A stretch of 64,000 bases of DNA from Bdellovibrionota bacterium. GTDB lineage: Bacteria > Bdellovibrionota_C > UBA2361 > JBIKUX01. Below, in pieces: positions 1-64,000 of the stretch. The DNA lies in contig JBIKUX010000009.1 of assembly GCA_044347345.1 (NCBI GenBank), forward strand, positions 27,508 to 91,507. Direction: 5' to 3'. Positions within the stretch are counted from its first letter, which is position 1, and each line of letters begins with the position of its first letter. A program made the position numbers and the translations under genes. Under the pieces are notes generated by a model. The model saw nothing but the letters and a program-made list of their open reading frames with translations. It was not told the origin of the DNA and did no database searches.

Positions 1-474
1 GCGGCTATTCTACGTTCTTTTCCAGTTCCCCTTTATGCTCACCCTAATGAGTTTGAAATGCGCCGTATGATAGCTGAGCGTGCACGTCTTTTTGGATTAA
101 TAGGAGAGGAACTAGAGGACTGTCCTGAGCCATCTAATCCTTTGACTGGTGAGGAGGAGATTTATTGGGGCAATAATAAAGGAAAAGTTTTGTTTGTTCC
201 AGGACACTCGCCAGGGCACCTTGCTTTTTATTTTCCTGATTGTGGTGTTATTTTTTCAGGTGACGTTCTTTTTGCTACCTCAATAGGTCGAACTGACTTG
301 CCTGGAGGAAGTTACCAGACTCTTTTGAATTCTATTGTTGAAAAGCTGTGCAATTTGCCAGATTCTACTTTGGTCTTCTCTGGTCACGGAGAAACAGCGT
401 CTCTCGGTGAAATAAAACGTTTCAATCCATTTCTTAGAGAGTTTAGTAACAGAAGTTTGGTAACAGGGAGTTAA
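1..474 (+). CDS. MBL-fold metallo-hydrolase (glyoxalase II-like), 5'-partial
   Basis: Frame is open from base 1; motifs PGHSPGH, FSGDVLF, GRTDLPGG, GHG. Confidence 0.9.
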   Translation, partial: AAILRSFPVPLYAHPNEFEMRRMIAERARLFGLIGEELEDCPEPSNPLTGEEEIYWGNNKGKVLFVPGHSPGHLAFYFPDCGVIFSGDVLFATSIGRTDLPGGSYQTLLNSIVEKLCNLPDSTLVFSGHGETASLGEIKRFNPFLREFSNRSLVTGS

Positions 475-477
475 ACA

Positions 478-1707
478 ATGCATGACTTGATAGAGCGTCG
501 AAACGTAGTACTAGCTGTTACCGGCTCTATCGCTTGCTATAAAGCGGTGGAATTAGCAAGACTGTTTGTCACAAGGGGGTATGTAGTTAGAGTTATAATG
601 AGTGACGGGGCAAAAGAGTTTGTAACGCCACTTACCTTTCAAAGTATTACAGGTTCAGGTGTTGTCACCTCTTTTTGGGGTTCATCCAGTGAACCCGGTG
701 AGTATCATGGAATTGAACATATATCCTTGGCAGATTGGGCAGAGGTTGTTGTTATAGCACCTGCTACAGCTGATTGCATAGCAAAAATTGTACACGGTCA
801 TGCGGAAAATCCTTTGCAAGCGACTGTCTTAGCGACAAAAGCACCTGTTGTTGTAGCGCCGGCTATGAATGTTAATATGCTAACGCATCCCGCTACTTGT
901 GAAAATATTGCAAAATTAAAAGAGCGTGGAGTTATCATTGTTGAGCCTGAAGAAGGTGAACTTGCTTGTGGTTGGGTTGGTAGTGGTAGGTTAGCTGACC
1001 CACAAGAGATATTTTTCGCTGTTAGAAGAGCTCTTAGTGTTGCAGATTACGCAGGTAAGAAAGTGCTTATTTCGACCGGTCCTACACGAGAAGCAATTGA
1101 CCCTGTGCGGTTTATATCAAATCGGTCATCTGGGAAAATGGGGGTTGCATTAGCTCACGAGGCTTATCGTCGCGGGGCTGACGTTACCGTAGTTCATGGA
1201 CCAATGCGAGCAGTTCTTTCGCAGACAATTCGAGCTGTTCCAATAACTAGTGCTCAGGAGATGGCTGAGGCTATGTTTGAGCGGTGGGAGTCCGCTGACA
1301 TCGTGATAATGGTGGCAGCAGTTGCAGATTTTATGCCTGGCCAAATTTGTACTGAGAAAATAAAACGAGCAGATAAGGATAAGATCGGCGAACTTACAAA
1401 AATTGAGTTAGTAGAAAATATAGATATCTTAGCCACGATTGCTGAAAGACGAGGTAATCGTTTGACTCCAACTTTAGTTGGTTTTGCTGTAGAAACTGGT
1501 GATTTAGACGATATGTTGGATGAGCTAGAACGAAAGCTAAAGCGAAAAGGAGCTGACCTGATTGTTGGTAATTTTGCCGAGGAGGCCTTTGATGTTGATA
1601 CAAATCGCGTCTGGATGGTGAATCGCAATGGTAAGCGTGAGGAAGTAGCGTCTACATTTAAATGGAGAGTCGCAAATCGAATTCTAGATGCAACTCTTAA
1701 GCTGTAG
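478..1707 (+). CDS. coaBC: Bifunctional phosphopantothenoylcysteine decarboxylase/ligase
   Basis: TGSIACYK, HISLADWA, PAMN, ACG, GPTREAIDPVRFISNRSSGKMG, GFAVET. Confidence 0.97.
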   Translation: MHDLIERRNVVLAVTGSIACYKAVELARLFVTRGYVVRVIMSDGAKEFVTPLTFQSITGSGVVTSFWGSSSEPGEYHGIEHISLADWAEVVVIAPATADCIAKIVHGHAENPLQATVLATKAPVVVAPAMNVNMLTHPATCENIAKLKERGVIIVEPEEGELACGWVGSGRLADPQEIFFAVRRALSVADYAGKKVLISTGPTREAIDPVRFISNRSSGKMGVALAHEAYRRGADVTVVHGPMRAVLSQTIRAVPITSAQEMAEAMFERWESADIVIMVAAVADFMPGQICTEKIKRADKDKIGELTKIELVENIDILATIAERRGNRLTPTLVGFAVETGDLDDMLDELERKLKRKGADLIVGNFAEEAFDVDTNRVWMVNRNGKREEVASTFKWRVANRILDATLKL

Positions 1708-1740
1708 TTTTATTTCAGGGGGCATACAAACTAATCATAG

Positions 1741-2208
1741 ATGGATACGTCACTTTCAAGATTACTAAATCGCTTACGACATTCTTATCCAAATGGTATT
1801 CCAAAGAGTCTAATTGGAGAAAACCGTTTATGTACCACTCAGACTTTAGAGCCTGATTATTCCTCAGTTTTGGCTCTTTTTGTAGGAGAAAATTTTTCCA
1901 ATGAAGACCGAGAGCTTGTTACTCGAGCAATAACCAAGGGATTAAAATGGAATGAATATTCCGTGATGATTAGAGATATAAAAGATCTCGCAGAAAATTT
2001 TGAATCCATCAAGCTTAGGCCTGATATCGCAGTTGTTCAGTGTGGAGAAACACCCTCTTGGTGCCAAACAGTTATTCAAAGCTTTGCTCAACCGCAAATG
2101 ATTTTTTCTACCGTTCATCCTAGAGATGCCCGAGAAAATCAATCACAAAAGCGATTATTTTGGAACACAGTTCAGCAGGTAGCGTTGATGGTTAAGCGGA
2201 GCGGTTGA
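1741..2208 (+). CDS. Hypothetical protein, degenerate uracil-DNA glycosylase-like fold
   Basis: LFVGE and TVHP...KRLFW resemble family-4 UDG motifs; located after coaBC. Confidence 0.55.
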   Translation: MDTSLSRLLNRLRHSYPNGIPKSLIGENRLCTTQTLEPDYSSVLALFVGENFSNEDRELVTRAITKGLKWNEYSVMIRDIKDLAENFESIKLRPDIAVVQCGETPSWCQTVIQSFAQPQMIFSTVHPRDARENQSQKRLFWNTVQQVALMVKRSG

Positions 2209-3572
2209 TGTCATTTATGAAATTTATTATCAGGACTATTTTTTTTCTCACACTTCCTATTCTTTTTTGTACTTGGTTTGCTCACGCTGATGACTTTACC
2301 CAAGATAACAAGTCAGGTGTACTAATAGTACCTATGCAGATGATGATTCTTCCAGGTACATCTAGTTATCTTGAGGAAGCATTGTCTTACGCAGAGAAAG
2401 AAAAATGTTCTCTCGTGATAATTTCGCTTGACACTCCTGGTGGTCTCCTCACAGCTACTCAGGAAATGGTTCAGAGAATGTTTAATTCCCAAGTTCCGGT
2501 GGTTGTCTATATCTCTCCCTCGGGAGGAACGGCTACTTCGGCGGGGGTTTTTATTACTTTAGCCGCTCACGTTGCGGCTGTAGCCCCGGGAACAAGCATT
2601 GGAGCTGCTCATCCAGTTTCTGCGTCTGGAGATGATATTTCTAGTGACATGAGAGAAAAAGTCTCTCAGATGGCGGCAGCACTCGTTAAGTCTATATCCG
2701 AAAGAAGAGGGCGTAATACTAAATGGTCTGAAGAAGCTGTATTGAAGAGTAGTTCCATTACCGCCGAAGAAGCCGTAAACAGTAAAGTGGTAGATTTTAT
2801 GGCATCTTCTATAGATGAGCTTCTTACAAAATTAAAGGGAAGAACTGTAAGAGTTATTTCTGCTGATGGCACTGAAAAAGAAGTAGTTCTTGGTGACATG
2901 AGCGACAGTCGTCGCGAGATATTTCCAATATCCTTTAAACATCGCGTTACTAATGTTTTAGCTAATCCTACCTTTTTAGGTGTTTTATGGTTATTCGCCA
3001 CCACTGGTATAGCTGCTGAGCTTTATCATCCAGGTTTAATAATTCCAGGGGTCACGGGTATTATATGTCTTATTTTGGCTTTAGCGATGTCTCAAGTAAT
3101 TCCGCTTAATGTAGTTGGGATCGTTCTAATAGTTGTAGGCGGTATTTTATTTGTTGTAGAGCTTTCTATTCCATCGGGGATATTTGGATTAGGTGGTTTA
3201 GTATCAGTGCTACTAGGGTTAATATGGTTAGTTGATATTACCCAAATGCCAGGAGTTCAGGTTTCAATTGCTCCACTGATTCCCCCAATAATTGGTTTAG
3301 CTTTACTGCTAATTCTATTAGGACGAGCAATCAAAGCAACTTTAAAAGCCCCGTTAAAAACTGGTGCTGAGTTTCTACCCGGCCGCCTAGGTCGCGTAAT
3401 TGTTCCGATCTCCAGTGAAGTGGAACACAAAGCACCCGTCGGTATGATTGAGGTTGCTGGAGAGCTATGGAAGGCTCGAACTGAAGATGGGTCACCACTT
3501 CAAAAAGATTCGGAAGTTTTAGTGCTTCGACAGGAAGACGGTCTTATTCTGGTAGTTAGTTCAGTTAAATAA
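2205..3572 (+). CDS. nfeD: NfeD family membrane-bound serine protease (ClpP class)
   Basis: LDTPGG, SAGVFI, PGTSIGAAHPV, multiple TM segments, C-terminal GELWKA OB-like domain; followed by SPFH gene. Confidence 0.93.
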   Translation: MMSFMKFIIRTIFFLTLPILFCTWFAHADDFTQDNKSGVLIVPMQMMILPGTSSYLEEALSYAEKEKCSLVIISLDTPGGLLTATQEMVQRMFNSQVPVVVYISPSGGTATSAGVFITLAAHVAAVAPGTSIGAAHPVSASGDDISSDMREKVSQMAAALVKSISERRGRNTKWSEEAVLKSSSITAEEAVNSKVVDFMASSIDELLTKLKGRTVRVISADGTEKEVVLGDMSDSRREIFPISFKHRVTNVLANPTFLGVLWLFATTGIAAELYHPGLIIPGVTGIICLILALAMSQVIPLNVVGIVLIVVGGILFVVELSIPSGIFGLGGLVSVLLGLIWLVDITQMPGVQVSIAPLIPPIIGLALLLILLGRAIKATLKAPLKTGAEFLPGRLGRVIVPISSEVEHKAPVGMIEVAGELWKARTEDGSPLQKDSEVLVLRQEDGLILVVSSVK

Positions 3573-3603
3573 CATACATTTGTCATGAGTAGGAGTTAAA
3601 TAT

Positions 3604-4353
3604 ATGGCGCAAGGAGTGGTAATTTTACTCATCGGGGTAGTAGCTCTACTGGTAAAATCATTTGTAAAAATTAGGGAATATGAAAGAGGGGTAGTTTTCC
3701 GTCTTGGTCGTTTAGCGCCAGTAAGGGCACCAGGTTTACGCCTGATAATTCCATTAGTTGATGAGTTGATGAGAGTTAGTATGCGTACCATTACTATGGA
3801 TGTGCCACCTCAGGATGTTATTACTCGTGATAATATCTCAGTAAAAGTTAATGCTGTTCTCTATTTTCGTGTAGTTGATCCAATTGCAGCAATCACTCAG
3901 GTTGAGGATTATTTATATGCAACTGGTCAATTTGCTCAAACTACTATCAGGAGTGTCTGCGGAGAAGTTGAACTTGATGACTTACTTTCGCAACGAGAAG
4001 AGATTAACCTCCGCATTCAAACAATAGTCGATAAACAGACTGACCCATGGGGTATTAAGGTTAATGCTGTTGAGCTCAAGCACATTGATTTACCTCAGGA
4101 GATGCAACGTGCAATGGCAAAACAGGCTGAAGCAGAGCGGGAGAGACGCGCCCGTATCATTAAGGCCGAGGGTGAATACCAATCAGCTCAAAAGCTGACA
4201 GATGCGGCTGATATAATGTCGACTAACCCTCAAACATTACAGCTTCGTTATTTGGATACTCTAAGAGATATATCTGTCGAGCATAATTCGACTATACTAT
4301 TTCCAATTCCTCTCGAACTTTTTGAAGTCTTTAAGAAAATTAGTGATAAGTAA
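3604..4353 (+). CDS. SPFH/band 7 (slipin, stomatin-like) protein
   Basis: [43 protein letters not shown]. Confidence 0.95.
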
Positions 4354-5445
4354 GTGACATCATCAGAGGCGACTACTCCTTATAGTTATATTTTACCCCG
4401 TCATCGAATTGCTCAGCGCCCAGTTTATCCGCCGGATTTGGCTAAACTATTGGTGATAAAAGTAGACCCTAAACGAAACAAATCTGAGTATACTTTGAGT
4501 GATGCCGTATTTTCTGATTTTCCAACTCTCATCAGAGGTGATGAAATTTTTGTGTTCAACAACTCAAAAGTTATACCTGCTAGATTGTACGGAAAAGTTA
4601 ACGATAGTCCGGTAGAAATTTTACTTCTTAAACGAGATGAGACAACGGAGGTAATATCTTCCACCGTAGCAGGTTCAGAGAGATGGTTGGTAATAGCTCG
4701 TCCAGCAAAGTTACTGCAGCTTGGCTCAGTTTGGACTTCAGAATCAGCCTCATCTTTGCTTAAGGCTACTGTACTAGAAATACGCGCTAATGGTGAGAGA
4801 GTAGTAGAGTTTAGTGTGGAGGGAGACGAAGAGGTCAGTTTGTTGCGACAAAAATTAGGAACTATGCCCATTCCTCCCTATATCCGTAATGGTCGAGCCG
4901 ATGATGCAGACCTAACAGATTATCAGAGTTGTTTTGCGAAAATTGAAGGGTCGGTAGCTGCACCTACAGCTTCCTTACATTTTACCGAAAATTTGGTTGC
5001 TAGAATTACGGAGCGTGGTGCTCGGTGTTTATCGATAACTTTGCACGTTGGATTGGGCAGTGTCAGAGACTTGGATAAGGGTGGGGGCAGCTCTGAGGAA
5101 TGTTATGTCTCAGATACCATTTGGGAAGAATTACAAGCTCACCGCCTGCATGGAGGACGTGTAGTAGCAGTAGGTACAACGGTAGTGCGAGCTCTTGAAT
5201 CTAAAGCCTGCGGAGCAATAACAGAGAAAGATTCGACTAACTTGCTCATCTATCCTGGTCATAATTTTAAAATAGTAGATGAAGTAGTTACTAATTTTCA
5301 TCAACCCGGCACTAGTCATTTACTTCTGGTTGAGGCATTTTTGGGAAGGGAATTACTTGCGGCTTCTTATGACCATGCTTTGTCATCAGATTACCGTTTT
5401 TTGAGTTATGGGGACGGAATGTATATCACTAGGCTGGATTATTAG
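4354..5445 (+). CDS. queA: S-adenosylmethionine:tRNA ribosyltransferase-isomerase
   Basis: IAQRP, NNSKVIPARL, PIPPYI, GSVAAPTASLHF, VGTTVVRALE, TNFHQP, YRFLSYGD. Confidence 0.95.
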   Translation: MTSSEATTPYSYILPRHRIAQRPVYPPDLAKLLVIKVDPKRNKSEYTLSDAVFSDFPTLIRGDEIFVFNNSKVIPARLYGKVNDSPVEILLLKRDETTEVISSTVAGSERWLVIARPAKLLQLGSVWTSESASSLLKATVLEIRANGERVVEFSVEGDEEVSLLRQKLGTMPIPPYIRNGRADDADLTDYQSCFAKIEGSVAAPTASLHFTENLVARITERGARCLSITLHVGLGSVRDLDKGGGSSEECYVSDTIWEELQAHRLHGGRVVAVGTTVVRALESKACGAITEKDSTNLLIYPGHNFKIVDEVVTNFHQPGTSHLLLVEAFLGRELLAASYDHALSSDYRFLSYGDGMYITRLDY

Positions 5446-5454
5446 GCTGGATAA

Positions 5455-6603
<1,149 letters not shown>

Positions 6604-6606
6604 AAA

Positions 6607-7125
6607 ATGTACGAATATAAGCCTATTTTGCGTCATAAAAAAAAGTTTTTTTTAGGAGACTTCCCGTCTTATGTCTATTTTTTTCTATCAGTCTTTGGAC
6701 TAGCTAGTTTTACTAATGAGAGTATTGCAGACCAATCTGTAGTTAAAGTTAGTATTGTGGATCCTCCGAAGGAAGTTGCCAATGGTACAGGTATTGGAGT
6801 GCAGTTTGTCATTCAAGATGGGTGGCATATCTACGGTAAGGAAGCAGGAGAGCTAGGCCTACCTACTAAGATACTAGTTGAAGGCGGTTCAGTAGGAGAT
6901 TATAGTTGGCCACCAACAGAGGTTTTTAAAAACCCTGGAGTTCCAGATTCCTTTGGCTATCACGGTACTGTTGTAGTAGGAGTGGGGATAGAAGGTGGTG
7001 ACGAGGTTATAGGGAAAGAAGTTTCTGTTAAAGCAAAATGGTTAGCTTGTAGTAAAGATGCATGTATTCCAAGTAGCACTTCCATAAAAGGCGTAGTAAA
7101 GAAAGTAGAAAATCAATCGCATTAA
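6607..7125 (+). CDS. Exported protein with DsbD N-terminal-like (disulfide bond corrector) domain
   Basis: GWHIY...GLPT, WP, GY.G, ACSKDACIP motif; hydrophobic N-terminus. Confidence 0.7.
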   Translation: MYEYKPILRHKKKFFLGDFPSYVYFFLSVFGLASFTNESIADQSVVKVSIVDPPKEVANGTGIGVQFVIQDGWHIYGKEAGELGLPTKILVEGGSVGDYSWPPTEVFKNPGVPDSFGYHGTVVVGVGIEGGDEVIGKEVSVKAKWLACSKDACIPSSTSIKGVVKKVENQSH

Positions 7126-7205
7126 GTCACATAACTAAGTAGTTTAAGCAACAATTTATCTACATTCACGATTATCTCTCTTGCGTTTTAAAGTCGGAGA
7201 TAATC

Positions 7206-7604
7206 GTGTCAAACAACAATTACCTAATTACAATCAGGTCTAGTAGTGGCTTTACTCTTCTTGAATTGTTAATTGCCTTATCTATCGTTTCAATTCTTGT
7301 CATGACTGCTATTCCGCAGTATCGCAACTTTCGTGCTAAAGCTTACGACTTCAGAGCTCAAAGTGATCTCCGCACTGTTGCCTTAGGTGAAGAAGCATAT
7401 TACTTAGACCGCGAAGAATACCTTGCTTGCTTAAATTCAAGTTGCAATACTTTGCCCGGAGTCGCTCGTATTTCTAAAGGAGTAGAGATAAAGGTAGTTT
7501 TGCGTAACAACGCCTTTTTAGCTGTTGCAAGTCATAAAAATGGTTCAGGTCAGGTTTATTCCTGGGATAGTTCATTCGGAGGTATAGCGGAAAATCCTAG
7601 TTAA
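7206..7604 (+). CDS. Type IV pilin-like protein with prepilin N-terminal cleavage/methylation site
   Basis: G|FTLLELLIALSIVSILV..AIPQY. Confidence 0.88.
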   Translation: MSNNNYLITIRSSSGFTLLELLIALSIVSILVMTAIPQYRNFRAKAYDFRAQSDLRTVALGEEAYYLDREEYLACLNSSCNTLPGVARISKGVEIKVVLRNNAFLAVASHKNGSGQVYSWDSSFGGIAENPS

Positions 7605-7635
7605 AATGATATTTTTTAAGTTAAGTTTGCTTTGT

Positions 7636-8478
7636 TTAACCCTGACATGCTTGAGCAAAACTGTAAACTTCTTCTGGAATCAGGCTTGCTCCTCCCACTA
7701 AAGCACCAGAAACTCCAAAGGTACTTAGAATGTCTCGAACATTACTACCTTTAACACTACCTCCGTATAAAATAGGAGTGGTATCCACTCCTATTTTTTC
7801 TTTTAAAAATGCTCTGATGAAAGTATGTGCATCACTTATTTCTTCTAGAGAAGCTACCTTACCAGTACCAATTGCCCATATCGGTTCATAAGCTATTACC
7901 AGTCCGCCCAAGTGAGACTGAATAGACCACTGCTTATCAGGCTCTATACCATCATCATTGAAACTAGTATCGAACAAAGCAGTGCGAAGTTGTTCTCTGA
8001 GTACATGATTAGTCGTACCCTGCACACGATCATCAATACCTTCCCCGACACACAAAATGCATGTTAGCCCCTGTAATAGAGCGGCTCGAACTCTTCTAGC
8101 TACGGTTTCATTTGTCTCGCCAAAATACTGGCGACGCTCCGAGTGCCCAACAATTACAAATGAACAACCAGCTTCCCGGATCATCGGAATAGATACCTCT
8201 CCAGTAAAAGCTCCCTCTGTCTTCCAGTGAGCATTTTGAGCTCCAAGTGCTACAGAGGACTTCTTGACAACTTCGTAGACACACGAAAGTGAAGTAAAGG
8301 ATGGAGCCAACCATAGTGCCCCTGTTGTTAATTCCTTGGAGGCATCAACATAAACTTGAGCAAGCTCTTTAGCGCTACTGCGTGTGAGGTTCATTTTCCA
8401 ATTGCCAACAATCAATGGAGTGGATAGTGGAAGATAGGTTTGGTTAAAAGAAGATGGGGCAGAACAAGTTGAGGACAT
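7636..8478 (-). CDS. tpiA: Triosephosphate isomerase
   Basis: GNWKMN, GAFTGE, GHSERR, AYEPIWAIGTG, LYGGSV, LVGGASL. Confidence 0.98.
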   Translation of the reverse strand: MSSTCSAPSSFNQTYLPLSTPLIVGNWKMNLTRSSAKELAQVYVDASKELTTGALWLAPSFTSLSCVYEVVKKSSVALGAQNAHWKTEGAFTGEVSIPMIREAGCSFVIVGHSERRQYFGETNETVARRVRAALLQGLTCILCVGEGIDDRVQGTTNHVLREQLRTALFDTSFNDDGIEPDKQWSIQSHLGGLVIAYEPIWAIGTGKVASLEEISDAHTFIRAFLKEKIGVDTTPILYGGSVKGSNVRDILSTFGVSGALVGGASLIPEEVYSFAQACQG

Positions 8479-8519
8479 GATTTACTAAATATTGATTATT
8501 TTTTAAGTAAGTTCATACG

Positions 8520-8571
8520 TGTGGTGAAGAAAATTTAAACCTCTAGAAAAAGTTTAAATTTTATCACCACA
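8520..8571. other. Imperfect inverted repeat (stem-loop) between gap and tpiA
   Basis: TGTGGTGAAGAAAATTTAAAC...GTTTAAATTTTATCACCACA. Confidence 0.7.
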
Positions 8572-8595
8572 AGAACAACTCAGGCTCTCTCAGGA

Positions 8596-9606
8596 TTAAC
8601 TCATTAGAACTTTGGCCACATCTATCATGCGATGAGAAAAGCCCATTTCGTTATCATACCAAGCTACCACTTTTACTAGTCGTTGTCCTACTACCATAGT
8701 CGAAAGGGAGTCCACAGTGGATGATTGAGTAACACCAACGTAATCGATAGAGACTAGAGGCTCATCTGAATATCCTAGGATACCTTTGAGAGCCCCTTCG
8801 CTGGCGGCTTTAAGTGCTCTGTTGACATCTTCTATTGTTAGGTCTCTTTCAACTTCACAAACATAATCCACCAAAGATACGTTTGAAGTTGGCACTCTAA
8901 CTGCAAAACCGTCTACTTTGCCTTTTAATGAGGGAATTACTAACCCCAAAGCCTTCGCCGCACCGGTTGTTGTGGGAATCATTGATATGGCTGCAGCTCG
9001 AGCTCGACGCAAATCTTTGTGGGGTAGGTCAAGAATTTGTTGGTCATTTGTGTATGAATGAATGGTTGTCATCAGACCACGCACGGTTCCAAAATTCTCT
9101 AACAAAACTTTGGCAACTGGAGCCAAGCAATTAGTCGTACACGAGGCACAGCTTACGATATTATGCTCGGAACGGTTGTATGAGGAGTGATTGACTCCAT
9201 ATGCAAGGGTGATGTCTGGGTCGGGGGAGGGTGCCGATATTAAAACCTTTTTCGCTCCTGCCGAAAGATGCTGACTAGCTTTATCGCGCCCTGTGAATAC
9301 TCCTGTACATTCAAGAACTACATCTATATTTTGGGCACTCCACGGTAGTTTGGAAGGGTCTCTTTCGGAAGTAATGGCTATGTCTTGTTGACCAACTTTT
9401 AAGCGGTTGTCGTTAACTGTGATATCGAGTGGAAGTCTCCCATGCACTGAATCATACTTAAGTAAGTGAGCGAGAGTGCTGGCGTTGGTTAAGTCGTTAA
9501 TCCCAACAACTGATATGCCGTTGTTACCGTTATTCTCGGTTAAAATTAACCGAAGAATATTTCTACCAATACGTCCAAATCCGTTGATTGCTACTCGTAA
9601 TGTCAT
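8596..9606 (-). CDS. gap: Type I glyceraldehyde-3-phosphate dehydrogenase
   Basis: INGFGRIGR, ASCTTNCLAP, WYDNE. Confidence 0.98.
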   Translation of the reverse strand: MTLRVAINGFGRIGRNILRLILTENNGNNGISVVGINDLTNASTLAHLLKYDSVHGRLPLDITVNDNRLKVGQQDIAITSERDPSKLPWSAQNIDVVLECTGVFTGRDKASQHLSAGAKKVLISAPSPDPDITLAYGVNHSSYNRSEHNIVSCASCTTNCLAPVAKVLLENFGTVRGLMTTIHSYTNDQQILDLPHKDLRRARAAAISMIPTTTGAAKALGLVIPSLKGKVDGFAVRVPTSNVSLVDYVCEVERDLTIEDVNRALKAASEGALKGILGYSDEPLVSIDYVGVTQSSTVDSLSTMVVGQRLVKVVAWYDNEMGFSHRMIDVAKVLMS

Positions 9607-9921
9607 TATTTTGCTCCCGATGCTAATCCTGTACAGATAAAGCTCTTTTTTTTTCCTAACAGTATCATACCCGTGAGTAGTGAAACATCCTTAATAGACA
9701 AAAAAGAGAAGTGTAAAATTTATTTAATCAATAAAATTTTAATCTAAATATCTTGTAAACCCCTTTATAACTCAGACCTTATCTTACTTTTTGTAGCTTA
9801 AACAGACCTCTCTTGGTAAGCTACCTCTTGTGTGTTCAAATAAACCAGCTAATCTCCTTGCTGATTAAGAGCAAAGCACGCACTTTTACAATTTACCAGT
9901 GGTGATACAAAACAGATTAAT

Positions 9922-10623
9922 ATGGAAAATATAAGTCTCATAGATCTTCTCTTTGGTGGCAGTCTTGTTGTCCAAGCTGTGTTAATTCTACTTATTGTAC
10001 TTTCAGTGTGGAGTTGGGCGATTGTGTTCAGTAAGATTATGCAGCTTCGCAAGGCCAGAGATGAAAGCAACGAATTTCGAGCTCTGTTCTGGGAGTCTCG
10101 CAATCTGGCGCGTCTTGATGATTCTGCCAGAAGGCTCTCGTCAAGCCCCCTGGCACAGCTCTTTGCTTCAGGCTATAGAGAGCTTATGAGAGTAATCGGA
10201 GAGAGGCGCGGTTTAACTCCAAGTCAAGTAGATTTAGCAACTGTTGAAACTGTGCTTCGGCGCACCGAAGTTGACGAATCGCATCGTCTCGAGAAGGGAA
10301 TAGTTTTTCTAGCTACAGTGTCGAGTGCTGCGCCATTCATAGGTCTTTTTGGTACAGTTTGGGGAATCATGAATGCGTTTATCGGTTTAAGTGGCGCTAA
10401 ATCAACCACAATTCAGGCGGTAGCGCCTGGTATTTCTGAAGCATTAATTGCGACAGCGGTTGGTCTTGCGGCTGCTATTCCAGCCGCCGTTGCTTATAAC
10501 TACTTTTCGACACTAGTTCGTCAATTTAGACAATCTATGACAACTTTTTCAGATGAATTTATCAGTGTAGCTCGCCAATCTTTTTCAAGTAGTGCTTCGA
10601 CAGCAGTAGGAGGCGAGCGATAA
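9922..10623 (+). CDS. tolQ: Tol-Pal system protein TolQ
   Basis: APFIGLFGTVWGIM, VAPGISEALIATAVGL; first gene of tol-pal cluster. Confidence 0.95.
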   Translation: MENISLIDLLFGGSLVVQAVLILLIVLSVWSWAIVFSKIMQLRKARDESNEFRALFWESRNLARLDDSARRLSSSPLAQLFASGYRELMRVIGERRGLTPSQVDLATVETVLRRTEVDESHRLEKGIVFLATVSSAAPFIGLFGTVWGIMNAFIGLSGAKSTTIQAVAPGISEALIATAVGLAAAIPAAVAYNYFSTLVRQFRQSMTTFSDEFISVARQSFSSSASTAVGGER

Positions 10624-11063
10624 TGGGAGCATCAAGTATAGGAGGAGGAGAAGGAGAGCTTAACGCCTCTATAAACGTTACGCCTTTAGTGGACGTTATG
10701 TTAGTTTTGCTCGTCATATTTATGGTTACTGCCCCGATGATGCAACAAGGGGTTGATGTTGATTTACCAAAAACGGGCACCTCTACGATGCAAACAAAGG
10801 AGGACCCCTTAGTTATTTCCGTTAACAAGGAGGGGGAAATTTTTGTTGGTGACGGTAACGGAGTTCTCCTTGAAGAGATTGGTAGCAAGGTTAAAGCTAT
10901 TCTCGACACGCAAGGTGATCCTCAGCGTAAAGTTTTTGTTAAAGCCGATGAGGGTATCAACTATGGTCGAGTGATGGAGGTCATGGGAAGCCTTCATGAA
11001 AGCGGTGTCACTCAAGTGGGGTTAGTTACTGAGGCTGCTTCAGCCGTTAAAGGTAAAAAGTAG
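10623..11063 (+). CDS. tolR: Tol-Pal system protein TolR
   Basis: INVTPLVDVMLVLLVIFMVTAPM. Confidence 0.94.
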   Translation: MGASSIGGGEGELNASINVTPLVDVMLVLLVIFMVTAPMMQQGVDVDLPKTGTSTMQTKEDPLVISVNKEGEIFVGDGNGVLLEEIGSKVKAILDTQGDPQRKVFVKADEGINYGRVMEVMGSLHESGVTQVGLVTEAASAVKGKK

Positions 11064-11117
11064 AGATCCTAAAAGACGAAAATATCAAGCAGAAGAGAAA
11101 ACAAGAGATAACAAACT

Positions 11118-12140
11118 GTGACGCGTGGTATACTATCTTCAAGGCGAAGTGACTACACCGCAGAGGGTCTACTAGGCTCTCTCTTTGGTCACTTAGTATT
11201 TTTAGGGGTGCTTTTTTTGGGTGGCTTCCGTGAGAATAACTTCGATGAAGCTCCTGTATACTCGGTTTCTTTAGAGGGTGGAAAAACTCTTGGAGGAATA
11301 AGCCAAGTTGGTGATGGTAAAAAAAGTCCCGTAGCACCTCCTAAAAACGTCGGAGGAAAATCGGCAAAAGAACAGAAAGAAAAAGAGGCTATACCGACGG
11401 CTTTTCCCACAAAAGCACCAGTAACAGAGTCCAAGCCTACAGTTGCTCCTCCTACAGCCGCAGTAAAAGTAACAGAGCCTCCTAAAGTTAAAGACGACAA
11501 GAATACTGTTAAAACTGGATCCCTAACCGAGAAAGCCACTCCCAAGCCTACTCCCAGTAAGTCCACTGAGCCCACTCCTAAGGCTACAATACAGCCTAAA
11601 CCCTCTGTAAGTGCTTCACCGGCTCCTTCTGTTACCCAAAAAGCTAAACCGACCCCAGAAGAGGATAGCTCTACGACACCTCCACCGAAAAAAGGTAGTG
11701 ATGAGACAGGCAAGTCAAAGTCTAATAATCAATCTACTGACCCCAATGATGCTTATCAGAAAGCGATGCAAAGGTACTTAGGTGAATCTACAGCTGGTCG
11801 TGGTCAAGGTTTTGGTGCTGGTAAGCTGGGTGGAAACAGTATGGGAGGAGGCGAGCAGCGTCCACCAGAATTCTTCCGTTACCGAGATCTGTTAATGCGT
11901 GAGGTTAAACAAAATTGGCAGTGGTTTGATAGTCAATCATCTTTGGTAGCTCGGGTAGAGATGAAGATTGCACCTGACGGTCGTATTCTGGCAGAAAATA
12001 TTGTGCAGAGTTCTGGAGACAGGTCGTTTGATCTATCAGTTCTTCGAGCTGTTCGTAAGGCTGACCCTCTTCCTCCTCCTCCGGCAAACGTGTATCAATA
12101 TTTTGGCACGGTCACTATTGTATTTGATCCGAACGAATAG
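11118..12140 (+). CDS. tolA: TolA/TonB-family energy transducer
   Basis: N-terminal TM with His, Pro/Lys/Thr-rich linker, C-terminal SSGDRSFD.SVLRAV..ADPLPPPP; between tolR and tolB. Confidence 0.85.
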   Translation: MTRGILSSRRSDYTAEGLLGSLFGHLVFLGVLFLGGFRENNFDEAPVYSVSLEGGKTLGGISQVGDGKKSPVAPPKNVGGKSAKEQKEKEAIPTAFPTKAPVTESKPTVAPPTAAVKVTEPPKVKDDKNTVKTGSLTEKATPKPTPSKSTEPTPKATIQPKPSVSASPAPSVTQKAKPTPEEDSSTTPPPKKGSDETGKSKSNNQSTDPNDAYQKAMQRYLGESTAGRGQGFGAGKLGGNSMGGGEQRPPEFFRYRDLLMREVKQNWQWFDSQSSLVARVEMKIAPDGRILAENIVQSSGDRSFDLSVLRAVRKADPLPPPPANVYQYFGTVTIVFDPNE

Positions 12141-12194
12141 GGCGTATTTAGCTCTTACAAGATAAGAGTTTTTAAAAAGAAACAAGGAGAAAAG

Positions 12195-13577
12195 GTGGCA
12201 TACAAAAAGCAGGTGGTACCGAAATATTCAGATTTTAAAATAATGTATAAAATTGTCTTTAGTGTAATACTAATAGCAAGTGCTACAATTATTTTAGCAA
12301 AAACATCTCATGCTCAGTCTGATACGACCATTGTTGTTTCAGACCCACAGAGACAAGTAGCTATAGCACTTCCAATTTTGTGCGTAGCAGGAGGCTCATC
12401 TACCGCTGAAGTTAAAATCCCCAAGGTCATTGCCAGAGATTTAGAACTTTCTGGTTATTTTAAGGTAATAGATCCCAGAAGCTATTTGGAGCCAGCAGGG
12501 ACGTGTACACCTCCAGAAAGTCAGAAATATGAGGACTGGAGAGTTTTACGCAGCGAATGGTTAGTTAAGGGTCGAGTAGTTGGAAGTGGCTCTTCTGTTA
12601 AGTTGCAACTTTATCTTCATGATGTTCCTGGTGAACGGATAGCATTCGGGAAAGAGTATCAAGGAAGCGTGGGTGATATACCGCAAATAGCTCATCGGTT
12701 TGCCAATGAAATTATGAGAATAGTTACCGGTGAATATGGTCCTTTTGGTAGTGAAATAGTTTTCTCTGGTCGGGTAGGGCGCTTTAAAGATCTGTTTATT
12801 ATGGATATGGACGGAAATAATACGCGGCAGTTAACCAACGAGCGCGGATTAGCATTATCACCTCGATGGGATAAAAACGGGCGTCGCTTGCTTTATACTT
12901 CTTATCGGCGCCGAATACCTGATCTTTTCTTACTTGATGTAGCTAATCGTGGGACTTCACCCCTAACTTCCGGGCCAGCCTTAGAAGTTGGAGGAGTATT
13001 TTTGCCTAACGGTAATGTCGTAACCTCTGTTACTGAGCAAAGTGATTCAAGCTTGGTTGAGCTTACCCCCAGTGGTCAAATTGTTCGAACTTTAACTCCA
13101 CGTAATAGGGCAATAGATGTATCGCCTACTTTGTCACCTGATGGTTCACGTATAGCATTTTGCTCTGACCGCGCTGGTGGGCCACAAATCTACGTAATGC
13201 CAGTAAGTGGTGGTGAATCTAGGCGCATAAGCTTTGTGACTTCTAGATACTGCACTTCACCATCCTGGTCCCCTAAGGGAGACCGTATAGCGTTTGTGTG
13301 TCGAGCTGACGGCGGATTTCAGATGTTTGTATCCGGAGCTGATGGTCAAAATCCTATTCAACTAACTAGTGGCGGTGATAATGAAGACCCCTCTTGGTCG
13401 CCTGATGGTAGGTACCTTGCTTACGCAACTACTATGGGGGGCGGTGGCGTGAGAGGAGGCTTTAGTATAGCTATGATGAGAGTAGTGAGAGGCATGGAAG
13501 GCAGTGCAATAAGTACTATTAGCACCCATCGTGGTGATGCTACTCAGCCTTCCTGGGGTCCTTTACCGGGTCAGTAG
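12195..13577 (+). CDS. tolB: Tol-Pal beta-propeller protein TolB
   Basis: TolB N-terminal domain (DLELSGYF, AHRFANEI) and repeated P.WSP.G motifs; true start may be ATG 12243. Confidence 0.93.
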   Translation: MAYKKQVVPKYSDFKIMYKIVFSVILIASATIILAKTSHAQSDTTIVVSDPQRQVAIALPILCVAGGSSTAEVKIPKVIARDLELSGYFKVIDPRSYLEPAGTCTPPESQKYEDWRVLRSEWLVKGRVVGSGSSVKLQLYLHDVPGERIAFGKEYQGSVGDIPQIAHRFANEIMRIVTGEYGPFGSEIVFSGRVGRFKDLFIMDMDGNNTRQLTNERGLALSPRWDKNGRRLLYTSYRRRIPDLFLLDVANRGTSPLTSGPALEVGGVFLPNGNVVTSVTEQSDSSLVELTPSGQIVRTLTPRNRAIDVSPTLSPDGSRIAFCSDRAGGPQIYVMPVSGGESRRISFVTSRYCTSPSWSPKGDRIAFVCRADGGFQMFVSGADGQNPIQLTSGGDNEDPSWSPDGRYLAYATTMGGGGVRGGFSIAMMRVVRGMEGSAISTISTHRGDATQPSWGPLPGQ

Positions 13578-13722
13578 TACATAATTTTAATTTTTTTTGG
13601 CAAGTATTTGCATCCACTTAAAGTGAACATATTGCAAAGGAAGCCTTAGTGCTGTAGATACAACCCGTAATTGTGGGTTGCCCAAAAAATATTCAGGAAT
13701 TTTTTTAGTGTTTGGAGGATTT

Positions 13723-14199
13723 ATGAAGGTCCATCGTTTAGGCGTAATTCTCGCTGCTAGTGTTTTTGCTGCAGCGTGTACTTGCCGACCACACAAGAAC
13801 ATTTATGACGGTATGGGTCCGGGTGCAAAAGTTGAAGATAATATTAGTGACGCCGCTCAAGATGGTCTCCTAAAGGATGTCTACTTTGCTTTTGACTCAT
13901 ACGCTCTTACTGAGCAGTCAAAATCAGTTCTACGTAGCAATGCGGCGGCGATTAAGGAAAAGAGTCTCCGAGTGGAGATTGAAGGCCATTGTGATGAGCG
14001 TGGTACAAATGAGTACAATATGGTGCTCGGTGCTAAGCGTGCAAGAGCTGCATTAGATTACTATGTCGCTCTTGGAGTTCCTACATCGTCTCTTTCAACC
14101 GTAAGTTACGGTGAAGAACTACCACTTGACCCAAGACACAGTGAAGATGCGTGGGCTAAGAACCGTCGCGCCCATTTCAAGGTTCTTGCTGGCAAGTAA
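13723..14199 (+). CDS. pal: Peptidoglycan-associated lipoprotein
   Basis: YFAFDS, IEGHCDERGTNEYNMVLG.KRA, SYGEE.P, NRRA; ATG 13723 has a GGAGG RBS and a lipoprotein signal. Confidence 0.96.
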   Translation: MKVHRLGVILAASVFAAACTCRPHKNIYDGMGPGAKVEDNISDAAQDGLLKDVYFAFDSYALTEQSKSVLRSNAAAIKEKSLRVEIEGHCDERGTNEYNMVLGAKRARAALDYYVALGVPTSSLSTVSYGEELPLDPRHSEDAWAKNRRAHFKVLAGK

Positions 14200-14358
14200 G
14201 CTAAGGTAGGGCACTGCGAGTTTACAGAGGCAAAAAAGCTTTCTGAGAGTCTTTATTAAGGTAAGGTAGCTCAGAGTTAAGGCTTTTTAGCCTGCCTAAG
14301 CTACTTTAAAGTCGCCTGATGTAGATTCGCGTGGAAGCATTATTAACTAGTAGTTCTA

Positions 14359-14395
14359 GGGGTCAGAAAAGCAGTTGTTTTTGACCCCGTTTTTT
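14359..14395 (+). terminator. Probable rho-independent terminator after pal
   Basis: GGGGTCAGAAA-loop-TTTTTGACCCC followed by GTTTTTT. Confidence 0.75.
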
Positions 14396-14435
14396 AAGTT
14401 TTAGTTTTGAGGATTTATCCTATTTAGGTTTTGCT

Positions 14436-15149
14436 ATGGCTCCGAAATTGACCTTTTTAGTTGTTACATCAGCTGTACTAGTCGGTTGTACCGCTGAGTT
14501 ACAGCGCGATGTAAGGATACTAAAGCGGGATCTTTCGCAAGTTAGGTCTATACAGGCCGAGCATCATGCACAACTCACTCAGATTCAGGAGGAGCAGAGT
14601 GCTCTGCTTGGACGAGTGGAAGAGATGGAGCATTCTCAGCGAACCAAGATAGACTCTGCCGTATCATCTCTCAGAAATGAAGTTGATACATTGACTCGCA
14701 GGGTACCTCCGCCAAGTGGAGTGCCTGAAGATCTTCTAGATCAGGATGTAGTCATTGCAGGGTCGCTTGCACCAGAGATAGGTTCTCGCTTTCAGAAGGG
14801 TCTAGATCTAGTCAGAGTGGGCAAGTTTAACGAATCTGTGTCTGTTTTGCAGTCAGCGTTAGATGCAAGCGTAGGCATGGCTCACACAGCTCAGATATAT
14901 TTCTGGCTTGGGGTTTGCTACCAGCAGTTAAGGGATTTTAAAAATGCTCTAAGAGCCTTTAATGAGGTGGTTACAGGCTACCCAAGTTCGGAGAGATTGC
15001 CTTCAGCTTTACTCAGACAAGCATTAGTTTTTAAGGATCTTGGGGATGTTACCACTTATGAGGTGACTTTGCGTAAGTTAATTAAAGATTTCCCTAGAAG
15101 CGCGGAATCAAGGAGGGCACAGTCTCTCTTGGGTAACAAAAACCGTTGA
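14436..15149 (+). CDS. cpoB: CpoB/YbgF-like TPR lipoprotein
   Basis: Lipobox LVGC, coiled coil, TPR-like YFWLG...YPSS...ALL...LIKDFPRS; follows pal. Confidence 0.85.
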   Translation: MAPKLTFLVVTSAVLVGCTAELQRDVRILKRDLSQVRSIQAEHHAQLTQIQEEQSALLGRVEEMEHSQRTKIDSAVSSLRNEVDTLTRRVPPPSGVPEDLLDQDVVIAGSLAPEIGSRFQKGLDLVRVGKFNESVSVLQSALDASVGMAHTAQIYFWLGVCYQQLRDFKNALRAFNEVVTGYPSSERLPSALLRQALVFKDLGDVTTYEVTLRKLIKDFPRSAESRRAQSLLGNKNR

Positions 15150-15262
15150 ATAATTCTTCAATGAGAGTTAGGGTCTCCAACCAATAAAAATACTGACTTT
15201 CTGGGTTAATCAGTTGTTCTGCCGTTCTTTATAGCATTCAACCGAAAATTTTTTAGAGATTA

Positions 15263-16204
15263 GTGATTGCAAGTAATCTTATTGCTACGTTAGGCACCTT
15301 TGACGGGCTTCATACAGGTCACCAACTTATAGCTCATGAAGTTATCAAAGAGGCCTCAGAAAATGGGGGTATACCAATGCTCCTATCTTTTTATCCACAC
15401 CCAGCAAGCGTTGTAGCTAAACGAGATGGAGGGTATTTGAGGGTTCCTCGTCTCTGTAGACCTAGGCAGTTTACTTCTATTGTTAAGAAATTAGGAATTA
15501 GCAGGGTTGAGCTTTGTCATTTTACTCAGGCGCTGTCGTGCTTGAGCGGTGAGGAATTTATACGCAATATTATCTTGAACCGATACGGCATTGACAGACT
15601 AATTGTCGGCGAAGATGCAGGAATTGGGCGCGCAAGATCAATGAGTGCAAAAGCACTTGTTTCGGCGATGCAACGATTTGGTAAAAGTGGCAGAATTGTC
15701 TCTTCGTTATGTGATAACGGGGAAAAAATTGGTTCACGGTTAATTAGATCGGCTATTGAAGGTGGAGAAGTTGAGCAAGTAAGTCATTTACTTGGAAGGC
15801 CTTACAGTATCCTCGGAAGAGTAGTTGCCGGTAGTGGGCGTGGTAAAGTGATTGGAATACCAACTGCAAATGTTGGAGATATTCGCCAATTACTCCCTAA
15901 AATAGGCGTATATGGGGGAGTTGCTATGGTTGATGGGTGCGCTTACCGAGCCATGATCAACATTGGTGTGCGGCCAACTTTTTTTGAGAATAACCCTAAT
16001 GTTGTTGTTGAGGCTCATCTGCTTCAGTATTCGGGTAAAGAACAGTATGGATCTAGAATAGAAGTATGGTTTACCCATCGGTTAAGAATGGAAAAAAAAT
16101 TTAATTCTATAGCTGATCTTACTAAGCAAATTCTTTTAGATAAAGAAATTGTCTCAAACCTTAGCATATCAATACCGAAATGTATAAAGTTTGCAGTTGA
16201 GTAA
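15263..16204 (+). CDS. ribF: Bifunctional riboflavin kinase/FAD synthetase
   Basis: GTFDGLHTGH, F.PHP, G.PTAN, NIGVRPTF, EAHLL. Confidence 0.95.
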   Translation: MIASNLIATLGTFDGLHTGHQLIAHEVIKEASENGGIPMLLSFYPHPASVVAKRDGGYLRVPRLCRPRQFTSIVKKLGISRVELCHFTQALSCLSGEEFIRNIILNRYGIDRLIVGEDAGIGRARSMSAKALVSAMQRFGKSGRIVSSLCDNGEKIGSRLIRSAIEGGEVEQVSHLLGRPYSILGRVVAGSGRGKVIGIPTANVGDIRQLLPKIGVYGGVAMVDGCAYRAMINIGVRPTFFENNPNVVVEAHLLQYSGKEQYGSRIEVWFTHRLRMEKKFNSIADLTKQILLDKEIVSNLSISIPKCIKFAVE

Positions 16205-16240
16205 GTCGGTAGTGGCCTAATCCTTCGTCTCACGAAAGTC

Positions 16241-17404
16241 ATGAATAGCTCTAAAGTTTCTCCGTATACATTCAAATTTTTATCAAATGAAGAGGATGCT
16301 TCCTCGGGCGGTGATTGGCGCTTAGATAGTTGGCTTACTAAAAAAGTTAATCAGGAATTATTATTAGAAAAGGATGGGAGAGTGCAGGTGTCTCGCTCTG
16401 CTATTCGAGAGCGCATTCTGTGCGGTGCTGTAGCAGTTAACGGTATAATTATAAGTAAGCCAGGTGTTAGACTACAGAGTGGAGATATCATAATTTTTGA
16501 TTTTTCCATTACCGTACCAGAAACACCACTCGCCCCGTATGAATTTCCACTAAATATCTTACACGAAGATAATGCAGTGTTAGTGATTGATAAACCATCT
16601 GGGCTTGCTGTTCATCCTGGCAGTGGCACCGGATCATTGACTCTTATAAATGCAATTATTGCTCATGGACGAAAGAACGGGTGGGATCCTACGGTAAATT
16701 TTAATGCGTCTGACAGTTCCGGTGAGTTAGCACAGTCTCTGAATTATAACTCCCATAATTCGATTAATAGAACAATTATAAGAGATAATAACTCTAATTC
16801 TTATCGGCCAGGTATAGTGCACCGACTTGATAAGGATACTTCAGGAATAATAGTTGTAGCAAAAACTAGATATGCTCATGATAAATTATCTAAACAGTTT
16901 CATGACCGAACTATTCAGCGTAAATACGTAGCTTTGGCGTTAATCATGCCAAGACGTCTTACTCCTTTGTCTTCCACTGATCTTGGTAAAATAGAATTAC
17001 CTATAGGGCGCGATCCTCATCAACGTACGCTTATGAAAATTAATGGAATAGGGAGTCGCCGAGCAGTAACTCATTTTGAGGTAGAAAAACGCTTACCATT
17101 TTGCGCGCTTTTATCACTTCGCTTAGAAACTGGTAGAACTCATCAGATAAGAGTGCACTGTGCTGCAGTCGGTTGTCCACTTATTGGAGATCCAATTTAT
17201 GGCGAAGATCATCTTTTACCTCCTGTTCTTCAACGAGCCTCTAAGGAGTTAGGGCGCCAAGCTCTTCATGCTACTCAGCTAGGATTTTATCATCCAGACA
17301 ATAATAAATTTCTGTTATTTAATTCGCCTTTTCCTGAGGATTTTAATCAAATTTACTCTGTTTTTAACAATGAGATCGCAAGAAAAAATCATGAAAATTG
17401 TTAA
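16241..17404 (+). CDS. rluD: RluA/RluD family pseudouridine synthase
   Basis: S4-like N-terminus, DKPSGLAVHPG, GIVHRLDKDTSG, LETGRTHQIRVH, QALHA; followed by pgeF. Confidence 0.92.
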   Translation: MNSSKVSPYTFKFLSNEEDASSGGDWRLDSWLTKKVNQELLLEKDGRVQVSRSAIRERILCGAVAVNGIIISKPGVRLQSGDIIIFDFSITVPETPLAPYEFPLNILHEDNAVLVIDKPSGLAVHPGSGTGSLTLINAIIAHGRKNGWDPTVNFNASDSSGELAQSLNYNSHNSINRTIIRDNNSNSYRPGIVHRLDKDTSGIIVVAKTRYAHDKLSKQFHDRTIQRKYVALALIMPRRLTPLSSTDLGKIELPIGRDPHQRTLMKINGIGSRRAVTHFEVEKRLPFCALLSLRLETGRTHQIRVHCAAVGCPLIGDPIYGEDHLLPPVLQRASKELGRQALHATQLGFYHPDNNKFLLFNSPFPEDFNQIYSVFNNEIARKNHENC

Positions 17405-18143
17405 TAATTGGGATTGGCAAGAGAATAACGTATTAGTGTTTCGTCCTTGGCTAGATGAAGGTATTACTCACGGTATCACCGGAATAGTTCCTTTTAGGGA
17501 AACTTATTTGAGCATTGCAGATTATGCCCGCCTATTTTCGAGTTGGTATCCTGATACCTCACTACTAATAAGCCATCAGGTTCATGGTTCTATTATCTTA
17601 GAGATATCCAAAGACACTCCAATCACTGAATATCTCTCTATTGTAGGAGAAGGAGATGCAATCATCGCACCTCGAATAAATGATACTTCTTCAAACCAAA
17701 GGAGAGCAATAGCTGTACAAACTGCCGATTGTGCCCCTATTTTAATTGTCACTGAACTTGACGTAGCTGTGGTACATGCTGGTTGGCGAGGATTAGCCTC
17801 TGGTATTATAAAAAAAACCGTACAGAAACTTTTTAGTAGAGGTGGAAAAGTATGTAGAGCTGTGGTTGGTCCAGCCGCCACAACCAAATTTTATGAGGTA
17901 GGATCTGAAGTAATTGAAGCTATTGGAACCACCGCTGAAGCGATCAAGAAAAACGATACCCAATGGTTTCTTGATGTCGGACGTACAGCGTTAAACCAAT
18001 GTATTTTAGCATTAGGGTCTACCGGAGAAGGTCATTTAGCAAATATTTGTACTATTGAAGATTTACGATTTTATTCTTATCGCCGGTCGATGAAAACTAA
18101 TACTCCACTTCAGGGGAGAAATGTTTCATTTATTTTTTGTTAA
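17391..18143 (+). CDS. pgeF: Peptidoglycan editing factor PgeF/YfiH-like (laccase-domain) protein
   Basis: QVHG, TADCAPI, HAGWRG, CT...FYSYRR; start chosen at ATG 17391 (ORF track start 17370). Confidence 0.88.
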   Translation: MKIVNNWDWQENNVLVFRPWLDEGITHGITGIVPFRETYLSIADYARLFSSWYPDTSLLISHQVHGSIILEISKDTPITEYLSIVGEGDAIIAPRINDTSSNQRRAIAVQTADCAPILIVTELDVAVVHAGWRGLASGIIKKTVQKLFSRGGKVCRAVVGPAATTKFYEVGSEVIEAIGTTAEAIKKNDTQWFLDVGRTALNQCILALGSTGEGHLANICTIEDLRFYSYRRSMKTNTPLQGRNVSFIFC

Positions 18144-18172
18144 ACTATAAATAAGTCCAATAATTTTGTTAA

Positions 18173-18964
18173 ATGATTAGGGATAAATGTTTTTCATCTA
18201 TAACATTGGATAAGTCTCTTGGTTTTGGCCATTTTACCTCATTTTTAATTGAACAAGATGCTTTTAATCAGCACTATGTGCGAGGTTTAAATTTACATTT
18301 TGCAAGATTACTGCGAGCGTCAAAAACACTTACTATTTTCTGTCCATCGTTAGAAGAAATAATTGAGCAATTAAAAGTTATTATTGCTACTAATAATGAA
18401 TCCACTGATGATAATGATAAGTTATCGCAAGCATTGTCTCTAAGGGTTAAGATTACAGTATGGCAAGACGGATGGAATATTTCAAAGCAATCTTATAATC
18501 CACATAACCCGACAGCTTTTAGGTTGGTTATGGTTGAAGGCGGAAGACCATTACCTGAATTAAAAAGTTGTTCAAGTTTTGTATCAGTTCTTGCACAGCA
18601 GTTTGCTGACAAATCTGGCTATAATACTGCTCTTTTAATGCAAGGTTCAGAAGTTTTAGAAGCAGCTTGGGGCAATATTATTTGGATATCAAAAAAAGCT
18701 GGAAAGCTTATGTATAGGACTGAGGGCGTTTTATCTGGAGTAGCTCAAACACTTATTACCCAAAACTTCCCTCACGAAGTAATAGATTGTAAGTTTTCCC
18801 TTAACGATCTTTATGAAAATGCTTCAGCCGTATTTTTCTGTAATGCTGTCAGAGGAGTAATTCCTGTAGCTCAAATTAATGAATGGAATGTTCCTCAATG
18901 CGATAGGTATTTTGTTGAAATTAATAAAGTATGGCAGGAGTCAGAGGTTATTAGGATTTCCTAG
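18173..18964 (+). CDS. Class IV aminotransferase-like (aminodeoxychorismate lyase-like) protein
   Basis: HFARL, ELKS, EAAWGNI, VLSGV, CNAVRGVIPV. Confidence 0.7.
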   Translation: MIRDKCFSSITLDKSLGFGHFTSFLIEQDAFNQHYVRGLNLHFARLLRASKTLTIFCPSLEEIIEQLKVIIATNNESTDDNDKLSQALSLRVKITVWQDGWNISKQSYNPHNPTAFRLVMVEGGRPLPELKSCSSFVSVLAQQFADKSGYNTALLMQGSEVLEAAWGNIIWISKKAGKLMYRTEGVLSGVAQTLITQNFPHEVIDCKFSLNDLYENASAVFFCNAVRGVIPVAQINEWNVPQCDRYFVEINKVWQESEVIRIS

Positions 18965-18965
18965 A

Positions 18966-20396
18966 TTAGGGTGCTAATAGGCCTCCAAGAAGTGCAGAAA
19001 TCGAGTTTTGTTGTTGTTGTAGTTTGCCAAACAAACCTTCAAGTTTTGAAAATCTATTAAGCATACTTTGCTCTTGTTTGGATATTGAAGACAATACGTC
19101 ACTTATTTTGTACGAATTTTGTTGAATACTTTCGCTGTTGGTGTTTATTTGTCTTTCTATTGTTCCGTTAAATCTTGTTGCAATTGATATAACTCCAGTT
19201 GATATATTAGAGAGAGACTCACTTATCTGTTCAAAAAGTTTTTGAACTGCTGATGAGTCTTTTGCTAAAGCATTCTCAGCATCTGTTTTATTAAATACCA
19301 GAGTACCATCACGATTTTTTGAGGTTACCCCGATATCAGCAAGAATTCTCACACTTCCTGAACTTTGTGACGTACTGTTCGTAAATACCCCACGTATTTG
19401 GCTGAGCAAAGTGTTGTCAATTTGCGTATTCGATAACGATCCAAATGTATTTATTATTTCCCCGTTTTCGTCTGATGTGGAAGTAATACTATTATTACTG
19501 TTTATAAAAGTAACGAGATCGTTATATGCAGTTACAAATGATTCTATTTTACTCGATGTACCAGTTATATCAGACGCTATAGATATATTACTGGTGCCAG
19601 TTGCACTAAGCTGAAGCGTTACTCCTGGAAGTAAGTCTGATATACTATTTGAAGAACGTGAAATAGTACCGCTTAATCCCGATATTGATAGCGAAGCGTT
19701 TGTAGCTTGAGATAAAGTATTTGCAGTAAATGCTCCAGAACCAGCACTAGATATTTCCGAACCTACACCGACAGACAACGACCCTGACTCTGTACCAGAG
19801 TTTTTTGATGAAATTAAGACAGCATAAGACGGGTCACCACTAGTTCCTACATTTATAAGTTCAGCTCTAGCAGAAGTAGATGCGGAATTAAAAGAGGAAA
19901 TAAAATTATCCACCGTGGTAGTATTTGAAAGCACTACTGAGACGGTTTCGCTTGATTGTCCAATGCCTACGTTAAAAGTAACAGTGCGTGAAGCTTCTGA
20001 TGCGTTGTTGTTTATGCTACTATTTATTACAGATGTAGCACTGGCAAATCTGTCGGAAAAAGATACAGAAGCATTTTTTGCGAGAGAAGTTACATTAATG
20101 GAGTAAGATCCAGATTGAGCTGCCGTTGAAGCTGAAACTGAGAGAACTGATTCATTAGATGAAGAAGAAGTTTTATTTACTCCCCCACCGTTTAGAACAC
20201 GAAATTTTTGAGATACCGCATCAAAAGCCTTTAGTTTTTTGTTAAGTTCATTGAGACTTTTACTTTGATCACTTAATTCGGTATTTCTCCTTTCAATTGG
20301 CGCCACTCTAAGGGCTTTTTGTTGTTCAATCGTTGCCTTAATAATTGCAGATGAATCTAGTCCAGAAACAATTCCTGAAAAATTTATTGGCGCCAT
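18966..20396 (-). CDS. fliD: Flagellar filament capping protein FliD, paralogue 1
   Basis: INFSGIVSGLDSS, YSINVTSLA, NSISDLLPGVTLQL, FVTAYNDL, LADIGV, RFSKLE; start by homology at ATG 20396 (ORF track start 20426). Confidence 0.93.
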   Translation of the reverse strand: MAPINFSGIVSGLDSSAIIKATIEQQKALRVAPIERRNTELSDQSKSLNELNKKLKAFDAVSQKFRVLNGGGVNKTSSSSNESVLSVSASTAAQSGSYSINVTSLAKNASVSFSDRFASATSVINSSINNNASEASRTVTFNVGIGQSSETVSVVLSNTTTVDNFISSFNSASTSARAELINVGTSGDPSYAVLISSKNSGTESGSLSVGVGSEISSAGSGAFTANTLSQATNASLSISGLSGTISRSSNSISDLLPGVTLQLSATGTSNISIASDITGTSSKIESFVTAYNDLVTFINSNNSITSTSDENGEIINTFGSLSNTQIDNTLLSQIRGVFTNSTSQSSGSVRILADIGVTSKNRDGTLVFNKTDAENALAKDSSAVQKLFEQISESLSNISTGVISIATRFNGTIERQINTNSESIQQNSYKISDVLSSISKQEQSMLNRFSKLEGLFGKLQQQQNSISALLGGLLAP

Positions 20397-20584
20397 ACCT
20401 AACCGTACCGTACTGTACTGTATCATGCCTTACCTAAACTCCCTCCGTTTAGGGGAGCTAAGTTTTTTTTGTAAAAGAACTATTGGAAGTTATGGTCGAC
20501 AACAAAAGAGAAATAAGTTAGATTTCGTAGCTTACTTGCTTAGAGCATTTTAAAAAACAAGCTTTGGTTCTGCTATGAAAACTG

Positions 20585-21763
20585 ATGAAACAAAAAAAAA
20601 CACTTGGTATTGATACCTTAGCTGTCCATGGCTTATCAGACAAGGCCGAAGTAGGTAAACCTAGTGGCATAACAGTTCCTTTTTCATGCTCTTGGGTACT
20701 TCCGCCTTCAGGTGATGGTGGGTTAAGTCACGACTACGGGCGCGTTGGAACCGAGCTCACTCTCAGACTAGAAGATCAGGTTTCTGCTCTTGAGGAAGGC
20801 AAATTCTGTGTTGTGTTTTCCTCAGGAATAACTGCATTAAATGCAGTTCTACTTACCCTTCAGCAGGGTGACTCAGTTGTATGCCAAAGTGTTTGTTACG
20901 GTAATACGATAAGACTACTCAGGGCTTGGGAAAAATTTGGTATACGTACTCATTTTTTAGATTTAACTGACAGTAAGTCTACAAACTCAATTGCCCAAAT
21001 TCGTCCGGCACTTGTCATGATTGAGTCTCCGAGCAATCCGTTATTGGATATCATCTCAATTAAAAAAGTGTCAGATACAGCTCACAGCGTAGGGGCAAAA
21101 GTTTTAGTTGATAATTCATGTGCTACTTCATGGAACCAAAAGCCTTTAACTCTTGGAGCTGATCTATCAGTAGTTAGTTTAACTAAGTACTACAATGGCC
21201 ACTCAACCGGAATGGGTGGAGCTGTAATTGTAAATGATCAAGATCTATACGATTCTTTGCTTATAAGCCGTAAAACTTTTGGTCTTCAACCTGGAAGCAT
21301 GGAGTGTGCTTTTACTATCCAAGGCATTCAGACATTACCGATTCGTATGGAACGAATCGGTAATTCTGCTCTTCAAATTGCAAAGTTTTTAGATGAGCAT
21401 CCAAAAATAAGTAAAGTATATTACCCATATTTATCGTCTCACCCTCAGTATAATCTTGCCTTAGAACAGATGAGATCAGGTAGTGGCGTTATATCAATTG
21501 AGCTGTCCGGCACTAGAGATTCAATTGATACTTTTACGGATAATTTGGCTCCGCTTTTTTCACGAGCGCACAGTTTCGGTAGTGTAAAATCTCAGGTCAG
21601 TGTACCAGCAAAGATGTCTCATGCTGCCGTAGATTCCGATGAACTAGCAAACATAGGGGTCAGTTCTAATTTAATTAGATTATCTATCGGTCTTGAAGAT
21701 CCATTCGACTTGATATCAACTTTAAGTGATGCATTATCCTTAATACCTGATGCCACTAAGTAG
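20585..21763 (+). CDS. PLP-dependent transsulfuration enzyme (cystathionine gamma-synthase/lyase family)
   Basis: YGR, FSSGI, ESPSNP, VDNS, SLTKYYNGHS, LIRLSIGLED. Confidence 0.9.
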   Translation: MKQKKTLGIDTLAVHGLSDKAEVGKPSGITVPFSCSWVLPPSGDGGLSHDYGRVGTELTLRLEDQVSALEEGKFCVVFSSGITALNAVLLTLQQGDSVVCQSVCYGNTIRLLRAWEKFGIRTHFLDLTDSKSTNSIAQIRPALVMIESPSNPLLDIISIKKVSDTAHSVGAKVLVDNSCATSWNQKPLTLGADLSVVSLTKYYNGHSTGMGGAVIVNDQDLYDSLLISRKTFGLQPGSMECAFTIQGIQTLPIRMERIGNSALQIAKFLDEHPKISKVYYPYLSSHPQYNLALEQMRSGSGVISIELSGTRDSIDTFTDNLAPLFSRAHSFGSVKSQVSVPAKMSHAAVDSDELANIGVSSNLIRLSIGLEDPFDLISTLSDALSLIPDATK

Positions 21764-21817
21764 TATTGGCATATTATTTTTTTGTTTTGTATCTTCTTTG
21801 CAGAAAAGTTTTTAATT

Positions 21818-23221
21818 TTAACCTAACCCTGCCAGAGCAGACGAAAGTGTACTTTGCTGGCTTTGAAGTTTCCCCATTAATGCTTCTAGGCGCGCAAAAC
21901 GCATTCGCAGTTGTTCCTCTTGTTTTTGTATTTGAGCTTCTGTTTCAGCGATTCGTGAATTTTGATTCTGTATCTGAGATGTATTGCTATTTTTGGTTAG
22001 ATCAATAAGACCACTAAATCTAGTGTAAAGATCAATTGTACCTCCAACAGATGCTACCGTATCAGAAAAGTTAGCAAGTAAATTACCCGTATCCGTTGGA
22101 TTAGTTTGGATAGCTTTTTCAAGAACGGCAGTATCTAGTTTTAATGAGCCGTCTCTTTCAGTACTAATTCCAAGATCAGCTAGTACACGAACAGTTCCAC
22201 TTGAGCCGCTTCTAGCGGCGGAGATTGCGTCCCTTAATGAAGAAATAGCTCCGTCATCAGTTCGTGTAGTTGCTAATGGTCCAAAGATGTTTTCGACCTC
22301 TTGCCCATCATCTTCACGACTTACGGCATTTTGCTCCCTATGTAGCTTGATTAAATCATTGTAAGCTTCAACAAAAGCAGTAACTCTCGATATTGTTGTT
22401 GATACATCAGCTCCTACTGTAATTGTAGTTGGGCTAGCACTTGTAGCTTGTAACTCAAAATTTATTCCAGGAAATAAATCTGTTACGGAATTAGAAGACC
22501 TAGTAATCGAACCGCTTACACCTGCCAAGGTAAATTGAGCATTTGTCGCCGGGTCTTGAGTAAGAGAAAGGGTTCCAATCGCGGAGCCAGTAGATATTGA
22601 AATAGTTCCCTGTGTGGTTCCAGGATTATTGGAGGTTATCATCAATCGGTAAGATGGACTGCTTGATGTTCCAACATTAACCGTTGAAGCTGTTGCTAAA
22701 TCGCTTGCTGAATTTATTTGTGATACTACATCAGCTAAAGTTGTTGTGCTTGAAAAAATGACTGATACAGTCTCTTGCGAAGGATTACCTACATTTACTG
22801 TCATTGTTCGATTAGCTTCTGATTCTCCGTTGTTTATTGATGGAAACATTGCTGAACTAAGAAGCGGATAAGAGGTATTATGAGTAACGGTATGATTGCG
22901 GGCGATACTGGTAATTGAGGAGATCGTGTAAGAACCTGGAGGCGCTGCATTTGTAGCTGAAGCTACTACAATACCTTCATTACTTGAACTTGCTGATTTA
23001 GCAACTCCACCACCATTAATAGTTCTAAATCCATCTAGCTTAGAGCGGATGTTTGTAAGCTTTGTGGCAAATTCTGTTAATGAAGAGTTTGTATCTTCAA
23101 GTTCACGAACCTTCTTCTTGGCTGGCTCAACTCGCGTTTTACGAAAAGTATCTGACTGTGCCTTTATAAGTGCAGATGTATCTATGCCCGAAGCTATTCC
23201 TGAAAAGTTAATGACCGGCAT
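21818..23221 (-). CDS. fliD: Flagellar filament capping protein FliD, paralogue 2
   Basis: INFSGIASGIDTS, NSVTDLFPGINFEL, FVEAYNDL, LADLGIS, RFARLE. Confidence 0.93.
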   Translation of the reverse strand: MPVINFSGIASGIDTSALIKAQSDTFRKTRVEPAKKKVRELEDTNSSLTEFATKLTNIRSKLDGFRTINGGGVAKSASSSNEGIVVASATNAAPPGSYTISSITSIARNHTVTHNTSYPLLSSAMFPSINNGESEANRTMTVNVGNPSQETVSVIFSSTTTLADVVSQINSASDLATASTVNVGTSSSPSYRLMITSNNPGTTQGTISISTGSAIGTLSLTQDPATNAQFTLAGVSGSITRSSNSVTDLFPGINFELQATSASPTTITVGADVSTTISRVTAFVEAYNDLIKLHREQNAVSREDDGQEVENIFGPLATTRTDDGAISSLRDAISAARSGSSGTVRVLADLGISTERDGSLKLDTAVLEKAIQTNPTDTGNLLANFSDTVASVGGTIDLYTRFSGLIDLTKNSNTSQIQNQNSRIAETEAQIQKQEEQLRMRFARLEALMGKLQSQQSTLSSALAGLG

Positions 23222-23468
23222 TAATGCCCTCTGTTGTTAGTGGTATCTTCCAAAATCATAGAGACAATTTCTGGATCAGCTGACTCTTGGAACCTTAAGC
23301 AATTTTTATGCAAAGTTTATCAACCAGAGGGGAGCAGATGTAAGATAGTACCTAATTAAACAAATAGGATTATGATATTACTTACTATTTTAGTGCCGGT
23401 TAGTATTACAATGAATTAGATTTTGAGCTAACTGAATTTCAGCGACTTACTCAATAATTCTATGAGGC

Positions 23469-25022
23469 TTAAAATAAGGCGTCATCTTCATCTGTATTGG
23501 CAAAATTTGCCAGAAGATCTGAACTAGAAGGTAATTGTGCACCAATACCTCCTTCACCAAATGCTCCTCCTAATTGAGGAAAAGAGGAAATAGTTTCTAT
23601 ATATGAATCGTCATAATGGGTTACTAACGGCGCAAAAGAAGTAGTTGCTCCAAGAAACGCTAGTTTAATTGTCCCTACCGGACCGTTTCTTTGTTTTGAT
23701 ATTATTATCTCAGCAATTCCTTTCTCTGGTGATTCGGCATGATATACTTCATCTCGGTAGATAAACATAATCACGTCAGCATCTTGCTCAATAGCTCCAG
23801 ATTCACGTAAATCTGACATCTGAGGCCGTTTATTATCTCTGGATTCAACAGACCGATTAAGCTGCGACAATGCAATTACTGGTACCTGAAGCTCTTTTGC
23901 AAGAGCTTTCAGAGATCGGGATATATCGGAAATCTCCTGCTCTCTAAATTTGCTGTATACTGGGCTACGCATTAATTGAAGGTAGTCAACAATAACTAGA
24001 GCTAAAGGATGTTCTTTATGAAGTCTACGACATTTTGCTCTTAATTCTGTTATTGTTAATCCTCCAGTATCGTCTATGAATATTTTACTCTCAGCAATTC
24101 TACTAGCGGCATCTACTAGCCTTGGAAAATCTCTATCACCAAGATGCCCTGTTCGCACTTTTGCATTATCCACTTCAGCAAGAGAACATAACAACCTAAG
24201 CACTAACTGTTCTTTGGACATTTCTAATGAAAATAAAGCAACTGCTCTAGGTCCACTTTTCAGATTATTTGGAATACCGATATAACTAGCTATATTTAAA
24301 GCTAACGAAGTTTTACCCATTGAAGGACGAGCCGCAATAATTATTAGGTCACTCGCCTGAAAACCAGCAGTCATCTTGTCTAAATCCCCAAAACCTGAAC
24401 CAATACCGGTAACTATTTCTTTACGGTCGTAGAGCTGTTCAATAATTTTTATAGATTCCTGAACAACATCACCTGCTTTATGGAACGATGAATTGATTCG
24501 GTGCTCAGAAACACTGAGGATGCGCTGCTCTACCTTATCAAGAAATTCTTCAATTTCTTGCTCGTCACCAAAGGCCTCGGCTACAATCTCAGTAGCCTCA
24601 CGTATGATTCTACGACGAAGGGCGTGCTCCTTAACTAAGCGAGCGTAGTGACCGACATTAGCAGAGCTTGGCACCATAGTAGCTAAGCGAGTAATTTCTT
24701 CGCTACCTCCAATAGCTTCTAAAGCGCGATTGGCCTTTAATCTTTGTCCTAAGGTTACGACATCTATGGGCTCGCGTTTTTCCCATAAAGCAGTCATCGC
24801 CTCAAATATCAGGGAAAGGGCTGGTCGATAAAAATCATGTGCAGTAAGAATCTCAACAGCAATATTAAGAGCGCCGTTATCCAATAATATTGCACCTATG
24901 ACTGATTCCTCTGCTTCAATTGAATGTGGTGGCATTTTCGAGGAGGAGCCCAAAGAAGTGTCTTCTTCCTTATTTACTGACTTAGGACGCCGGCTATTTT
25001 TGAAATCAGATGCCGAATACAT
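23469..25022 (-). CDS. dnaB: Replicative DNA helicase
   Basis: PPHSIEAE, AARPSMGKT, FSLEMS, VDYLQL, LSQLNR, DLRESGAIEQDAD, KQRNGP; no intein visible. Confidence 0.98.
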   Translation of the reverse strand: MYSASDFKNSRRPKSVNKEEDTSLGSSSKMPPHSIEAEESVIGAILLDNGALNIAVEILTAHDFYRPALSLIFEAMTALWEKREPIDVVTLGQRLKANRALEAIGGSEEITRLATMVPSSANVGHYARLVKEHALRRRIIREATEIVAEAFGDEQEIEEFLDKVEQRILSVSEHRINSSFHKAGDVVQESIKIIEQLYDRKEIVTGIGSGFGDLDKMTAGFQASDLIIIAARPSMGKTSLALNIASYIGIPNNLKSGPRAVALFSLEMSKEQLVLRLLCSLAEVDNAKVRTGHLGDRDFPRLVDAASRIAESKIFIDDTGGLTITELRAKCRRLHKEHPLALVIVDYLQLMRSPVYSKFREQEISDISRSLKALAKELQVPVIALSQLNRSVESRDNKRPQMSDLRESGAIEQDADVIMFIYRDEVYHAESPEKGIAEIIISKQRNGPVGTIKLAFLGATTSFAPLVTHYDDSYIETISSFPQLGGAFGEGGIGAQLPSSSDLLANFANTDEDDALF

Positions 25023-25122
25023 AGTTGTTACTCAAGAAAAGAAAAACACTCGTTGAAGTTCAAGGAGAACAAAAAACAGAGATAAAAAATGCCTTAAGTT
25101 TACGTTAAAATGCGAATACCAA

Positions 25123-26013
25123 TTAATCCATCGCGAGCCATATTGTATCTGCATTGGATAGATCGATCCATTTAGCGGCTGATTTTAGAACATCTCCAGG
25201 ATTAAACTGACCAAAATCAACACTAACCGTATCAACGTTCATTTTGTTTAATAACTCTATGGGGCGAGCTAGCTCTCGACTTGGGCAAACCACAGTGACA
25301 ATCTTTTGAGCGGTTTGTATCTTCGAGGAATCGCAAAAATTGTTTATCTCTGTTTTATCAGCACTATACTGTTGTGCCTTCACTAAAGTATTACTACAAC
25401 TTGATTTATCGTCATCCCTAGCTGTACTTGTAGCTGCTGTTAAATCATCACTAATGGGTATGTTAGCTTCATTTTCTCTTTTTACTTGAAAGTCAATATG
25501 ACCTAGTCCAAAAGCCATGATGTCAACAGCCATATCAAAGTCCACCGCAACTTGACGATTGATTCCTTTGGGCGGAAGACGTTTTAAAATTACTTCGAGT
25601 CCAGCATTTCTTACCGCATCAAGAAATGAATGGTGACGAGAGTCATCTTCATACGGTATAATGGTATAGTATCTGGCGATTCTGGGGTCGATTCCACCAC
25701 ATACTCCCCGCAGTAGTGCTGATAGATCAATTTTTTTGTTAAGACGCCGAGAGGCTCGGTCTAAAGCTGTTCCGTCAATAAATACAGCGTGATCTCGGGG
25801 AGCTCCTCCGCGACGGCGAATAACTTTTGAGGATGGTAAATTACCTTTGTATTGATATTTCTGCTGTAAGTATTTTTGTGAAGGATTGTTCATGTTAACT
25901 ACTACTACGTTATCACCTTCGGAGGGGTTAGTTAAAGGACGGTCAGTATATTCCACACTTCTTAAGTATTCTACACTTCCTAGGAATTCTAAACGGTTCT
26001 GATTATATTTCAT
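25123..26013 (-). CDS. NYN (LabA/DUF88-like) domain protein, probably catalytically degenerate
   Basis: VFIDG, ARYY, VDFDMAVD, L.KSAAKWIDL pattern; start uncertain. Confidence 0.75.
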   Translation of the reverse strand: MKYNQNRLEFLGSVEYLRSVEYTDRPLTNPSEGDNVVVVNMNNPSQKYLQQKYQYKGNLPSSKVIRRRGGAPRDHAVFIDGTALDRASRRLNKKIDLSALLRGVCGGIDPRIARYYTIIPYEDDSRHHSFLDAVRNAGLEVILKRLPPKGINRQVAVDFDMAVDIMAFGLGHIDFQVKRENEANIPISDDLTAATSTARDDDKSSCSNTLVKAQQYSADKTEINNFCDSSKIQTAQKIVTVVCPSRELARPIELLNKMNVDTVSVDFGQFNPGDVLKSAAKWIDLSNADTIWLAMD

Positions 26014-26345
26014 CTTCTCTAGCTAACACGTTTCTTACTAGCCTATTAGTTTCTACCCTAATTTATTGTTAATTTTAATTGCTTTCTATTCTATAGCTTA
26101 CCTAAGCAAGTCTTGTATTCAAACTGTCGATAGAAGCAAGACGCTTTACTATTTGGAGGAAGAACTTAAAGAGTCAAGTACTTCCTCAAAACATTCCACT
26201 AATTTACCGCCTCCTATCTTACTTAGTGACGCGCTCTCACTTAATTACTGCATTATTAATTACGAATAAATCCTGAGGCCTTTTCGACTGTAAAATAATA
26301 ACGGCGTTAACACGGGTATGGCACTAACAGATTTCTATGTGGCCT

Positions 26346-27122
26346 TTAATTATTGCTCCGAATAATTACAACAGCTTTATTTGGAAGGATTCTGTACAGT
26401 TCCTCTACAATAGGACACGGAAGCCTCGCTCCTTTTACTTCCGGTAACCTACTAGAAGCACAATAAAGTACCATATCATCGGCTACAAAAAGCGCCATAG
26501 GCCCAAGTACATTTTCTAAGAAACGCTCAGCCGCATAAGGAGGCGGGACAGGTAATTTTCGAGCCTTAAAGTATTCATCAGGAGCATACCAATTAGGCAA
26601 AGCCTCTCGGTGAATTACTCTATAATTTCCCCTCGGAAAATCTACCAAGTCGGTGACGGATGAATCTGAGACTCCTAAATACCACATTTTTGGCTTAGTT
26701 TCCTCTGCTGTATATAGCGCTACAGTAGCGCTCTTATTCGCATAATCTATTGTCACAAAAGGCCTAGAAAAGGGAAGTATTACGGCCTTTTCATAATCTT
26801 TTGGGAGTGGCAGAAATCCAAAAGTGTCCCCTTTAAAATTAGAGGCTCTAGCTAGTTTAAAATTATTGGTTTTGTTTTTTCTTGTAGCAGAAGCTATATT
26901 AGAGCTTATACCTTCATTTATAGAGGGCATAGCACGAACTAACGACACAGAGCCAGACAATTCTTGGGCAGAAATAGCCGAAGTTAAGTTTGATGAAGTT
27001 GAGAAGAAAGTGTGAGATTGAACATTAGAAGATTGATAAGAGCACCCTATGACCGAAGTTAAGCTAAAAATAAAACAAGTTTTACAAAGAAAGGCATAAG
27101 ATAATTCAGGAATGTTAGCCAT
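26346..27122 (-). CDS. YkuD/L,D-transpeptidase-like lipoprotein, degenerate active site
   Basis: Possible lipobox VIGC; G.YRV...P.W.AP, NVLGPMAL, RL...VEELY pattern. Confidence 0.65.
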   Translation of the reverse strand: MANIPELSYAFLCKTCFIFSLTSVIGCSYQSSNVQSHTFFSTSSNLTSAISAQELSGSVSLVRAMPSINEGISSNIASATRKNKTNNFKLARASNFKGDTFGFLPLPKDYEKAVILPFSRPFVTIDYANKSATVALYTAEETKPKMWYLGVSDSSVTDLVDFPRGNYRVIHREALPNWYAPDEYFKARKLPVPPPYAAERFLENVLGPMALFVADDMVLYCASSRLPEVKGARLPCPIVEELYRILPNKAVVIIRSNN

Positions 27123-28287
27123 AGTTGTCGCTTAAAAACATATACATCTACGCACACTTTTGATGATCTTGTTCAAAATTGTGCGCCTATTATTTACCTT
27201 ATAAAGTTAGCGTATATTTCAAAAAAATCTAACTTTCATTTAAAAGACAATACTACCTAGAAAAAAATTTGCACTAGCCTGTGTAGTATAGTTGGAAATA
27301 CAACACAGAGTAATACTGTTTTTTCCCCAGAGCCTTGGTAGCTTAACTAATAAGCAATTTTTTTTGTTATTGATTAAATGTTAGTAAGTTTGGTATTTGA
27401 ATATTCTTAGGTGAAAAAATAAAAAAGTGCTTGGTTGTTTTTTTTAAATTCTTGGATTAGTTTTCGCACAAAATTTTAATTTTTGTATTGCTTAGCTTTG
27501 TTTTTGGTTTTACCAGTACTCGGTCAGTTTCATATGATGAAAGTAAAAGGAGTTTTTTTCTGCAAACGGCACTTTATTACAAATGGCGTCTTTATTGCAG
27601 GGAACGGCTTTACTGCCAACGAACCTTGTATTATACCGAGACGATTCTATTGAAAAGCTACTAGTGGAAAAGAACAGTAAAAAGTTAATGTTCTATCGTG
27701 ACATCATAAGTTTTTTGTAATAGTTAAGGAGTACTTTTTAGCACAGGAGATTTTTCTCAAGCATATTGTTTGAAAATTAGTACTAAATACAACTAAAGAG
27801 AGGACTACATTAAAGTGCTAAACTTTAGGAAGTAATTTTAGAAACGATTAGCTTAGTCAGTTGGCTGGCTAGCTTTATAAAAGGTGAAAGGAGGGCTAAT
27901 ACTACTATTTACATGACTAAACTTAACAAAAATTAAAAGTTTTTGGTTTAAAATGTGAGTTTTACCGAAAAAAGTAATAAAAAATTTTAGTAAACTAACT
28001 ATTTAAGATCATAAAACTCAAACAATTGTTAAAATAACGTTTAGAACTAACCCAAAACAGTTTTTTAGGCGATTAGTTCAGTGGCAAAATATATGCGGTT
28101 ACAATCATTCTTTACAGAATTTTCTAGGCAGCGTTTTTCCTAGCTTAATTCTTTAAAGGTAAAGGGCTCGCGCTTTTAGCTGTTAGTTAGACGTTTCACT
28201 TTTTGTTATTAAAGCTTACAAGTGAAATATTAATAGTGGCGAAGTAAAAAGTGAGCTGAGAGTATCTGCCTTTGTGAGCAACAAATT

Positions 28288-29178
28288 ATGGTTATATTTG
28301 GTAAGTTTTGCGGTTTAAACCTACTTTCAAAAAAAGGTCGTAACTTTTCTCTCCAAACTCATCTAGCATCTCAACGAAAGCTTAATTTACAGCGTGTTTT
28401 TTCATGCAGGTATATCTTCTTATCTGTAGTAGTTGCTACTATAGACGGGTGTTCATTAGCTGGGCAAGTTACTAACACATCTCAGTCGTCACTACACGAG
28501 TACGCTCGGTACACAGATGGTGGCGATGATAGTGATGCTCCAGACACATTGTTTGATGGGGAGTTTAACGCAAACTCATTTAATTTAGTGGCGGATAGTG
28601 ACGCTCCAACATTTCTACCTCGACCCCAACTTGTTATGACTCCAGAGGTTAGGCGCGAGCTTAATCGATTAGTTCTTCGAGACCGTTCATATATCGAGAG
28701 TGCAGTTCCAAAGTATCAGGCTTACAGACCTAGAATAGAACGGATATTTTCCCGCCACGGTCTTCCACCAGAATTGATAAACTTAGCCATCGTTGAAAGC
28801 AGATTTCAACACAATGCAAGGAGCCACAAGGGTGCTGTCGGTTTGTGGCAGTTTATGCGTGAAACAGCGCATTCCTTCGGTCTTAGAACCCACGGTCGTG
28901 ATGAGCGTTTAGATCCGATTCGATCTTCTGTAGCGGCAGCTAGGTATTTGCGGTTTCTGTACGAAGAATTTCAAGACTGGCATCTTGCTCTTGCTGCTTA
29001 CAATACCGGTCAGGGTCGATTAGCTAGAGCGCTTGACAGGGTAGGGACGGACAACTTTTGGCAACTAGCTCGATCTGGTGAGCTAGCTCGCGAAACTGCG
29101 GAATTTGTTCCCAGATTTATAGCCATAACAATGATTATGAAAAATCCTGAGGCTTACGGTTTTGAGCGATTCTCCTAG
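28288..29178 (+). CDS. Lytic transglycosylase (SLT domain, MltD-like, no LysM)
   Basis: LAIVES, A.S..GAVGLWQFM, DERLDP..S..AAARYL, LALAAYN.G, ET..FVPR. Confidence 0.93.
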   Translation: MVIFGKFCGLNLLSKKGRNFSLQTHLASQRKLNLQRVFSCRYIFLSVVVATIDGCSLAGQVTNTSQSSLHEYARYTDGGDDSDAPDTLFDGEFNANSFNLVADSDAPTFLPRPQLVMTPEVRRELNRLVLRDRSYIESAVPKYQAYRPRIERIFSRHGLPPELINLAIVESRFQHNARSHKGAVGLWQFMRETAHSFGLRTHGRDERLDPIRSSVAAARYLRFLYEEFQDWHLALAAYNTGQGRLARALDRVGTDNFWQLARSGELARETAEFVPRFIAITMIMKNPEAYGFERFS

Positions 29179-29707
29179 TAGCCTTGGCAAAAATATTACT
29201 GCTCTGCGCGTAGGAAGTGGAGTAGATGTTCATCGATTTTTAAATAAAGACAGTAGTGAGCACTGTGCTCCTAGGCCACTGGTTCTTGGAGGTGTGTGTA
29301 TTCCTCATGAAAATGGGTTGGAGGGTCATTCAGATGCGGATGTCTTGGTTCATGCTCTAATGGATGCATTACTAGGTGCTGTCGCTTTAGGAGATATAGG
29401 CACTCATTTTCCTCCTTCGGACAATAAATACAAGGGAATTAGCAGTATTTTGCTTCTTGAGCATGTTGTAAGCTTACTTGAAATAGACCGATGGTTCATT
29501 ATTAATGTAGATTGTATGGTGATAACTGAAGCCCCTAGACTGCGACCCTACATTGATAAAATTCGTTTGAAATTAGCAGAGTCTCTCAAGATTGGAATAG
29601 AAGCAGTTAGTGTTAAAGCTGGTACCAACGAGAAGCTGGGTTTTATTGGGCGAGAAGAGGGTATGATGGCATTAGCAACTGTGCTAGTCGGGAAAGGAGG
29701 TTGCTAA
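29162..29707 (+). CDS. ispF: 2-C-methyl-D-erythritol 2,4-cyclodiphosphate synthase
   Basis: GVDVH, GHSDADV..HAL.DALLGA, GDIG.HFP, E.LGFIGREEG. Confidence 0.96.
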   Translation: MSDSPSSLGKNITALRVGSGVDVHRFLNKDSSEHCAPRPLVLGGVCIPHENGLEGHSDADVLVHALMDALLGAVALGDIGTHFPPSDNKYKGISSILLLEHVVSLLEIDRWFIINVDCMVITEAPRLRPYIDKIRLKLAESLKIGIEAVSVKAGTNEKLGFIGREEGMMALATVLVGKGGC

Positions 29708-29791
29708 AAAAGAAAAACGAGCGACGAGCTTTCAGACGATGCTAGCCTAAGTCCGCTTGTCTGAGGGTATAAAATTAAATTATAAAATTAA

Positions 29792-30178
29792 ATGCAGTCA
29801 CTAGATATAAATTTAGAGATACCTAATTTAAACGTTCCTGTCACACTAGGTTGGAGTGCTGAGGAACGCGCGTTTCCTCAGATAATATCCGTATCAATAT
29901 CTGCCCAGTTAAAATTAAGCAGGGTCTTTTCTACCGATAATCTTGAAGATACTGAGAATTATGTAGAACTTGTCGAAAAAACTAAAGATTTTGTGAGTAC
30001 TGGAGAGTGGCGCCTTGTTGAAATGTTGCTTTTTCAATTAGTCCGGTACCTCTTTAACGAGTTTAAGCTAGTGCAGTCTCTTAAAATCAGCATTGAAAAA
30101 CGTATAATTCCAGACGTACCTGGAATAGTCTTTACTTTGTCGCAGAAACGATGCGAGATCGAAAAAAACAATGATTAA
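29792..30178 (+). CDS. folB: Dihydroneopterin aldolase-like protein
   Basis: LGW..EER..PQ, D.LEDT.NY, LVE, I.K. Confidence 0.75.
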   Translation: MQSLDINLEIPNLNVPVTLGWSAEERAFPQIISVSISAQLKLSRVFSTDNLEDTENYVELVEKTKDFVSTGEWRLVEMLLFQLVRYLFNEFKLVQSLKISIEKRIIPDVPGIVFTLSQKRCEIEKNND

Positions 30179-30255
30179 TAAAGGGTTTAATCAGTTTAGA
30201 TTAAGCAGAGCTGTTAAATCAAAAACAAAAAATTAATTACACCGACCCCACACAG

Positions 30256-30284
30256 TTGACACATGTCGTCAATCCGAACACAAT
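30256..30284 (+). promoter_or_regulatory. Putative sigma70 promoter of rpmE
   Basis: TTGACA-17 bp-CACAAT upstream of ATG 30320. Confidence 0.5.
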
Positions 30285-30319
30285 TAGAAGCCTTTAAGCA
30301 CAAATAATTAAGAGTTTTT

Positions 30320-30541
30320 ATGAAATCAGAAGGTCACCCAAAGTATTACAAAGCTGTAGTTATGTGCGCTGGTTGCGGAAATACTTTCAAAGTAGGGTCA
30401 ACTATTCCAGAAATCAGAGTAGGTGTATGCAGTAACTGCCATCCTTTTTATACTGGCGCACAGAAGCTTGTGGATACGGAAGGTAGGGTTGATCGCTTCA
30501 AAAAGAAATATGCTAAGTTTGGTCAAAAACCTGCCTCTTGA
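30320..30541 (+). CDS. rpmE: 50S ribosomal protein L31 (zinc-binding type)
   Basis: [29 protein letters not shown]. Confidence 0.97.
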
Positions 30542-30586
30542 GCCAAATAGTCACTTTACAGATGTTTTGGTGCATCGGTTAAAAAA

Positions 30587-31120
30587 GTGCGTCGGTTAAT
30601 AAGGAAAGCTCTAACTTTTGCTTTATCACTGGCCTTGCTCAGCTGCCACGAGCGTCAAGGGGTTGGCCCAGGAGATTTTGCGTATTCATTTGCTTTACCT
30701 TCGATTTTAGAGCCTTCTAGTAAAATTAAACTTGCGTCATTTCGTGGTAAGATAGTGATTGTAAATTTTTGGGCTTCATGGTGCGGCCCTTGTTTAGAAG
30801 AGTTACCAGCGCTAGAAAGGCTCTCCCAGCGTTATCCCGAAAAAATAGCCGTAATCGGAGTGGGTATTGACGATGATAGAATCTCGTTAGCCGAAGCTGT
30901 TAAGAAAATGGGCGTATCGTTTCCTGTTGTTCTTGATGTTAACGGAACACTTAAGCAGCGGTATGAAGTGCGTGGTGTTCCTGAAACCTTCATAGTTGGG
31001 CATGATGGCAGGCTGGCTCTATTTCCAGATTTAAGTGGAGAGATGACTGTACGTTTACTAGGTCCTCGTGAATGGGACGAAGGATACTTTACTGATAATC
31101 TTCTTAAACTTATGCCGTAA
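30587..31120 (+). CDS. TlpA/ResA-family thiol-disulfide oxidoreductase lipoprotein
   Basis: Lipobox LLSC, VNFWASWCGPC, GVPETFIV. Confidence 0.92.
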   Translation: MRRLIRKALTFALSLALLSCHERQGVGPGDFAYSFALPSILEPSSKIKLASFRGKIVIVNFWASWCGPCLEELPALERLSQRYPEKIAVIGVGIDDDRISLAEAVKKMGVSFPVVLDVNGTLKQRYEVRGVPETFIVGHDGRLALFPDLSGEMTVRLLGPREWDEGYFTDNLLKLMP

Positions 31121-31165
31121 ATTCAGCGCTTAAATTTTATTAACTTTGTTAAGTTTAGGTACCTC

Positions 31166-32008
31166 ATGATTCCTAAGGTTTTTTCCCTAGGTCCATTACC
31201 GATTCATAGTTTCGGATTGATGGTAGCACTAGCTTTTTTAGCTGCCGGTATTCTACTAGAGAGAGGACTTGTTAATCGTGGCTTTCCTTCAGGATGTGGA
31301 GAGAAATATCTTGCTACTGCTGCTATTTCTGGATTGGTTGGCGCTCGAATTTGGTATATCGCAAGTAATTGGACAGAGCTACGTCACGATTTAGTCGGGG
31401 CTCTTTTGGCTCCGGCTGGTTTTACATTTTTTGGGGGCTTTATAGTAGCAGCTCTCGTCATTTTTTTGATGCTTTATCGTGATTCAGAGTTATCAGGATT
31501 AAGTAAACGGTCAAGAGTTGGAAAGTTCGCAGACGCTGTTGCTCCAGCTTTAGCTCTAGGATATGCGATAGGGCGCTTAGGATGCCAGCTATCAGGAGAT
31601 GGCGACTACGGCATAGCTACTACCACCTCTTGGTGGGGCATGTCTTACTCGCAGGGCGTAGTTCCTACCCCTGATGGTGTTAGGGTTTATCCCACACCTT
31701 TATTTGAAAGTGCTTTAGCATTTGTCATCGTGGCGATTTTGATGTCCACTGATTTATCACTGTCCCGATTAAGGCGAAGAGAAACAGCTAAAAACTACAG
31801 AATTATAAAGAATGGAGCCCAATTTTTTCTATTTCTGACTTTAATGGGGATATGTAGATTTTTAATTGAATTTTTAAGGATTGAGCCAAAAGTAGCGTTA
31901 GGATATACCCAAGCTCAGTTAATATCTGTGGTTCTAATAATTATTGGGCTCGTTTCATATATTTTTAGCTTTGTTAAAAATAGCAAAAGTGGAGAATCGG
32001 TTTATTGA
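31166..32008 (+). CDS. lgt: Prolipoprotein diacylglyceryl transferase
   Basis: VGARIWY, FFGG, AIGRLGC..GDGDYG, YPTPLFE, RFLIEFLR. Confidence 0.92.
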   Translation: MIPKVFSLGPLPIHSFGLMVALAFLAAGILLERGLVNRGFPSGCGEKYLATAAISGLVGARIWYIASNWTELRHDLVGALLAPAGFTFFGGFIVAALVIFLMLYRDSELSGLSKRSRVGKFADAVAPALALGYAIGRLGCQLSGDGDYGIATTTSWWGMSYSQGVVPTPDGVRVYPTPLFESALAFVIVAILMSTDLSLSRLRRRETAKNYRIIKNGAQFFLFLTLMGICRFLIEFLRIEPKVALGYTQAQLISVVLIIIGLVSYIFSFVKNSKSGESVY

Positions 32009-32023
32009 AATAAGTATTAAATT

Positions 32024-33355
32024 ATGAGTCTGAAACAGAAGAAGACTGCCTCCTTTGTATCTGCCGCTCAAGCTATAACAAAAATAAAAGCTGGACAAAG
32101 AATCTTTGTTCACGGCGCGGCTATGACTCCCAACATATTACTTGATGCCTTAAACGAAAGACGAGGAGAACTTACAAATACAGAGATAGTTGCCATTCAT
32201 ACCGAGGGATTAGCACCTTACTTATTTGGAGAAGAGTCAACTAGAATCTTCCATCGTTCATTATTCTGTGGACAAAATATACGGGCTTCTCTTAAAACAG
32301 GGGAAGCAGATTATGTACCTGTATTCTTGAGTGATATTCCCTTACTTTTTCGGCAGAGAGTTCTTCCTATTGATGTGGCTCTTATTACTGTATCTCCGCC
32401 AGATACACACGGGTACTGCTCTCTTGGAGCTTCAGTTGACATTGCTGTTGCGGCTGTTGAGTGTGCTAAGTTAGTCATTGCCGTAGTCAACACAGAAGCT
32501 CCACGAACTCATGGTGATGGTGTACTACATATTTCTAAAATTGATTATTTAGTTGAGGCTACAATACCTCTCTGGTGCCATAAGTGTGAGAGCCCCACTC
32601 AAACAGAATTAAAGATAGGTGAGTATGTAGCTTCACTAATTGATGATGGTGCGACTCTTCAAATGGGTATTGGCGGAGTGCCAAATGCCGTTCTTAAACT
32701 TCTTTCTAATCATAGGCGCCTCGGCATTCATACTGAGATGTTTTCAGATGGTATACTTGATCTAGTTGAACAGGGCGTAATTACCGGAGAATTAAAAAGA
32801 GTTTTGCCTAATCGTATTACCACTTCATTTGTAATGGGTTCGAAGAGAGTATTTGATTTTATAAACGATAATCCAATTATCGCTATGAAAGAAACGGCTT
32901 ACACTAACGATACATCTATCATTCGGCAGAACCCTAAAGTAGTTGCCATTAACAGCGCAATAGAAGTAGATCTAACAGGACAAGTTTGTGCAGATAGTAT
33001 TGGAACAAGCCATTACTCTGGAGTAGGAGGGCAGTTGGATTTTATGCGTGGAGCATGCTTATCTGATGGAGGAAAAGCTATCATAGCGCTCCCATCTACT
33101 ACATCAAATGGTGACAGTAAAATTGTCTCAATCCTAAAACCTGGAGCTGGAGTTACGACCACTAGAGCTCATGTTCGGTATATTGTTACCGAATATGGTA
33201 TAGCTGATCTTTTTGGTCTAACTCTAAGAGAGCGAGCTAAAGCCCTAATTAACATAGCTCATCCTAATCACCGAGAGCTTTTACTTGAAGCAGCGACTTG
33301 TCGCTTTAAAAAATTAAAAGATTTTGCCGATTTAAGATGTAGTGGAGGCTTATAG
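32024..33355 (+). CDS. Acetyl-CoA hydrolase/transferase family (4-hydroxybutyrate CoA-transferase-like)
   Basis: LQMGIGG.P, GIHTEMF, SGVGGQLDF, VTEYGIA. Confidence 0.93.
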   Translation: MSLKQKKTASFVSAAQAITKIKAGQRIFVHGAAMTPNILLDALNERRGELTNTEIVAIHTEGLAPYLFGEESTRIFHRSLFCGQNIRASLKTGEADYVPVFLSDIPLLFRQRVLPIDVALITVSPPDTHGYCSLGASVDIAVAAVECAKLVIAVVNTEAPRTHGDGVLHISKIDYLVEATIPLWCHKCESPTQTELKIGEYVASLIDDGATLQMGIGGVPNAVLKLLSNHRRLGIHTEMFSDGILDLVEQGVITGELKRVLPNRITTSFVMGSKRVFDFINDNPIIAMKETAYTNDTSIIRQNPKVVAINSAIEVDLTGQVCADSIGTSHYSGVGGQLDFMRGACLSDGGKAIIALPSTTSNGDSKIVSILKPGAGVTTTRAHVRYIVTEYGIADLFGLTLRERAKALINIAHPNHRELLLEAATCRFKKLKDFADLRCSGGL

Positions 33356-33360
33356 TAGTC

Positions 33361-34632
33361 GTGCATGATCGTAAAATTTCTTCTCAACAAATTGCCTCTG
33401 AGATGCATACTTATTTATCCGATAAATTAGAATATTACCTAGCCGCCTTAGGTAATTTAGTAAGCATCAACAGTTTCTCTCAAAATAAAATAGGTATTGC
33501 GAGTGTTGCCAAAGAAACAGAGATGCTTTTTAGTCGTTTAGGTTTTTCGGTTGAATCTGTACCTTCTATCAGTCCAATACTTGGTGGTCATTCAGTATGT
33601 TCTCTTGGAAAGCCTGACGCTCCTCGCATCGGTATAGTTTCTCATCATGACACAGTCTTTTCGGCTGAGGAGGAGCAAGTAAATAATTTTCATTGGCGCC
33701 CAGAGGGAAACCGTCTATATGGCCCTGGAACTTGTGACAACAAGGGTGGGACGATAGTAGCACTAATGGCTCTTGATGCCCTTAAAAAAGTGGCATTTGA
33801 GCAATTTGATAAGGTGCTTTGGAAGGTAATACTAAATGGTGGCGAGGAATTGTTAGTGCAAGATTTTGCCACTCTTCTTAAAAATGAACTTCCTGTTGCT
33901 AATTCTATTGCATGTTTTGTGTTCGAGAAAACAAGTAGAATTAAAAAGAATGGCTATACTGTTGTAGTATCCAGAAAAGGGCGAATTTCTGGGCGTATCA
34001 TTGTACACGGTAGAGCATCTCACGCTGGTAATGAGATATCACAAGGTGCTAACGCAATTGTACAATTGGCACATGTTATAAGTAATGTGGCCACTTGGAA
34101 TAATCCCGGTCAGGATTTGTCAGTAAATGTTGGGGTCATAAAAGGAGGTTCAGTTGTCAACCGAGTCCCTCATTATGCTGAGTGTGAATTTGAAGTTCGT
34201 TGTTTTTCTCCAATCGTTATGAACGAAGTTAGGGAAAAATTTGAGAAGTTACCTGATGATGTAACCGTTAAAGCCGAGAGTGATAAATTTCCGTGTTCTA
34301 TTGCAGTTGTTATAGAGAACCATCAATCTCCCTGGGACTTTTTACCTCAAACTGAAGCTCTTTTTGCATTATGGCGGCGCGTGGGTGCTGAACTTGGTCT
34401 TGAGATCGAATTAGAAAAAAGAGGCGGTTTAAGTGATGCGGTACACATTGGAAATATCATTCCTACCCTCGATGGTTTGGGGCCTAGCGGAGCAAACGAT
34501 CATTGTAGTGAGCGCTCCTCCTTAGATGGTGGAAAAAGTAAAGATCAAGAGTTTGCTGAACGCGACTCACTTATTTCGAGCGCAGTGCTTCATGCTATGT
34601 CTTTGCGTCAGCTAATAATTGAAAGAATTTGA
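33361..34632 (+). CDS. M20 family metallopeptidase (glutamate carboxypeptidase-like)
   Basis: HHDTV, GPGTCDNKGG, GEE, GRASHAG, GGLSD, DGLGP.G. Confidence 0.9.
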   Translation: MHDRKISSQQIASEMHTYLSDKLEYYLAALGNLVSINSFSQNKIGIASVAKETEMLFSRLGFSVESVPSISPILGGHSVCSLGKPDAPRIGIVSHHDTVFSAEEEQVNNFHWRPEGNRLYGPGTCDNKGGTIVALMALDALKKVAFEQFDKVLWKVILNGGEELLVQDFATLLKNELPVANSIACFVFEKTSRIKKNGYTVVVSRKGRISGRIIVHGRASHAGNEISQGANAIVQLAHVISNVATWNNPGQDLSVNVGVIKGGSVVNRVPHYAECEFEVRCFSPIVMNEVREKFEKLPDDVTVKAESDKFPCSIAVVIENHQSPWDFLPQTEALFALWRRVGAELGLEIELEKRGGLSDAVHIGNIIPTLDGLGPSGANDHCSERSSLDGGKSKDQEFAERDSLISSAVLHAMSLRQLIIERI

Positions 34633-34666
34633 TTAAAACTAACCAGATAAACCATATCTACAGTAT

Positions 34667-35422
34667 ATGCATTTTATAAATAATTGGTATTGTGAGCTTA
34701 AAAGACCTGCAACTAAAGTGGGTGATGAGGTTTCTTTATATTGCTTTCCGTACGAGGGTGGTACCGCTGAAAGCTTCGGTGAATACGCAGAAAGTTTATC
34801 TTATCCTATTTACTTTCGGTCAGTTCACCTGCCTGGTCGGCCACCTTTTAATACACAACCATTTGGTAAATCAATTCCCGATATTGTCGACTTTTTATGG
34901 GAAAGAGGAGCTAGTACCGTCACTCCAAATACCATAATCTACGGCCACGGAGTTGGAGCCCTACTAGCTTATGAATGGTGTAAAAGATTATGCGCTGAAA
35001 ATTCTCCAGCAGTTGTTTTAGTAGTGGCTGCCCAGAGAGCCCCGGTAGTACCTCTCAGACGTGAATTGCTAGCACATCTGTCTGACGAAATATTTTTAGA
35101 CCGTATGCGCCACTTTCCTGAGGCTCCACCGGCTGTATTTAGTGACCAAAAATTTAGGGCTAATTTTCTTCCGAGATTTCGGGCAGATTTAGCTCTCGAT
35201 GAAACCTATAATTTTGAAAATGTGCCACCCTTACCAATACCAATTGTCGCTGTAGGAGGCATCAAAGATAGTAGCGTGACTCCAAATGAACTCGCCAAGT
35301 GGAGTATCTTAACATCGGAAAAATTTACCATCCGCCTTTTTTGTGATAACTATATATTCAGTATTACTACTTTTTCTGAAATTATTAGGTTAGCTCATAA
35401 TCAACTAAAATCTTTTTATTAG
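34667..35422 (+). CDS. Type II thioesterase-like alpha/beta hydrolase, degenerate active site
   Basis: CFPYEGG, LPGR, YGHGVGAL, LPRFRADL...ETY, W..LT. Confidence 0.8.
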   Translation: MHFINNWYCELKRPATKVGDEVSLYCFPYEGGTAESFGEYAESLSYPIYFRSVHLPGRPPFNTQPFGKSIPDIVDFLWERGASTVTPNTIIYGHGVGALLAYEWCKRLCAENSPAVVLVVAAQRAPVVPLRRELLAHLSDEIFLDRMRHFPEAPPAVFSDQKFRANFLPRFRADLALDETYNFENVPPLPIPIVAVGGIKDSSVTPNELAKWSILTSEKFTIRLFCDNYIFSITTFSEIIRLAHNQLKSFY

Positions 35423-35517
35423 AAAATTTAAGACTATTTTTTATATAGCTTTGGTTTGTTTAATCTTATACACTCCCCTTTATTTATAAAACAAATTAAA
35501 TTTTAGGATAGGGCGTT

Positions 35518-35742
35518 ATGGTAGGCTTTGGGGAACCAAAACAAACAAAAAGGAATTTTTTAGAAGTCAAGTTAACAATGCCTCAATTTAAAGATAAGTA
35601 TCCGAATGGTATTCCATTGGACGATCTTCTTAAACTTTTTGAATATAATGGCCAAACGGCCGATAGTTCCGAAATAATATCTGTTATGCGATCCCTTCAG
35701 TATTCGTTTAATGAAACGTCGGAAACATTCACCAAATCCTAG
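35518..35742 (+). CDS. Small hypothetical protein
   Basis: 74-aa ORF alone in an intergenic gap, with purine-rich upstream sequence. Confidence 0.5.
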   Translation: MVGFGEPKQTKRNFLEVKLTMPQFKDKYPNGIPLDDLLKLFEYNGQTADSSEIISVMRSLQYSFNETSETFTKS

Positions 35743-35953
35743 TAGGAAACTAAGCCTTTCTTTGATAAATCTGTATCTTAACATTCCTTTTGGCAAAGAG
35801 GGCAGTAGTACTTTTTATTATTTCTATGCTCTATAAGAAATGATAAATAGCTAAGAAATGGTAAATACCTCGGAGACGGCTTCCAGTCAAAATAAAGTAA
35901 GGATGTCACTAGCTGTACCGCGCAGGTTAAGAGAAAAAACAATTTAAATAAAA

Positions 35954-36784
35954 TTACCTAATTAACCTTAAGAATCTTTTTACTAAGTAAGTCCATCTTT
36001 CAAATTGTTTAAGCTCAGCATTTTGCTTCGCCACCAAAGATTTAAGAGCTAGTATCTCTTGGTCTTGACTTTTTAATTCAAGCTCCAGAGCTGAAATTGA
36101 CTCTAACGAGGGAGCCCACTTAGCACTAGACGGCACTGCGACAAATGTACCTTTAAAGGTAACATCTAAAGACTTAAATGAGTTTTGGGCAATTGCTTTA
36201 CCACGCTGGGCAATAACAGGATAACCTAAGTCAGGATGAATAAAAGAGTACTCAATACTACATTCTCTTCCGGAAATAGGACTTTGACCAACTAAGTAAC
36301 TGTCAGCAAATGGAGGAGTTAGCACATTAAATTGTTCGGGGAAAAGTATGGGTAATGTGTACCGGTCTATAGCTAGTGGAGCGCTTGGAAGGGAGCTTAC
36401 GTAATTTATCCACTCAGAGGAGTTAATGATAATATCTGGATCTTGTCTTTTAACTACCGGCAAAAAGGCCAAATTATTACTTACTAACCATGTAAAAGGA
36501 TTATCCCGAATGTAATCAACAAAGCTTGCTGATAGAGCCATTGCGTAAACCCACTCCTGTCCATGAGTTGAACAAACAAATTTTAAGGGATATTTACCTT
36601 GGTTTTTAGCATTCACCCTAGGAATCATTCCGAACTGGTCATAAGGGTACTGAACTGGTGGAGTGGGTAGTAAGTCCTCAGCTAGGGCTAGTGATGTTGT
36701 AACCTCAAAAATTAAGCCAAACAAATGTGTTGATGACCAAAGAATTAACAGTGATAAAACCTTGGTAAAATATAGATTGAGCAT
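35954..36784 (-). CDS. Hypothetical exported protein with C-terminal coiled coil
   Basis: 276-aa ORF; hydrophobic N-terminus; heptad-like LELELKSQDQEILALKSLVAKQNAELK. Confidence 0.65.
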   Translation of the reverse strand: MLNLYFTKVLSLLILWSSTHLFGLIFEVTTSLALAEDLLPTPPVQYPYDQFGMIPRVNAKNQGKYPLKFVCSTHGQEWVYAMALSASFVDYIRDNPFTWLVSNNLAFLPVVKRQDPDIIINSSEWINYVSSLPSAPLAIDRYTLPILFPEQFNVLTPPFADSYLVGQSPISGRECSIEYSFIHPDLGYPVIAQRGKAIAQNSFKSLDVTFKGTFVAVPSSAKWAPSLESISALELELKSQDQEILALKSLVAKQNAELKQFERWTYLVKRFLRLIR

Positions 36785-36879
36785 AGTAAGTACTTATGAC
36801 TAATCACACTTAGCTATACTTCTTATAAACGACTAAACAAGTCAAAACAAATTTTTGAATAAACTTTAAAAAGCTCCGG

Positions 36880-37716
36880 TTAAGATGAAGCTGAAGAATA
36901 ATTTTTTAACGCCAAACACCATAGCCAGCGACAAATAAAACAGCCAACTACGGTGACAGATAAGCTTGTTAACAGAAATTGCGTAGCTTGGTGTATAGTT
37001 TTAACAGATAAAATAGCTTCCGTTGGAACAGAAGCTATAAGCCCGTAGGGGATAACAGTGAGAAGTACTCCGCGAATTAGTGGAGAGTAGATTGAATGTG
37101 GCCTCTCAGCAAACCTCTTACCAATATAAAAAAGAGGCTCAAGTCCATCGGGGGAACCCGTCCAAAAAACAATAATTGACGTAAAAAGATGCAGTAAATA
37201 AAAAACCAGGAGGCCATTTAACAAAAGGATCGCAAATAGTAAGTAAGAGAAAAAAGAATACTTTTCAGGTGCAATAACTAGGGTTGTTAATAAAAGACTA
37301 CCCGCTACAAAGACATTAAATAAAGAGGCAGGATTGACATCCTTGAACGATACCAAAAAAAGAGATGATACTGGCCTAATTAGGTAGTAATCAAAACCTC
37401 CTTTAGCCACTAAGTGACGCAAATCATCGAAATTATCGACAAACAGTGCCATGCGAAGCGAATCTACGAGTAAATATGAAGCGACAAAAATTCTCATTTG
37501 CCACGGTACAAGGCCTCCAAATGTTGAGGTATGCAAAAAAACTAACTCAAAAAATAAAAAAGTTACCCCATAAAAACAGAGATCCATTATGATCCGAAAT
37601 ATCCCATCTATCCTAAATTGAAGACCTTTCATTAAGCTAAATTTAAAAAGTGCTTGATACAGAGTGAAATAACGCACTAAGGTGATTAAAATCGTGAATT
37701 TTACCTTAGTAATCAC
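36880..37716 (-). CDS. ABC-2 family transporter permease
   Basis: G.FDYYLIRPV, multiple TM helices, Y.SASS C-terminus; GTG 37716 overlaps the upstream stop. Confidence 0.85.
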   Translation of the reverse strand: MITKVKFTILITLVRYFTLYQALFKFSLMKGLQFRIDGIFRIIMDLCFYGVTFLFFELVFLHTSTFGGLVPWQMRIFVASYLLVDSLRMALFVDNFDDLRHLVAKGGFDYYLIRPVSSLFLVSFKDVNPASLFNVFVAGSLLLTTLVIAPEKYSFFSYLLFAILLLNGLLVFYLLHLFTSIIVFWTGSPDGLEPLFYIGKRFAERPHSIYSPLIRGVLLTVIPYGLIASVPTEAILSVKTIHQATQFLLTSLSVTVVGCFICRWLWCLALKNYSSASS

Positions 37717-38528
37717 ATGCCCACTCCAGAATACTGCTTGCGACCCAATTCCCAGATTATACGCCTTATTGGTATTAGAACTATTATCCAAATAGTAGCT
37801 AAACCTACATTCATTAACCACTGACTAGGAGTAACCCTGCCCATAAATGTTTCAATTGGAACAGCAAAGATAACTGCCGGTGGCAAAACGTACAAAATAG
37901 ACTGTGCCCAATCAGGGAAAAATGTTAATGGCAATACTGTTCCACCAAAAATATTCACCACAAAATGGTGAAAAATAGATAAAGCCCATACCTCATCTGC
38001 CCAAAAACCTGTTAACTCAACAATATAATTACTGGAGTAAATAAGAATCATTGATAGAAAAAGTGAGACAATTCCAGCGCTGATACTCCAAATTGGAGGT
38101 AGGTTATCAAATACCTCTATATTAGGGCTCACTAATACAACCGCTCCTATGGCAATAGTTGCTTGTAGAAACGCGATAAAAGACTTTCCAAAATAAAGAG
38201 TAAAGCAGAGTAAGTAATGAGAAACTGGATACATCAGATATTTTGTAAGATCTCCTTCGTATATCTCTCTTGATATAACGCCAAATATTGGACGAAGTGC
38301 CGTACCACATAATGTAGCCCAAACGGAATATAAAATTGCTTCATTTAAGGTATATGTACCTAAAGTGGTTTGACCCTGTGATGAATATAATTCATTCCAA
38401 ACTGAGAAAGCGATAACTAACTGGCTTAGACTTAATCCAATAGTAACTATCCAAAATTCAGCCCTATATTGTATAAATTTCCTCATCTCTTGGGCTGTTG
38501 CCGCCAGAATCCAACTATACTTTGCCAC
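37713..38528 (-). CDS. ABC-2 family transporter permease
   Basis: QYRAEF, I.EGDL.KYLMYPV, GG..LPL.FFP.W, YSGVGM. Confidence 0.87.
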   Translation of the reverse strand: MAKYSWILAATAQEMRKFIQYRAEFWIVTIGLSLSQLVIAFSVWNELYSSQGQTTLGTYTLNEAILYSVWATLCGTALRPIFGVISREIYEGDLTKYLMYPVSHYLLCFTLYFGKSFIAFLQATIAIGAVVLVSPNIEVFDNLPPIWSISAGIVSLFLSMILIYSSNYIVELTGFWADEVWALSIFHHFVVNIFGGTVLPLTFFPDWAQSILYVLPPAVIFAVPIETFMGRVTPSQWLMNVGLATIWIIVLIPIRRIIWELGRKQYSGVGM

Positions 38529-38529
38529 T

Positions 38530-39543
38530 TTAGTGTTCTCGCTGAGGTTCGCCCAATAACCGAGTAATGAGCACGCTAATATCTTCTTCTTCTACTCTTA
38601 CATCAGTAATTTGCTGGATATTTAGAGCATCAATTAAAATTTTTTGCACTACTTCTAGTGGTATGGTAGCCGATAGTAAATTTTGGGACTCTAAAGTTAC
38701 ACTATAATCAGAAAATGATTTGAGCAGGCTGGTCTCAATAGGCCGGTTAGTAGTTATTGTAATAGTACGCATTTGTTTGACACATTGTGACAATTTTTCA
38801 GGTGTACCCTCAAAAACTATTCCACCAGCTCTAATCACAATTATTCGATCAGCAAGAGTTTTTATATCCTCCATGTAGTGAGAGGTAAGTATTATTGCTG
38901 GTCTGGCAGCATCACGATAATGCAAAAGAAACTCTCTTAAATTTTGTTGTGTATGAAAATCAAGTCCGATAGTAGGTTCATCTAAGAAAATTACTTTTGG
39001 GGAATGTAAGAGAGCCGCAATAATCTCCATCTTCATACGTTCGCCCAAACTTAGCCGACGCACCGGAGTTTTAAGAATATTTTCTACTTTTAATAGATTA
39101 ACGAGCATATCTCGGGTCTCAATAAAACCCCTGGTCGGAATTTGGTAAATTTCCTTTAGTAATATAAAGCAATCATCAGCAGGAAGATCCCACCATAGTT
39201 GGGCTTTTTGACCCATTACAAGAGAGATAGAGCGTCTAAATTCAATACTCCGATTCCAGGGGGTATGACCAAGCACAGAGATGTCACCACTAGTTGGGTG
39301 AACAATACCGGCAAGAATTTTAACTAAAGTTGTCTTACCTGCTCCGTTAGCTCCGATTAAACCAACTATTTCTCCGCTTCTAACAGAGAAAGATATATTA
39401 CTAAGAGCAGTGCGTTTGATTTTGCGCCGAACAACAAGACTCTTTATAGCTGCTAATAACCCTGGATCTTTCTCTGTGAGTTTAAATTCCTTGCTGATAT
39501 TCTCACATTTTATTAAAACTTCCTCGCTAGACCGATGAGGCAT
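38530..39543 (-). CDS. ABC transporter ATP-binding protein
   Basis: GANGAGKTT, GQKAQLWWDLP, LSLGERMK, LDEPTIGLD, TSH. Confidence 0.95.
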   Translation of the reverse strand: MPHRSSEEVLIKCENISKEFKLTEKDPGLLAAIKSLVVRRKIKRTALSNISFSVRSGEIVGLIGANGAGKTTLVKILAGIVHPTSGDISVLGHTPWNRSIEFRRSISLVMGQKAQLWWDLPADDCFILLKEIYQIPTRGFIETRDMLVNLLKVENILKTPVRRLSLGERMKMEIIAALLHSPKVIFLDEPTIGLDFHTQQNLREFLLHYRDAARPAIILTSHYMEDIKTLADRIIVIRAGGIVFEGTPEKLSQCVKQMRTITITTNRPIETSLLKSFSDYSVTLESQNLLSATIPLEVVQKILIDALNIQQITDVRVEEEDISVLITRLLGEPQREH

Positions 39544-39757
39544 AAAAATCTTAGCCTCCCCCCATTCATTTTTTGTATCTTAAGTGAACCTGAGATCGCC
39601 GAGCACCTGAGACCCCCAGGGCGCTACACTATATCTAAATATCTAAACTATATCTAAGCCCAATATTATTACCCAGGCCTCACAAATAGTTTAGGATAGT
39701 ACATACTTATTAATTGTAAAAGGTAGATTAAACTAGAAAGATCAGAGTTTTTAAATT

Positions 39758-40510
39758 TTAAAAACTAACCTCAATTCTTAGATCATCAAGAGTCTCGGCC
39801 ATTTCTTTAACTCGGTCATCCTTAGGCGGAGTACTAGACCTGTAAAAACTATTTTCAGTTGTTTTGTCCGAAACCATATTCAATTCAGCCTTCACTCCGA
39901 GTCGTTGTTGCTGACCCACAGATTGAGCTACTCCACTACCACTGGGTGTAATTGGATTATTCGTTTTCATCTCCATCTGAGCTGTAACTCTTTTTGGCTT
40001 AACCACAGTATCAAAACTAAAAAACTCGTTAGTATCATTATCTAACTCAGGAATCTGATTTTTTCCTTTAAATTTAGCTTTTTTCTTCTCACTGGGAGAG
40101 ATGGCAACTATCTGACTGTGCTTACCCTCGCACACTGAATCAATCCGGCTCTGAATTATAGGAGCAAAATAAATGAGACCAGGAATGCCTACAGCTGTAA
40201 GACCAAGAGCTGATGCGATTAAAAGTTGCGGAAACTCATTTGTTAGCAAACCTGATATATCTAGTGTATAAAGACGAAAGAAGATACTTTTACTACTTAA
40301 AGTACATCCCAACAAAAATCCTGCCAGTATACCTAAAACAAGCAATCTGTAGGCTGTTATATGAACTCTAGTTTCAAAATTTGTTGTTAATTGTCGCCCA
40401 CAGTGGTTGCATGAAAACATTCTTGGAGCTAATTCTATTTGCAGTAATGCACCGGTAATACCAGTGCTTTTCTTACAACTCGGGCATTTTGTCTTCCAGA
40501 ATATTTGCAT
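39758..40510 (-). CDS. Hypothetical membrane protein with N-terminal zinc-ribbon-like CxxC...CxxC
   Basis: CPSC...CNHC, two hydrophobic segments, low-complexity tail. Confidence 0.65.
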   Translation of the reverse strand: MQIFWKTKCPSCKKSTGITGALLQIELAPRMFSCNHCGRQLTTNFETRVHITAYRLLVLGILAGFLLGCTLSSKSIFFRLYTLDISGLLTNEFPQLLIASALGLTAVGIPGLIYFAPIIQSRIDSVCEGKHSQIVAISPSEKKKAKFKGKNQIPELDNDTNEFFSFDTVVKPKRVTAQMEMKTNNPITPSGSGVAQSVGQQQRLGVKAELNMVSDKTTENSFYRSSTPPKDDRVKEMAETLDDLRIEVSF

Positions 40511-40765
40511 TTACGACAAGGCTCCGCTTTTGTTTTCTTTTACATTCTCTTTTTACTATCAGCGGAAACAATTAAACTGATCTTAAAAAAAAACCATCAT
40601 TTTAAGAAAATTTCGTAAAAAATTCGTTTAACCGCTGATTATCAGCGATTCTTTGTTGCGAAAAATTCAGTACTTTAGTTCTTAATTACTTACTCGCTGT
40701 GTTAACATTCTGAAGTGATCAATTCGGAGTATAACTTGTAATTATTTTTTATTTGTTTATGTAAA

Positions 40766-42634
40766 ATGGTTGGAGCTCAGATACTCTCTATAAAAGATGG
40801 CTACCTTCAGATAGGAGACCGCATAATCTTTAGCGGCCTCTCAGTCTCTTTATTTCAAGGTGAACGAGTTGCTTTAATCGGAAGGAATGGCTCAGGTAAG
40901 TCCACTCTGCTAAAGTTGTGCGCAAATTCATCTGCTAGAATTAAACCCTTTACTGGTACCAAGCCCCTGAATAGTAGCGGGCTTGTTGATAGCGGGCTTG
41001 ATAGCGGGGAACTAATACTTAATAGCGATGTAACGAGCGTTTATGTACCGCAAGAAGAACCCACAATTTTTGATAACAACGACACCATAAAATCGGCCTT
41101 AGAAAGAGTTATAGAGCGCGGAGAGGAGGAGTTTACGCATCATGTGCTAAGTCAAGATAGTCGAACGATAAAACTGATAGCAGATAGTGGCTTTAGTGAT
41201 CTTTATCAGCCTCTTAAAACTTTATCAGGTGGATGGAGAAAGCGTCTTGCTTTGGTTAAAGGTATAATAAACTTTCCGCAGTTACTGCTACTCGACGAGC
41301 CGACTAACCACCTAGATATTGATGGAATTAATTGGCTCGAAAATACGTTATCAACTCTTAAATGTACTGTTTTTTTCGTTAGTCATGATAGAGCTCATAT
41401 TGAACGTATAGCTACAAGAGTAATTGAATTAGCTCCGTGGTATCCCGGCGGTGCTCTTGTTTCAGATGGAGGATATTTAAAGTTTTTAGAAAGAAGAGAG
41501 GCTTTTTTAGAACAACAAGAAAAGCTCAGCTCATCACTAGCAAATAAAGCTCGACAAGAGCTTGCATGGCTTCGACAAGGGGCAAAGGCTCGGTCCACCA
41601 AGGCTAAGCATAGAACCAAGAGTGCAGTAGAAATAATTGAGCGCTCCAAACAATCGCAATCTTTACCAAAAAAAATTCACGATAAGATAGCGATTGATTT
41701 TTCATCATCAAATAGAGGAACCTCAGAATTACTCAGACTAGAAAAAGTTCACTTTTCATTTGGTGAGAAGAAATTAATCAAAAACCTATCCGTAACGATA
41801 TCAAAGGGAGATTGCGTCGGGATAATAGGAGCAAACGGTAGTGGTAAAACGACTCTGCTACAATTACTGCTCAAAGAATTAGCACCAACTGAGGGAGTAA
41901 TTTCTGCTGCTCACAAGCTAAAGATTGGATACCTTGACCAAAAGAGAAAGAGTCTTCCGGTAAAACTAACCGTACGACAGGCTTTGTGCCCTGAAGGTGA
42001 TAGTATTATTTTTCAAGGAAGACAAGTGCATGTTAATTCTTGGGCTGAGCGCTTTTTATTTTCGCGGTCACAACTAGATCTTCCTATTGAAAGTCTATCT
42101 GGTGGTGAAAAAGTCCGAATTTTATTAGCTGATCTTATGGTTAAGGAGTTTGATCTCCTTGTTTTAGATGAACCATCTAATGATCTCGATATAGCGACCT
42201 TAGAAGTATTAGAGGAAAGTATTACAAGTTTTTCTGGAGCCGTACTTTTAGTATCTCATGATCGATTTCTACTTGAACAAGTAGCTACCGTAATTATTGG
42301 ACTTTCTACCTCTGGTAGTATTGTTTATGCCGATTATTTTCAGTGGGAATCAGAACAACTTTTTAAAAAAGTAACTAATAGTGATCCAGCAAATAATACA
42401 AGCGTCCTCAAAGTTCATAAACCAAATAATTTACGAGCCACAGAGCGAGAAGCTGCGACAATCGAACGTAAAATAACTAAAGCGGAGAGCTTACTAATTC
42501 AATATGAATTATCTTTAAACGATCCAGAGGTAGCAGCTAACGCAGAGGAGTTAAAATCACGATATGAAAAAGTGCTCAATCAGAAAAAAATAATTGAAGA
42601 TCTTTATGAAGTATGGGGAAAGCTAACTTCGTAG
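40766..42634 (+). CDS. uup: ABC-F family ATPase (Uup-like)
   Basis: Two NBDs (GRNGSGKST, GANGSGKTT), LSGG, DEPTNHLD, E.AWLRQG.KARSTK linker, C-terminal coiled coil. Confidence 0.88.
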   Translation: MVGAQILSIKDGYLQIGDRIIFSGLSVSLFQGERVALIGRNGSGKSTLLKLCANSSARIKPFTGTKPLNSSGLVDSGLDSGELILNSDVTSVYVPQEEPTIFDNNDTIKSALERVIERGEEEFTHHVLSQDSRTIKLIADSGFSDLYQPLKTLSGGWRKRLALVKGIINFPQLLLLDEPTNHLDIDGINWLENTLSTLKCTVFFVSHDRAHIERIATRVIELAPWYPGGALVSDGGYLKFLERREAFLEQQEKLSSSLANKARQELAWLRQGAKARSTKAKHRTKSAVEIIERSKQSQSLPKKIHDKIAIDFSSSNRGTSELLRLEKVHFSFGEKKLIKNLSVTISKGDCVGIIGANGSGKTTLLQLLLKELAPTEGVISAAHKLKIGYLDQKRKSLPVKLTVRQALCPEGDSIIFQGRQVHVNSWAERFLFSRSQLDLPIESLSGGEKVRILLADLMVKEFDLLVLDEPSNDLDIATLEVLEESITSFSGAVLLVSHDRFLLEQVATVIIGLSTSGSIVYADYFQWESEQLFKKVTNSDPANNTSVLKVHKPNNLRATEREAATIERKITKAESLLIQYELSLNDPEVAANAEELKSRYEKVLNQKKIIEDLYEVWGKLTS

Positions 42635-42638
42635 CAGT

Positions 42639-42698
42639 CTTTTTTATGTCGTTAGTTACTGAGAACTGTAATTCTCAGTAACTAACGACATAAAAAAG
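42639..42698. terminator. Perfect 27-bp inverted repeat between convergent genes; probable bidirectional terminator
   Basis: CTTTTTTATGTCGTTAGTTACTGAGAA-ctgtaa-TTCTCAGTAACTAACGACATAAAAAAG. Confidence 0.7.
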
Positions 42699-42754
42699 CT
42701 ACAGGGTGGATACTCTACTCGATCTACTTGTCCATCGATTCATCCGTCCCATTA

Positions 42755-43444
42755 CTAAGAATGGTCTTTTTCATCAACTAGAGCTTCTTCAGCAGCTCGA
42801 AGAGATTTATTAGCTAGTAACTCCATTTTTTGAATTGCAGATTCTTGAAGACCTAAATGACGATCAGCTTCCCGATTAAAGAAAGCTAGACAATCCCAAG
42901 CATCTTTACGAGAAAGCGCAGGAATTGAATAAAGATGTTTACCTTTGGCAAAATCAGCATAATTTTTAAAGTACCAAACGTTAAATAACCAATCTAGAAA
43001 CCGCTGGTCTATCTTACAATCCCAATACGGATTTACATAACCTGTTGATACAGTCCTTGCAAATACTCCTCTAGCGGTAAAAATCCGAAAATCTTCGATA
43101 AAACATGTCATTCTGCGTCTATAAAGTTCCCAATACAAGAGAAGCAAACAATAAACTCCCGTTGTAATACTAGCTACAGCCAAAGCTATACGTTGAGTAT
43201 ACCAAACTGAAAAATTTACTGGCCCTTTTATAGCAAAGACCCAAGATACAACCACGAAAATGCCAACTAGGAAGGTTTTTTGGATAGCAAAAATTGGCTG
43301 TACTGGAAAATATTCCAGTACATCTACTTTTTCACCCCACCTTAATGGAACAATTGGACGCTTGCCAGTAGTTCTAGCTAATGAAGAATTTAACTGAGTG
43401 CTAACTACCTTTTCTGCCTTTTTATCTCTAGTATTAGGAGTCAT
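42755..43444 (-). CDS. Two-TM membrane protein with probable bacterial PH-like (bPH_2) domain
   Basis: TM pair then LYRRR...RGVFAR...IDQRFLDWLFNV; ATG 43444 chosen as start. Confidence 0.6.
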   Translation of the reverse strand: MTPNTRDKKAEKVVSTQLNSSLARTTGKRPIVPLRWGEKVDVLEYFPVQPIFAIQKTFLVGIFVVVSWVFAIKGPVNFSVWYTQRIALAVASITTGVYCLLLLYWELYRRRMTCFIEDFRIFTARGVFARTVSTGYVNPYWDCKIDQRFLDWLFNVWYFKNYADFAKGKHLYSIPALSRKDAWDCLAFFNREADRHLGLQESAIQKMELLANKSLRAAEEALVDEKDHS

Positions 43445-43482
43445 GGTATTTAAACGTTTAACATTTGCGATCAATTTGCGTT

Positions 43483-44067
43483 ATGCCTTCAAGCCCTCTA
43501 CCTATGCCGCGTTACAGCAGACTTACCGCGATACACAGACTTAATTGGTTTGATTCAATTGACCTGTTAAAACACTATAAGATACAGAACGCATATATTG
43601 TTCAACAAGTTTTCCCATATCTCGTACTTAGTTTTACACTATGGGCACTTTTTTTCTACACATGGATTACTTCAGACTCTTCGCCACTCCTTTTAAAAAT
43701 AGCACTTGGTGGTGCAATTGCCTCAGTTGCTGTCACTATTGGAGCAATAACTTTTTGGACATTGTATCGACGGAAAATTGAGTTTCGCATCGATGGTTTG
43801 CGACTTAACAGCACAATGGGGATTATTCGGCGACGGACTAGTTCTCTCGTAGTTAGAGCTCACAATCTTGTAGAAATCAAGCAGCGGCTCATAGATATTC
43901 CTTTTGGGTTATGGAGCTTTCAAATATATGGCTCTAATCAAATGATACCTGAGCTTGCTTTATTATCTGGAATTTCAAAGAAAGATGCATTTGATATGTT
44001 TCGATACTTTTCAAACGAATTATCTCAACAGGTCACTATTGCCGAACCCAAATTTGGTGAACTGTAG
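43483..44067 (+). CDS. Two-TM membrane protein with probable bPH_2 domain, paralogue of the divergent neighbour
   Basis: TM pair then LYRRK...GIIRR...IKQRLIDIPFGL; ATG 43483 or 43504. Confidence 0.6.
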   Translation: MPSSPLPMPRYSRLTAIHRLNWFDSIDLLKHYKIQNAYIVQQVFPYLVLSFTLWALFFYTWITSDSSPLLLKIALGGAIASVAVTIGAITFWTLYRRKIEFRIDGLRLNSTMGIIRRRTSSLVVRAHNLVEIKQRLIDIPFGLWSFQIYGSNQMIPELALLSGISKKDAFDMFRYFSNELSQQVTIAEPKFGEL

Positions 44068-44128
44068 GCAATAATCATCAAAATTATAAACTTAATAATT
44101 CCTTCTGATAAAAGTTAAATTTTTATTT

Positions 44129-45685
44129 CTACTCCCACTCAATAGTCGCAGGTGGCTTGCTTGAAACGTCTAGCACCACTCTATTAACTCCCCTAACTTC
44201 ATTGGTGATTCGAGTACTGATAATGCGTAAAACTTTTTCGGGAGGATAAAACCAATCAGCGGTCATGCCATCGCTGGAATCAACCATCCTCAAGGCAATA
44301 GCTTCATCATAGGTTCGGGCATCACCCATAACCCCCACACTGCGAACCGGAAGGAGCACAGCAAAATTTTGCCACACTGATTTTAGAAGACCTGCTTTTT
44401 CCATTTCTTCTTGAACAATCGCATCAGCCGCCCTTACCTTGTCAATCCGCTCATCTGTGATTTCCCCCACTATTCGTACAGCTAAACCAGGTCCTGGAAA
44501 TGGCTGTCGCCACAAGAGAGACTCCGGTATTCCCAAAACTTCACCAAACGCTCGTACCTCATCTTTAAAAAGCTCTCTCAACGGTTCAATGAGGGATAAA
44601 TGCATCCTCTCAGGAAGCCCTCCGACATTATGATGAGTCTTGATTGTGGCAGATGGGCCTTTTACTGAAACACTTTCAATTACGTCAGGATATAAAGTAC
44701 CTTGGACAAGATGAGTAACTGAAGTAAAACGTTTAGCTTGAGCCTCAAAAACCTCAATAAATATCCTACCAATAATCTTCCGTTTACTCTCCGGATCTTT
44801 TACTCCTCTTAATTCTTTAAGAAAAGTCTCACTAGCATCAATGTGATGTACTTGTAATCCAAGGCCATTTGTACCAAGAGCCTCTACCACCTGCGTTGCT
44901 TCATCTCGCCGCATTACTCCGTTATCTACAACGAGACAGTGCAAACGCTTGCCAATAGCTCGGTGCACTAAAACTGCGGCTACTGTTGAATCGACACCGC
45001 CACTTAATCCGCAAACTACCTCGCTCCCCTCAGGAACCAAGGAACGTATTTTTTGCACAGATTCCTCAATAAAATGGGCTGCATCCCAATCTCCGGAGCA
45101 TCCACAAATTGAGAAAAGAAATTCAGTCAAAAACTGTTTTCCTTGAGGCGTATGAGCTACCTCAGGATGAAACTGTATGCCATATCGTTTACGGAAATCA
45201 TCACCAAAAGCCGCTATCGGGAGATCTCGGCTTGAAGCAAGCACCTCAAATTCTTCTGATAATGCAACCACGTGATCGCCGTGACTCATCCATACGGGAA
45301 CTTCAGTGTTGGGTTTTTCTATCCAACCAAAAATTCCCTTATTTCTTGTAACTGTGAGTAAAGCACTGCCGTACTCGCGAGTCTTACCTTGAGCAAGTCT
45401 GCCGCCATAGTACTTTCCCATCAACTGCATACCATAGCATACTCCAAGAATTGGCACCGAAACATTAAACCAACGCTCATCAAATGGCGGAGCATCGTCA
45501 CCAATTACACTTGAAGGACCTCCTGATAGAATTATCCCTTTGACTCCATAAAGAGACTCGCTATCCAAACAACGCTCGGTACACGGATGAATCTCTGAAT
45601 AAACACCACATTCCCTTAGCCGACGAGCTATAAGTTGAGTATATTGCGACCCAAAATCGAGTACTATAATACGCTCATGAGTCAT
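44129..45685 (-). CDS. guaA: GMP synthase (glutamine-hydrolysing)
   Basis: LDFGSQYTQLIARR, GVCYGMQ, QFHPEV, LSGGVDS, KPPATIEWE. Confidence 0.98.
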   Translation of the reverse strand: MTHERIIVLDFGSQYTQLIARRLRECGVYSEIHPCTERCLDSESLYGVKGIILSGGPSSVIGDDAPPFDERWFNVSVPILGVCYGMQLMGKYYGGRLAQGKTREYGSALLTVTRNKGIFGWIEKPNTEVPVWMSHGDHVVALSEEFEVLASSRDLPIAAFGDDFRKRYGIQFHPEVAHTPQGKQFLTEFLFSICGCSGDWDAAHFIEESVQKIRSLVPEGSEVVCGLSGGVDSTVAAVLVHRAIGKRLHCLVVDNGVMRRDEATQVVEALGTNGLGLQVHHIDASETFLKELRGVKDPESKRKIIGRIFIEVFEAQAKRFTSVTHLVQGTLYPDVIESVSVKGPSATIKTHHNVGGLPERMHLSLIEPLRELFKDEVRAFGEVLGIPESLLWRQPFPGPGLAVRIVGEITDERIDKVRAADAIVQEEMEKAGLLKSVWQNFAVLLPVRSVGVMGDARTYDEAIALRMVDSSDGMTADWFYPPEKVLRIISTRITNEVRGVNRVVLDVSSKPPATIEWE

Positions 45686-45743
45686 GGGTACTACCTTACG
45701 GAAAATTTATGACAATAAAAAAGTGCAGCTATAAGCTTACAGA

Positions 45744-47198
45744 TTAAACTCTTGCTACCAAAGGCTCAGTGGTTGTTTTTTGATTACGTTTTCTGAGTAT
45801 TATTTTAATGCTTGACCCCCTAAAAGGTTTATGTTTGCGAATAATTTTTTCTAAATATCTTTCATAAGAAGGTTTTAAGCGGGCAATAGCATTAACAAAT
45901 AGGACAAACGTTGGTGGCGCACTGTCAACTTGAGTGGCATAAAATAGCTTAATGGGAGTGCCTCGGTAAATAGGAGGAGGGCGTTCAATTAGAGCTCGGT
46001 CAAAAATACGATGAACCACTGACGTTTGCATCCGCTCATGTCTTGTTATAGCTACCTCCTTACTTACCTGTAAAAGTGACGGGCATCGCCGACCCTGCAA
46101 AGCTGAAACAAAAAGAACCGGAGCGTATCTGGCAAATGGCATTACTTTAAATATACTTTCAGTAAAGGCCTGAACAGTTCTATGATCTTTTTCGATAGCA
46201 TCCCATTTATTAACAACTAAAATTAGCCCCTTGCCTCGGTCATGGATAAGTCGCGCAATTTTAGCTTCTTGCTCTGAAGGCATACCTTCTGTAGCATCTA
46301 GTACAACTATTACAACATCTGCCTGTGCAACGGCACAAGTAGTGCGTAATGTACTAAATCTTTCTACTGTACCATCTGCTACGCGCGCTTTTTTTCGGAG
46401 TCCAGCAGTGTCTATAAGGGTATAATTTTGGCCATCTCGGATTAAATCTATATGAATAGAGTCTCTGGTAGTACCCGCTTGTGAAGAAACAACAACGCGA
46501 TTTGCTCCAACAATCCTATTAATCAAACTTGATTTACCAACATTCGGACGGCCTACAAGAGCTACTGTAATCTTATCTAAAGATGCTAAAGATTGACTAT
46601 CAGAAGAATCTTGGGCTTGGTTTTCTGAGGTTTCAGGTAGCTTACTCTCGTCATTATTATCGTAAGATTCCTCCTCCTCTATAGCTAGAAAATCCTCTTC
46701 GTTTTTTATACCCAGCCTACGACGAATAAGCCGCACTAATTCTCGTAATCCTTGCCTGTGCGAAGCGCTTATAATTAAAAGATCCTTTATGCCTAACGCA
46801 TAGAACTCGTTAGCAGCGATATTACTACCAGCTCTCTCCCCCTTATTTACAACAAATAAAGCCGGTTTTTGAGCGCGACGCACAAGCTCTATAACCTCCT
46901 CATCTAAAGGATGAATACCGTGCATACAGTCAAGAACTACAATTAGTAAATCAGAATCAATTACGGCAAGATCGACTTGTTCTCTTATTTTCCAATCTAG
47001 TTCACCATCAATTTCGTCACTAATACCGCCGGTATCTACAACAGCAAAAGGCTCTCCTCCGCGACGCACAGTACCAAAAACTCTATCTCTGGTTACACCC
47101 GGTTCATTCTCAACAATAGCGGATCTTCTATGTACCAAAGCATTAAAGAGTGTAGACTTTCCTACATTCGCTCGACCAACTATAGCTACAGTCTTCAT
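45744..47198 (-). CDS. der: Ribosome biogenesis GTPase Der (EngA)
   Basis: Two GTPase domains: GRANVGKS, GVTRD, DTGG; GRPNVGKS, GTTRD, DTAG, NKWD. Confidence 0.97.
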   Translation of the reverse strand: MKTVAIVGRANVGKSTLFNALVHRRSAIVENEPGVTRDRVFGTVRRGGEPFAVVDTGGISDEIDGELDWKIREQVDLAVIDSDLLIVVLDCMHGIHPLDEEVIELVRRAQKPALFVVNKGERAGSNIAANEFYALGIKDLLIISASHRQGLRELVRLIRRRLGIKNEEDFLAIEEEESYDNNDESKLPETSENQAQDSSDSQSLASLDKITVALVGRPNVGKSSLINRIVGANRVVVSSQAGTTRDSIHIDLIRDGQNYTLIDTAGLRKKARVADGTVERFSTLRTTCAVAQADVVIVVLDATEGMPSEQEAKIARLIHDRGKGLILVVNKWDAIEKDHRTVQAFTESIFKVMPFARYAPVLFVSALQGRRCPSLLQVSKEVAITRHERMQTSVVHRIFDRALIERPPPIYRGTPIKLFYATQVDSAPPTFVLFVNAIARLKPSYERYLEKIIRKHKPFRGSSIKIILRKRNQKTTTEPLVARV

Positions 47199-48088
47199 TT
47201 TTGCTCCTTTACCTTGGTCGTCTTTTTAACTCTCGTGTTATTCTTTATTGTACTTTTCTTTTGCAATCTCTGTTCTTCATCAAATAAACGGGCTAAAGCT
47301 TTTTCAGCTGCTTCCTGCTGAGAACTTTTTTTTGAGGAGCCTTCCCCTCTTCCGTACTCCTGACCATCAATTTTTACCAACGAAACAAATAAAGGCTTAT
47401 GACCTGAACCTTTCGTTTCCTCTAAAAAGTACTCAGGTGCACCACGTTTTAATAAATGAAGTTGCTCTTGTAGCTCAGTTTTAGGATCTCTTGGAGAAAC
47501 AGATACTAGCCGTGTGGCAAAAAGCTTACGAATTACTTGTAAAGCTATATCAAAGCCAGCTTCTACAAAAATAGCTCCTAAGATTGCTTCAAAAACATCG
47601 GCCACAAGAGCCTCTCTAAAAGAGCCTCCCTCTTCTAATTGACTTTTTCCTACAAGAATATGGTGACTAAGCTCTATGCTGCGGCCAACTTCAGCTAAGG
47701 CAGGTGAACTCACTAAAGCAGCACGCAATTTCGTCAATTCTCCTTCAGAGGCAGAAGGATAAGCTTCTGTGAGAAGATAAGCTACTCCAAGGTCAATCAC
47801 TGCGTCACCAAGAAATTCTAATCTTTCGTAGTTACCACTGTTTTTACTTGTAAAACTATTCTTTTCAAGCGAAGCATGAGTTAATGCTCGCTTTAAAAGT
47901 AATTTATCTTTAAATACATATCCTATTCTATCTTCAAGATGACTTATCCCCTCAGAATAATTAGCACCACTATCCTGCTCAGCTTGTCTTTGTAATCGTA
48001 TTTGTGAGCCAGCAATTGATTTCGTAGAGGTCTCATTACCGCAATTGTGTTGGCCTTGAGTGTGAGAAAGACGCTTTGAGGGTAACAT
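47195..48088 (-). CDS. rnc: Ribonuclease III
   Basis: ALTHAS, ERLEFLGDAV, ADVFEA, DPKTELQE, G.G.SKK..QQEAA; N-terminal extension, start uncertain. Confidence 0.96.
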   Translation of the reverse strand: MLPSKRLSHTQGQHNCGNETSTKSIAGSQIRLQRQAEQDSGANYSEGISHLEDRIGYVFKDKLLLKRALTHASLEKNSFTSKNSGNYERLEFLGDAVIDLGVAYLLTEAYPSASEGELTKLRAALVSSPALAEVGRSIELSHHILVGKSQLEEGGSFREALVADVFEAILGAIFVEAGFDIALQVIRKLFATRLVSVSPRDPKTELQEQLHLLKRGAPEYFLEETKGSGHKPLFVSLVKIDGQEYGRGEGSSKKSSQQEAAEKALARLFDEEQRLQKKSTIKNNTRVKKTTKVKEQK

Positions 48089-48140
48089 AGAAACAGAGCT
48101 TTAATGGGGAGATAATATAAAAAAATTTATTTACGTTTAA

Positions 48141-49274
48141 CTAACTGTTAACTACTGATTCCGCTTGATAATAATTACTTCTACTTACAGCTCTTGGATT
48201 ACTTATTCTTCCACCTCCCAAAAGTTCTTCATCTGCAAGGTCATAAAATACTGCTGCTTGACCTGGGGCAACAACAGCAAGCTCGCTTAAAAATGCAACC
48301 CTTAAAGTCGCCTTATCTTCCTGTGATATCCGCGCTGGAACTGCCTTATGCCGATGACGAACCTGAACTAACACATCTGTAGGAGTGGTTATACTTCTCA
48401 CCCAAGATACTTGTTTTACCAAAAAATCCTGACGGTTTAGCTCTATTTTTTCACCGACATAAACCGTAGCTGTTTCAGAATCTATCGCCAGGACGTAAAG
48501 GGGGCTACCATGACCTCCCCCGATGGATAAACCCCTGCGCTGTCCAACAGTAAAACGATGAATACCCTCGTGAGTGCCAATAATTTCACCACTAACCCTT
48601 CTTATTAAACCAGACCTTCCTTGAGCTATTCGTTTTGCTACAAAATCTTGCACCGAACCGGAAACAAAGCAAATATCTTGACTCTCTGCCTTTTCTGCTG
48701 TACTTAGGCCAGCTTCACGAGCTATACCCCTTACCTCTGCTTTTGTCAGGTGACCAACAGGAAATAATGTTGAAGCGAGCTCATGTTGATTCATAGCATA
48801 GAGAAAATATGATTGGTCTTTAGACCTATCTACGCCACGCAGTAACTTATAACCCTCGTGTGAGGCTTCAATTCTTGCGTAATGACCCGTGGCAACGTGT
48901 GAGCAACCCATCGCAGCCGCGCGCTTCCTAAGCTCTTTAAATTTCACGCGGTTATTGCAATCTATACAAGGATTTGGGGTCTCTCCAGCGGCATACGAAT
49001 CAACAAATTTTGAAATTACTTCTTTTTGAAATGATTCTTCAAAATCTACGACATAATACGGAATGCCGGCCTGAGAAGCGGCATTGCGCGCATCCATAAA
49101 ATCCGAAGGTGCGCAACATGTGGCTCGGCTCGAACAACCGCCGCCATTACGATAATCCCACACCTGCATTGATACTCCGATGGCGGGTATTCCACTACGA
49201 CTAATAAGTATTGCCGCTACTGACGAATCAACGCCGCCAGACATAGCTACTACAACTTGTGTTGCTGAATTCAT
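48141..49274 (-). CDS. mnmA: tRNA 2-thiouridine(34) synthase
   Basis: AMSGGVDSS, TPNPCIDCN, ATGHYAR, KDQSYFL, SQDICF, TVGQRRG, PGQAAVFY. Confidence 0.97.
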   Translation of the reverse strand: MNSATQVVVAMSGGVDSSVAAILISRSGIPAIGVSMQVWDYRNGGGCSSRATCCAPSDFMDARNAASQAGIPYYVVDFEESFQKEVISKFVDSYAAGETPNPCIDCNNRVKFKELRKRAAAMGCSHVATGHYARIEASHEGYKLLRGVDRSKDQSYFLYAMNQHELASTLFPVGHLTKAEVRGIAREAGLSTAEKAESQDICFVSGSVQDFVAKRIAQGRSGLIRRVSGEIIGTHEGIHRFTVGQRRGLSIGGGHGSPLYVLAIDSETATVYVGEKIELNRQDFLVKQVSWVRSITTPTDVLVQVRHRHKAVPARISQEDKATLRVAFLSELAVVAPGQAAVFYDLADEELLGGGRISNPRAVSRSNYYQAESVVNS

Positions 49275-49370
49275 TTAGCTCACATAATTAATTTTTAGTA
49301 ATACTATTACTTATGTAGCACATCTATTTTTTTATAAAAATTACACTCAAACGATTGCCTCATAGCTTAT

Positions 49371-50573
49371 TTACTTATGCTGCATACGAGAGGCTAAATC
49401 TCCTATTTTTTTACCGGCTAGGTTCAACATATCTTGAGAATATGTGCTAGCAAAAGAGATACGAACAGTTTCACGGGCAAATTCTTCTGTGTGACCCAAA
49501 GCAAGAAGCACAGTAGATGGGCTTGGCTTTCCCGAGCTACAAGCAGCTCCACCAGAGATCCAAATGCCTTGAAGGTCACAAGCAATAACTAGGTCATCTG
49601 CTCTAACCCCAGCAAATCTTATACTGACTGTATTTGGAACTAAGGGCACATCAGACGAAACAGACTCTTCAAAGATACAGCCAGAAGAGGAAATTCCTTC
49701 AATTAAACTGGCACGTAGCTCCCACATAATCTGTTTGTATCCATCAATTTGAGTAGCCTTTGCTACCTTAGGGGCGATTAACCCGAAAGACAATATCGCC
49801 GTAATATTTTCAGTACCGGCTCTCTTGCCTCCCTCTTGGAATCCTCCCTTAAATAATGGTTTTACATCAATTCCCTTTTTAATAATTAGAACCCCTACTC
49901 CCGCAAGAGAACCAATCTTATGGCCAGATAGAGTAGCAATATCAGCGCCGCTTTCCCTAAAAGACCACGGAATTTTACCAAATGCCTGCACGGCATCGGT
50001 ATGAAAAATAGCTCTAGGGTTTTTCAGTTTCACACTGTTTACTATCTCAGTAATTGGATGAATAATACCGGTTTCGTTGTTGACGCTCATTATGGATACA
50101 AGCTTAGTTCGACTATCAACCAAGTCAGTAACTGATTCTGGGCAAAGGTCACCGGATTTAGATTTACTTGGATGAGCTACTCTAATTTCGTAACCTTTCA
50201 ACCTGCAACTATCCAAGTGAGCTAATACAGAAGCATGTTCAACAGCGCTGACTACTATGTTTTGTGATGAATTCGTCTCCGTTATGTCTCTTTCCGTTAT
50301 GTCTCTTTCCGTGATACCACTTAGTAGAGATAAGAAAACTATCGCGTTACTCTCTGTAGCGCCTGATGTAAAAATAATAGTAGAGTCCTTGGGCGCATCC
50401 ACTGCTCGTGCAATCGCATTTCTTGAGTTTTCAAGTATAGTTTTCGCTCGCTGCCCACCGCCATGAACAGCACTCGCATTTTGGTATAGTGGTAAGTGTT
50501 CAATAAGTTCCTCAAGATGAAAGTGCGAAGCACCAAGAGAAGAGTTAACATCAAGATTTATAGGCTTTAACAT
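49371..50573 (-). CDS. iscS: Cysteine desulfurase (IscS/NifS family)
   Basis: FTSGATESN, VEHASV, NNETG, HTDAVQ, SGHKIG, GTEN, GAACSSG. Confidence 0.9.
   Translation of the reverse strand: MLKPINLDVNSSLGASHFHLEELIEHLPLYQNASAVHGGGQRAKTILENSRNAIARAVDAPKDSTIIFTSGATESNAIVFLSLLSGITERDITERDITETNSSQNIVVSAVEHASVLAHLDSCRLKGYEIRVAHPSKSKSGDLCPESVTDLVDSRTKLVSIMSVNNETGIIHPITEIVNSVKLKNPRAIFHTDAVQAFGKIPWSFRESGADIATLSGHKIGSLAGVGVLIIKKGIDVKPLFKGGFQEGGKRAGTENITAILSFGLIAPKVAKATQIDGYKQIMWELRASLIEGISSSGCIFEESVSSDVPLVPNTVSIRFAGVRADDLVIACDLQGIWISGGAACSSGKPSPSTVLLALGHTEEFARETVRISFASTYSQDMLNLAGKKIGDLASRMQHK
50278..50315. repeat. 15-bp tandem repeat (about 2.5 copies) inside iscS
   Basis: TCCGTTATGTCTCTT x2 plus TCCGTGAT; encodes ITERD-ITERD-ITE. 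Confidence 0.9.
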
Positions 50574-50711
50574 TGGTATTCTCTTTACATTTACTAGCTT
50601 ACAAATAACAAGCTTAAAGATTTTTATTTTTTAGTTTCAGAAATTGCATATTTATACATCTAGCTCGTGTTTAATTTAAATAAACCTATCGATAATTTTT
50701 AAGGTATTAAT

Positions 50712-51161
50712 TTGTTGAAAAAAAACTCTGACATTTCTCCTTCTGACCCCTTGAATATGAAATTCATTAGGCTTTTAAGTGATCAAGGTATCACTGGTAA
50801 AAATCTATTGTATGAACCGTTAAACGAACTTTTTGTTCAGATCAGACAGTCTTTACCAGATAGTTATAATGACTTTAAGAATCTTATCCAAAACAAGCCG
50901 CTTCAATATCATTTCTTATGCTCTGGAATCTCTGACGAAAATATCGAAGATTTAACTTTTGCTCCGGACATTGAGTACATAGTAGTAGTAGTAGTAGATG
51001 ATAGTAGTGGTCAGGCTTCCCTTGGAGTATTTTTTACTTTTACTTCTAGCATCACTAAAATTTATGGTTCTGAAGCACAAATTAGTATTAGGGCTTATTT
51101 TACAGCGAGCAAGACTAATAATACGATTAAGGTTAACTGGACTATCGAGGAGATTAAATAA
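50712..51161 (+). CDS. Hypothetical protein
   Basis: 149-aa ORF, no recognised motif; may start at the internal ATG (MKFIRLL). Confidence 0.5.
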   Translation: MLKKNSDISPSDPLNMKFIRLLSDQGITGKNLLYEPLNELFVQIRQSLPDSYNDFKNLIQNKPLQYHFLCSGISDENIEDLTFAPDIEYIVVVVVDDSSGQASLGVFFTFTSSITKIYGSEAQISIRAYFTASKTNNTIKVNWTIEEIK

Positions 51162-51367
51162 TTAACCAATAAAAAGTTAACAAATGGCATGGTAGTAGAT
51201 TGAGTCGGGTGAAATGCTCAAACTTTAGCTGTTGGAAGCTATGCACTATAGGAATTTAAAGCTGACCGTTTTATTTTTTCATTAATGACCCAAATAAAAA
51301 TTCTTTTTAACCGTTGGGAACGGCAATATTTTTATTCTACAAGATAGTCCCTTTCACGGGCGTTGCA

Positions 51368-51397
51368 TTGACTTCAATTTGTTGGCTCTGTTAGACT
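51368..51397 (+). promoter_or_regulatory. Putative sigma70 promoter driving the repeat array and tRNA-Lys
   Basis: TTGACT-18 bp-TAGACT with extended -10 TGn and GC-rich TCTGCCC downstream, as in stable-RNA promoters. Confidence 0.65.
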
Positions 51398-51432
51398 TCT
51401 GCCCGTTGGCTTTAACCGTGGAAAAGTAGATT

Positions 51433-51947
51433 AGGCCGATAGCTCAGTCGGTAGAGCACTGTGGATGTTTTTAGTTGCTCTACCAACTGAGGTGTTTGTC
51501 AAATACGAATGTTTGACTGAAACGTAAAAATTTGTGGGCCGATAGCTCAGTCGGTAGAGCACTGTGGATGTTTTTAGTTGCTCTACCAACTGAGGTGTTT
51601 GTCAAAAACGAATGTTTGACTGAAACGTAGAAATTTGTGGGCCGATAGCTCAGTCGGTAGAGCACTGTGGATGTTTTTAGTTGCTCTACCAACTGAGGTG
51701 TTTGTCAAAAACGAATGTTTGACTGAAACGTAAAAATTTGTGGGCCGATAGCTCAGTCGGTAGAGCACTGTAGATGTTTTTAGTTGCTCTACCAACTGAG
51801 GTGTTTGTCAAATACGAATGTCTAACTGAAACGTAAAAATTTGTGGGCCGATAGCTCAGTCGGTAGAGCACTGTAGATGTTTTTAGTTGCTCTACCAACT
51901 GAGGTGTTTGTCAAATACGAATGTCTTACTGAAACGTAAAAATTTGT
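51433..51947 (+). repeat. Five tandem 103-bp units, each beginning with the 5' 26 nt of tRNA-Lys
   Basis: Units start at 51433, 51536, 51639, 51742, 51845; the tRNA starts exactly one period later at 51948. Confidence 0.98.
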
Positions 51948-52020
<73 letters not shown>

Positions 52021-52593
52021 AATTTTTAGGAATCAGTTTTTACATACCTGGGGATGTGGTGTTCGAATTTTTTTAGTAGACATCCATCTTTCTAACCTGT
52101 AGGTCACTACCCCTAGGTCACTGCCCCGCAAAAACTAATACAACAGTTAACAAAGCAGATTATTACCCTAACTAATGCTGCCTGCTTAGAATACTGTCAG
52201 CTAATAATGCTGATTGCTAAGTCGTGCAAAAGACAAACTTCAAAAAGTAAATTTGATACGAGAAAAGCCTCCTAACAGTAAATAGGCAGTTATAGCCTAT
52301 AGTGCAGGTGTAAACCGCGAATAAATCAATTAAAAAACTAAAGTTAAAGTAGCTATTACTACTATATTCAAGCCATTTTTATAAATCTTTCCTTAACTTA
52401 CATAGTAAGAATAAATAACAGTGGTAACAGTAACAGTGGCAAAAAATTCCTACCGGCAAATTTTGCCTGTAACATATTGAAATTAAACAAAAAAAGTTAA
52501 AGCTCGCGAGTAATAGATCCGTTATCTAATATGTCACCACCATACTTTTAAAAACGTATGAGTTTAAACTAACTGTTTCAAGGAGGAAACATC

Positions 52594-53454
52594 ATGGCTC
52601 TTACAATTGGAAATAACATTGCGTCCATTCAGGCGCAGCGTAAATTAGGAATCTCAACTCTTGCTCTTGAAGGAGTTTATGAGCGACTAAGTTCAGGACA
52701 ACGCATCAACCGCGCTGCTGATGATGCAGCTGGTCTCGCTATCGCAGATTCTTTAAGAGCCCAGCAACGAGTAGCTACAGTAGCAATTCGGAATGCAAAT
52801 GATGGGATATCAACTGTAGCTATAGCCGATGGTGCTTTATCAGAAATAGGATCAACCCTATCTCGTCTCGCTGAATTATCTGAACAGTCGGCTAACGGCG
52901 TATTTTCTGTTGTTCAGCGTTCCGCTCTTCAAAATGAATTCGTAGCACTTGCCTCAGAAATCGAGCGTATAGCGGTAACTACTACGTTTAACGGTGTTAG
53001 ACTCCTCTCAGGTTCAGGTGATTTCACTCTCCAAGTGGGATTTGACGCAGCCTCAACAGCTCAAATTCAGATTAAAAATGTTCAAGGAACTCTAGCAGCA
53101 TTAGGTTTAGCGGGACCCGGTACTTCAGTCCTTACTTATTCTATTACTGGGACTTCAATTGAGCTAGGCCAATCGGCAGCAAGAGCCTCTCTTGACGCTA
53201 TTAATTCGGCAATTACATCACTTGCCGCAACACGGGGAACACTTGGTGCCGCTGAATCTCGACTAAGAGTAGCAATAAATAACTTATCGGTATCTAGGGA
53301 AAACTTTGCCTCTGCTGAAAGCCGCATTAGAGATGCTGACGTTGCTGCAGATGCTGCTGAGCTAACCAGACTAGGTATCCTGCAACAAGCTGGCTCTGCC
53401 GTCCTTGCACAAGCTAACCAACAACCAAGCATAGCTCTAAGTCTACTAGGTTAA
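52594..53454 (+). CDS. fliC: Flagellin
   Basis: RLSSGQRINRAADDAAGLAIA, NANDGIS, TTFNG, LQVG, AESRIRDADVA, LAQANQQP; AGGAGG RBS at 52581. Confidence 0.97.
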   Translation: MALTIGNNIASIQAQRKLGISTLALEGVYERLSSGQRINRAADDAAGLAIADSLRAQQRVATVAIRNANDGISTVAIADGALSEIGSTLSRLAELSEQSANGVFSVVQRSALQNEFVALASEIERIAVTTTFNGVRLLSGSGDFTLQVGFDAASTAQIQIKNVQGTLAALGLAGPGTSVLTYSITGTSIELGQSAARASLDAINSAITSLAATRGTLGAAESRLRVAINNLSVSRENFASAESRIRDADVAADAAELTRLGILQQAGSAVLAQANQQPSIALSLLG

Positions 53455-53491
53455 ATAAATAAAAATTTTAATTAATGGATTAATCATGAAA

Positions 53492-54397
53492 CTAGCAAAG
53501 GCGTTGGAGGTCTTCGCGACTCTCCACCGCTAATATATTTATCCCAAAAGACTGAGCAGCTTGAACTACCTGATGAGGTTCAAAAATTAAAGTGGTATTC
53601 GCTCGGACAAGAAGGGTATTTAATTTAGCGGCCGACATCATATTGAGCGTAGCTACTCCTATCGAGGGCAAATCAAGACGTAGATCCTGTTGGGGTTTAG
53701 ATAATTTAACCACTACTCCACCAGCACCGCTCGATAATAAACCTGCTCTCTTAATAGCTGAATCTGTTCCCTCCACTGCCTCTAAAGCGATAACCACCCC
53801 ACGAGAAACGACCACCGTTTGCCCAATATCAAGAAGCCCGAGTGCTTCTGCAGCATCCCAACCAATTAAGAGGTCATTACGGTCGGAGACTGAAATTGGA
53901 CTATAGCTAACCAACAAACCACTCGGAATTAACCATTTTTGAAGCACCAGAGACGCAGAAATAATCTTAATACCTGCATCTTCAAACTCACTTGCTACGC
54001 CTCTGAGTAAAGAATCATCATGAAGTGATTTGATACGTTTAATGATCCTAAGAGCCCGCCAATCAAGAGCAAGAGGTCTTTTTTTTTCACTCCAAAAACG
54101 ATTAAGTAAAGGGATAGCATCAACCACTCCCACTCTCTTAATACCACCCAAAAATGCGGCGGTCTTGACTCCATTACTTCGAAAAAACTTAACAATTTTA
54201 TCAACTTGTCCAAGATAAACCCAGACGATACTAGCAGCCATAGTACTAATGCTTGGATCAGTTTCACCAATATGAGCAGCTACTACAACCTTAAAGCCTT
54301 GCCGCTTAGCCTCTTCAATAAACGCTAAAGGAAAATTACCATTACCGGCAATTAACCCTAGGGTCTTGTTATCAGCCGGAGAAATTATCCCATTCAC
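53492..54397 (-). CDS. lpxI: UDP-2,3-diacylglucosamine diphosphatase LpxI
   Basis: GLIAGNG.FP, DIGQTVVV, ALEAVEGTD, KPQQDLRLDLPSIG; follows lpxA. Confidence 0.93.
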   Translation of the reverse strand: MNGIISPADNKTLGLIAGNGNFPLAFIEEAKRQGFKVVVAAHIGETDPSISTMAASIVWVYLGQVDKIVKFFRSNGVKTAAFLGGIKRVGVVDAIPLLNRFWSEKKRPLALDWRALRIIKRIKSLHDDSLLRGVASEFEDAGIKIISASLVLQKWLIPSGLLVSYSPISVSDRNDLLIGWDAAEALGLLDIGQTVVVSRGVVIALEAVEGTDSAIKRAGLLSSGAGGVVVKLSKPQQDLRLDLPSIGVATLNMMSAAKLNTLLVRANTTLIFEPHQVVQAAQSFGINILAVESREDLQRLC

Positions 54398-55254
54398 GGT
54401 TGTAACTCTGGTACCCTACCTCTACGAATGCTACAAATGCCTCGAGTAGAGCATTTAACAAACTGAATTAACCTGTTGGCTGGCTCACTCAACACCGCAT
54501 CAAGTTCTGCTAGTTCGGCTACCATATTCTCAAGTCTATCGGTTGTGATGCCACAACTGCGCCTTCCAAACAATTCACGAAACAGCTTACGAAGTAAACG
54601 AACTGCCTCCTTAGACATCAGAGCTCGCTCCAATCCTACCGAGTTAAGTCCAATAAGCCGAGCTCTATCGCCTTGCACCATACAAAATGGCGGTACATCT
54701 TGAGCTACCATGGAACCACCACTAAGAATTGCTAGATCCCCTATCCTTACAAATTGATGAATACCCACTAAGCCCCCAATTGTTACACGGTCTCCCACTT
54801 CCACATGACCAGCAATGGCGGCACTATTCGCTACTACATTATGACTGCCAATCCGCACATCGTGAGCAACATGTGCAGATACCATAAACAAGTTGTTGTC
54901 ACCAACAATTGTGGTCATACCCCCCTTAGCTGTACCACGTTGGATGGTAACATATTCCCTTATTGTATTACGGTTTCCTATGACTACGGAGCTGTCTTCT
55001 CCTGCGTATTTAAGATCCTGAGGAGCCGCTCCTAAAGAAGAAAATTGATATATAATATTGTCATCCCCTATGGTAGTTCTACCATCAATAACTACATGAG
55101 ATCCAATTTTATTATTTGTACCTATCACTACATTTCCACCTATAATGGAATATGCACCAATACTAGTACCCACACCCACAACTGCTCCGTCACTTATTAG
55201 CGCTGTAGGGTGAACCACAGTTGTTGGGTCTTTGGTCATGATACAAGCACTCAA
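54394..55254 (-). CDS. lpxA: UDP-N-acetylglucosamine O-acyltransferase
   Basis: Hexapeptide repeats, PQDLKY, IRE.VTI.RGT, HVAHD, HQFVRIG, DVPPF; likely start ATG 55239. Confidence 0.96.
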   Translation of the reverse strand: MSACIMTKDPTTVVHPTALISDGAVVGVGTSIGAYSIIGGNVVIGTNNKIGSHVVIDGRTTIGDDNIIYQFSSLGAAPQDLKYAGEDSSVVIGNRNTIREYVTIQRGTAKGGMTTIVGDNNLFMVSAHVAHDVRIGSHNVVANSAAIAGHVEVGDRVTIGGLVGIHQFVRIGDLAILSGGSMVAQDVPPFCMVQGDRARLIGLNSVGLERALMSKEAVRLLRKLFRELFGRRSCGITTDRLENMVAELAELDAVLSEPANRLIQFVKCSTRGICSIRRGRVPELQP

Positions 55255-55291
55255 ATCATTATCTGTTTATACTATATTGAAATAACAAAAT

Positions 55292-55777
55292 TTAATCGGC
55301 CTCCATAGCACTTACCCGAGCAGAGGCAGCAAGCTTCCCATCTACAGTAACCGTACCGGTCATAATCCACAGTGGTCGTCGTTTTTTTTCTGATCTCATC
55401 TCTATAAATAAAGTATCTCCCGGCACTATGGTGCGCTTCCATTTAACATCCGTAGCACCCACTAAATACATATATTTACCTTCAATGAGTCCATCACTGG
55501 ACACCTTTGCTAAAATGGCAGCTGTTTGAGCCATAGCCTCAAGTATCATAACTCCCGGCATTACAGGACGACCGGGAAAATGTCCCGGAAAAAATGGCTC
55601 ATTGTGAGTAACTGCTTTAACAGCTAGTATTCGGGTGTTATCTTGCACTTCGATAACCTTATCAACCATTAAAAAAGGGTAGCGATGAGGCAGAAGTCCA
55701 AGAACCTGAACCGCATCATACACAACTTCACCGCTAAAATATTTTTTGTTATTAATATCACTTTCAGAATGGCTCAT
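55292..55777 (-). CDS. fabZ: 3-hydroxyacyl-ACP dehydratase
   Basis: LPHRYPFLMVD, NEPFFPGHFP..PVMPGV.ILEAMAQ. Confidence 0.97.
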   Translation of the reverse strand: MSHSESDINNKKYFSGEVVYDAVQVLGLLPHRYPFLMVDKVIEVQDNTRILAVKAVTHNEPFFPGHFPGRPVMPGVMILEAMAQTAAILAKVSSDGLIEGKYMYLVGATDVKWKRTIVPGDTLFIEMRSEKKRRPLWIMTGTVTVDGKLAASARVSAMEAD

Positions 55778-55835
55778 GAGTTCCCCTACCGCAGCTAAAG
55801 CTTAACAGCCTGAATATTTAATCCGTATATTTATA

Positions 55836-56459
55836 CTACAAGCTGTCAGCATCAAGTGCCTGAATGATTTTTTCAGTTATATCTAACTTCTTTGAATAAT
55901 GTAGAACTACAGCGGGATCAGCTTCAAGAACAACTATGTAGCCATGCTGCTTACCAAAAGCCTGTGCTACCTTGTCTACTTGACGAACTACCTGAGCAAC
56001 TTCCGCACGATTTTGCCTCACTAGTTCATCGCGCCTATCTGTAATTGTACGAGCAATCTCACGCTCACGCTTTTTTAACGACAATACTTTTTCCTCTAAG
56101 GCTTTTCCAGAAAGTACAGCTTCCTGTTTTTCCACTTCAGCTTGTGTTCTAGAATACTCTTCTTTTAATTGCTGAAGCTTTACTTGTTCCTTCTTAGCTA
56201 TAGCCTCTACCTTCTGTTTAGCATCTTGTCCTATTTGTGACCGATCAATTACTCTCTGTATGTCTACTATGCCAACATTAGGCTCACTCTCTGCCTGAGC
56301 GACACTCATAAGTCCGTTAACACTAGTCGGTTCTACAATGCCTGTAGAACCAATAATACTAACAAGTATTAAAAGTACACTAACTATAAATCTACCAAAA
56401 AGCCACTCGCTTACTTTGGGTAATGCTCTTGATTTGTCTATCACAGCCTTAGTCTCCAA
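55836..56459 (-). CDS. skp: Skp/OmpH periplasmic chaperone
   Basis: GIVDIQRV, long coiled coil, LDITEKII; between bamA and fabZ. Confidence 0.88.
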   Translation of the reverse strand: METKAVIDKSRALPKVSEWLFGRFIVSVLLILVSIIGSTGIVEPTSVNGLMSVAQAESEPNVGIVDIQRVIDRSQIGQDAKQKVEAIAKKEQVKLQQLKEEYSRTQAEVEKQEAVLSGKALEEKVLSLKKREREIARTITDRRDELVRQNRAEVAQVVRQVDKVAQAFGKQHGYIVVLEADPAVVLHYSKKLDITEKIIQALDADSL

Positions 56460-56467
56460 TTCTTTTA

Positions 56468-58882
56468 TTATAGCGGTGCACCGAATGAAAATTGCGTTTG
56501 AAACGCTCTCTCACCACGCTGGCGGTCCACAGGAAATCCAAATTCTAATCTAATTGGGCCGAGCGGAGAGGACCATCTTACTCCTGCTCCATAAGCCTCT
56601 CTGAGCTCACTAAATTCTATACCCTGACCATCATCAAACGCATTTCCAATATCATAAAACACTACACCCTTTAGCCCAGCAGAATTTATAAGCGGAAAAA
56701 TCATCTCCAAGTTGTTTATAAATTGACTACTTCCTCCAAATTCATTCCCTTGCTCATCTTTTGGACCCATGGATCGGTTACGAAAACCACGCACAGAATT
56801 TATACCACCAGGAAAAAAACGCCTAAAAAGAGGAAATACCTCGTTATTGAAAGTATCCCCGTACCCTACTCTAGTTCTCCAAGAAAACACAAAACGTCCA
56901 AGTGACGTATCAGCCAAAGGTTCATACCACTGCTGACTTGCTTCAGCCAAATAATATTTCTGATCACCACCAGCACCAGCAAGTTCAACAGATATATCCT
57001 GACGTGAACCATTTTCAGGATTAAGAGGATTATCTATCTTATTTCTAACTAAGCCCGGAGTAAACGCAGAAGAAGTAGTTACGCCCTGCGAGGCTACAAC
57101 GAGAGGAGCTGCATTCTCAGGATTAACATTCAATATTTCATTTCTGTATAAATCATATTGAAGGGTTGACTGAACATCCTGAAACGACGCACCAAAAATT
57201 TGTTCTAAGGGATATCCTAATACTAAACCACCTCCACTTTGTTGGCGATCAAAGTCAAAAAAATTTCTGCGACTATGTACAGCGTTGATTCCACCTCGTA
57301 CAAACGAGTCAGCAATTCTCGGATCATTAAATGATAAGATAATATCATTTCTGAATGCTCCCAGATCAGCATTAAGGTCAACGCGCCGTCCTGAACCAAA
57401 TAAATTATTTTCTGAAACCCTAGCATTAAAAAGAGCGCCGTCAAAACTCGAATAGCCAGCCCCAAAGCTAAACGAGCCTGTAGAAGCCTCTCGCACGTTT
57501 ACCAGCAAATCAATCTCATCTTCTTTTTGAGTAGGCTCATTCGCTACCGATACCTCTTCAAAAAATCCAAGACGACGGAGAACTTCCTCACTTCGCCGAA
57601 CTTTTTTACTCGAGTACTCATCTTGCTCTCTGAGTCTCACCTCACGCCTGATCACATTATCGTATGTTTTAGTATTTCCTTGGATTTTTACCCTCCTAAC
57701 TTTTACCTTCTTGCCTTTGCTTACTTCATATTCAACTTTTACAAGTCGCCTATCTCGATCAATGAGGGTATTAGGAACTACGTTTGCGTAAGCATATCCA
57801 ATGTCACCAAACTTATCGGTAATCGAAAAAGCATCTTGCCTTACTGCTGAGGCGTTAAAAATATCTCCTCCTTCAAGGCTGATACCTTTTAAGGTTTTTT
57901 CAGCACTTTTTTCTATCAAATCCCCAGAAACACCAATCGCTCCTACGCGGTATTGCTTACCTTCAGATACCACAAAGTAAACTCTAAGCTCTCCGTCTCC
58001 AGATTTCTCAATTGAAGGCTCACTTACAGTGCCGTCAATATATCCGTTATCAAATAGGTACTGACGAATTCTAGAGCGGTCAGACTCAAGTAAAGCTTCA
58101 TTGACCCGACCAGTACCAAAAAGCCAAGAATTCCACCACTTATACCTTTTTGTTTCGATAGTATCTCGAAGCTCATTCGCATCAATCTCTTGGAGCCCAC
58201 GAAACTCAATCTGATCAATACTATATTTTTGCCCCTCAGAAATGGTGAACGTCACATCCACTTGATTATTACCTACAGGAAGAACTGTAAAGGAAACATC
58301 AGCATCATAGAATCCTCGACCTTGATAGTAAGTTTCGCCACTTTTCTCGAGAGCAACTAACCGCCTTTTATCTAGAAAACGCGAAGTATCAAAGCGAAAT
58401 ATATCAGCAAGGTCTGTATCACTTACAGCTTTATTACCTTTAACGAATACTTTACGAACAGCAGGCTTTTCAACAACCGTGTAAACTAATACAACACCTG
58501 AGGATGTTGGGCGCCGACTTACTGATACCTGATCAAAAAAACCAGTCTGATAAACTGTTTTTACATCATTAGATATCTGCTCAGATGTTACAAAACCAGA
58601 ACTACTCTTAAGTTGAAGTTTAATGGCACTTCCATCTATTCTGTTGTTTCCTACTATTTCAACATCAACAACACGAATAAGATTTTTTTTATCTAAATTT
58701 AAGTTATTCCCATTCATCTCTTCCGGCTGAGCGATTACAGGGGCGACCATAAATGAACCCAATAAGGTAGCAGCAACAAGCTTAACTAGTTGGAGTTTCC
58801 CTTTCCTATCATAACTTTGCTTATAATTAAGTAAGGCTTTACCAATAAAAGTTTGCGCTGAAATTGCTTTATTTATTTTCAT
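56468..58882 (-). CDS. bamA: Outer membrane protein assembly factor BamA
   Basis: POTRA repeats (GN.RI, GNTKT.D.VIRRE), SVRGF, W.SPLGPIRLEFG; ATG 58882 preceded by a purine-rich RBS. Confidence 0.96.
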   Translation of the reverse strand: MKINKAISAQTFIGKALLNYKQSYDRKGKLQLVKLVAATLLGSFMVAPVIAQPEEMNGNNLNLDKKNLIRVVDVEIVGNNRIDGSAIKLQLKSSSGFVTSEQISNDVKTVYQTGFFDQVSVSRRPTSSGVVLVYTVVEKPAVRKVFVKGNKAVSDTDLADIFRFDTSRFLDKRRLVALEKSGETYYQGRGFYDADVSFTVLPVGNNQVDVTFTISEGQKYSIDQIEFRGLQEIDANELRDTIETKRYKWWNSWLFGTGRVNEALLESDRSRIRQYLFDNGYIDGTVSEPSIEKSGDGELRVYFVVSEGKQYRVGAIGVSGDLIEKSAEKTLKGISLEGGDIFNASAVRQDAFSITDKFGDIGYAYANVVPNTLIDRDRRLVKVEYEVSKGKKVKVRRVKIQGNTKTYDNVIRREVRLREQDEYSSKKVRRSEEVLRRLGFFEEVSVANEPTQKEDEIDLLVNVREASTGSFSFGAGYSSFDGALFNARVSENNLFGSGRRVDLNADLGAFRNDIILSFNDPRIADSFVRGGINAVHSRRNFFDFDRQQSGGGLVLGYPLEQIFGASFQDVQSTLQYDLYRNEILNVNPENAAPLVVASQGVTTSSAFTPGLVRNKIDNPLNPENGSRQDISVELAGAGGDQKYYLAEASQQWYEPLADTSLGRFVFSWRTRVGYGDTFNNEVFPLFRRFFPGGINSVRGFRNRSMGPKDEQGNEFGGSSQFINNLEMIFPLINSAGLKGVVFYDIGNAFDDGQGIEFSELREAYGAGVRWSSPLGPIRLEFGFPVDRQRGERAFQTQFSFGAPL

Positions 58883-58898
58883 GCCTTCCTCGTGAAAT

Positions 58899-59603
58899 TT
58901 AAGCTTCTGCACTAGATATTTTTTGCTCAAGGCCACCTTCCGGGGTCATCTCCACAGTAACAGAAGCTCGTGCCGCAAGAGCTCCACTGTGAGTTACAAT
59001 TATTACCGTACAACCGTAGTCTTCTGGAAGAGCGAGCAATATATCTTCCACTTTTTTTGCACTATCTCTATCGAGATTCCCGGTAGGCTCATCAGCAACT
59101 ATGAGAGGAGGTTGCGCAACTACAGCTCTAGCTATAGCTACTCTTTGTTGCTCACCACCAGATAGTGCAGATGGTAGATGTGAACATCGACTAGATAACC
59201 CAAATTTAGCTAACACTGCCTTTGATCTTTTAATCGCCTCACTTTGGCTAAAATTTTGAATAAGAAGCGGCATAGCAACATTTTCAAGCGCAGTGAAGTC
59301 TGGCAAAAGGTGGTGAAACTGAAAAACAAAGCCGATATTCTGACCTCTAAATTTTGCAAGCTCCTCAGAAGATAGGGACGACAAAGATGTTTCCCCTATC
59401 CAAACTTCACCCTGCGTCGGAGAATCTAAGCCCCCTAATAGATGTAGTAGAGTGCTTTTACCTACTCCAGACGCACCTACTATGGCTGTTGTGGTAGCTG
59501 AAACAAATTCAAATGAAAGTTCCTTAATTACCCTTAAAGTCTTTTCAGCATCAAGGTATTCTTTAGTTAAGTTTTTTACAGCTACACGAATACCAGCACT
59601 CAC
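58899..59603 (-). CDS. lolD: Lipoprotein-releasing ABC transporter ATP-binding protein
   Basis: GASGVGKSTLL, GFVFQFHHLLPDFTALEN, LSGGEQQR, ADEPTGNLD. Confidence 0.93.
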   Translation of the reverse strand: MSAGIRVAVKNLTKEYLDAEKTLRVIKELSFEFVSATTTAIVGASGVGKSTLLHLLGGLDSPTQGEVWIGETSLSSLSSEELAKFRGQNIGFVFQFHHLLPDFTALENVAMPLLIQNFSQSEAIKRSKAVLAKFGLSSRCSHLPSALSGGEQQRVAIARAVVAQPPLIVADEPTGNLDRDSAKKVEDILLALPEDYGCTVIIVTHSGALAARASVTVEMTPEGGLEQKISSAEA

Positions 59604-59697
59604 GCTAATTTTTCCTATTTAAAGCACACGGCATTTTTACCATTAACAAGAGAGAGGATAAGCGATTTAAACGCGACTGTAAAAAATAAATTGTTAA

Positions 59698-60978
59698 TTA
59701 GTCGTATCTAATAACTTCAATGGGCTCAACCCGACTTGCCTTACTTGCAGGGTAGTATGTCGCAATTGCACAGATGCCAAACGCTGAAATGGCCACAAGA
59801 AAGACATTAGACGGGTCCAAATGAATTGGCAGAGTAGCCATTTGAAAAATTCGTTCATCAATGGGAAAACCATATTTTTGTAAAGCTAACGCAAAAATTA
59901 TGCCTCCAAGCGTTCCAATACCTACTCCTACTCCTCCAATAACCGCTCCTTGAATTCTAAATATCCAGCCAACATCACTTGCGGAAATACCGAGGGTTCT
60001 AAGAATACCAATGTCCCTACGCTTTTCGACAACAATCATCACTAAAGAACTAACAATGGAAAAGCTCGCCATGACTACTATTAAAAGAAGAACTGTGAAA
60101 TAAACTCTTTTTTCGAGACGAAGAGCCTCAAAAAAAGCCCTATTTGTCTCTGTCCAAGGCTGGGCTACGTAAGAAGAACCAAGCTGATTTAAAATCATAC
60201 TAGCTATAGCAGGAGCCTTATCTATAGCGTCTAATCGGATTTCTGCACCCGAAATAGAGAATCCATTACTTGCCTCACCAATACGAAAAAACTGTTGAGC
60301 CACCTGCAACGCTACATAGACAAGGCCACTTTCGTACTCAACAAGACCAGATTGATAGATTCCAACAACCTTAAATCTTCTATATCGTGGCATAAGCCCA
60401 AACGGTGATGACGTTACTTGAGACGAAAGAAGAGATACTCGCGAACCTACAAATACCCCAAGTGATCTAGCTAGTTCCCTTCCTATTATGATCCCAGGTA
60501 AATTTGATTCATTGTCTTTAGAGTCGGAATAAAGATTATCCTCTCTATATAGCTTATCTAGCTGGGAATCATCTTTTAAATATCTACCAAGTTGGTCAGC
60601 TGTCGCAGATTCTTTGGCGATACCGCGCACAAGCACACCCGAGGAGTGATTATCCGAGCGAATTAATGCCTGACTGCTTGTATAAGGAGATACGCTGCTA
60701 ATTTGTTGGTCAGCGTCTTTAATACGTTCCAAAACAGAACGCCAATCTGATATGTCTCCCCCAACCTGTCTAACAACAATATGAGCATCAGCTCCGAGAA
60801 TTTTCTCTCTTAAAGTTACTTCAAAGCCAGTCATGACTGCCATGACAACATTCAAAGTTATTACACCTACAGTTACACCTAGAATAGCAATTACCGTTAT
60901 AATTGTTATTGCTGCATCCTTTCTACCACTCCATAGGTACCGCATAGCGATACGCCAAGCTAAACCTCTTGCTTTCAC
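59698..60978 (-). CDS. lolC: Lipoprotein-releasing ABC transporter permease LolC/E
   Basis: A.RYL, V.AVMTGF, W.E.N..FF.AL.LEK, YPA.KASRV.P.EV.RY. Confidence 0.92.
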   Translation of the reverse strand: MKARGLAWRIAMRYLWSGRKDAAITIITVIAILGVTVGVITLNVVMAVMTGFEVTLREKILGADAHIVVRQVGGDISDWRSVLERIKDADQQISSVSPYTSSQALIRSDNHSSGVLVRGIAKESATADQLGRYLKDDSQLDKLYREDNLYSDSKDNESNLPGIIIGRELARSLGVFVGSRVSLLSSQVTSSPFGLMPRYRRFKVVGIYQSGLVEYESGLVYVALQVAQQFFRIGEASNGFSISGAEIRLDAIDKAPAIASMILNQLGSSYVAQPWTETNRAFFEALRLEKRVYFTVLLLIVVMASFSIVSSLVMIVVEKRRDIGILRTLGISASDVGWIFRIQGAVIGGVGVGIGTLGGIIFALALQKYGFPIDERIFQMATLPIHLDPSNVFLVAISAFGICAIATYYPASKASRVEPIEVIRYD

Positions 60979-62528
60979 TCTGAAGCTCCAACTTTTCGAA
61001 GTTGCGGAAACAAAAGAACCTCTCTAATAGATGACTGATCGGTTAAAAGCATTACTAGTCTGTCTATACCGATTCCTTCTCCTGCCGTTGGTGGTAGCCC
61101 ATACTCAAGAGCCCTGAGGTAATCTTCATCTATATCAGGTGATTCAAGGTCTCCATTTGCTTTGCGAATCGCTTGATCATTAAACCTATTTCGTTGGTCA
61201 ATTGGATCATTCAATTCGGAAAAGCCATTTGCTATCTCCATACCAGCAATAATTAATTCGAAACGGTCAGTAACTCTATTGTCGGTATCTGAGACTCTAG
61301 CTAGTGGAGAAATAGATACCGGGTGATGAGTTATAAATGTAGGAGAGCGCAATTTAGGCTCAACTAAAGCTTCCCATAATGCTTCAACCACTCGACCCCA
61401 ATCATCTTCACCATCCGGTAGTGAAATCTGTTTTTCTAAGGCTGCACGTTTAAGAGAAAAAACATCGTCAAGATTGACATCATTGCCAAGACCTCCAATG
61501 CTTCTGAGAGAATCTCTCATCGACACAACCGCAAATGGAGCCTCTAAAGATATGGTTTCCCCCTGAAAAATAATAGACCGCGCACCGTTATGCACTTTGT
61601 CCAAAAGAAAAATTAGCAGCTTTTCGGTAAGCTGCATCGCATCAACAAAGGTTGCATAAGCCTGATAAAACTCAAGCATGGTAAATTCTGGATTATGGCG
61701 ACGAGAAAGACCTTCATTTCTAAAAACGCGACCAAGTTCATAAACTCGCTCAAGACCACCAACCACCAGTTTTTTTAAAGGTAGCTCCAGAGCAATTCTG
61801 AGAAACATATCATTTCCAAGCGCATTGTGATGCGTAGCAAAAGGGCGCGCCGTAGCTCCACCAGCTACATGGGATAAAGTTGGTGTTTCTACTTCAAGAA
61901 AATTATTGTCATCGAAAAAATTTCTTACTAAGGAGATAATTTTTGCCCGCGTACGAAAAATACTTCTTACGTCCGGATTGGCAATTAAATCAACATATCG
62001 TTGCCGAAAACGTGCTTCAGTATCAGAAAGTCCGTGCCATTTTTCCGGAAGTGGCACAAGACCTTTTACGAGAAGACGAAAAGAAGACACTGCTATAGTA
62101 GGCTCTCCTGTTTTAGTAATAAATACGCTCCCCGTAACTTCAACGATATCACCAAGGTCAAGAGATATGAAATGTTCGTATAATTGAGTGCCTATTTCGT
62201 CTTTTCTGATGTATATTTGAAATCGGCCCGTAGCATCAAAAATGTGAGCAAACGAAGCTTTGCCCATTTGTCGGATTGATACAAATCGACCCGCAAGAGT
62301 AAATATCTTGCCAACAAGACTATTAGAGAGCTCTTTTTCGTTTTCACTGTGAGTTCCTAAACCTCTAAGCTCTACAGCAGTTAGTGTTACAGATACATTG
62401 TTAGGAAAATCAAAGCCGACGCTTCTTAACTTTAAGAGTTTTTCATGTCTGAGCTGCTCCTGTTCAGAGCGAACACAATCGTAACGGTCACAATTATCCA
62501 TATTTTCGTAGTCAGAGAAATCGTTCAT
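60975..62528 (-). CDS. lysS: Lysine--tRNA ligase (class II)
   Basis: GKASF, PLPEKWHGL, RQRYVDL, GGATARPF.T, FRNEG, HNPEFTM, YGLPPTAGEGIGIDRL. Confidence 0.98.
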   Translation of the reverse strand: MNDFSDYENMDNCDRYDCVRSEQEQLRHEKLLKLRSVGFDFPNNVSVTLTAVELRGLGTHSENEKELSNSLVGKIFTLAGRFVSIRQMGKASFAHIFDATGRFQIYIRKDEIGTQLYEHFISLDLGDIVEVTGSVFITKTGEPTIAVSSFRLLVKGLVPLPEKWHGLSDTEARFRQRYVDLIANPDVRSIFRTRAKIISLVRNFFDDNNFLEVETPTLSHVAGGATARPFATHHNALGNDMFLRIALELPLKKLVVGGLERVYELGRVFRNEGLSRRHNPEFTMLEFYQAYATFVDAMQLTEKLLIFLLDKVHNGARSIIFQGETISLEAPFAVVSMRDSLRSIGGLGNDVNLDDVFSLKRAALEKQISLPDGEDDWGRVVEALWEALVEPKLRSPTFITHHPVSISPLARVSDTDNRVTDRFELIIAGMEIANGFSELNDPIDQRNRFNDQAIRKANGDLESPDIDEDYLRALEYGLPPTAGEGIGIDRLVMLLTDQSSIREVLLFPQLRKVGASE

Positions 62529-62749
62529 TTTTTGCTATCCTTAATAGCCAACCGATAATTTTAAGCAAAATTATTAAAACTCATTTCCTTTAAGTATAAT
62601 CCTAAGACACTTTGAGCCAATACTACCTAGATAAGCTGAGAAAGTTACCAAAAAACAGCGCTAAAATAAGAGAACAACCCAATACTCCCGTAGAAGGTAA
62701 CTTTTTATCTACTAGCTAACTTTTTTAGTACCTTTAGTTTTACTGTCAT

Positions 62750-63877
62750 CTACTTGAGTAGCATTTCACTTACAGCCCATTCAACAGGTGCAAAGTTATC
62801 GCTGTAGGCTGAAGCGTTGCCAGAAAGTGAATCTACCACTGACGATACCACTAGAGCTTTAGATAAACCAAATGCTTCGGCAACACTTTGATCGTAATGA
62901 GTGCTTTTTTTTGTCGCAAATCCTGCAACCATAATATTACTAATTTTATCACTTGGACTTAACTGAACTAAGTAAGAGGAGGGAAAGGTTTTTGCCACAC
63001 CAGTGAGAAGGGGATTTAAGTGAGCACACCTAGAAGATAAACATCCCACAACATTCATAATCACCATACCGTCTGGAGACAAAAGGCTCAGAATTGACCT
63101 AAAGCTCTCTAGGGTAACCATGGTAAAGGGAGGAATCCCAGAGGTTCCAAAAACGTCGATGGCAATTAAATCAAATGTCTTTGGATGGGTTAGAGATAAT
63201 CTGTTAATAGCCACTCGTGCATCATCATGAATGACTTGAATTTTGTTGTCAGGCTTAAAGGCAAAATAAAGCTCGGATAAAGCGGTAATTTGAGGATCAC
63301 GCTCAACAGCCAAAATAGACGCGTTGCCATTCTGTTTATTATTTAAGTCCCTAGCTAGAGTAAAACCGCCCGCACCAAGGATAAGTATTTTTTTTATTTG
63401 GGGAACTAATTCCAAACCGGCGCGGTATGAACGAATATAATCAATTATGACATCATCAGGCTCTTTAGGGTCAACTGCTACTTGAACTCCATAAGGGTCA
63501 GTCATCAACATTCTCACCTGACGAGACCCAAGAAATCCTGATACTACTTTGCCGTGAATATAAGCGGTGTCTACTACAAAATTTCCCCGCTTAGCCTCTA
63601 AAATGGAAATTTGTTTCAGTACAAACCAAAGAAGAAGTAATACAATTATTGTAACTGAGAACAAAATAAAACGTGTATTTGTAGCAAGTGATCCCCGACT
63701 TCCAGCACCAATGAATCCAGCTAATAAAATTACTAACCCAGTTGTACTAAATATTTCTCTAGTACCTATGGTAGTAAAAAGGAATAAGCCAGTTACAAGA
63801 CTGCCCATAATGCTACCAATATTACTACAAGCACTTAAAAGGCCACCCCTAGCACCGGCAGTCTCTTTATCAGTCAC
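62750..63877 (-). pseudogene. 3' part of a fused membrane domain/spermidine synthase-like methyltransferase gene, interrupted by an IS
   Basis: Begins mid membrane domain (GSIMGSLVTG) exactly at the IS end; ILGAGG, VERDP, DAR, IDVF, DNFAPVE motifs. Confidence 0.75.
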
Positions 63878-64000
63878 TGCCCTGCCCCCCTGTAATAGCT
63901 ACGTGATGATGTATAGTCCTCTTTAACAGGAGGACGAGATGAGAAAGCGATTTACGGAGGATCAGATAGTGAGGATTCTCCAGGAAGCGGCTGCTGGCGG
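63878..64000 (+). mobile_element. Left end of an IS3-family (IS407-group-like) insertion sequence, truncated by the window
   Basis: Starts TGCCCTGCCCCCC, resembling IS407-group left ends; RBS AGGAGG; orfA follows. Confidence 0.85.
63939..64000 (+). CDS. IS3-family transposase OrfA, 3'-partial
   Basis: MRKRFTEDQIVRILQEAAAG matches the typical RF.EEQI..IL.E OrfA N-terminus. Confidence 0.85.
   Translation, partial: MRKRFTEDQIVRILQEAAAG

Follow-up and report, generated by a model that had tools for sequence, protein, structure and literature searches.

Tandem units with sense and antisense copies of tRNA sequence precede the tRNA-Lys(UUU) gene of a Bdellovibrionota bacterium

Introduction

The tRNA fragments found at integrase sites are usually 3' ends that lie downstream of the gene, with kilobases of element and an integrase in between, and the ToxI repeats of ~36 nt precede a toxin ORF that processes them. 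The rtT repeats, for which Rfam includes a family, reportedly lie downstream of the tRNA and carry the tRNA 3' end, without an antisense arm. These repeats belong to the tyrT operon of E. coli and are the nearest named case that we found (Bosl and Kersten, 1991, as cited in a passage of PMC2965389). At the level of mutation, template switching is described in PMC8794818 as creating and maintaining RNA hairpins. A full-text search of the literature returned no description of the unit reported here.

The common view of tRNA leaders is that they are short and unremarkable; here, the sole tRNA-Lys gene found sits behind up to five hairpins derived from the tRNA itself. The window, i.e., the whole stretch of 64,000 nucleotides that was analysed, comes from a Bdellovibrionota bacterium (assembly GCA_044347345.1, contig JBIKUX010000009.1, positions 27,508 to 91,507). 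Its genome, referred to as G000 (assembly of 2.53 Mb in 68 contigs, 95.8% complete), was compared with its relatives in the order, represented by 91 genomes among which G000 is the sole member of family f1. Here, we describe the architecture, distribution, and possible origin and role of the array, and compare it with the known systems.

Architecture of the array

The array lies between a sigma-70-like promoter and the gene for tRNA-Lys(UUU), which it abuts directly. Throughout, S denotes the sense tRNA segment of a unit and AS its 19-nt antisense arm. The features of the locus are as follows:

51368..51397, + strand: sigma-70-like promoter, TTGACT-18 nt-TAGACT with TG (consensus scan), ~35 nt upstream of unit 1
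51433..51947, + strand: tandem array of five 103-bp units, starting at 51433, 51536, 51639, 51742, and 51845 (TRF, covariance model R1)
51433..51458, + strand: S of unit 1, sense copy of tRNA-Lys nt 1-26, with G1 replaced by A in unit 1 only
51459..51472, + strand: U-rich loop of unit 1, CTGTGGATGTTTTT
51473..51491, + strand: AS of unit 1, antisense copy of tRNA-Lys nt 29-11
51492..51535, + strand: spacer of unit 1, 44 nt
51948..52020, + strand: tRNA-Lys(UUU) gene (ARAGORN; Rfam tRNA, 74.4 bits)

TRF scored the tandem array at 5.2 copies with 98% matches and a period of 103 bp, and the covariance model R1 gives all five units of G000 85-87 bits. Each of the five units opens with S (tRNA nt 1-26), which is followed by a U-rich stretch of 14 nt, AS, and a spacer of 44 nt. 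The start of the spacer (~10 nt, unit 1) is a degenerate complement of tRNA nt 1-9, with a small hairpin next to it in the predicted fold, and its final bases form the 5' leader of the following S or of the tRNA. Five copies of the 19-mer AGTTGCTCTACCAACTGAG are present on the + strand (51473-51491, 51576-51594, 51679-51697, 51782-51800, and 51885-51903), against a chance expectation of 0 in 100 dinucleotide-preserving shuffles of the window, and its complement is tRNA-Lys nt 11-29 (51958-51976) with one mismatch. This pattern match confirmed the preliminary description of the locus, in which a 19-nt arm identical in the five units was held to be antisense to tRNA nt 11-29 with one difference.

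In every unit, an inverted repeat of 16 nt (51443-51458 vs. AS in unit 1) is 94% complementary over copies lying 17 nt apart, and in unit 1 it lengthens to 29 nt at 76%. S and AS are predicted to form a helix of 18-19 bp that contains one mismatch and one bulge, and a single unit folds with an MFE of -37.5 kcal/mol (z = -5.4), a stability reached by none of 200 shuffles. Both the inverted-repeat search and the fold support the earlier proposal that the arm and the sense fragment form a long hairpin around a U-rich loop. It had also been pointed out that the arm matches tRNA nt 27-29 where the sense copy departs after nt 26, which holds with one refinement: past nt 26 the sense copy reads CTG, and the MFE structure keeps ACU paired to AGU by bulging out one U, so that the divergence can be read as a one-base deletion.

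The tRNA at 51948-52020 is a member of Rfam RF00005, with a score of 74.4 bits (gathering score, 29), and the repeat units are not called as tRNA. Between 49000 and 54000, no Rfam 15 family for the unit was found at E <= 1; the other matches in this region were Plastid-ycf2 on the reverse strand of the tRNA (31.7 bits, cut-off 65.7) and OxyS (21.7 bits, cut-off 75). Whole units are 98% identical and do not carry the unique spacers of a CRISPR. The last 19 nt of the leader (51928-51946) and the first 19 nt past the tRNA (52019-52037) are 84% complementary, which could lengthen the acceptor stem in the precursor, and a T-run is seen by eye 3' of tRNA-Lys in G000 and its relatives.

Genomic neighbourhood, transcription, and assembly support

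The genes just upstream of the tRNA-Lys locus are oriented on the opposite strand:

45744-50573, - strand: Der, RNase III, MnmA, and class-V aminotransferase (cysteine-desulfurase-like)
47195-48088: RNase III gene (rnc), 3.3 kb from the array

According to Pfam, the 10 neighbouring ORFs encode these four proteins, one protein without a Pfam match, flagellin, LpxI, an LpxA-like acyltransferase, a FabA/FabZ-like dehydratase, and an OmpH/Skp-like protein; a homologue of RNase E/G is encoded elsewhere in the G000 genome. MnmA is the enzyme that thiolates U34 of tRNA-Lys(UUU). As a candidate partner gene it was rejected, since it is located on other contigs in all three carriers of the array where it was found (G005, G031, and G062), and the upstream ORFs of G000 and the metagenome contig L078 are unrelated (E = 11). 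Neighbourhoods differ between carriers, and no partner gene indicates a function. On the downstream side come the tRNA, then 570 bp in which no ORF reaches 60 aa, and then the flagellin gene, which is not the layout of a type III toxin-antitoxin system. A 149-aa ORF at 50712-51161 (+ strand) with a valine run has no Pfam match, and an RNA contig lies over 50735-50925.

Pairs of -35 and -10 elements similar to those of the G000 promoter are seen by eye before the arrays of G074, G075, G062, G076, and the metagenome contig L074. Inside the units, no promoter was found by consensus scan and by eye, and a scan for intrinsic terminators or attenuators found none there; the U-run is located in the loop and not 3' of a stem. 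RNA contigs were available from two metatranscriptome runs of one study, for which strand and ends are not given and DNA carry-over is possible. Two of these (51738-51870 and 51792-51924) span the junction of units 4 and 5, another (51944-52158) consists of the tRNA and its trailer, and the flagellin gene is also covered. The unrepeated intergenic regions 51035-51436 and 52174-52508 are without an RNA contig, yet have even coverage in DNA runs. The pattern hints weakly at joint transcription of the array and the tRNA.

Contigs of single runs break at the array, and the arrays of G075, G088, and the metagenome contig L076 are situated at contig ends, as might be expected if the array were a collapsed or chimeric repeat created during assembly. 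We consider this hardly credible: point variants order the units, the unitig depths in the independent DNA run X1 (15-51 vs. 21.5 in the flanks) correspond to one to ~2.4 copies per variant segment and fit the five assembled units, and the architecture recurs in eight genomes and five metagenome contigs. In practical terms, such arrays break short-read assemblies at tRNA genes.

Source of the antisense arm

ARAGORN finds 39 tRNAs in the G000 assembly, with tRNA-Lys(UUU) as the sole tRNA-Lys. The preliminary description had left room for a different tRNA as the source of the arm and proposed to look for a perfect match among all tRNAs of the genome. This search gave no perfect match to AGTTGCTCTACCAACTGAG among the 39; the closest is the adjacent tRNA-Lys with one mismatch, followed by tRNA-Thr(UGU), tRNA-Asn, and tRNA-Val(UAC) with two each. 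In G075, L074, and unit 1 of G074, AS is perfectly complementary to nt 11-29 of the tRNA-Lys of the same record, and because the arm is perfect in these arrays, the T-for-C difference in the G000 arm is best read as one later substitution. A different tRNA was therefore rejected as the source, with tRNA-Lys itself nearest and the arms of related arrays perfect for their own tRNA-Lys.

The associated proposal that the arm, taken from some other tRNA whose D-loop reads AGTTGG, targets mature tRNAs in trans as an antisense RNA is in our opinion very improbable. The 16-nt core of the arm does complement the D-arm (nt 11-26) of tRNA-Asn and tRNA-Val(UAC) of G000 perfectly, and the tRNA-Val of the related genome G001 has a unit of like kind of its own. 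However, both mismatches to tRNA-Asn and tRNA-Val lie in nt 27-29, where the arm fits tRNA-Lys, and the perfect arms of G075, L074, and G074 point to tRNA-Lys as well. Furthermore, an equimolar S is made with every AS and would pair with it first, and the D-arm of a folded, modified tRNA is generally poorly accessible.

Simple tandem duplication was said to be incapable of creating the inversion in the unit, a statement that is supported here, and a template switch explains what tandem duplication cannot. AS has the features of a template-switch product in that it is the complement of nt 11-29 and begins 14-17 nt past S, the event itself being unobservable. In every case AS terminates at nt 11, and the base after it is a purine, not the C that would complement G10. 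This common end with a purine next to it argues for a single origin of the unit.

Distribution among relatives

The strict S-loop-AS pattern occurs in five of the 91 genomes of the order, with 0 matches for the reversed control, and in none of 33 genomes from the other orders of the class. A pattern for the S fragment (an S copy without a real anticodon stem after it) matches 10 of the 91, including G021, where the match is only its tRNA. The covariance model R1, which was built from 13 units and used with a threshold of E <= 0.001, matches nine of the 91 genomes, eight with tRNA-Lys arrays and one with a tRNA-Val unit. The tRNA-Lys carriers, seven besides G000, belong to families f1, f6, f8, and f20, and include four of the 35 genomes of genus g8. 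Their units are 82-136 bp long and vary in copy number from 1 to 5:

G000, family f1: 5 units
G005, family f6: 2 units
G062, family f8: 1 unit
G074, family f8: 3 units
G075, family f8: at least 4 units, split across two contig ends
G076, family f8: 1 unit
G031, family f20: 1 unit, with a larger loop
G088, family f20: at least 3 units

In a metagenome scan, five of six stretches proved to be true arrays before tRNA-Lys. The contigs L074 and L078 have one array sequence in common and L076 and L079 another, while L077 resembles the units of G088. Among 185,579 species genomes, the pattern scan picked out 27 stretches, four of them true (L049, L051, L064, and L070) and all four from the lineage of G000. 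The other 23 were discarded: 16 minus-strand tRNA-Phe genes, one tRNA-Phe-like fragment, three truncated tRNA-like sequences, and three palindromes at contig ends. The last of these (L061, L068, and L073) are perfect palindromes of a tRNA 5' half folded about the anticodon loop, in unrelated MAGs, and are probably foldback chimeras of library preparation or assembly. Within the order, a looser D-arm foldback pattern gave noise equal to its reversed control, and six candidates from it (four on both strands, two with a T-run) were all judged chance, without a nearby tRNA. Within the G000 genome, BLAST and R1 find no unit besides those at the tRNA-Lys locus, and the unit is therefore not an interspersed repeat of the REP, MITE, or Ssn type.

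The arm is thus kept at homologous loci, the lack of which would have spoken against the preliminary description. Since carriers make up only eight of the 91 genomes, and four of 35 within genus g8, the element is easily lost, and most relatives manage without it. Several other arrangements were seen near tRNA-Lys genes. In G008 (family f9), AS is absent and the acceptor part of an S copy pairs with another segment downstream; G038 may, by eye, have a decayed AS without S; and in L010 (G010) and L076, both on the reverse strand upstream of tRNA-Lys, S is split at nt 12/13 by an insert of ~30-50 nt, without an antisense arm. In G031, a tandem array of ~180-bp units (L017:1-780) lies immediately downstream of tRNA-Lys.

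Units at other tRNA genes

A unit of 99 nt precedes the tRNA-Val(UAC) gene of G001 (L099:1467-1565, - strand) and is built like the tRNA-Lys unit, with S (nt 1-26) followed by a U-rich loop and a D-arm in antisense; immediately upstream of it, a stretch is masked (N). At tRNA-Pro(GGG) of G000, an upstream unit of 158 nt contains tRNA-Pro nt 1-35, two hairpins, one of them tipped GCGAAGC, and an 11-nt complement of the anticodon stem-loop. This array is split over two contig ends (G000:C7:1-330, L083, and G000:C37:1-103, L088), and homologous units are present in five relatives (G003, G016, G050, G088, and G090). RNAalifold on six tRNA-Pro units predicts 32 pairs, 10 of which have compensatory changes, and no Rfam family was found for these units. 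Two further repeats lie downstream of tRNA genes. In G000 (C51, ~46300-47054, L084), a tandem partial duplication of ~115 nt lies 3' of tRNA-Asn(GUU) and repeats the last ~22 nt of the tRNA and ~40 nt of downstream sequence, and in G016 (L085:470-700), repeats of 170 nt downstream of tRNA-Pro contain a piece of the D- and anticodon arms, the two-hairpin insert of the tRNA-Pro unit, and the T-arm and acceptor 3' end with CCA.

It is conceivable, and in our estimate unlikely, that the Lys, Val, and Pro units form a class of self-referential tRNA-gene leaders, in which AS would pair either with the decoy 5' half or with the nascent or mature tRNA proper, and so couple the transcription, folding, or RNase III/P processing of a single-copy tRNA to its own pool, with copy number as a fast-evolving dial.

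The units may also be regarded as scars of mobile DNA, with S as displaced attachment-site fragments from an element that enters the 5' half of the tRNA and rebuilds it, or as part of a small hairpin element cut by a site-specific nuclease, and with the array as the result of repeated insertions. This is improbable, even though the end of S is fixed at tRNA nt 25/26 in all tRNA-Lys carriers and the G001 tRNA-Val unit, the similar loop of the latter and the GGTA after its arm suggest a cassette that moved between near-identical D-arms, and the S copies of G010 and L076 are interrupted by an insert. The 103-bp units have no recombinase nearby, and no integrase, transposase, or nuclease was found among the 10 ORFs scanned with Pfam around the array; together with the absence of other copies in the genome and of a neighbour gene common to the carriers, this makes such an origin less likely. 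The size of 82-136 bp is also far below that of an autonomous element, integrase scars are generally 3' fragments on the downstream side, and AS copies the tRNA itself instead of foreign DNA.

Conservation and covariation of the units

Over 10 lineages (45 pairs), mean pairwise identity is 0.99 for S, 0.89 for AS, 0.65 for the loop, and 0.49 for the spacer. S tracks the resident tRNA, as illustrated by C7, which is present in the tRNA of G005 and in both G005 units. The main helix is 95% paired, compared to 30-44% for the whole structure in controls with slid 3' partners, and in the extension helix (~10 nt after AS vs. nt 1-9) 68% of cells pair, again compared to 30-44% with 3' partners slid. 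No pair of the helix has changed on both sides, 12 of 18 pairs are invariant, and shuffles match the observed alignment. With S tied to the tRNA sequence, such an absence of covariation would be expected. AS variants occur opposite tRNA nt 16, 17, 20, and 21, and five of the six kinds of variants break a pair. With zero covariation and variants that break pairs, the conservation of AS shows constraint or conversion and is no proof of selection on RNA structure. In G000, G005, G074, and G075, AS still matches tRNA nt 27-29, though the sense copies differ there.

A U-run in the loop is common to all 10 tRNA-Lys lineages, in G031 within a much larger loop, and to the G001 tRNA-Val unit. The U-rich loop was considered as a relic of a CUUUUAA anticodon loop and has the same length as tRNA nt 27-43 (17 nt), with identity at only seven of the 17 positions; the idea is weakened further by the similar U-run in the unit of tRNA-Val(UAC). 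The leader of G076 as an inverted copy of the promoter-proximal leader was judged to be chance, since G062 and G074 have direct repeats there instead.

A possible explanation, and a strong rival to a function, is that the units are a neutral or slightly selfish by-product that serves no purpose: a template-switch quasi-palindrome beside a highly transcribed gene, in which slippage grows and shrinks the arrays and repeated switching keeps AS complementary. The helix without covariation, the AS variants that mostly break a pair, the patchy spread over eight of 91 genomes and four of 35 in one genus, and the lack of a conserved neighbouring gene are all consistent with this. Partial tandem duplications at three of the 39 tRNAs of G000 (Lys, Pro, and Asn) suggest a mutational habit, the possible decayed AS of G038 would fit, and template switching can maintain stems without selection, as set out in PMC8794818. 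However, the 26-nt identity of S and the tRNA allows clean deletion of units, and unselected persistence across four GTDB families, with spacers that cannot be aligned, would be unexpected. Correction templated by S would also erase the match of AS to nt 27-29 seen in G000, G005, G074, and G075, and the tRNA-Pro units of the order do have compensatory changes.

Possible competition with the cloverleaf

The arm of unit 5, which lies directly before the tRNA, had been suggested to pair in cis with the real tRNA, and the prediction agrees: in the MFE structure of unit 5 plus tRNA, the arm binds the 5' half of the tRNA at 14 of the 15 nt of nt 11-25, and the decoy S binds the acceptor 3' strand. 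This structure has -73.7 kcal/mol, compared to -69.2 kcal/mol for the hairpin and a separately folded tRNA. Whether such pairing competes with the cloverleaf was to be judged by the same fold. The outcome differed between lineages: tRNA nt 11-25 are paired with the unit in six of 10 lineages and not in the other four (the lineage G088/L077, which has no complete last unit, was omitted). The energy differences of 3.5-9.5 kcal/mol are within the range that tRNA tertiary structure could offset, and RNAfold missed the cloverleaf for most of the tRNAs alone. As S and AS are able to pair during transcription before the tRNA exists, and as the predictions are ambiguous, competition between the arm and the cloverleaf is possible only.

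Proposed origin and role

With moderate confidence, we propose that the arm forms half of a tRNA-Lys(UUU) leader element that is conserved and lineage-specific, originated by a template switch, was amplified by crossing-over, forms a hairpin-rich pre-tRNA leader, and may be kept for a role in cis. The unit would have been born once, when a snap-back template switch during replication copied the 5' half of the tRNA in reverse. Units would then be multiplied, deleted, and homogenised as the S copies and the 5' part of the tRNA undergo unequal crossing-over or slippage. From the upstream promoter, the array may be transcribed as one long pre-tRNA leader, in which each S would pair with its own AS once this is made and form the imperfect hairpin of 18-19 bp. 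The tRNA would be freed by RNase P, and the leader is probably dismantled by RNase III or RNase E, both of which are encoded.

The weakest step in this proposal is that the element would be kept because the pairing of S and AS matters in cis. If unmasked, AS could invade the nascent tRNA at its D-arm and anticodon stem, and S could compete for the acceptor 3' strand; the number of units may set how much correctly folded pre-tRNA-Lys is obtained. The comparison of genomes favours some benefit of the units in cis, because they persist over four families despite the ease of clean deletion and because AS retains its match to nt 27-29 where the sense copies differ. Such a benefit would most plausibly be the mutual masking of S and AS and a control of leader processing or tRNA yield. 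Hairpins that act in cis would represent an undescribed control of how one tRNA is folded or supplied; without such action, the locus is a clean natural case of template switching and unequal crossing-over that build and maintain a structured RNA array.

Comparison with known systems

The tRNA-Lys array is similar to several known systems in single aspects. Like the T-box leaders, the unit is a leader RNA with complementarity to a tRNA; it differs in that it is without a specifier or antiterminator and in that it complements the D-arm and not, as T-boxes do, the anticodon and acceptor end, and no T-box match was found by the Rfam search of 49000-54000. The ToxI RNAs of type III toxin-antitoxin systems are short structured repeats in tandem ahead of a gene, as in the array, whereas the gene that follows the Lys units is a tRNA and there is no ToxN-like ORF. 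Integrase-site fragments resemble the units as partial direct repeats beside an intact tRNA gene, while the Lys fragments are 5' ends spaced 82-136 bp apart, without an element and with an inverted copy.

The rtT repeats are reportedly tandem repeats in a tRNA transcription unit that bear a piece of the tRNA and are released as by-product RNA, in which they are like the tRNA-Lys units. In contrast, they lie downstream with a 3' fragment, and the Lys units lie upstream with a 5' fragment and an antisense arm. Template-switch, or quasi-palindrome, mutations as presented in PMC8794818 have in common with the units a reverse-complement copy beside its source and a perfect or near-perfect stem made in one event. 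Template switching is a mutational mechanism, whereas the Lys unit is a product, derived from the 5' half of a tRNA, that was amplified in tandem and kept at one locus across families.
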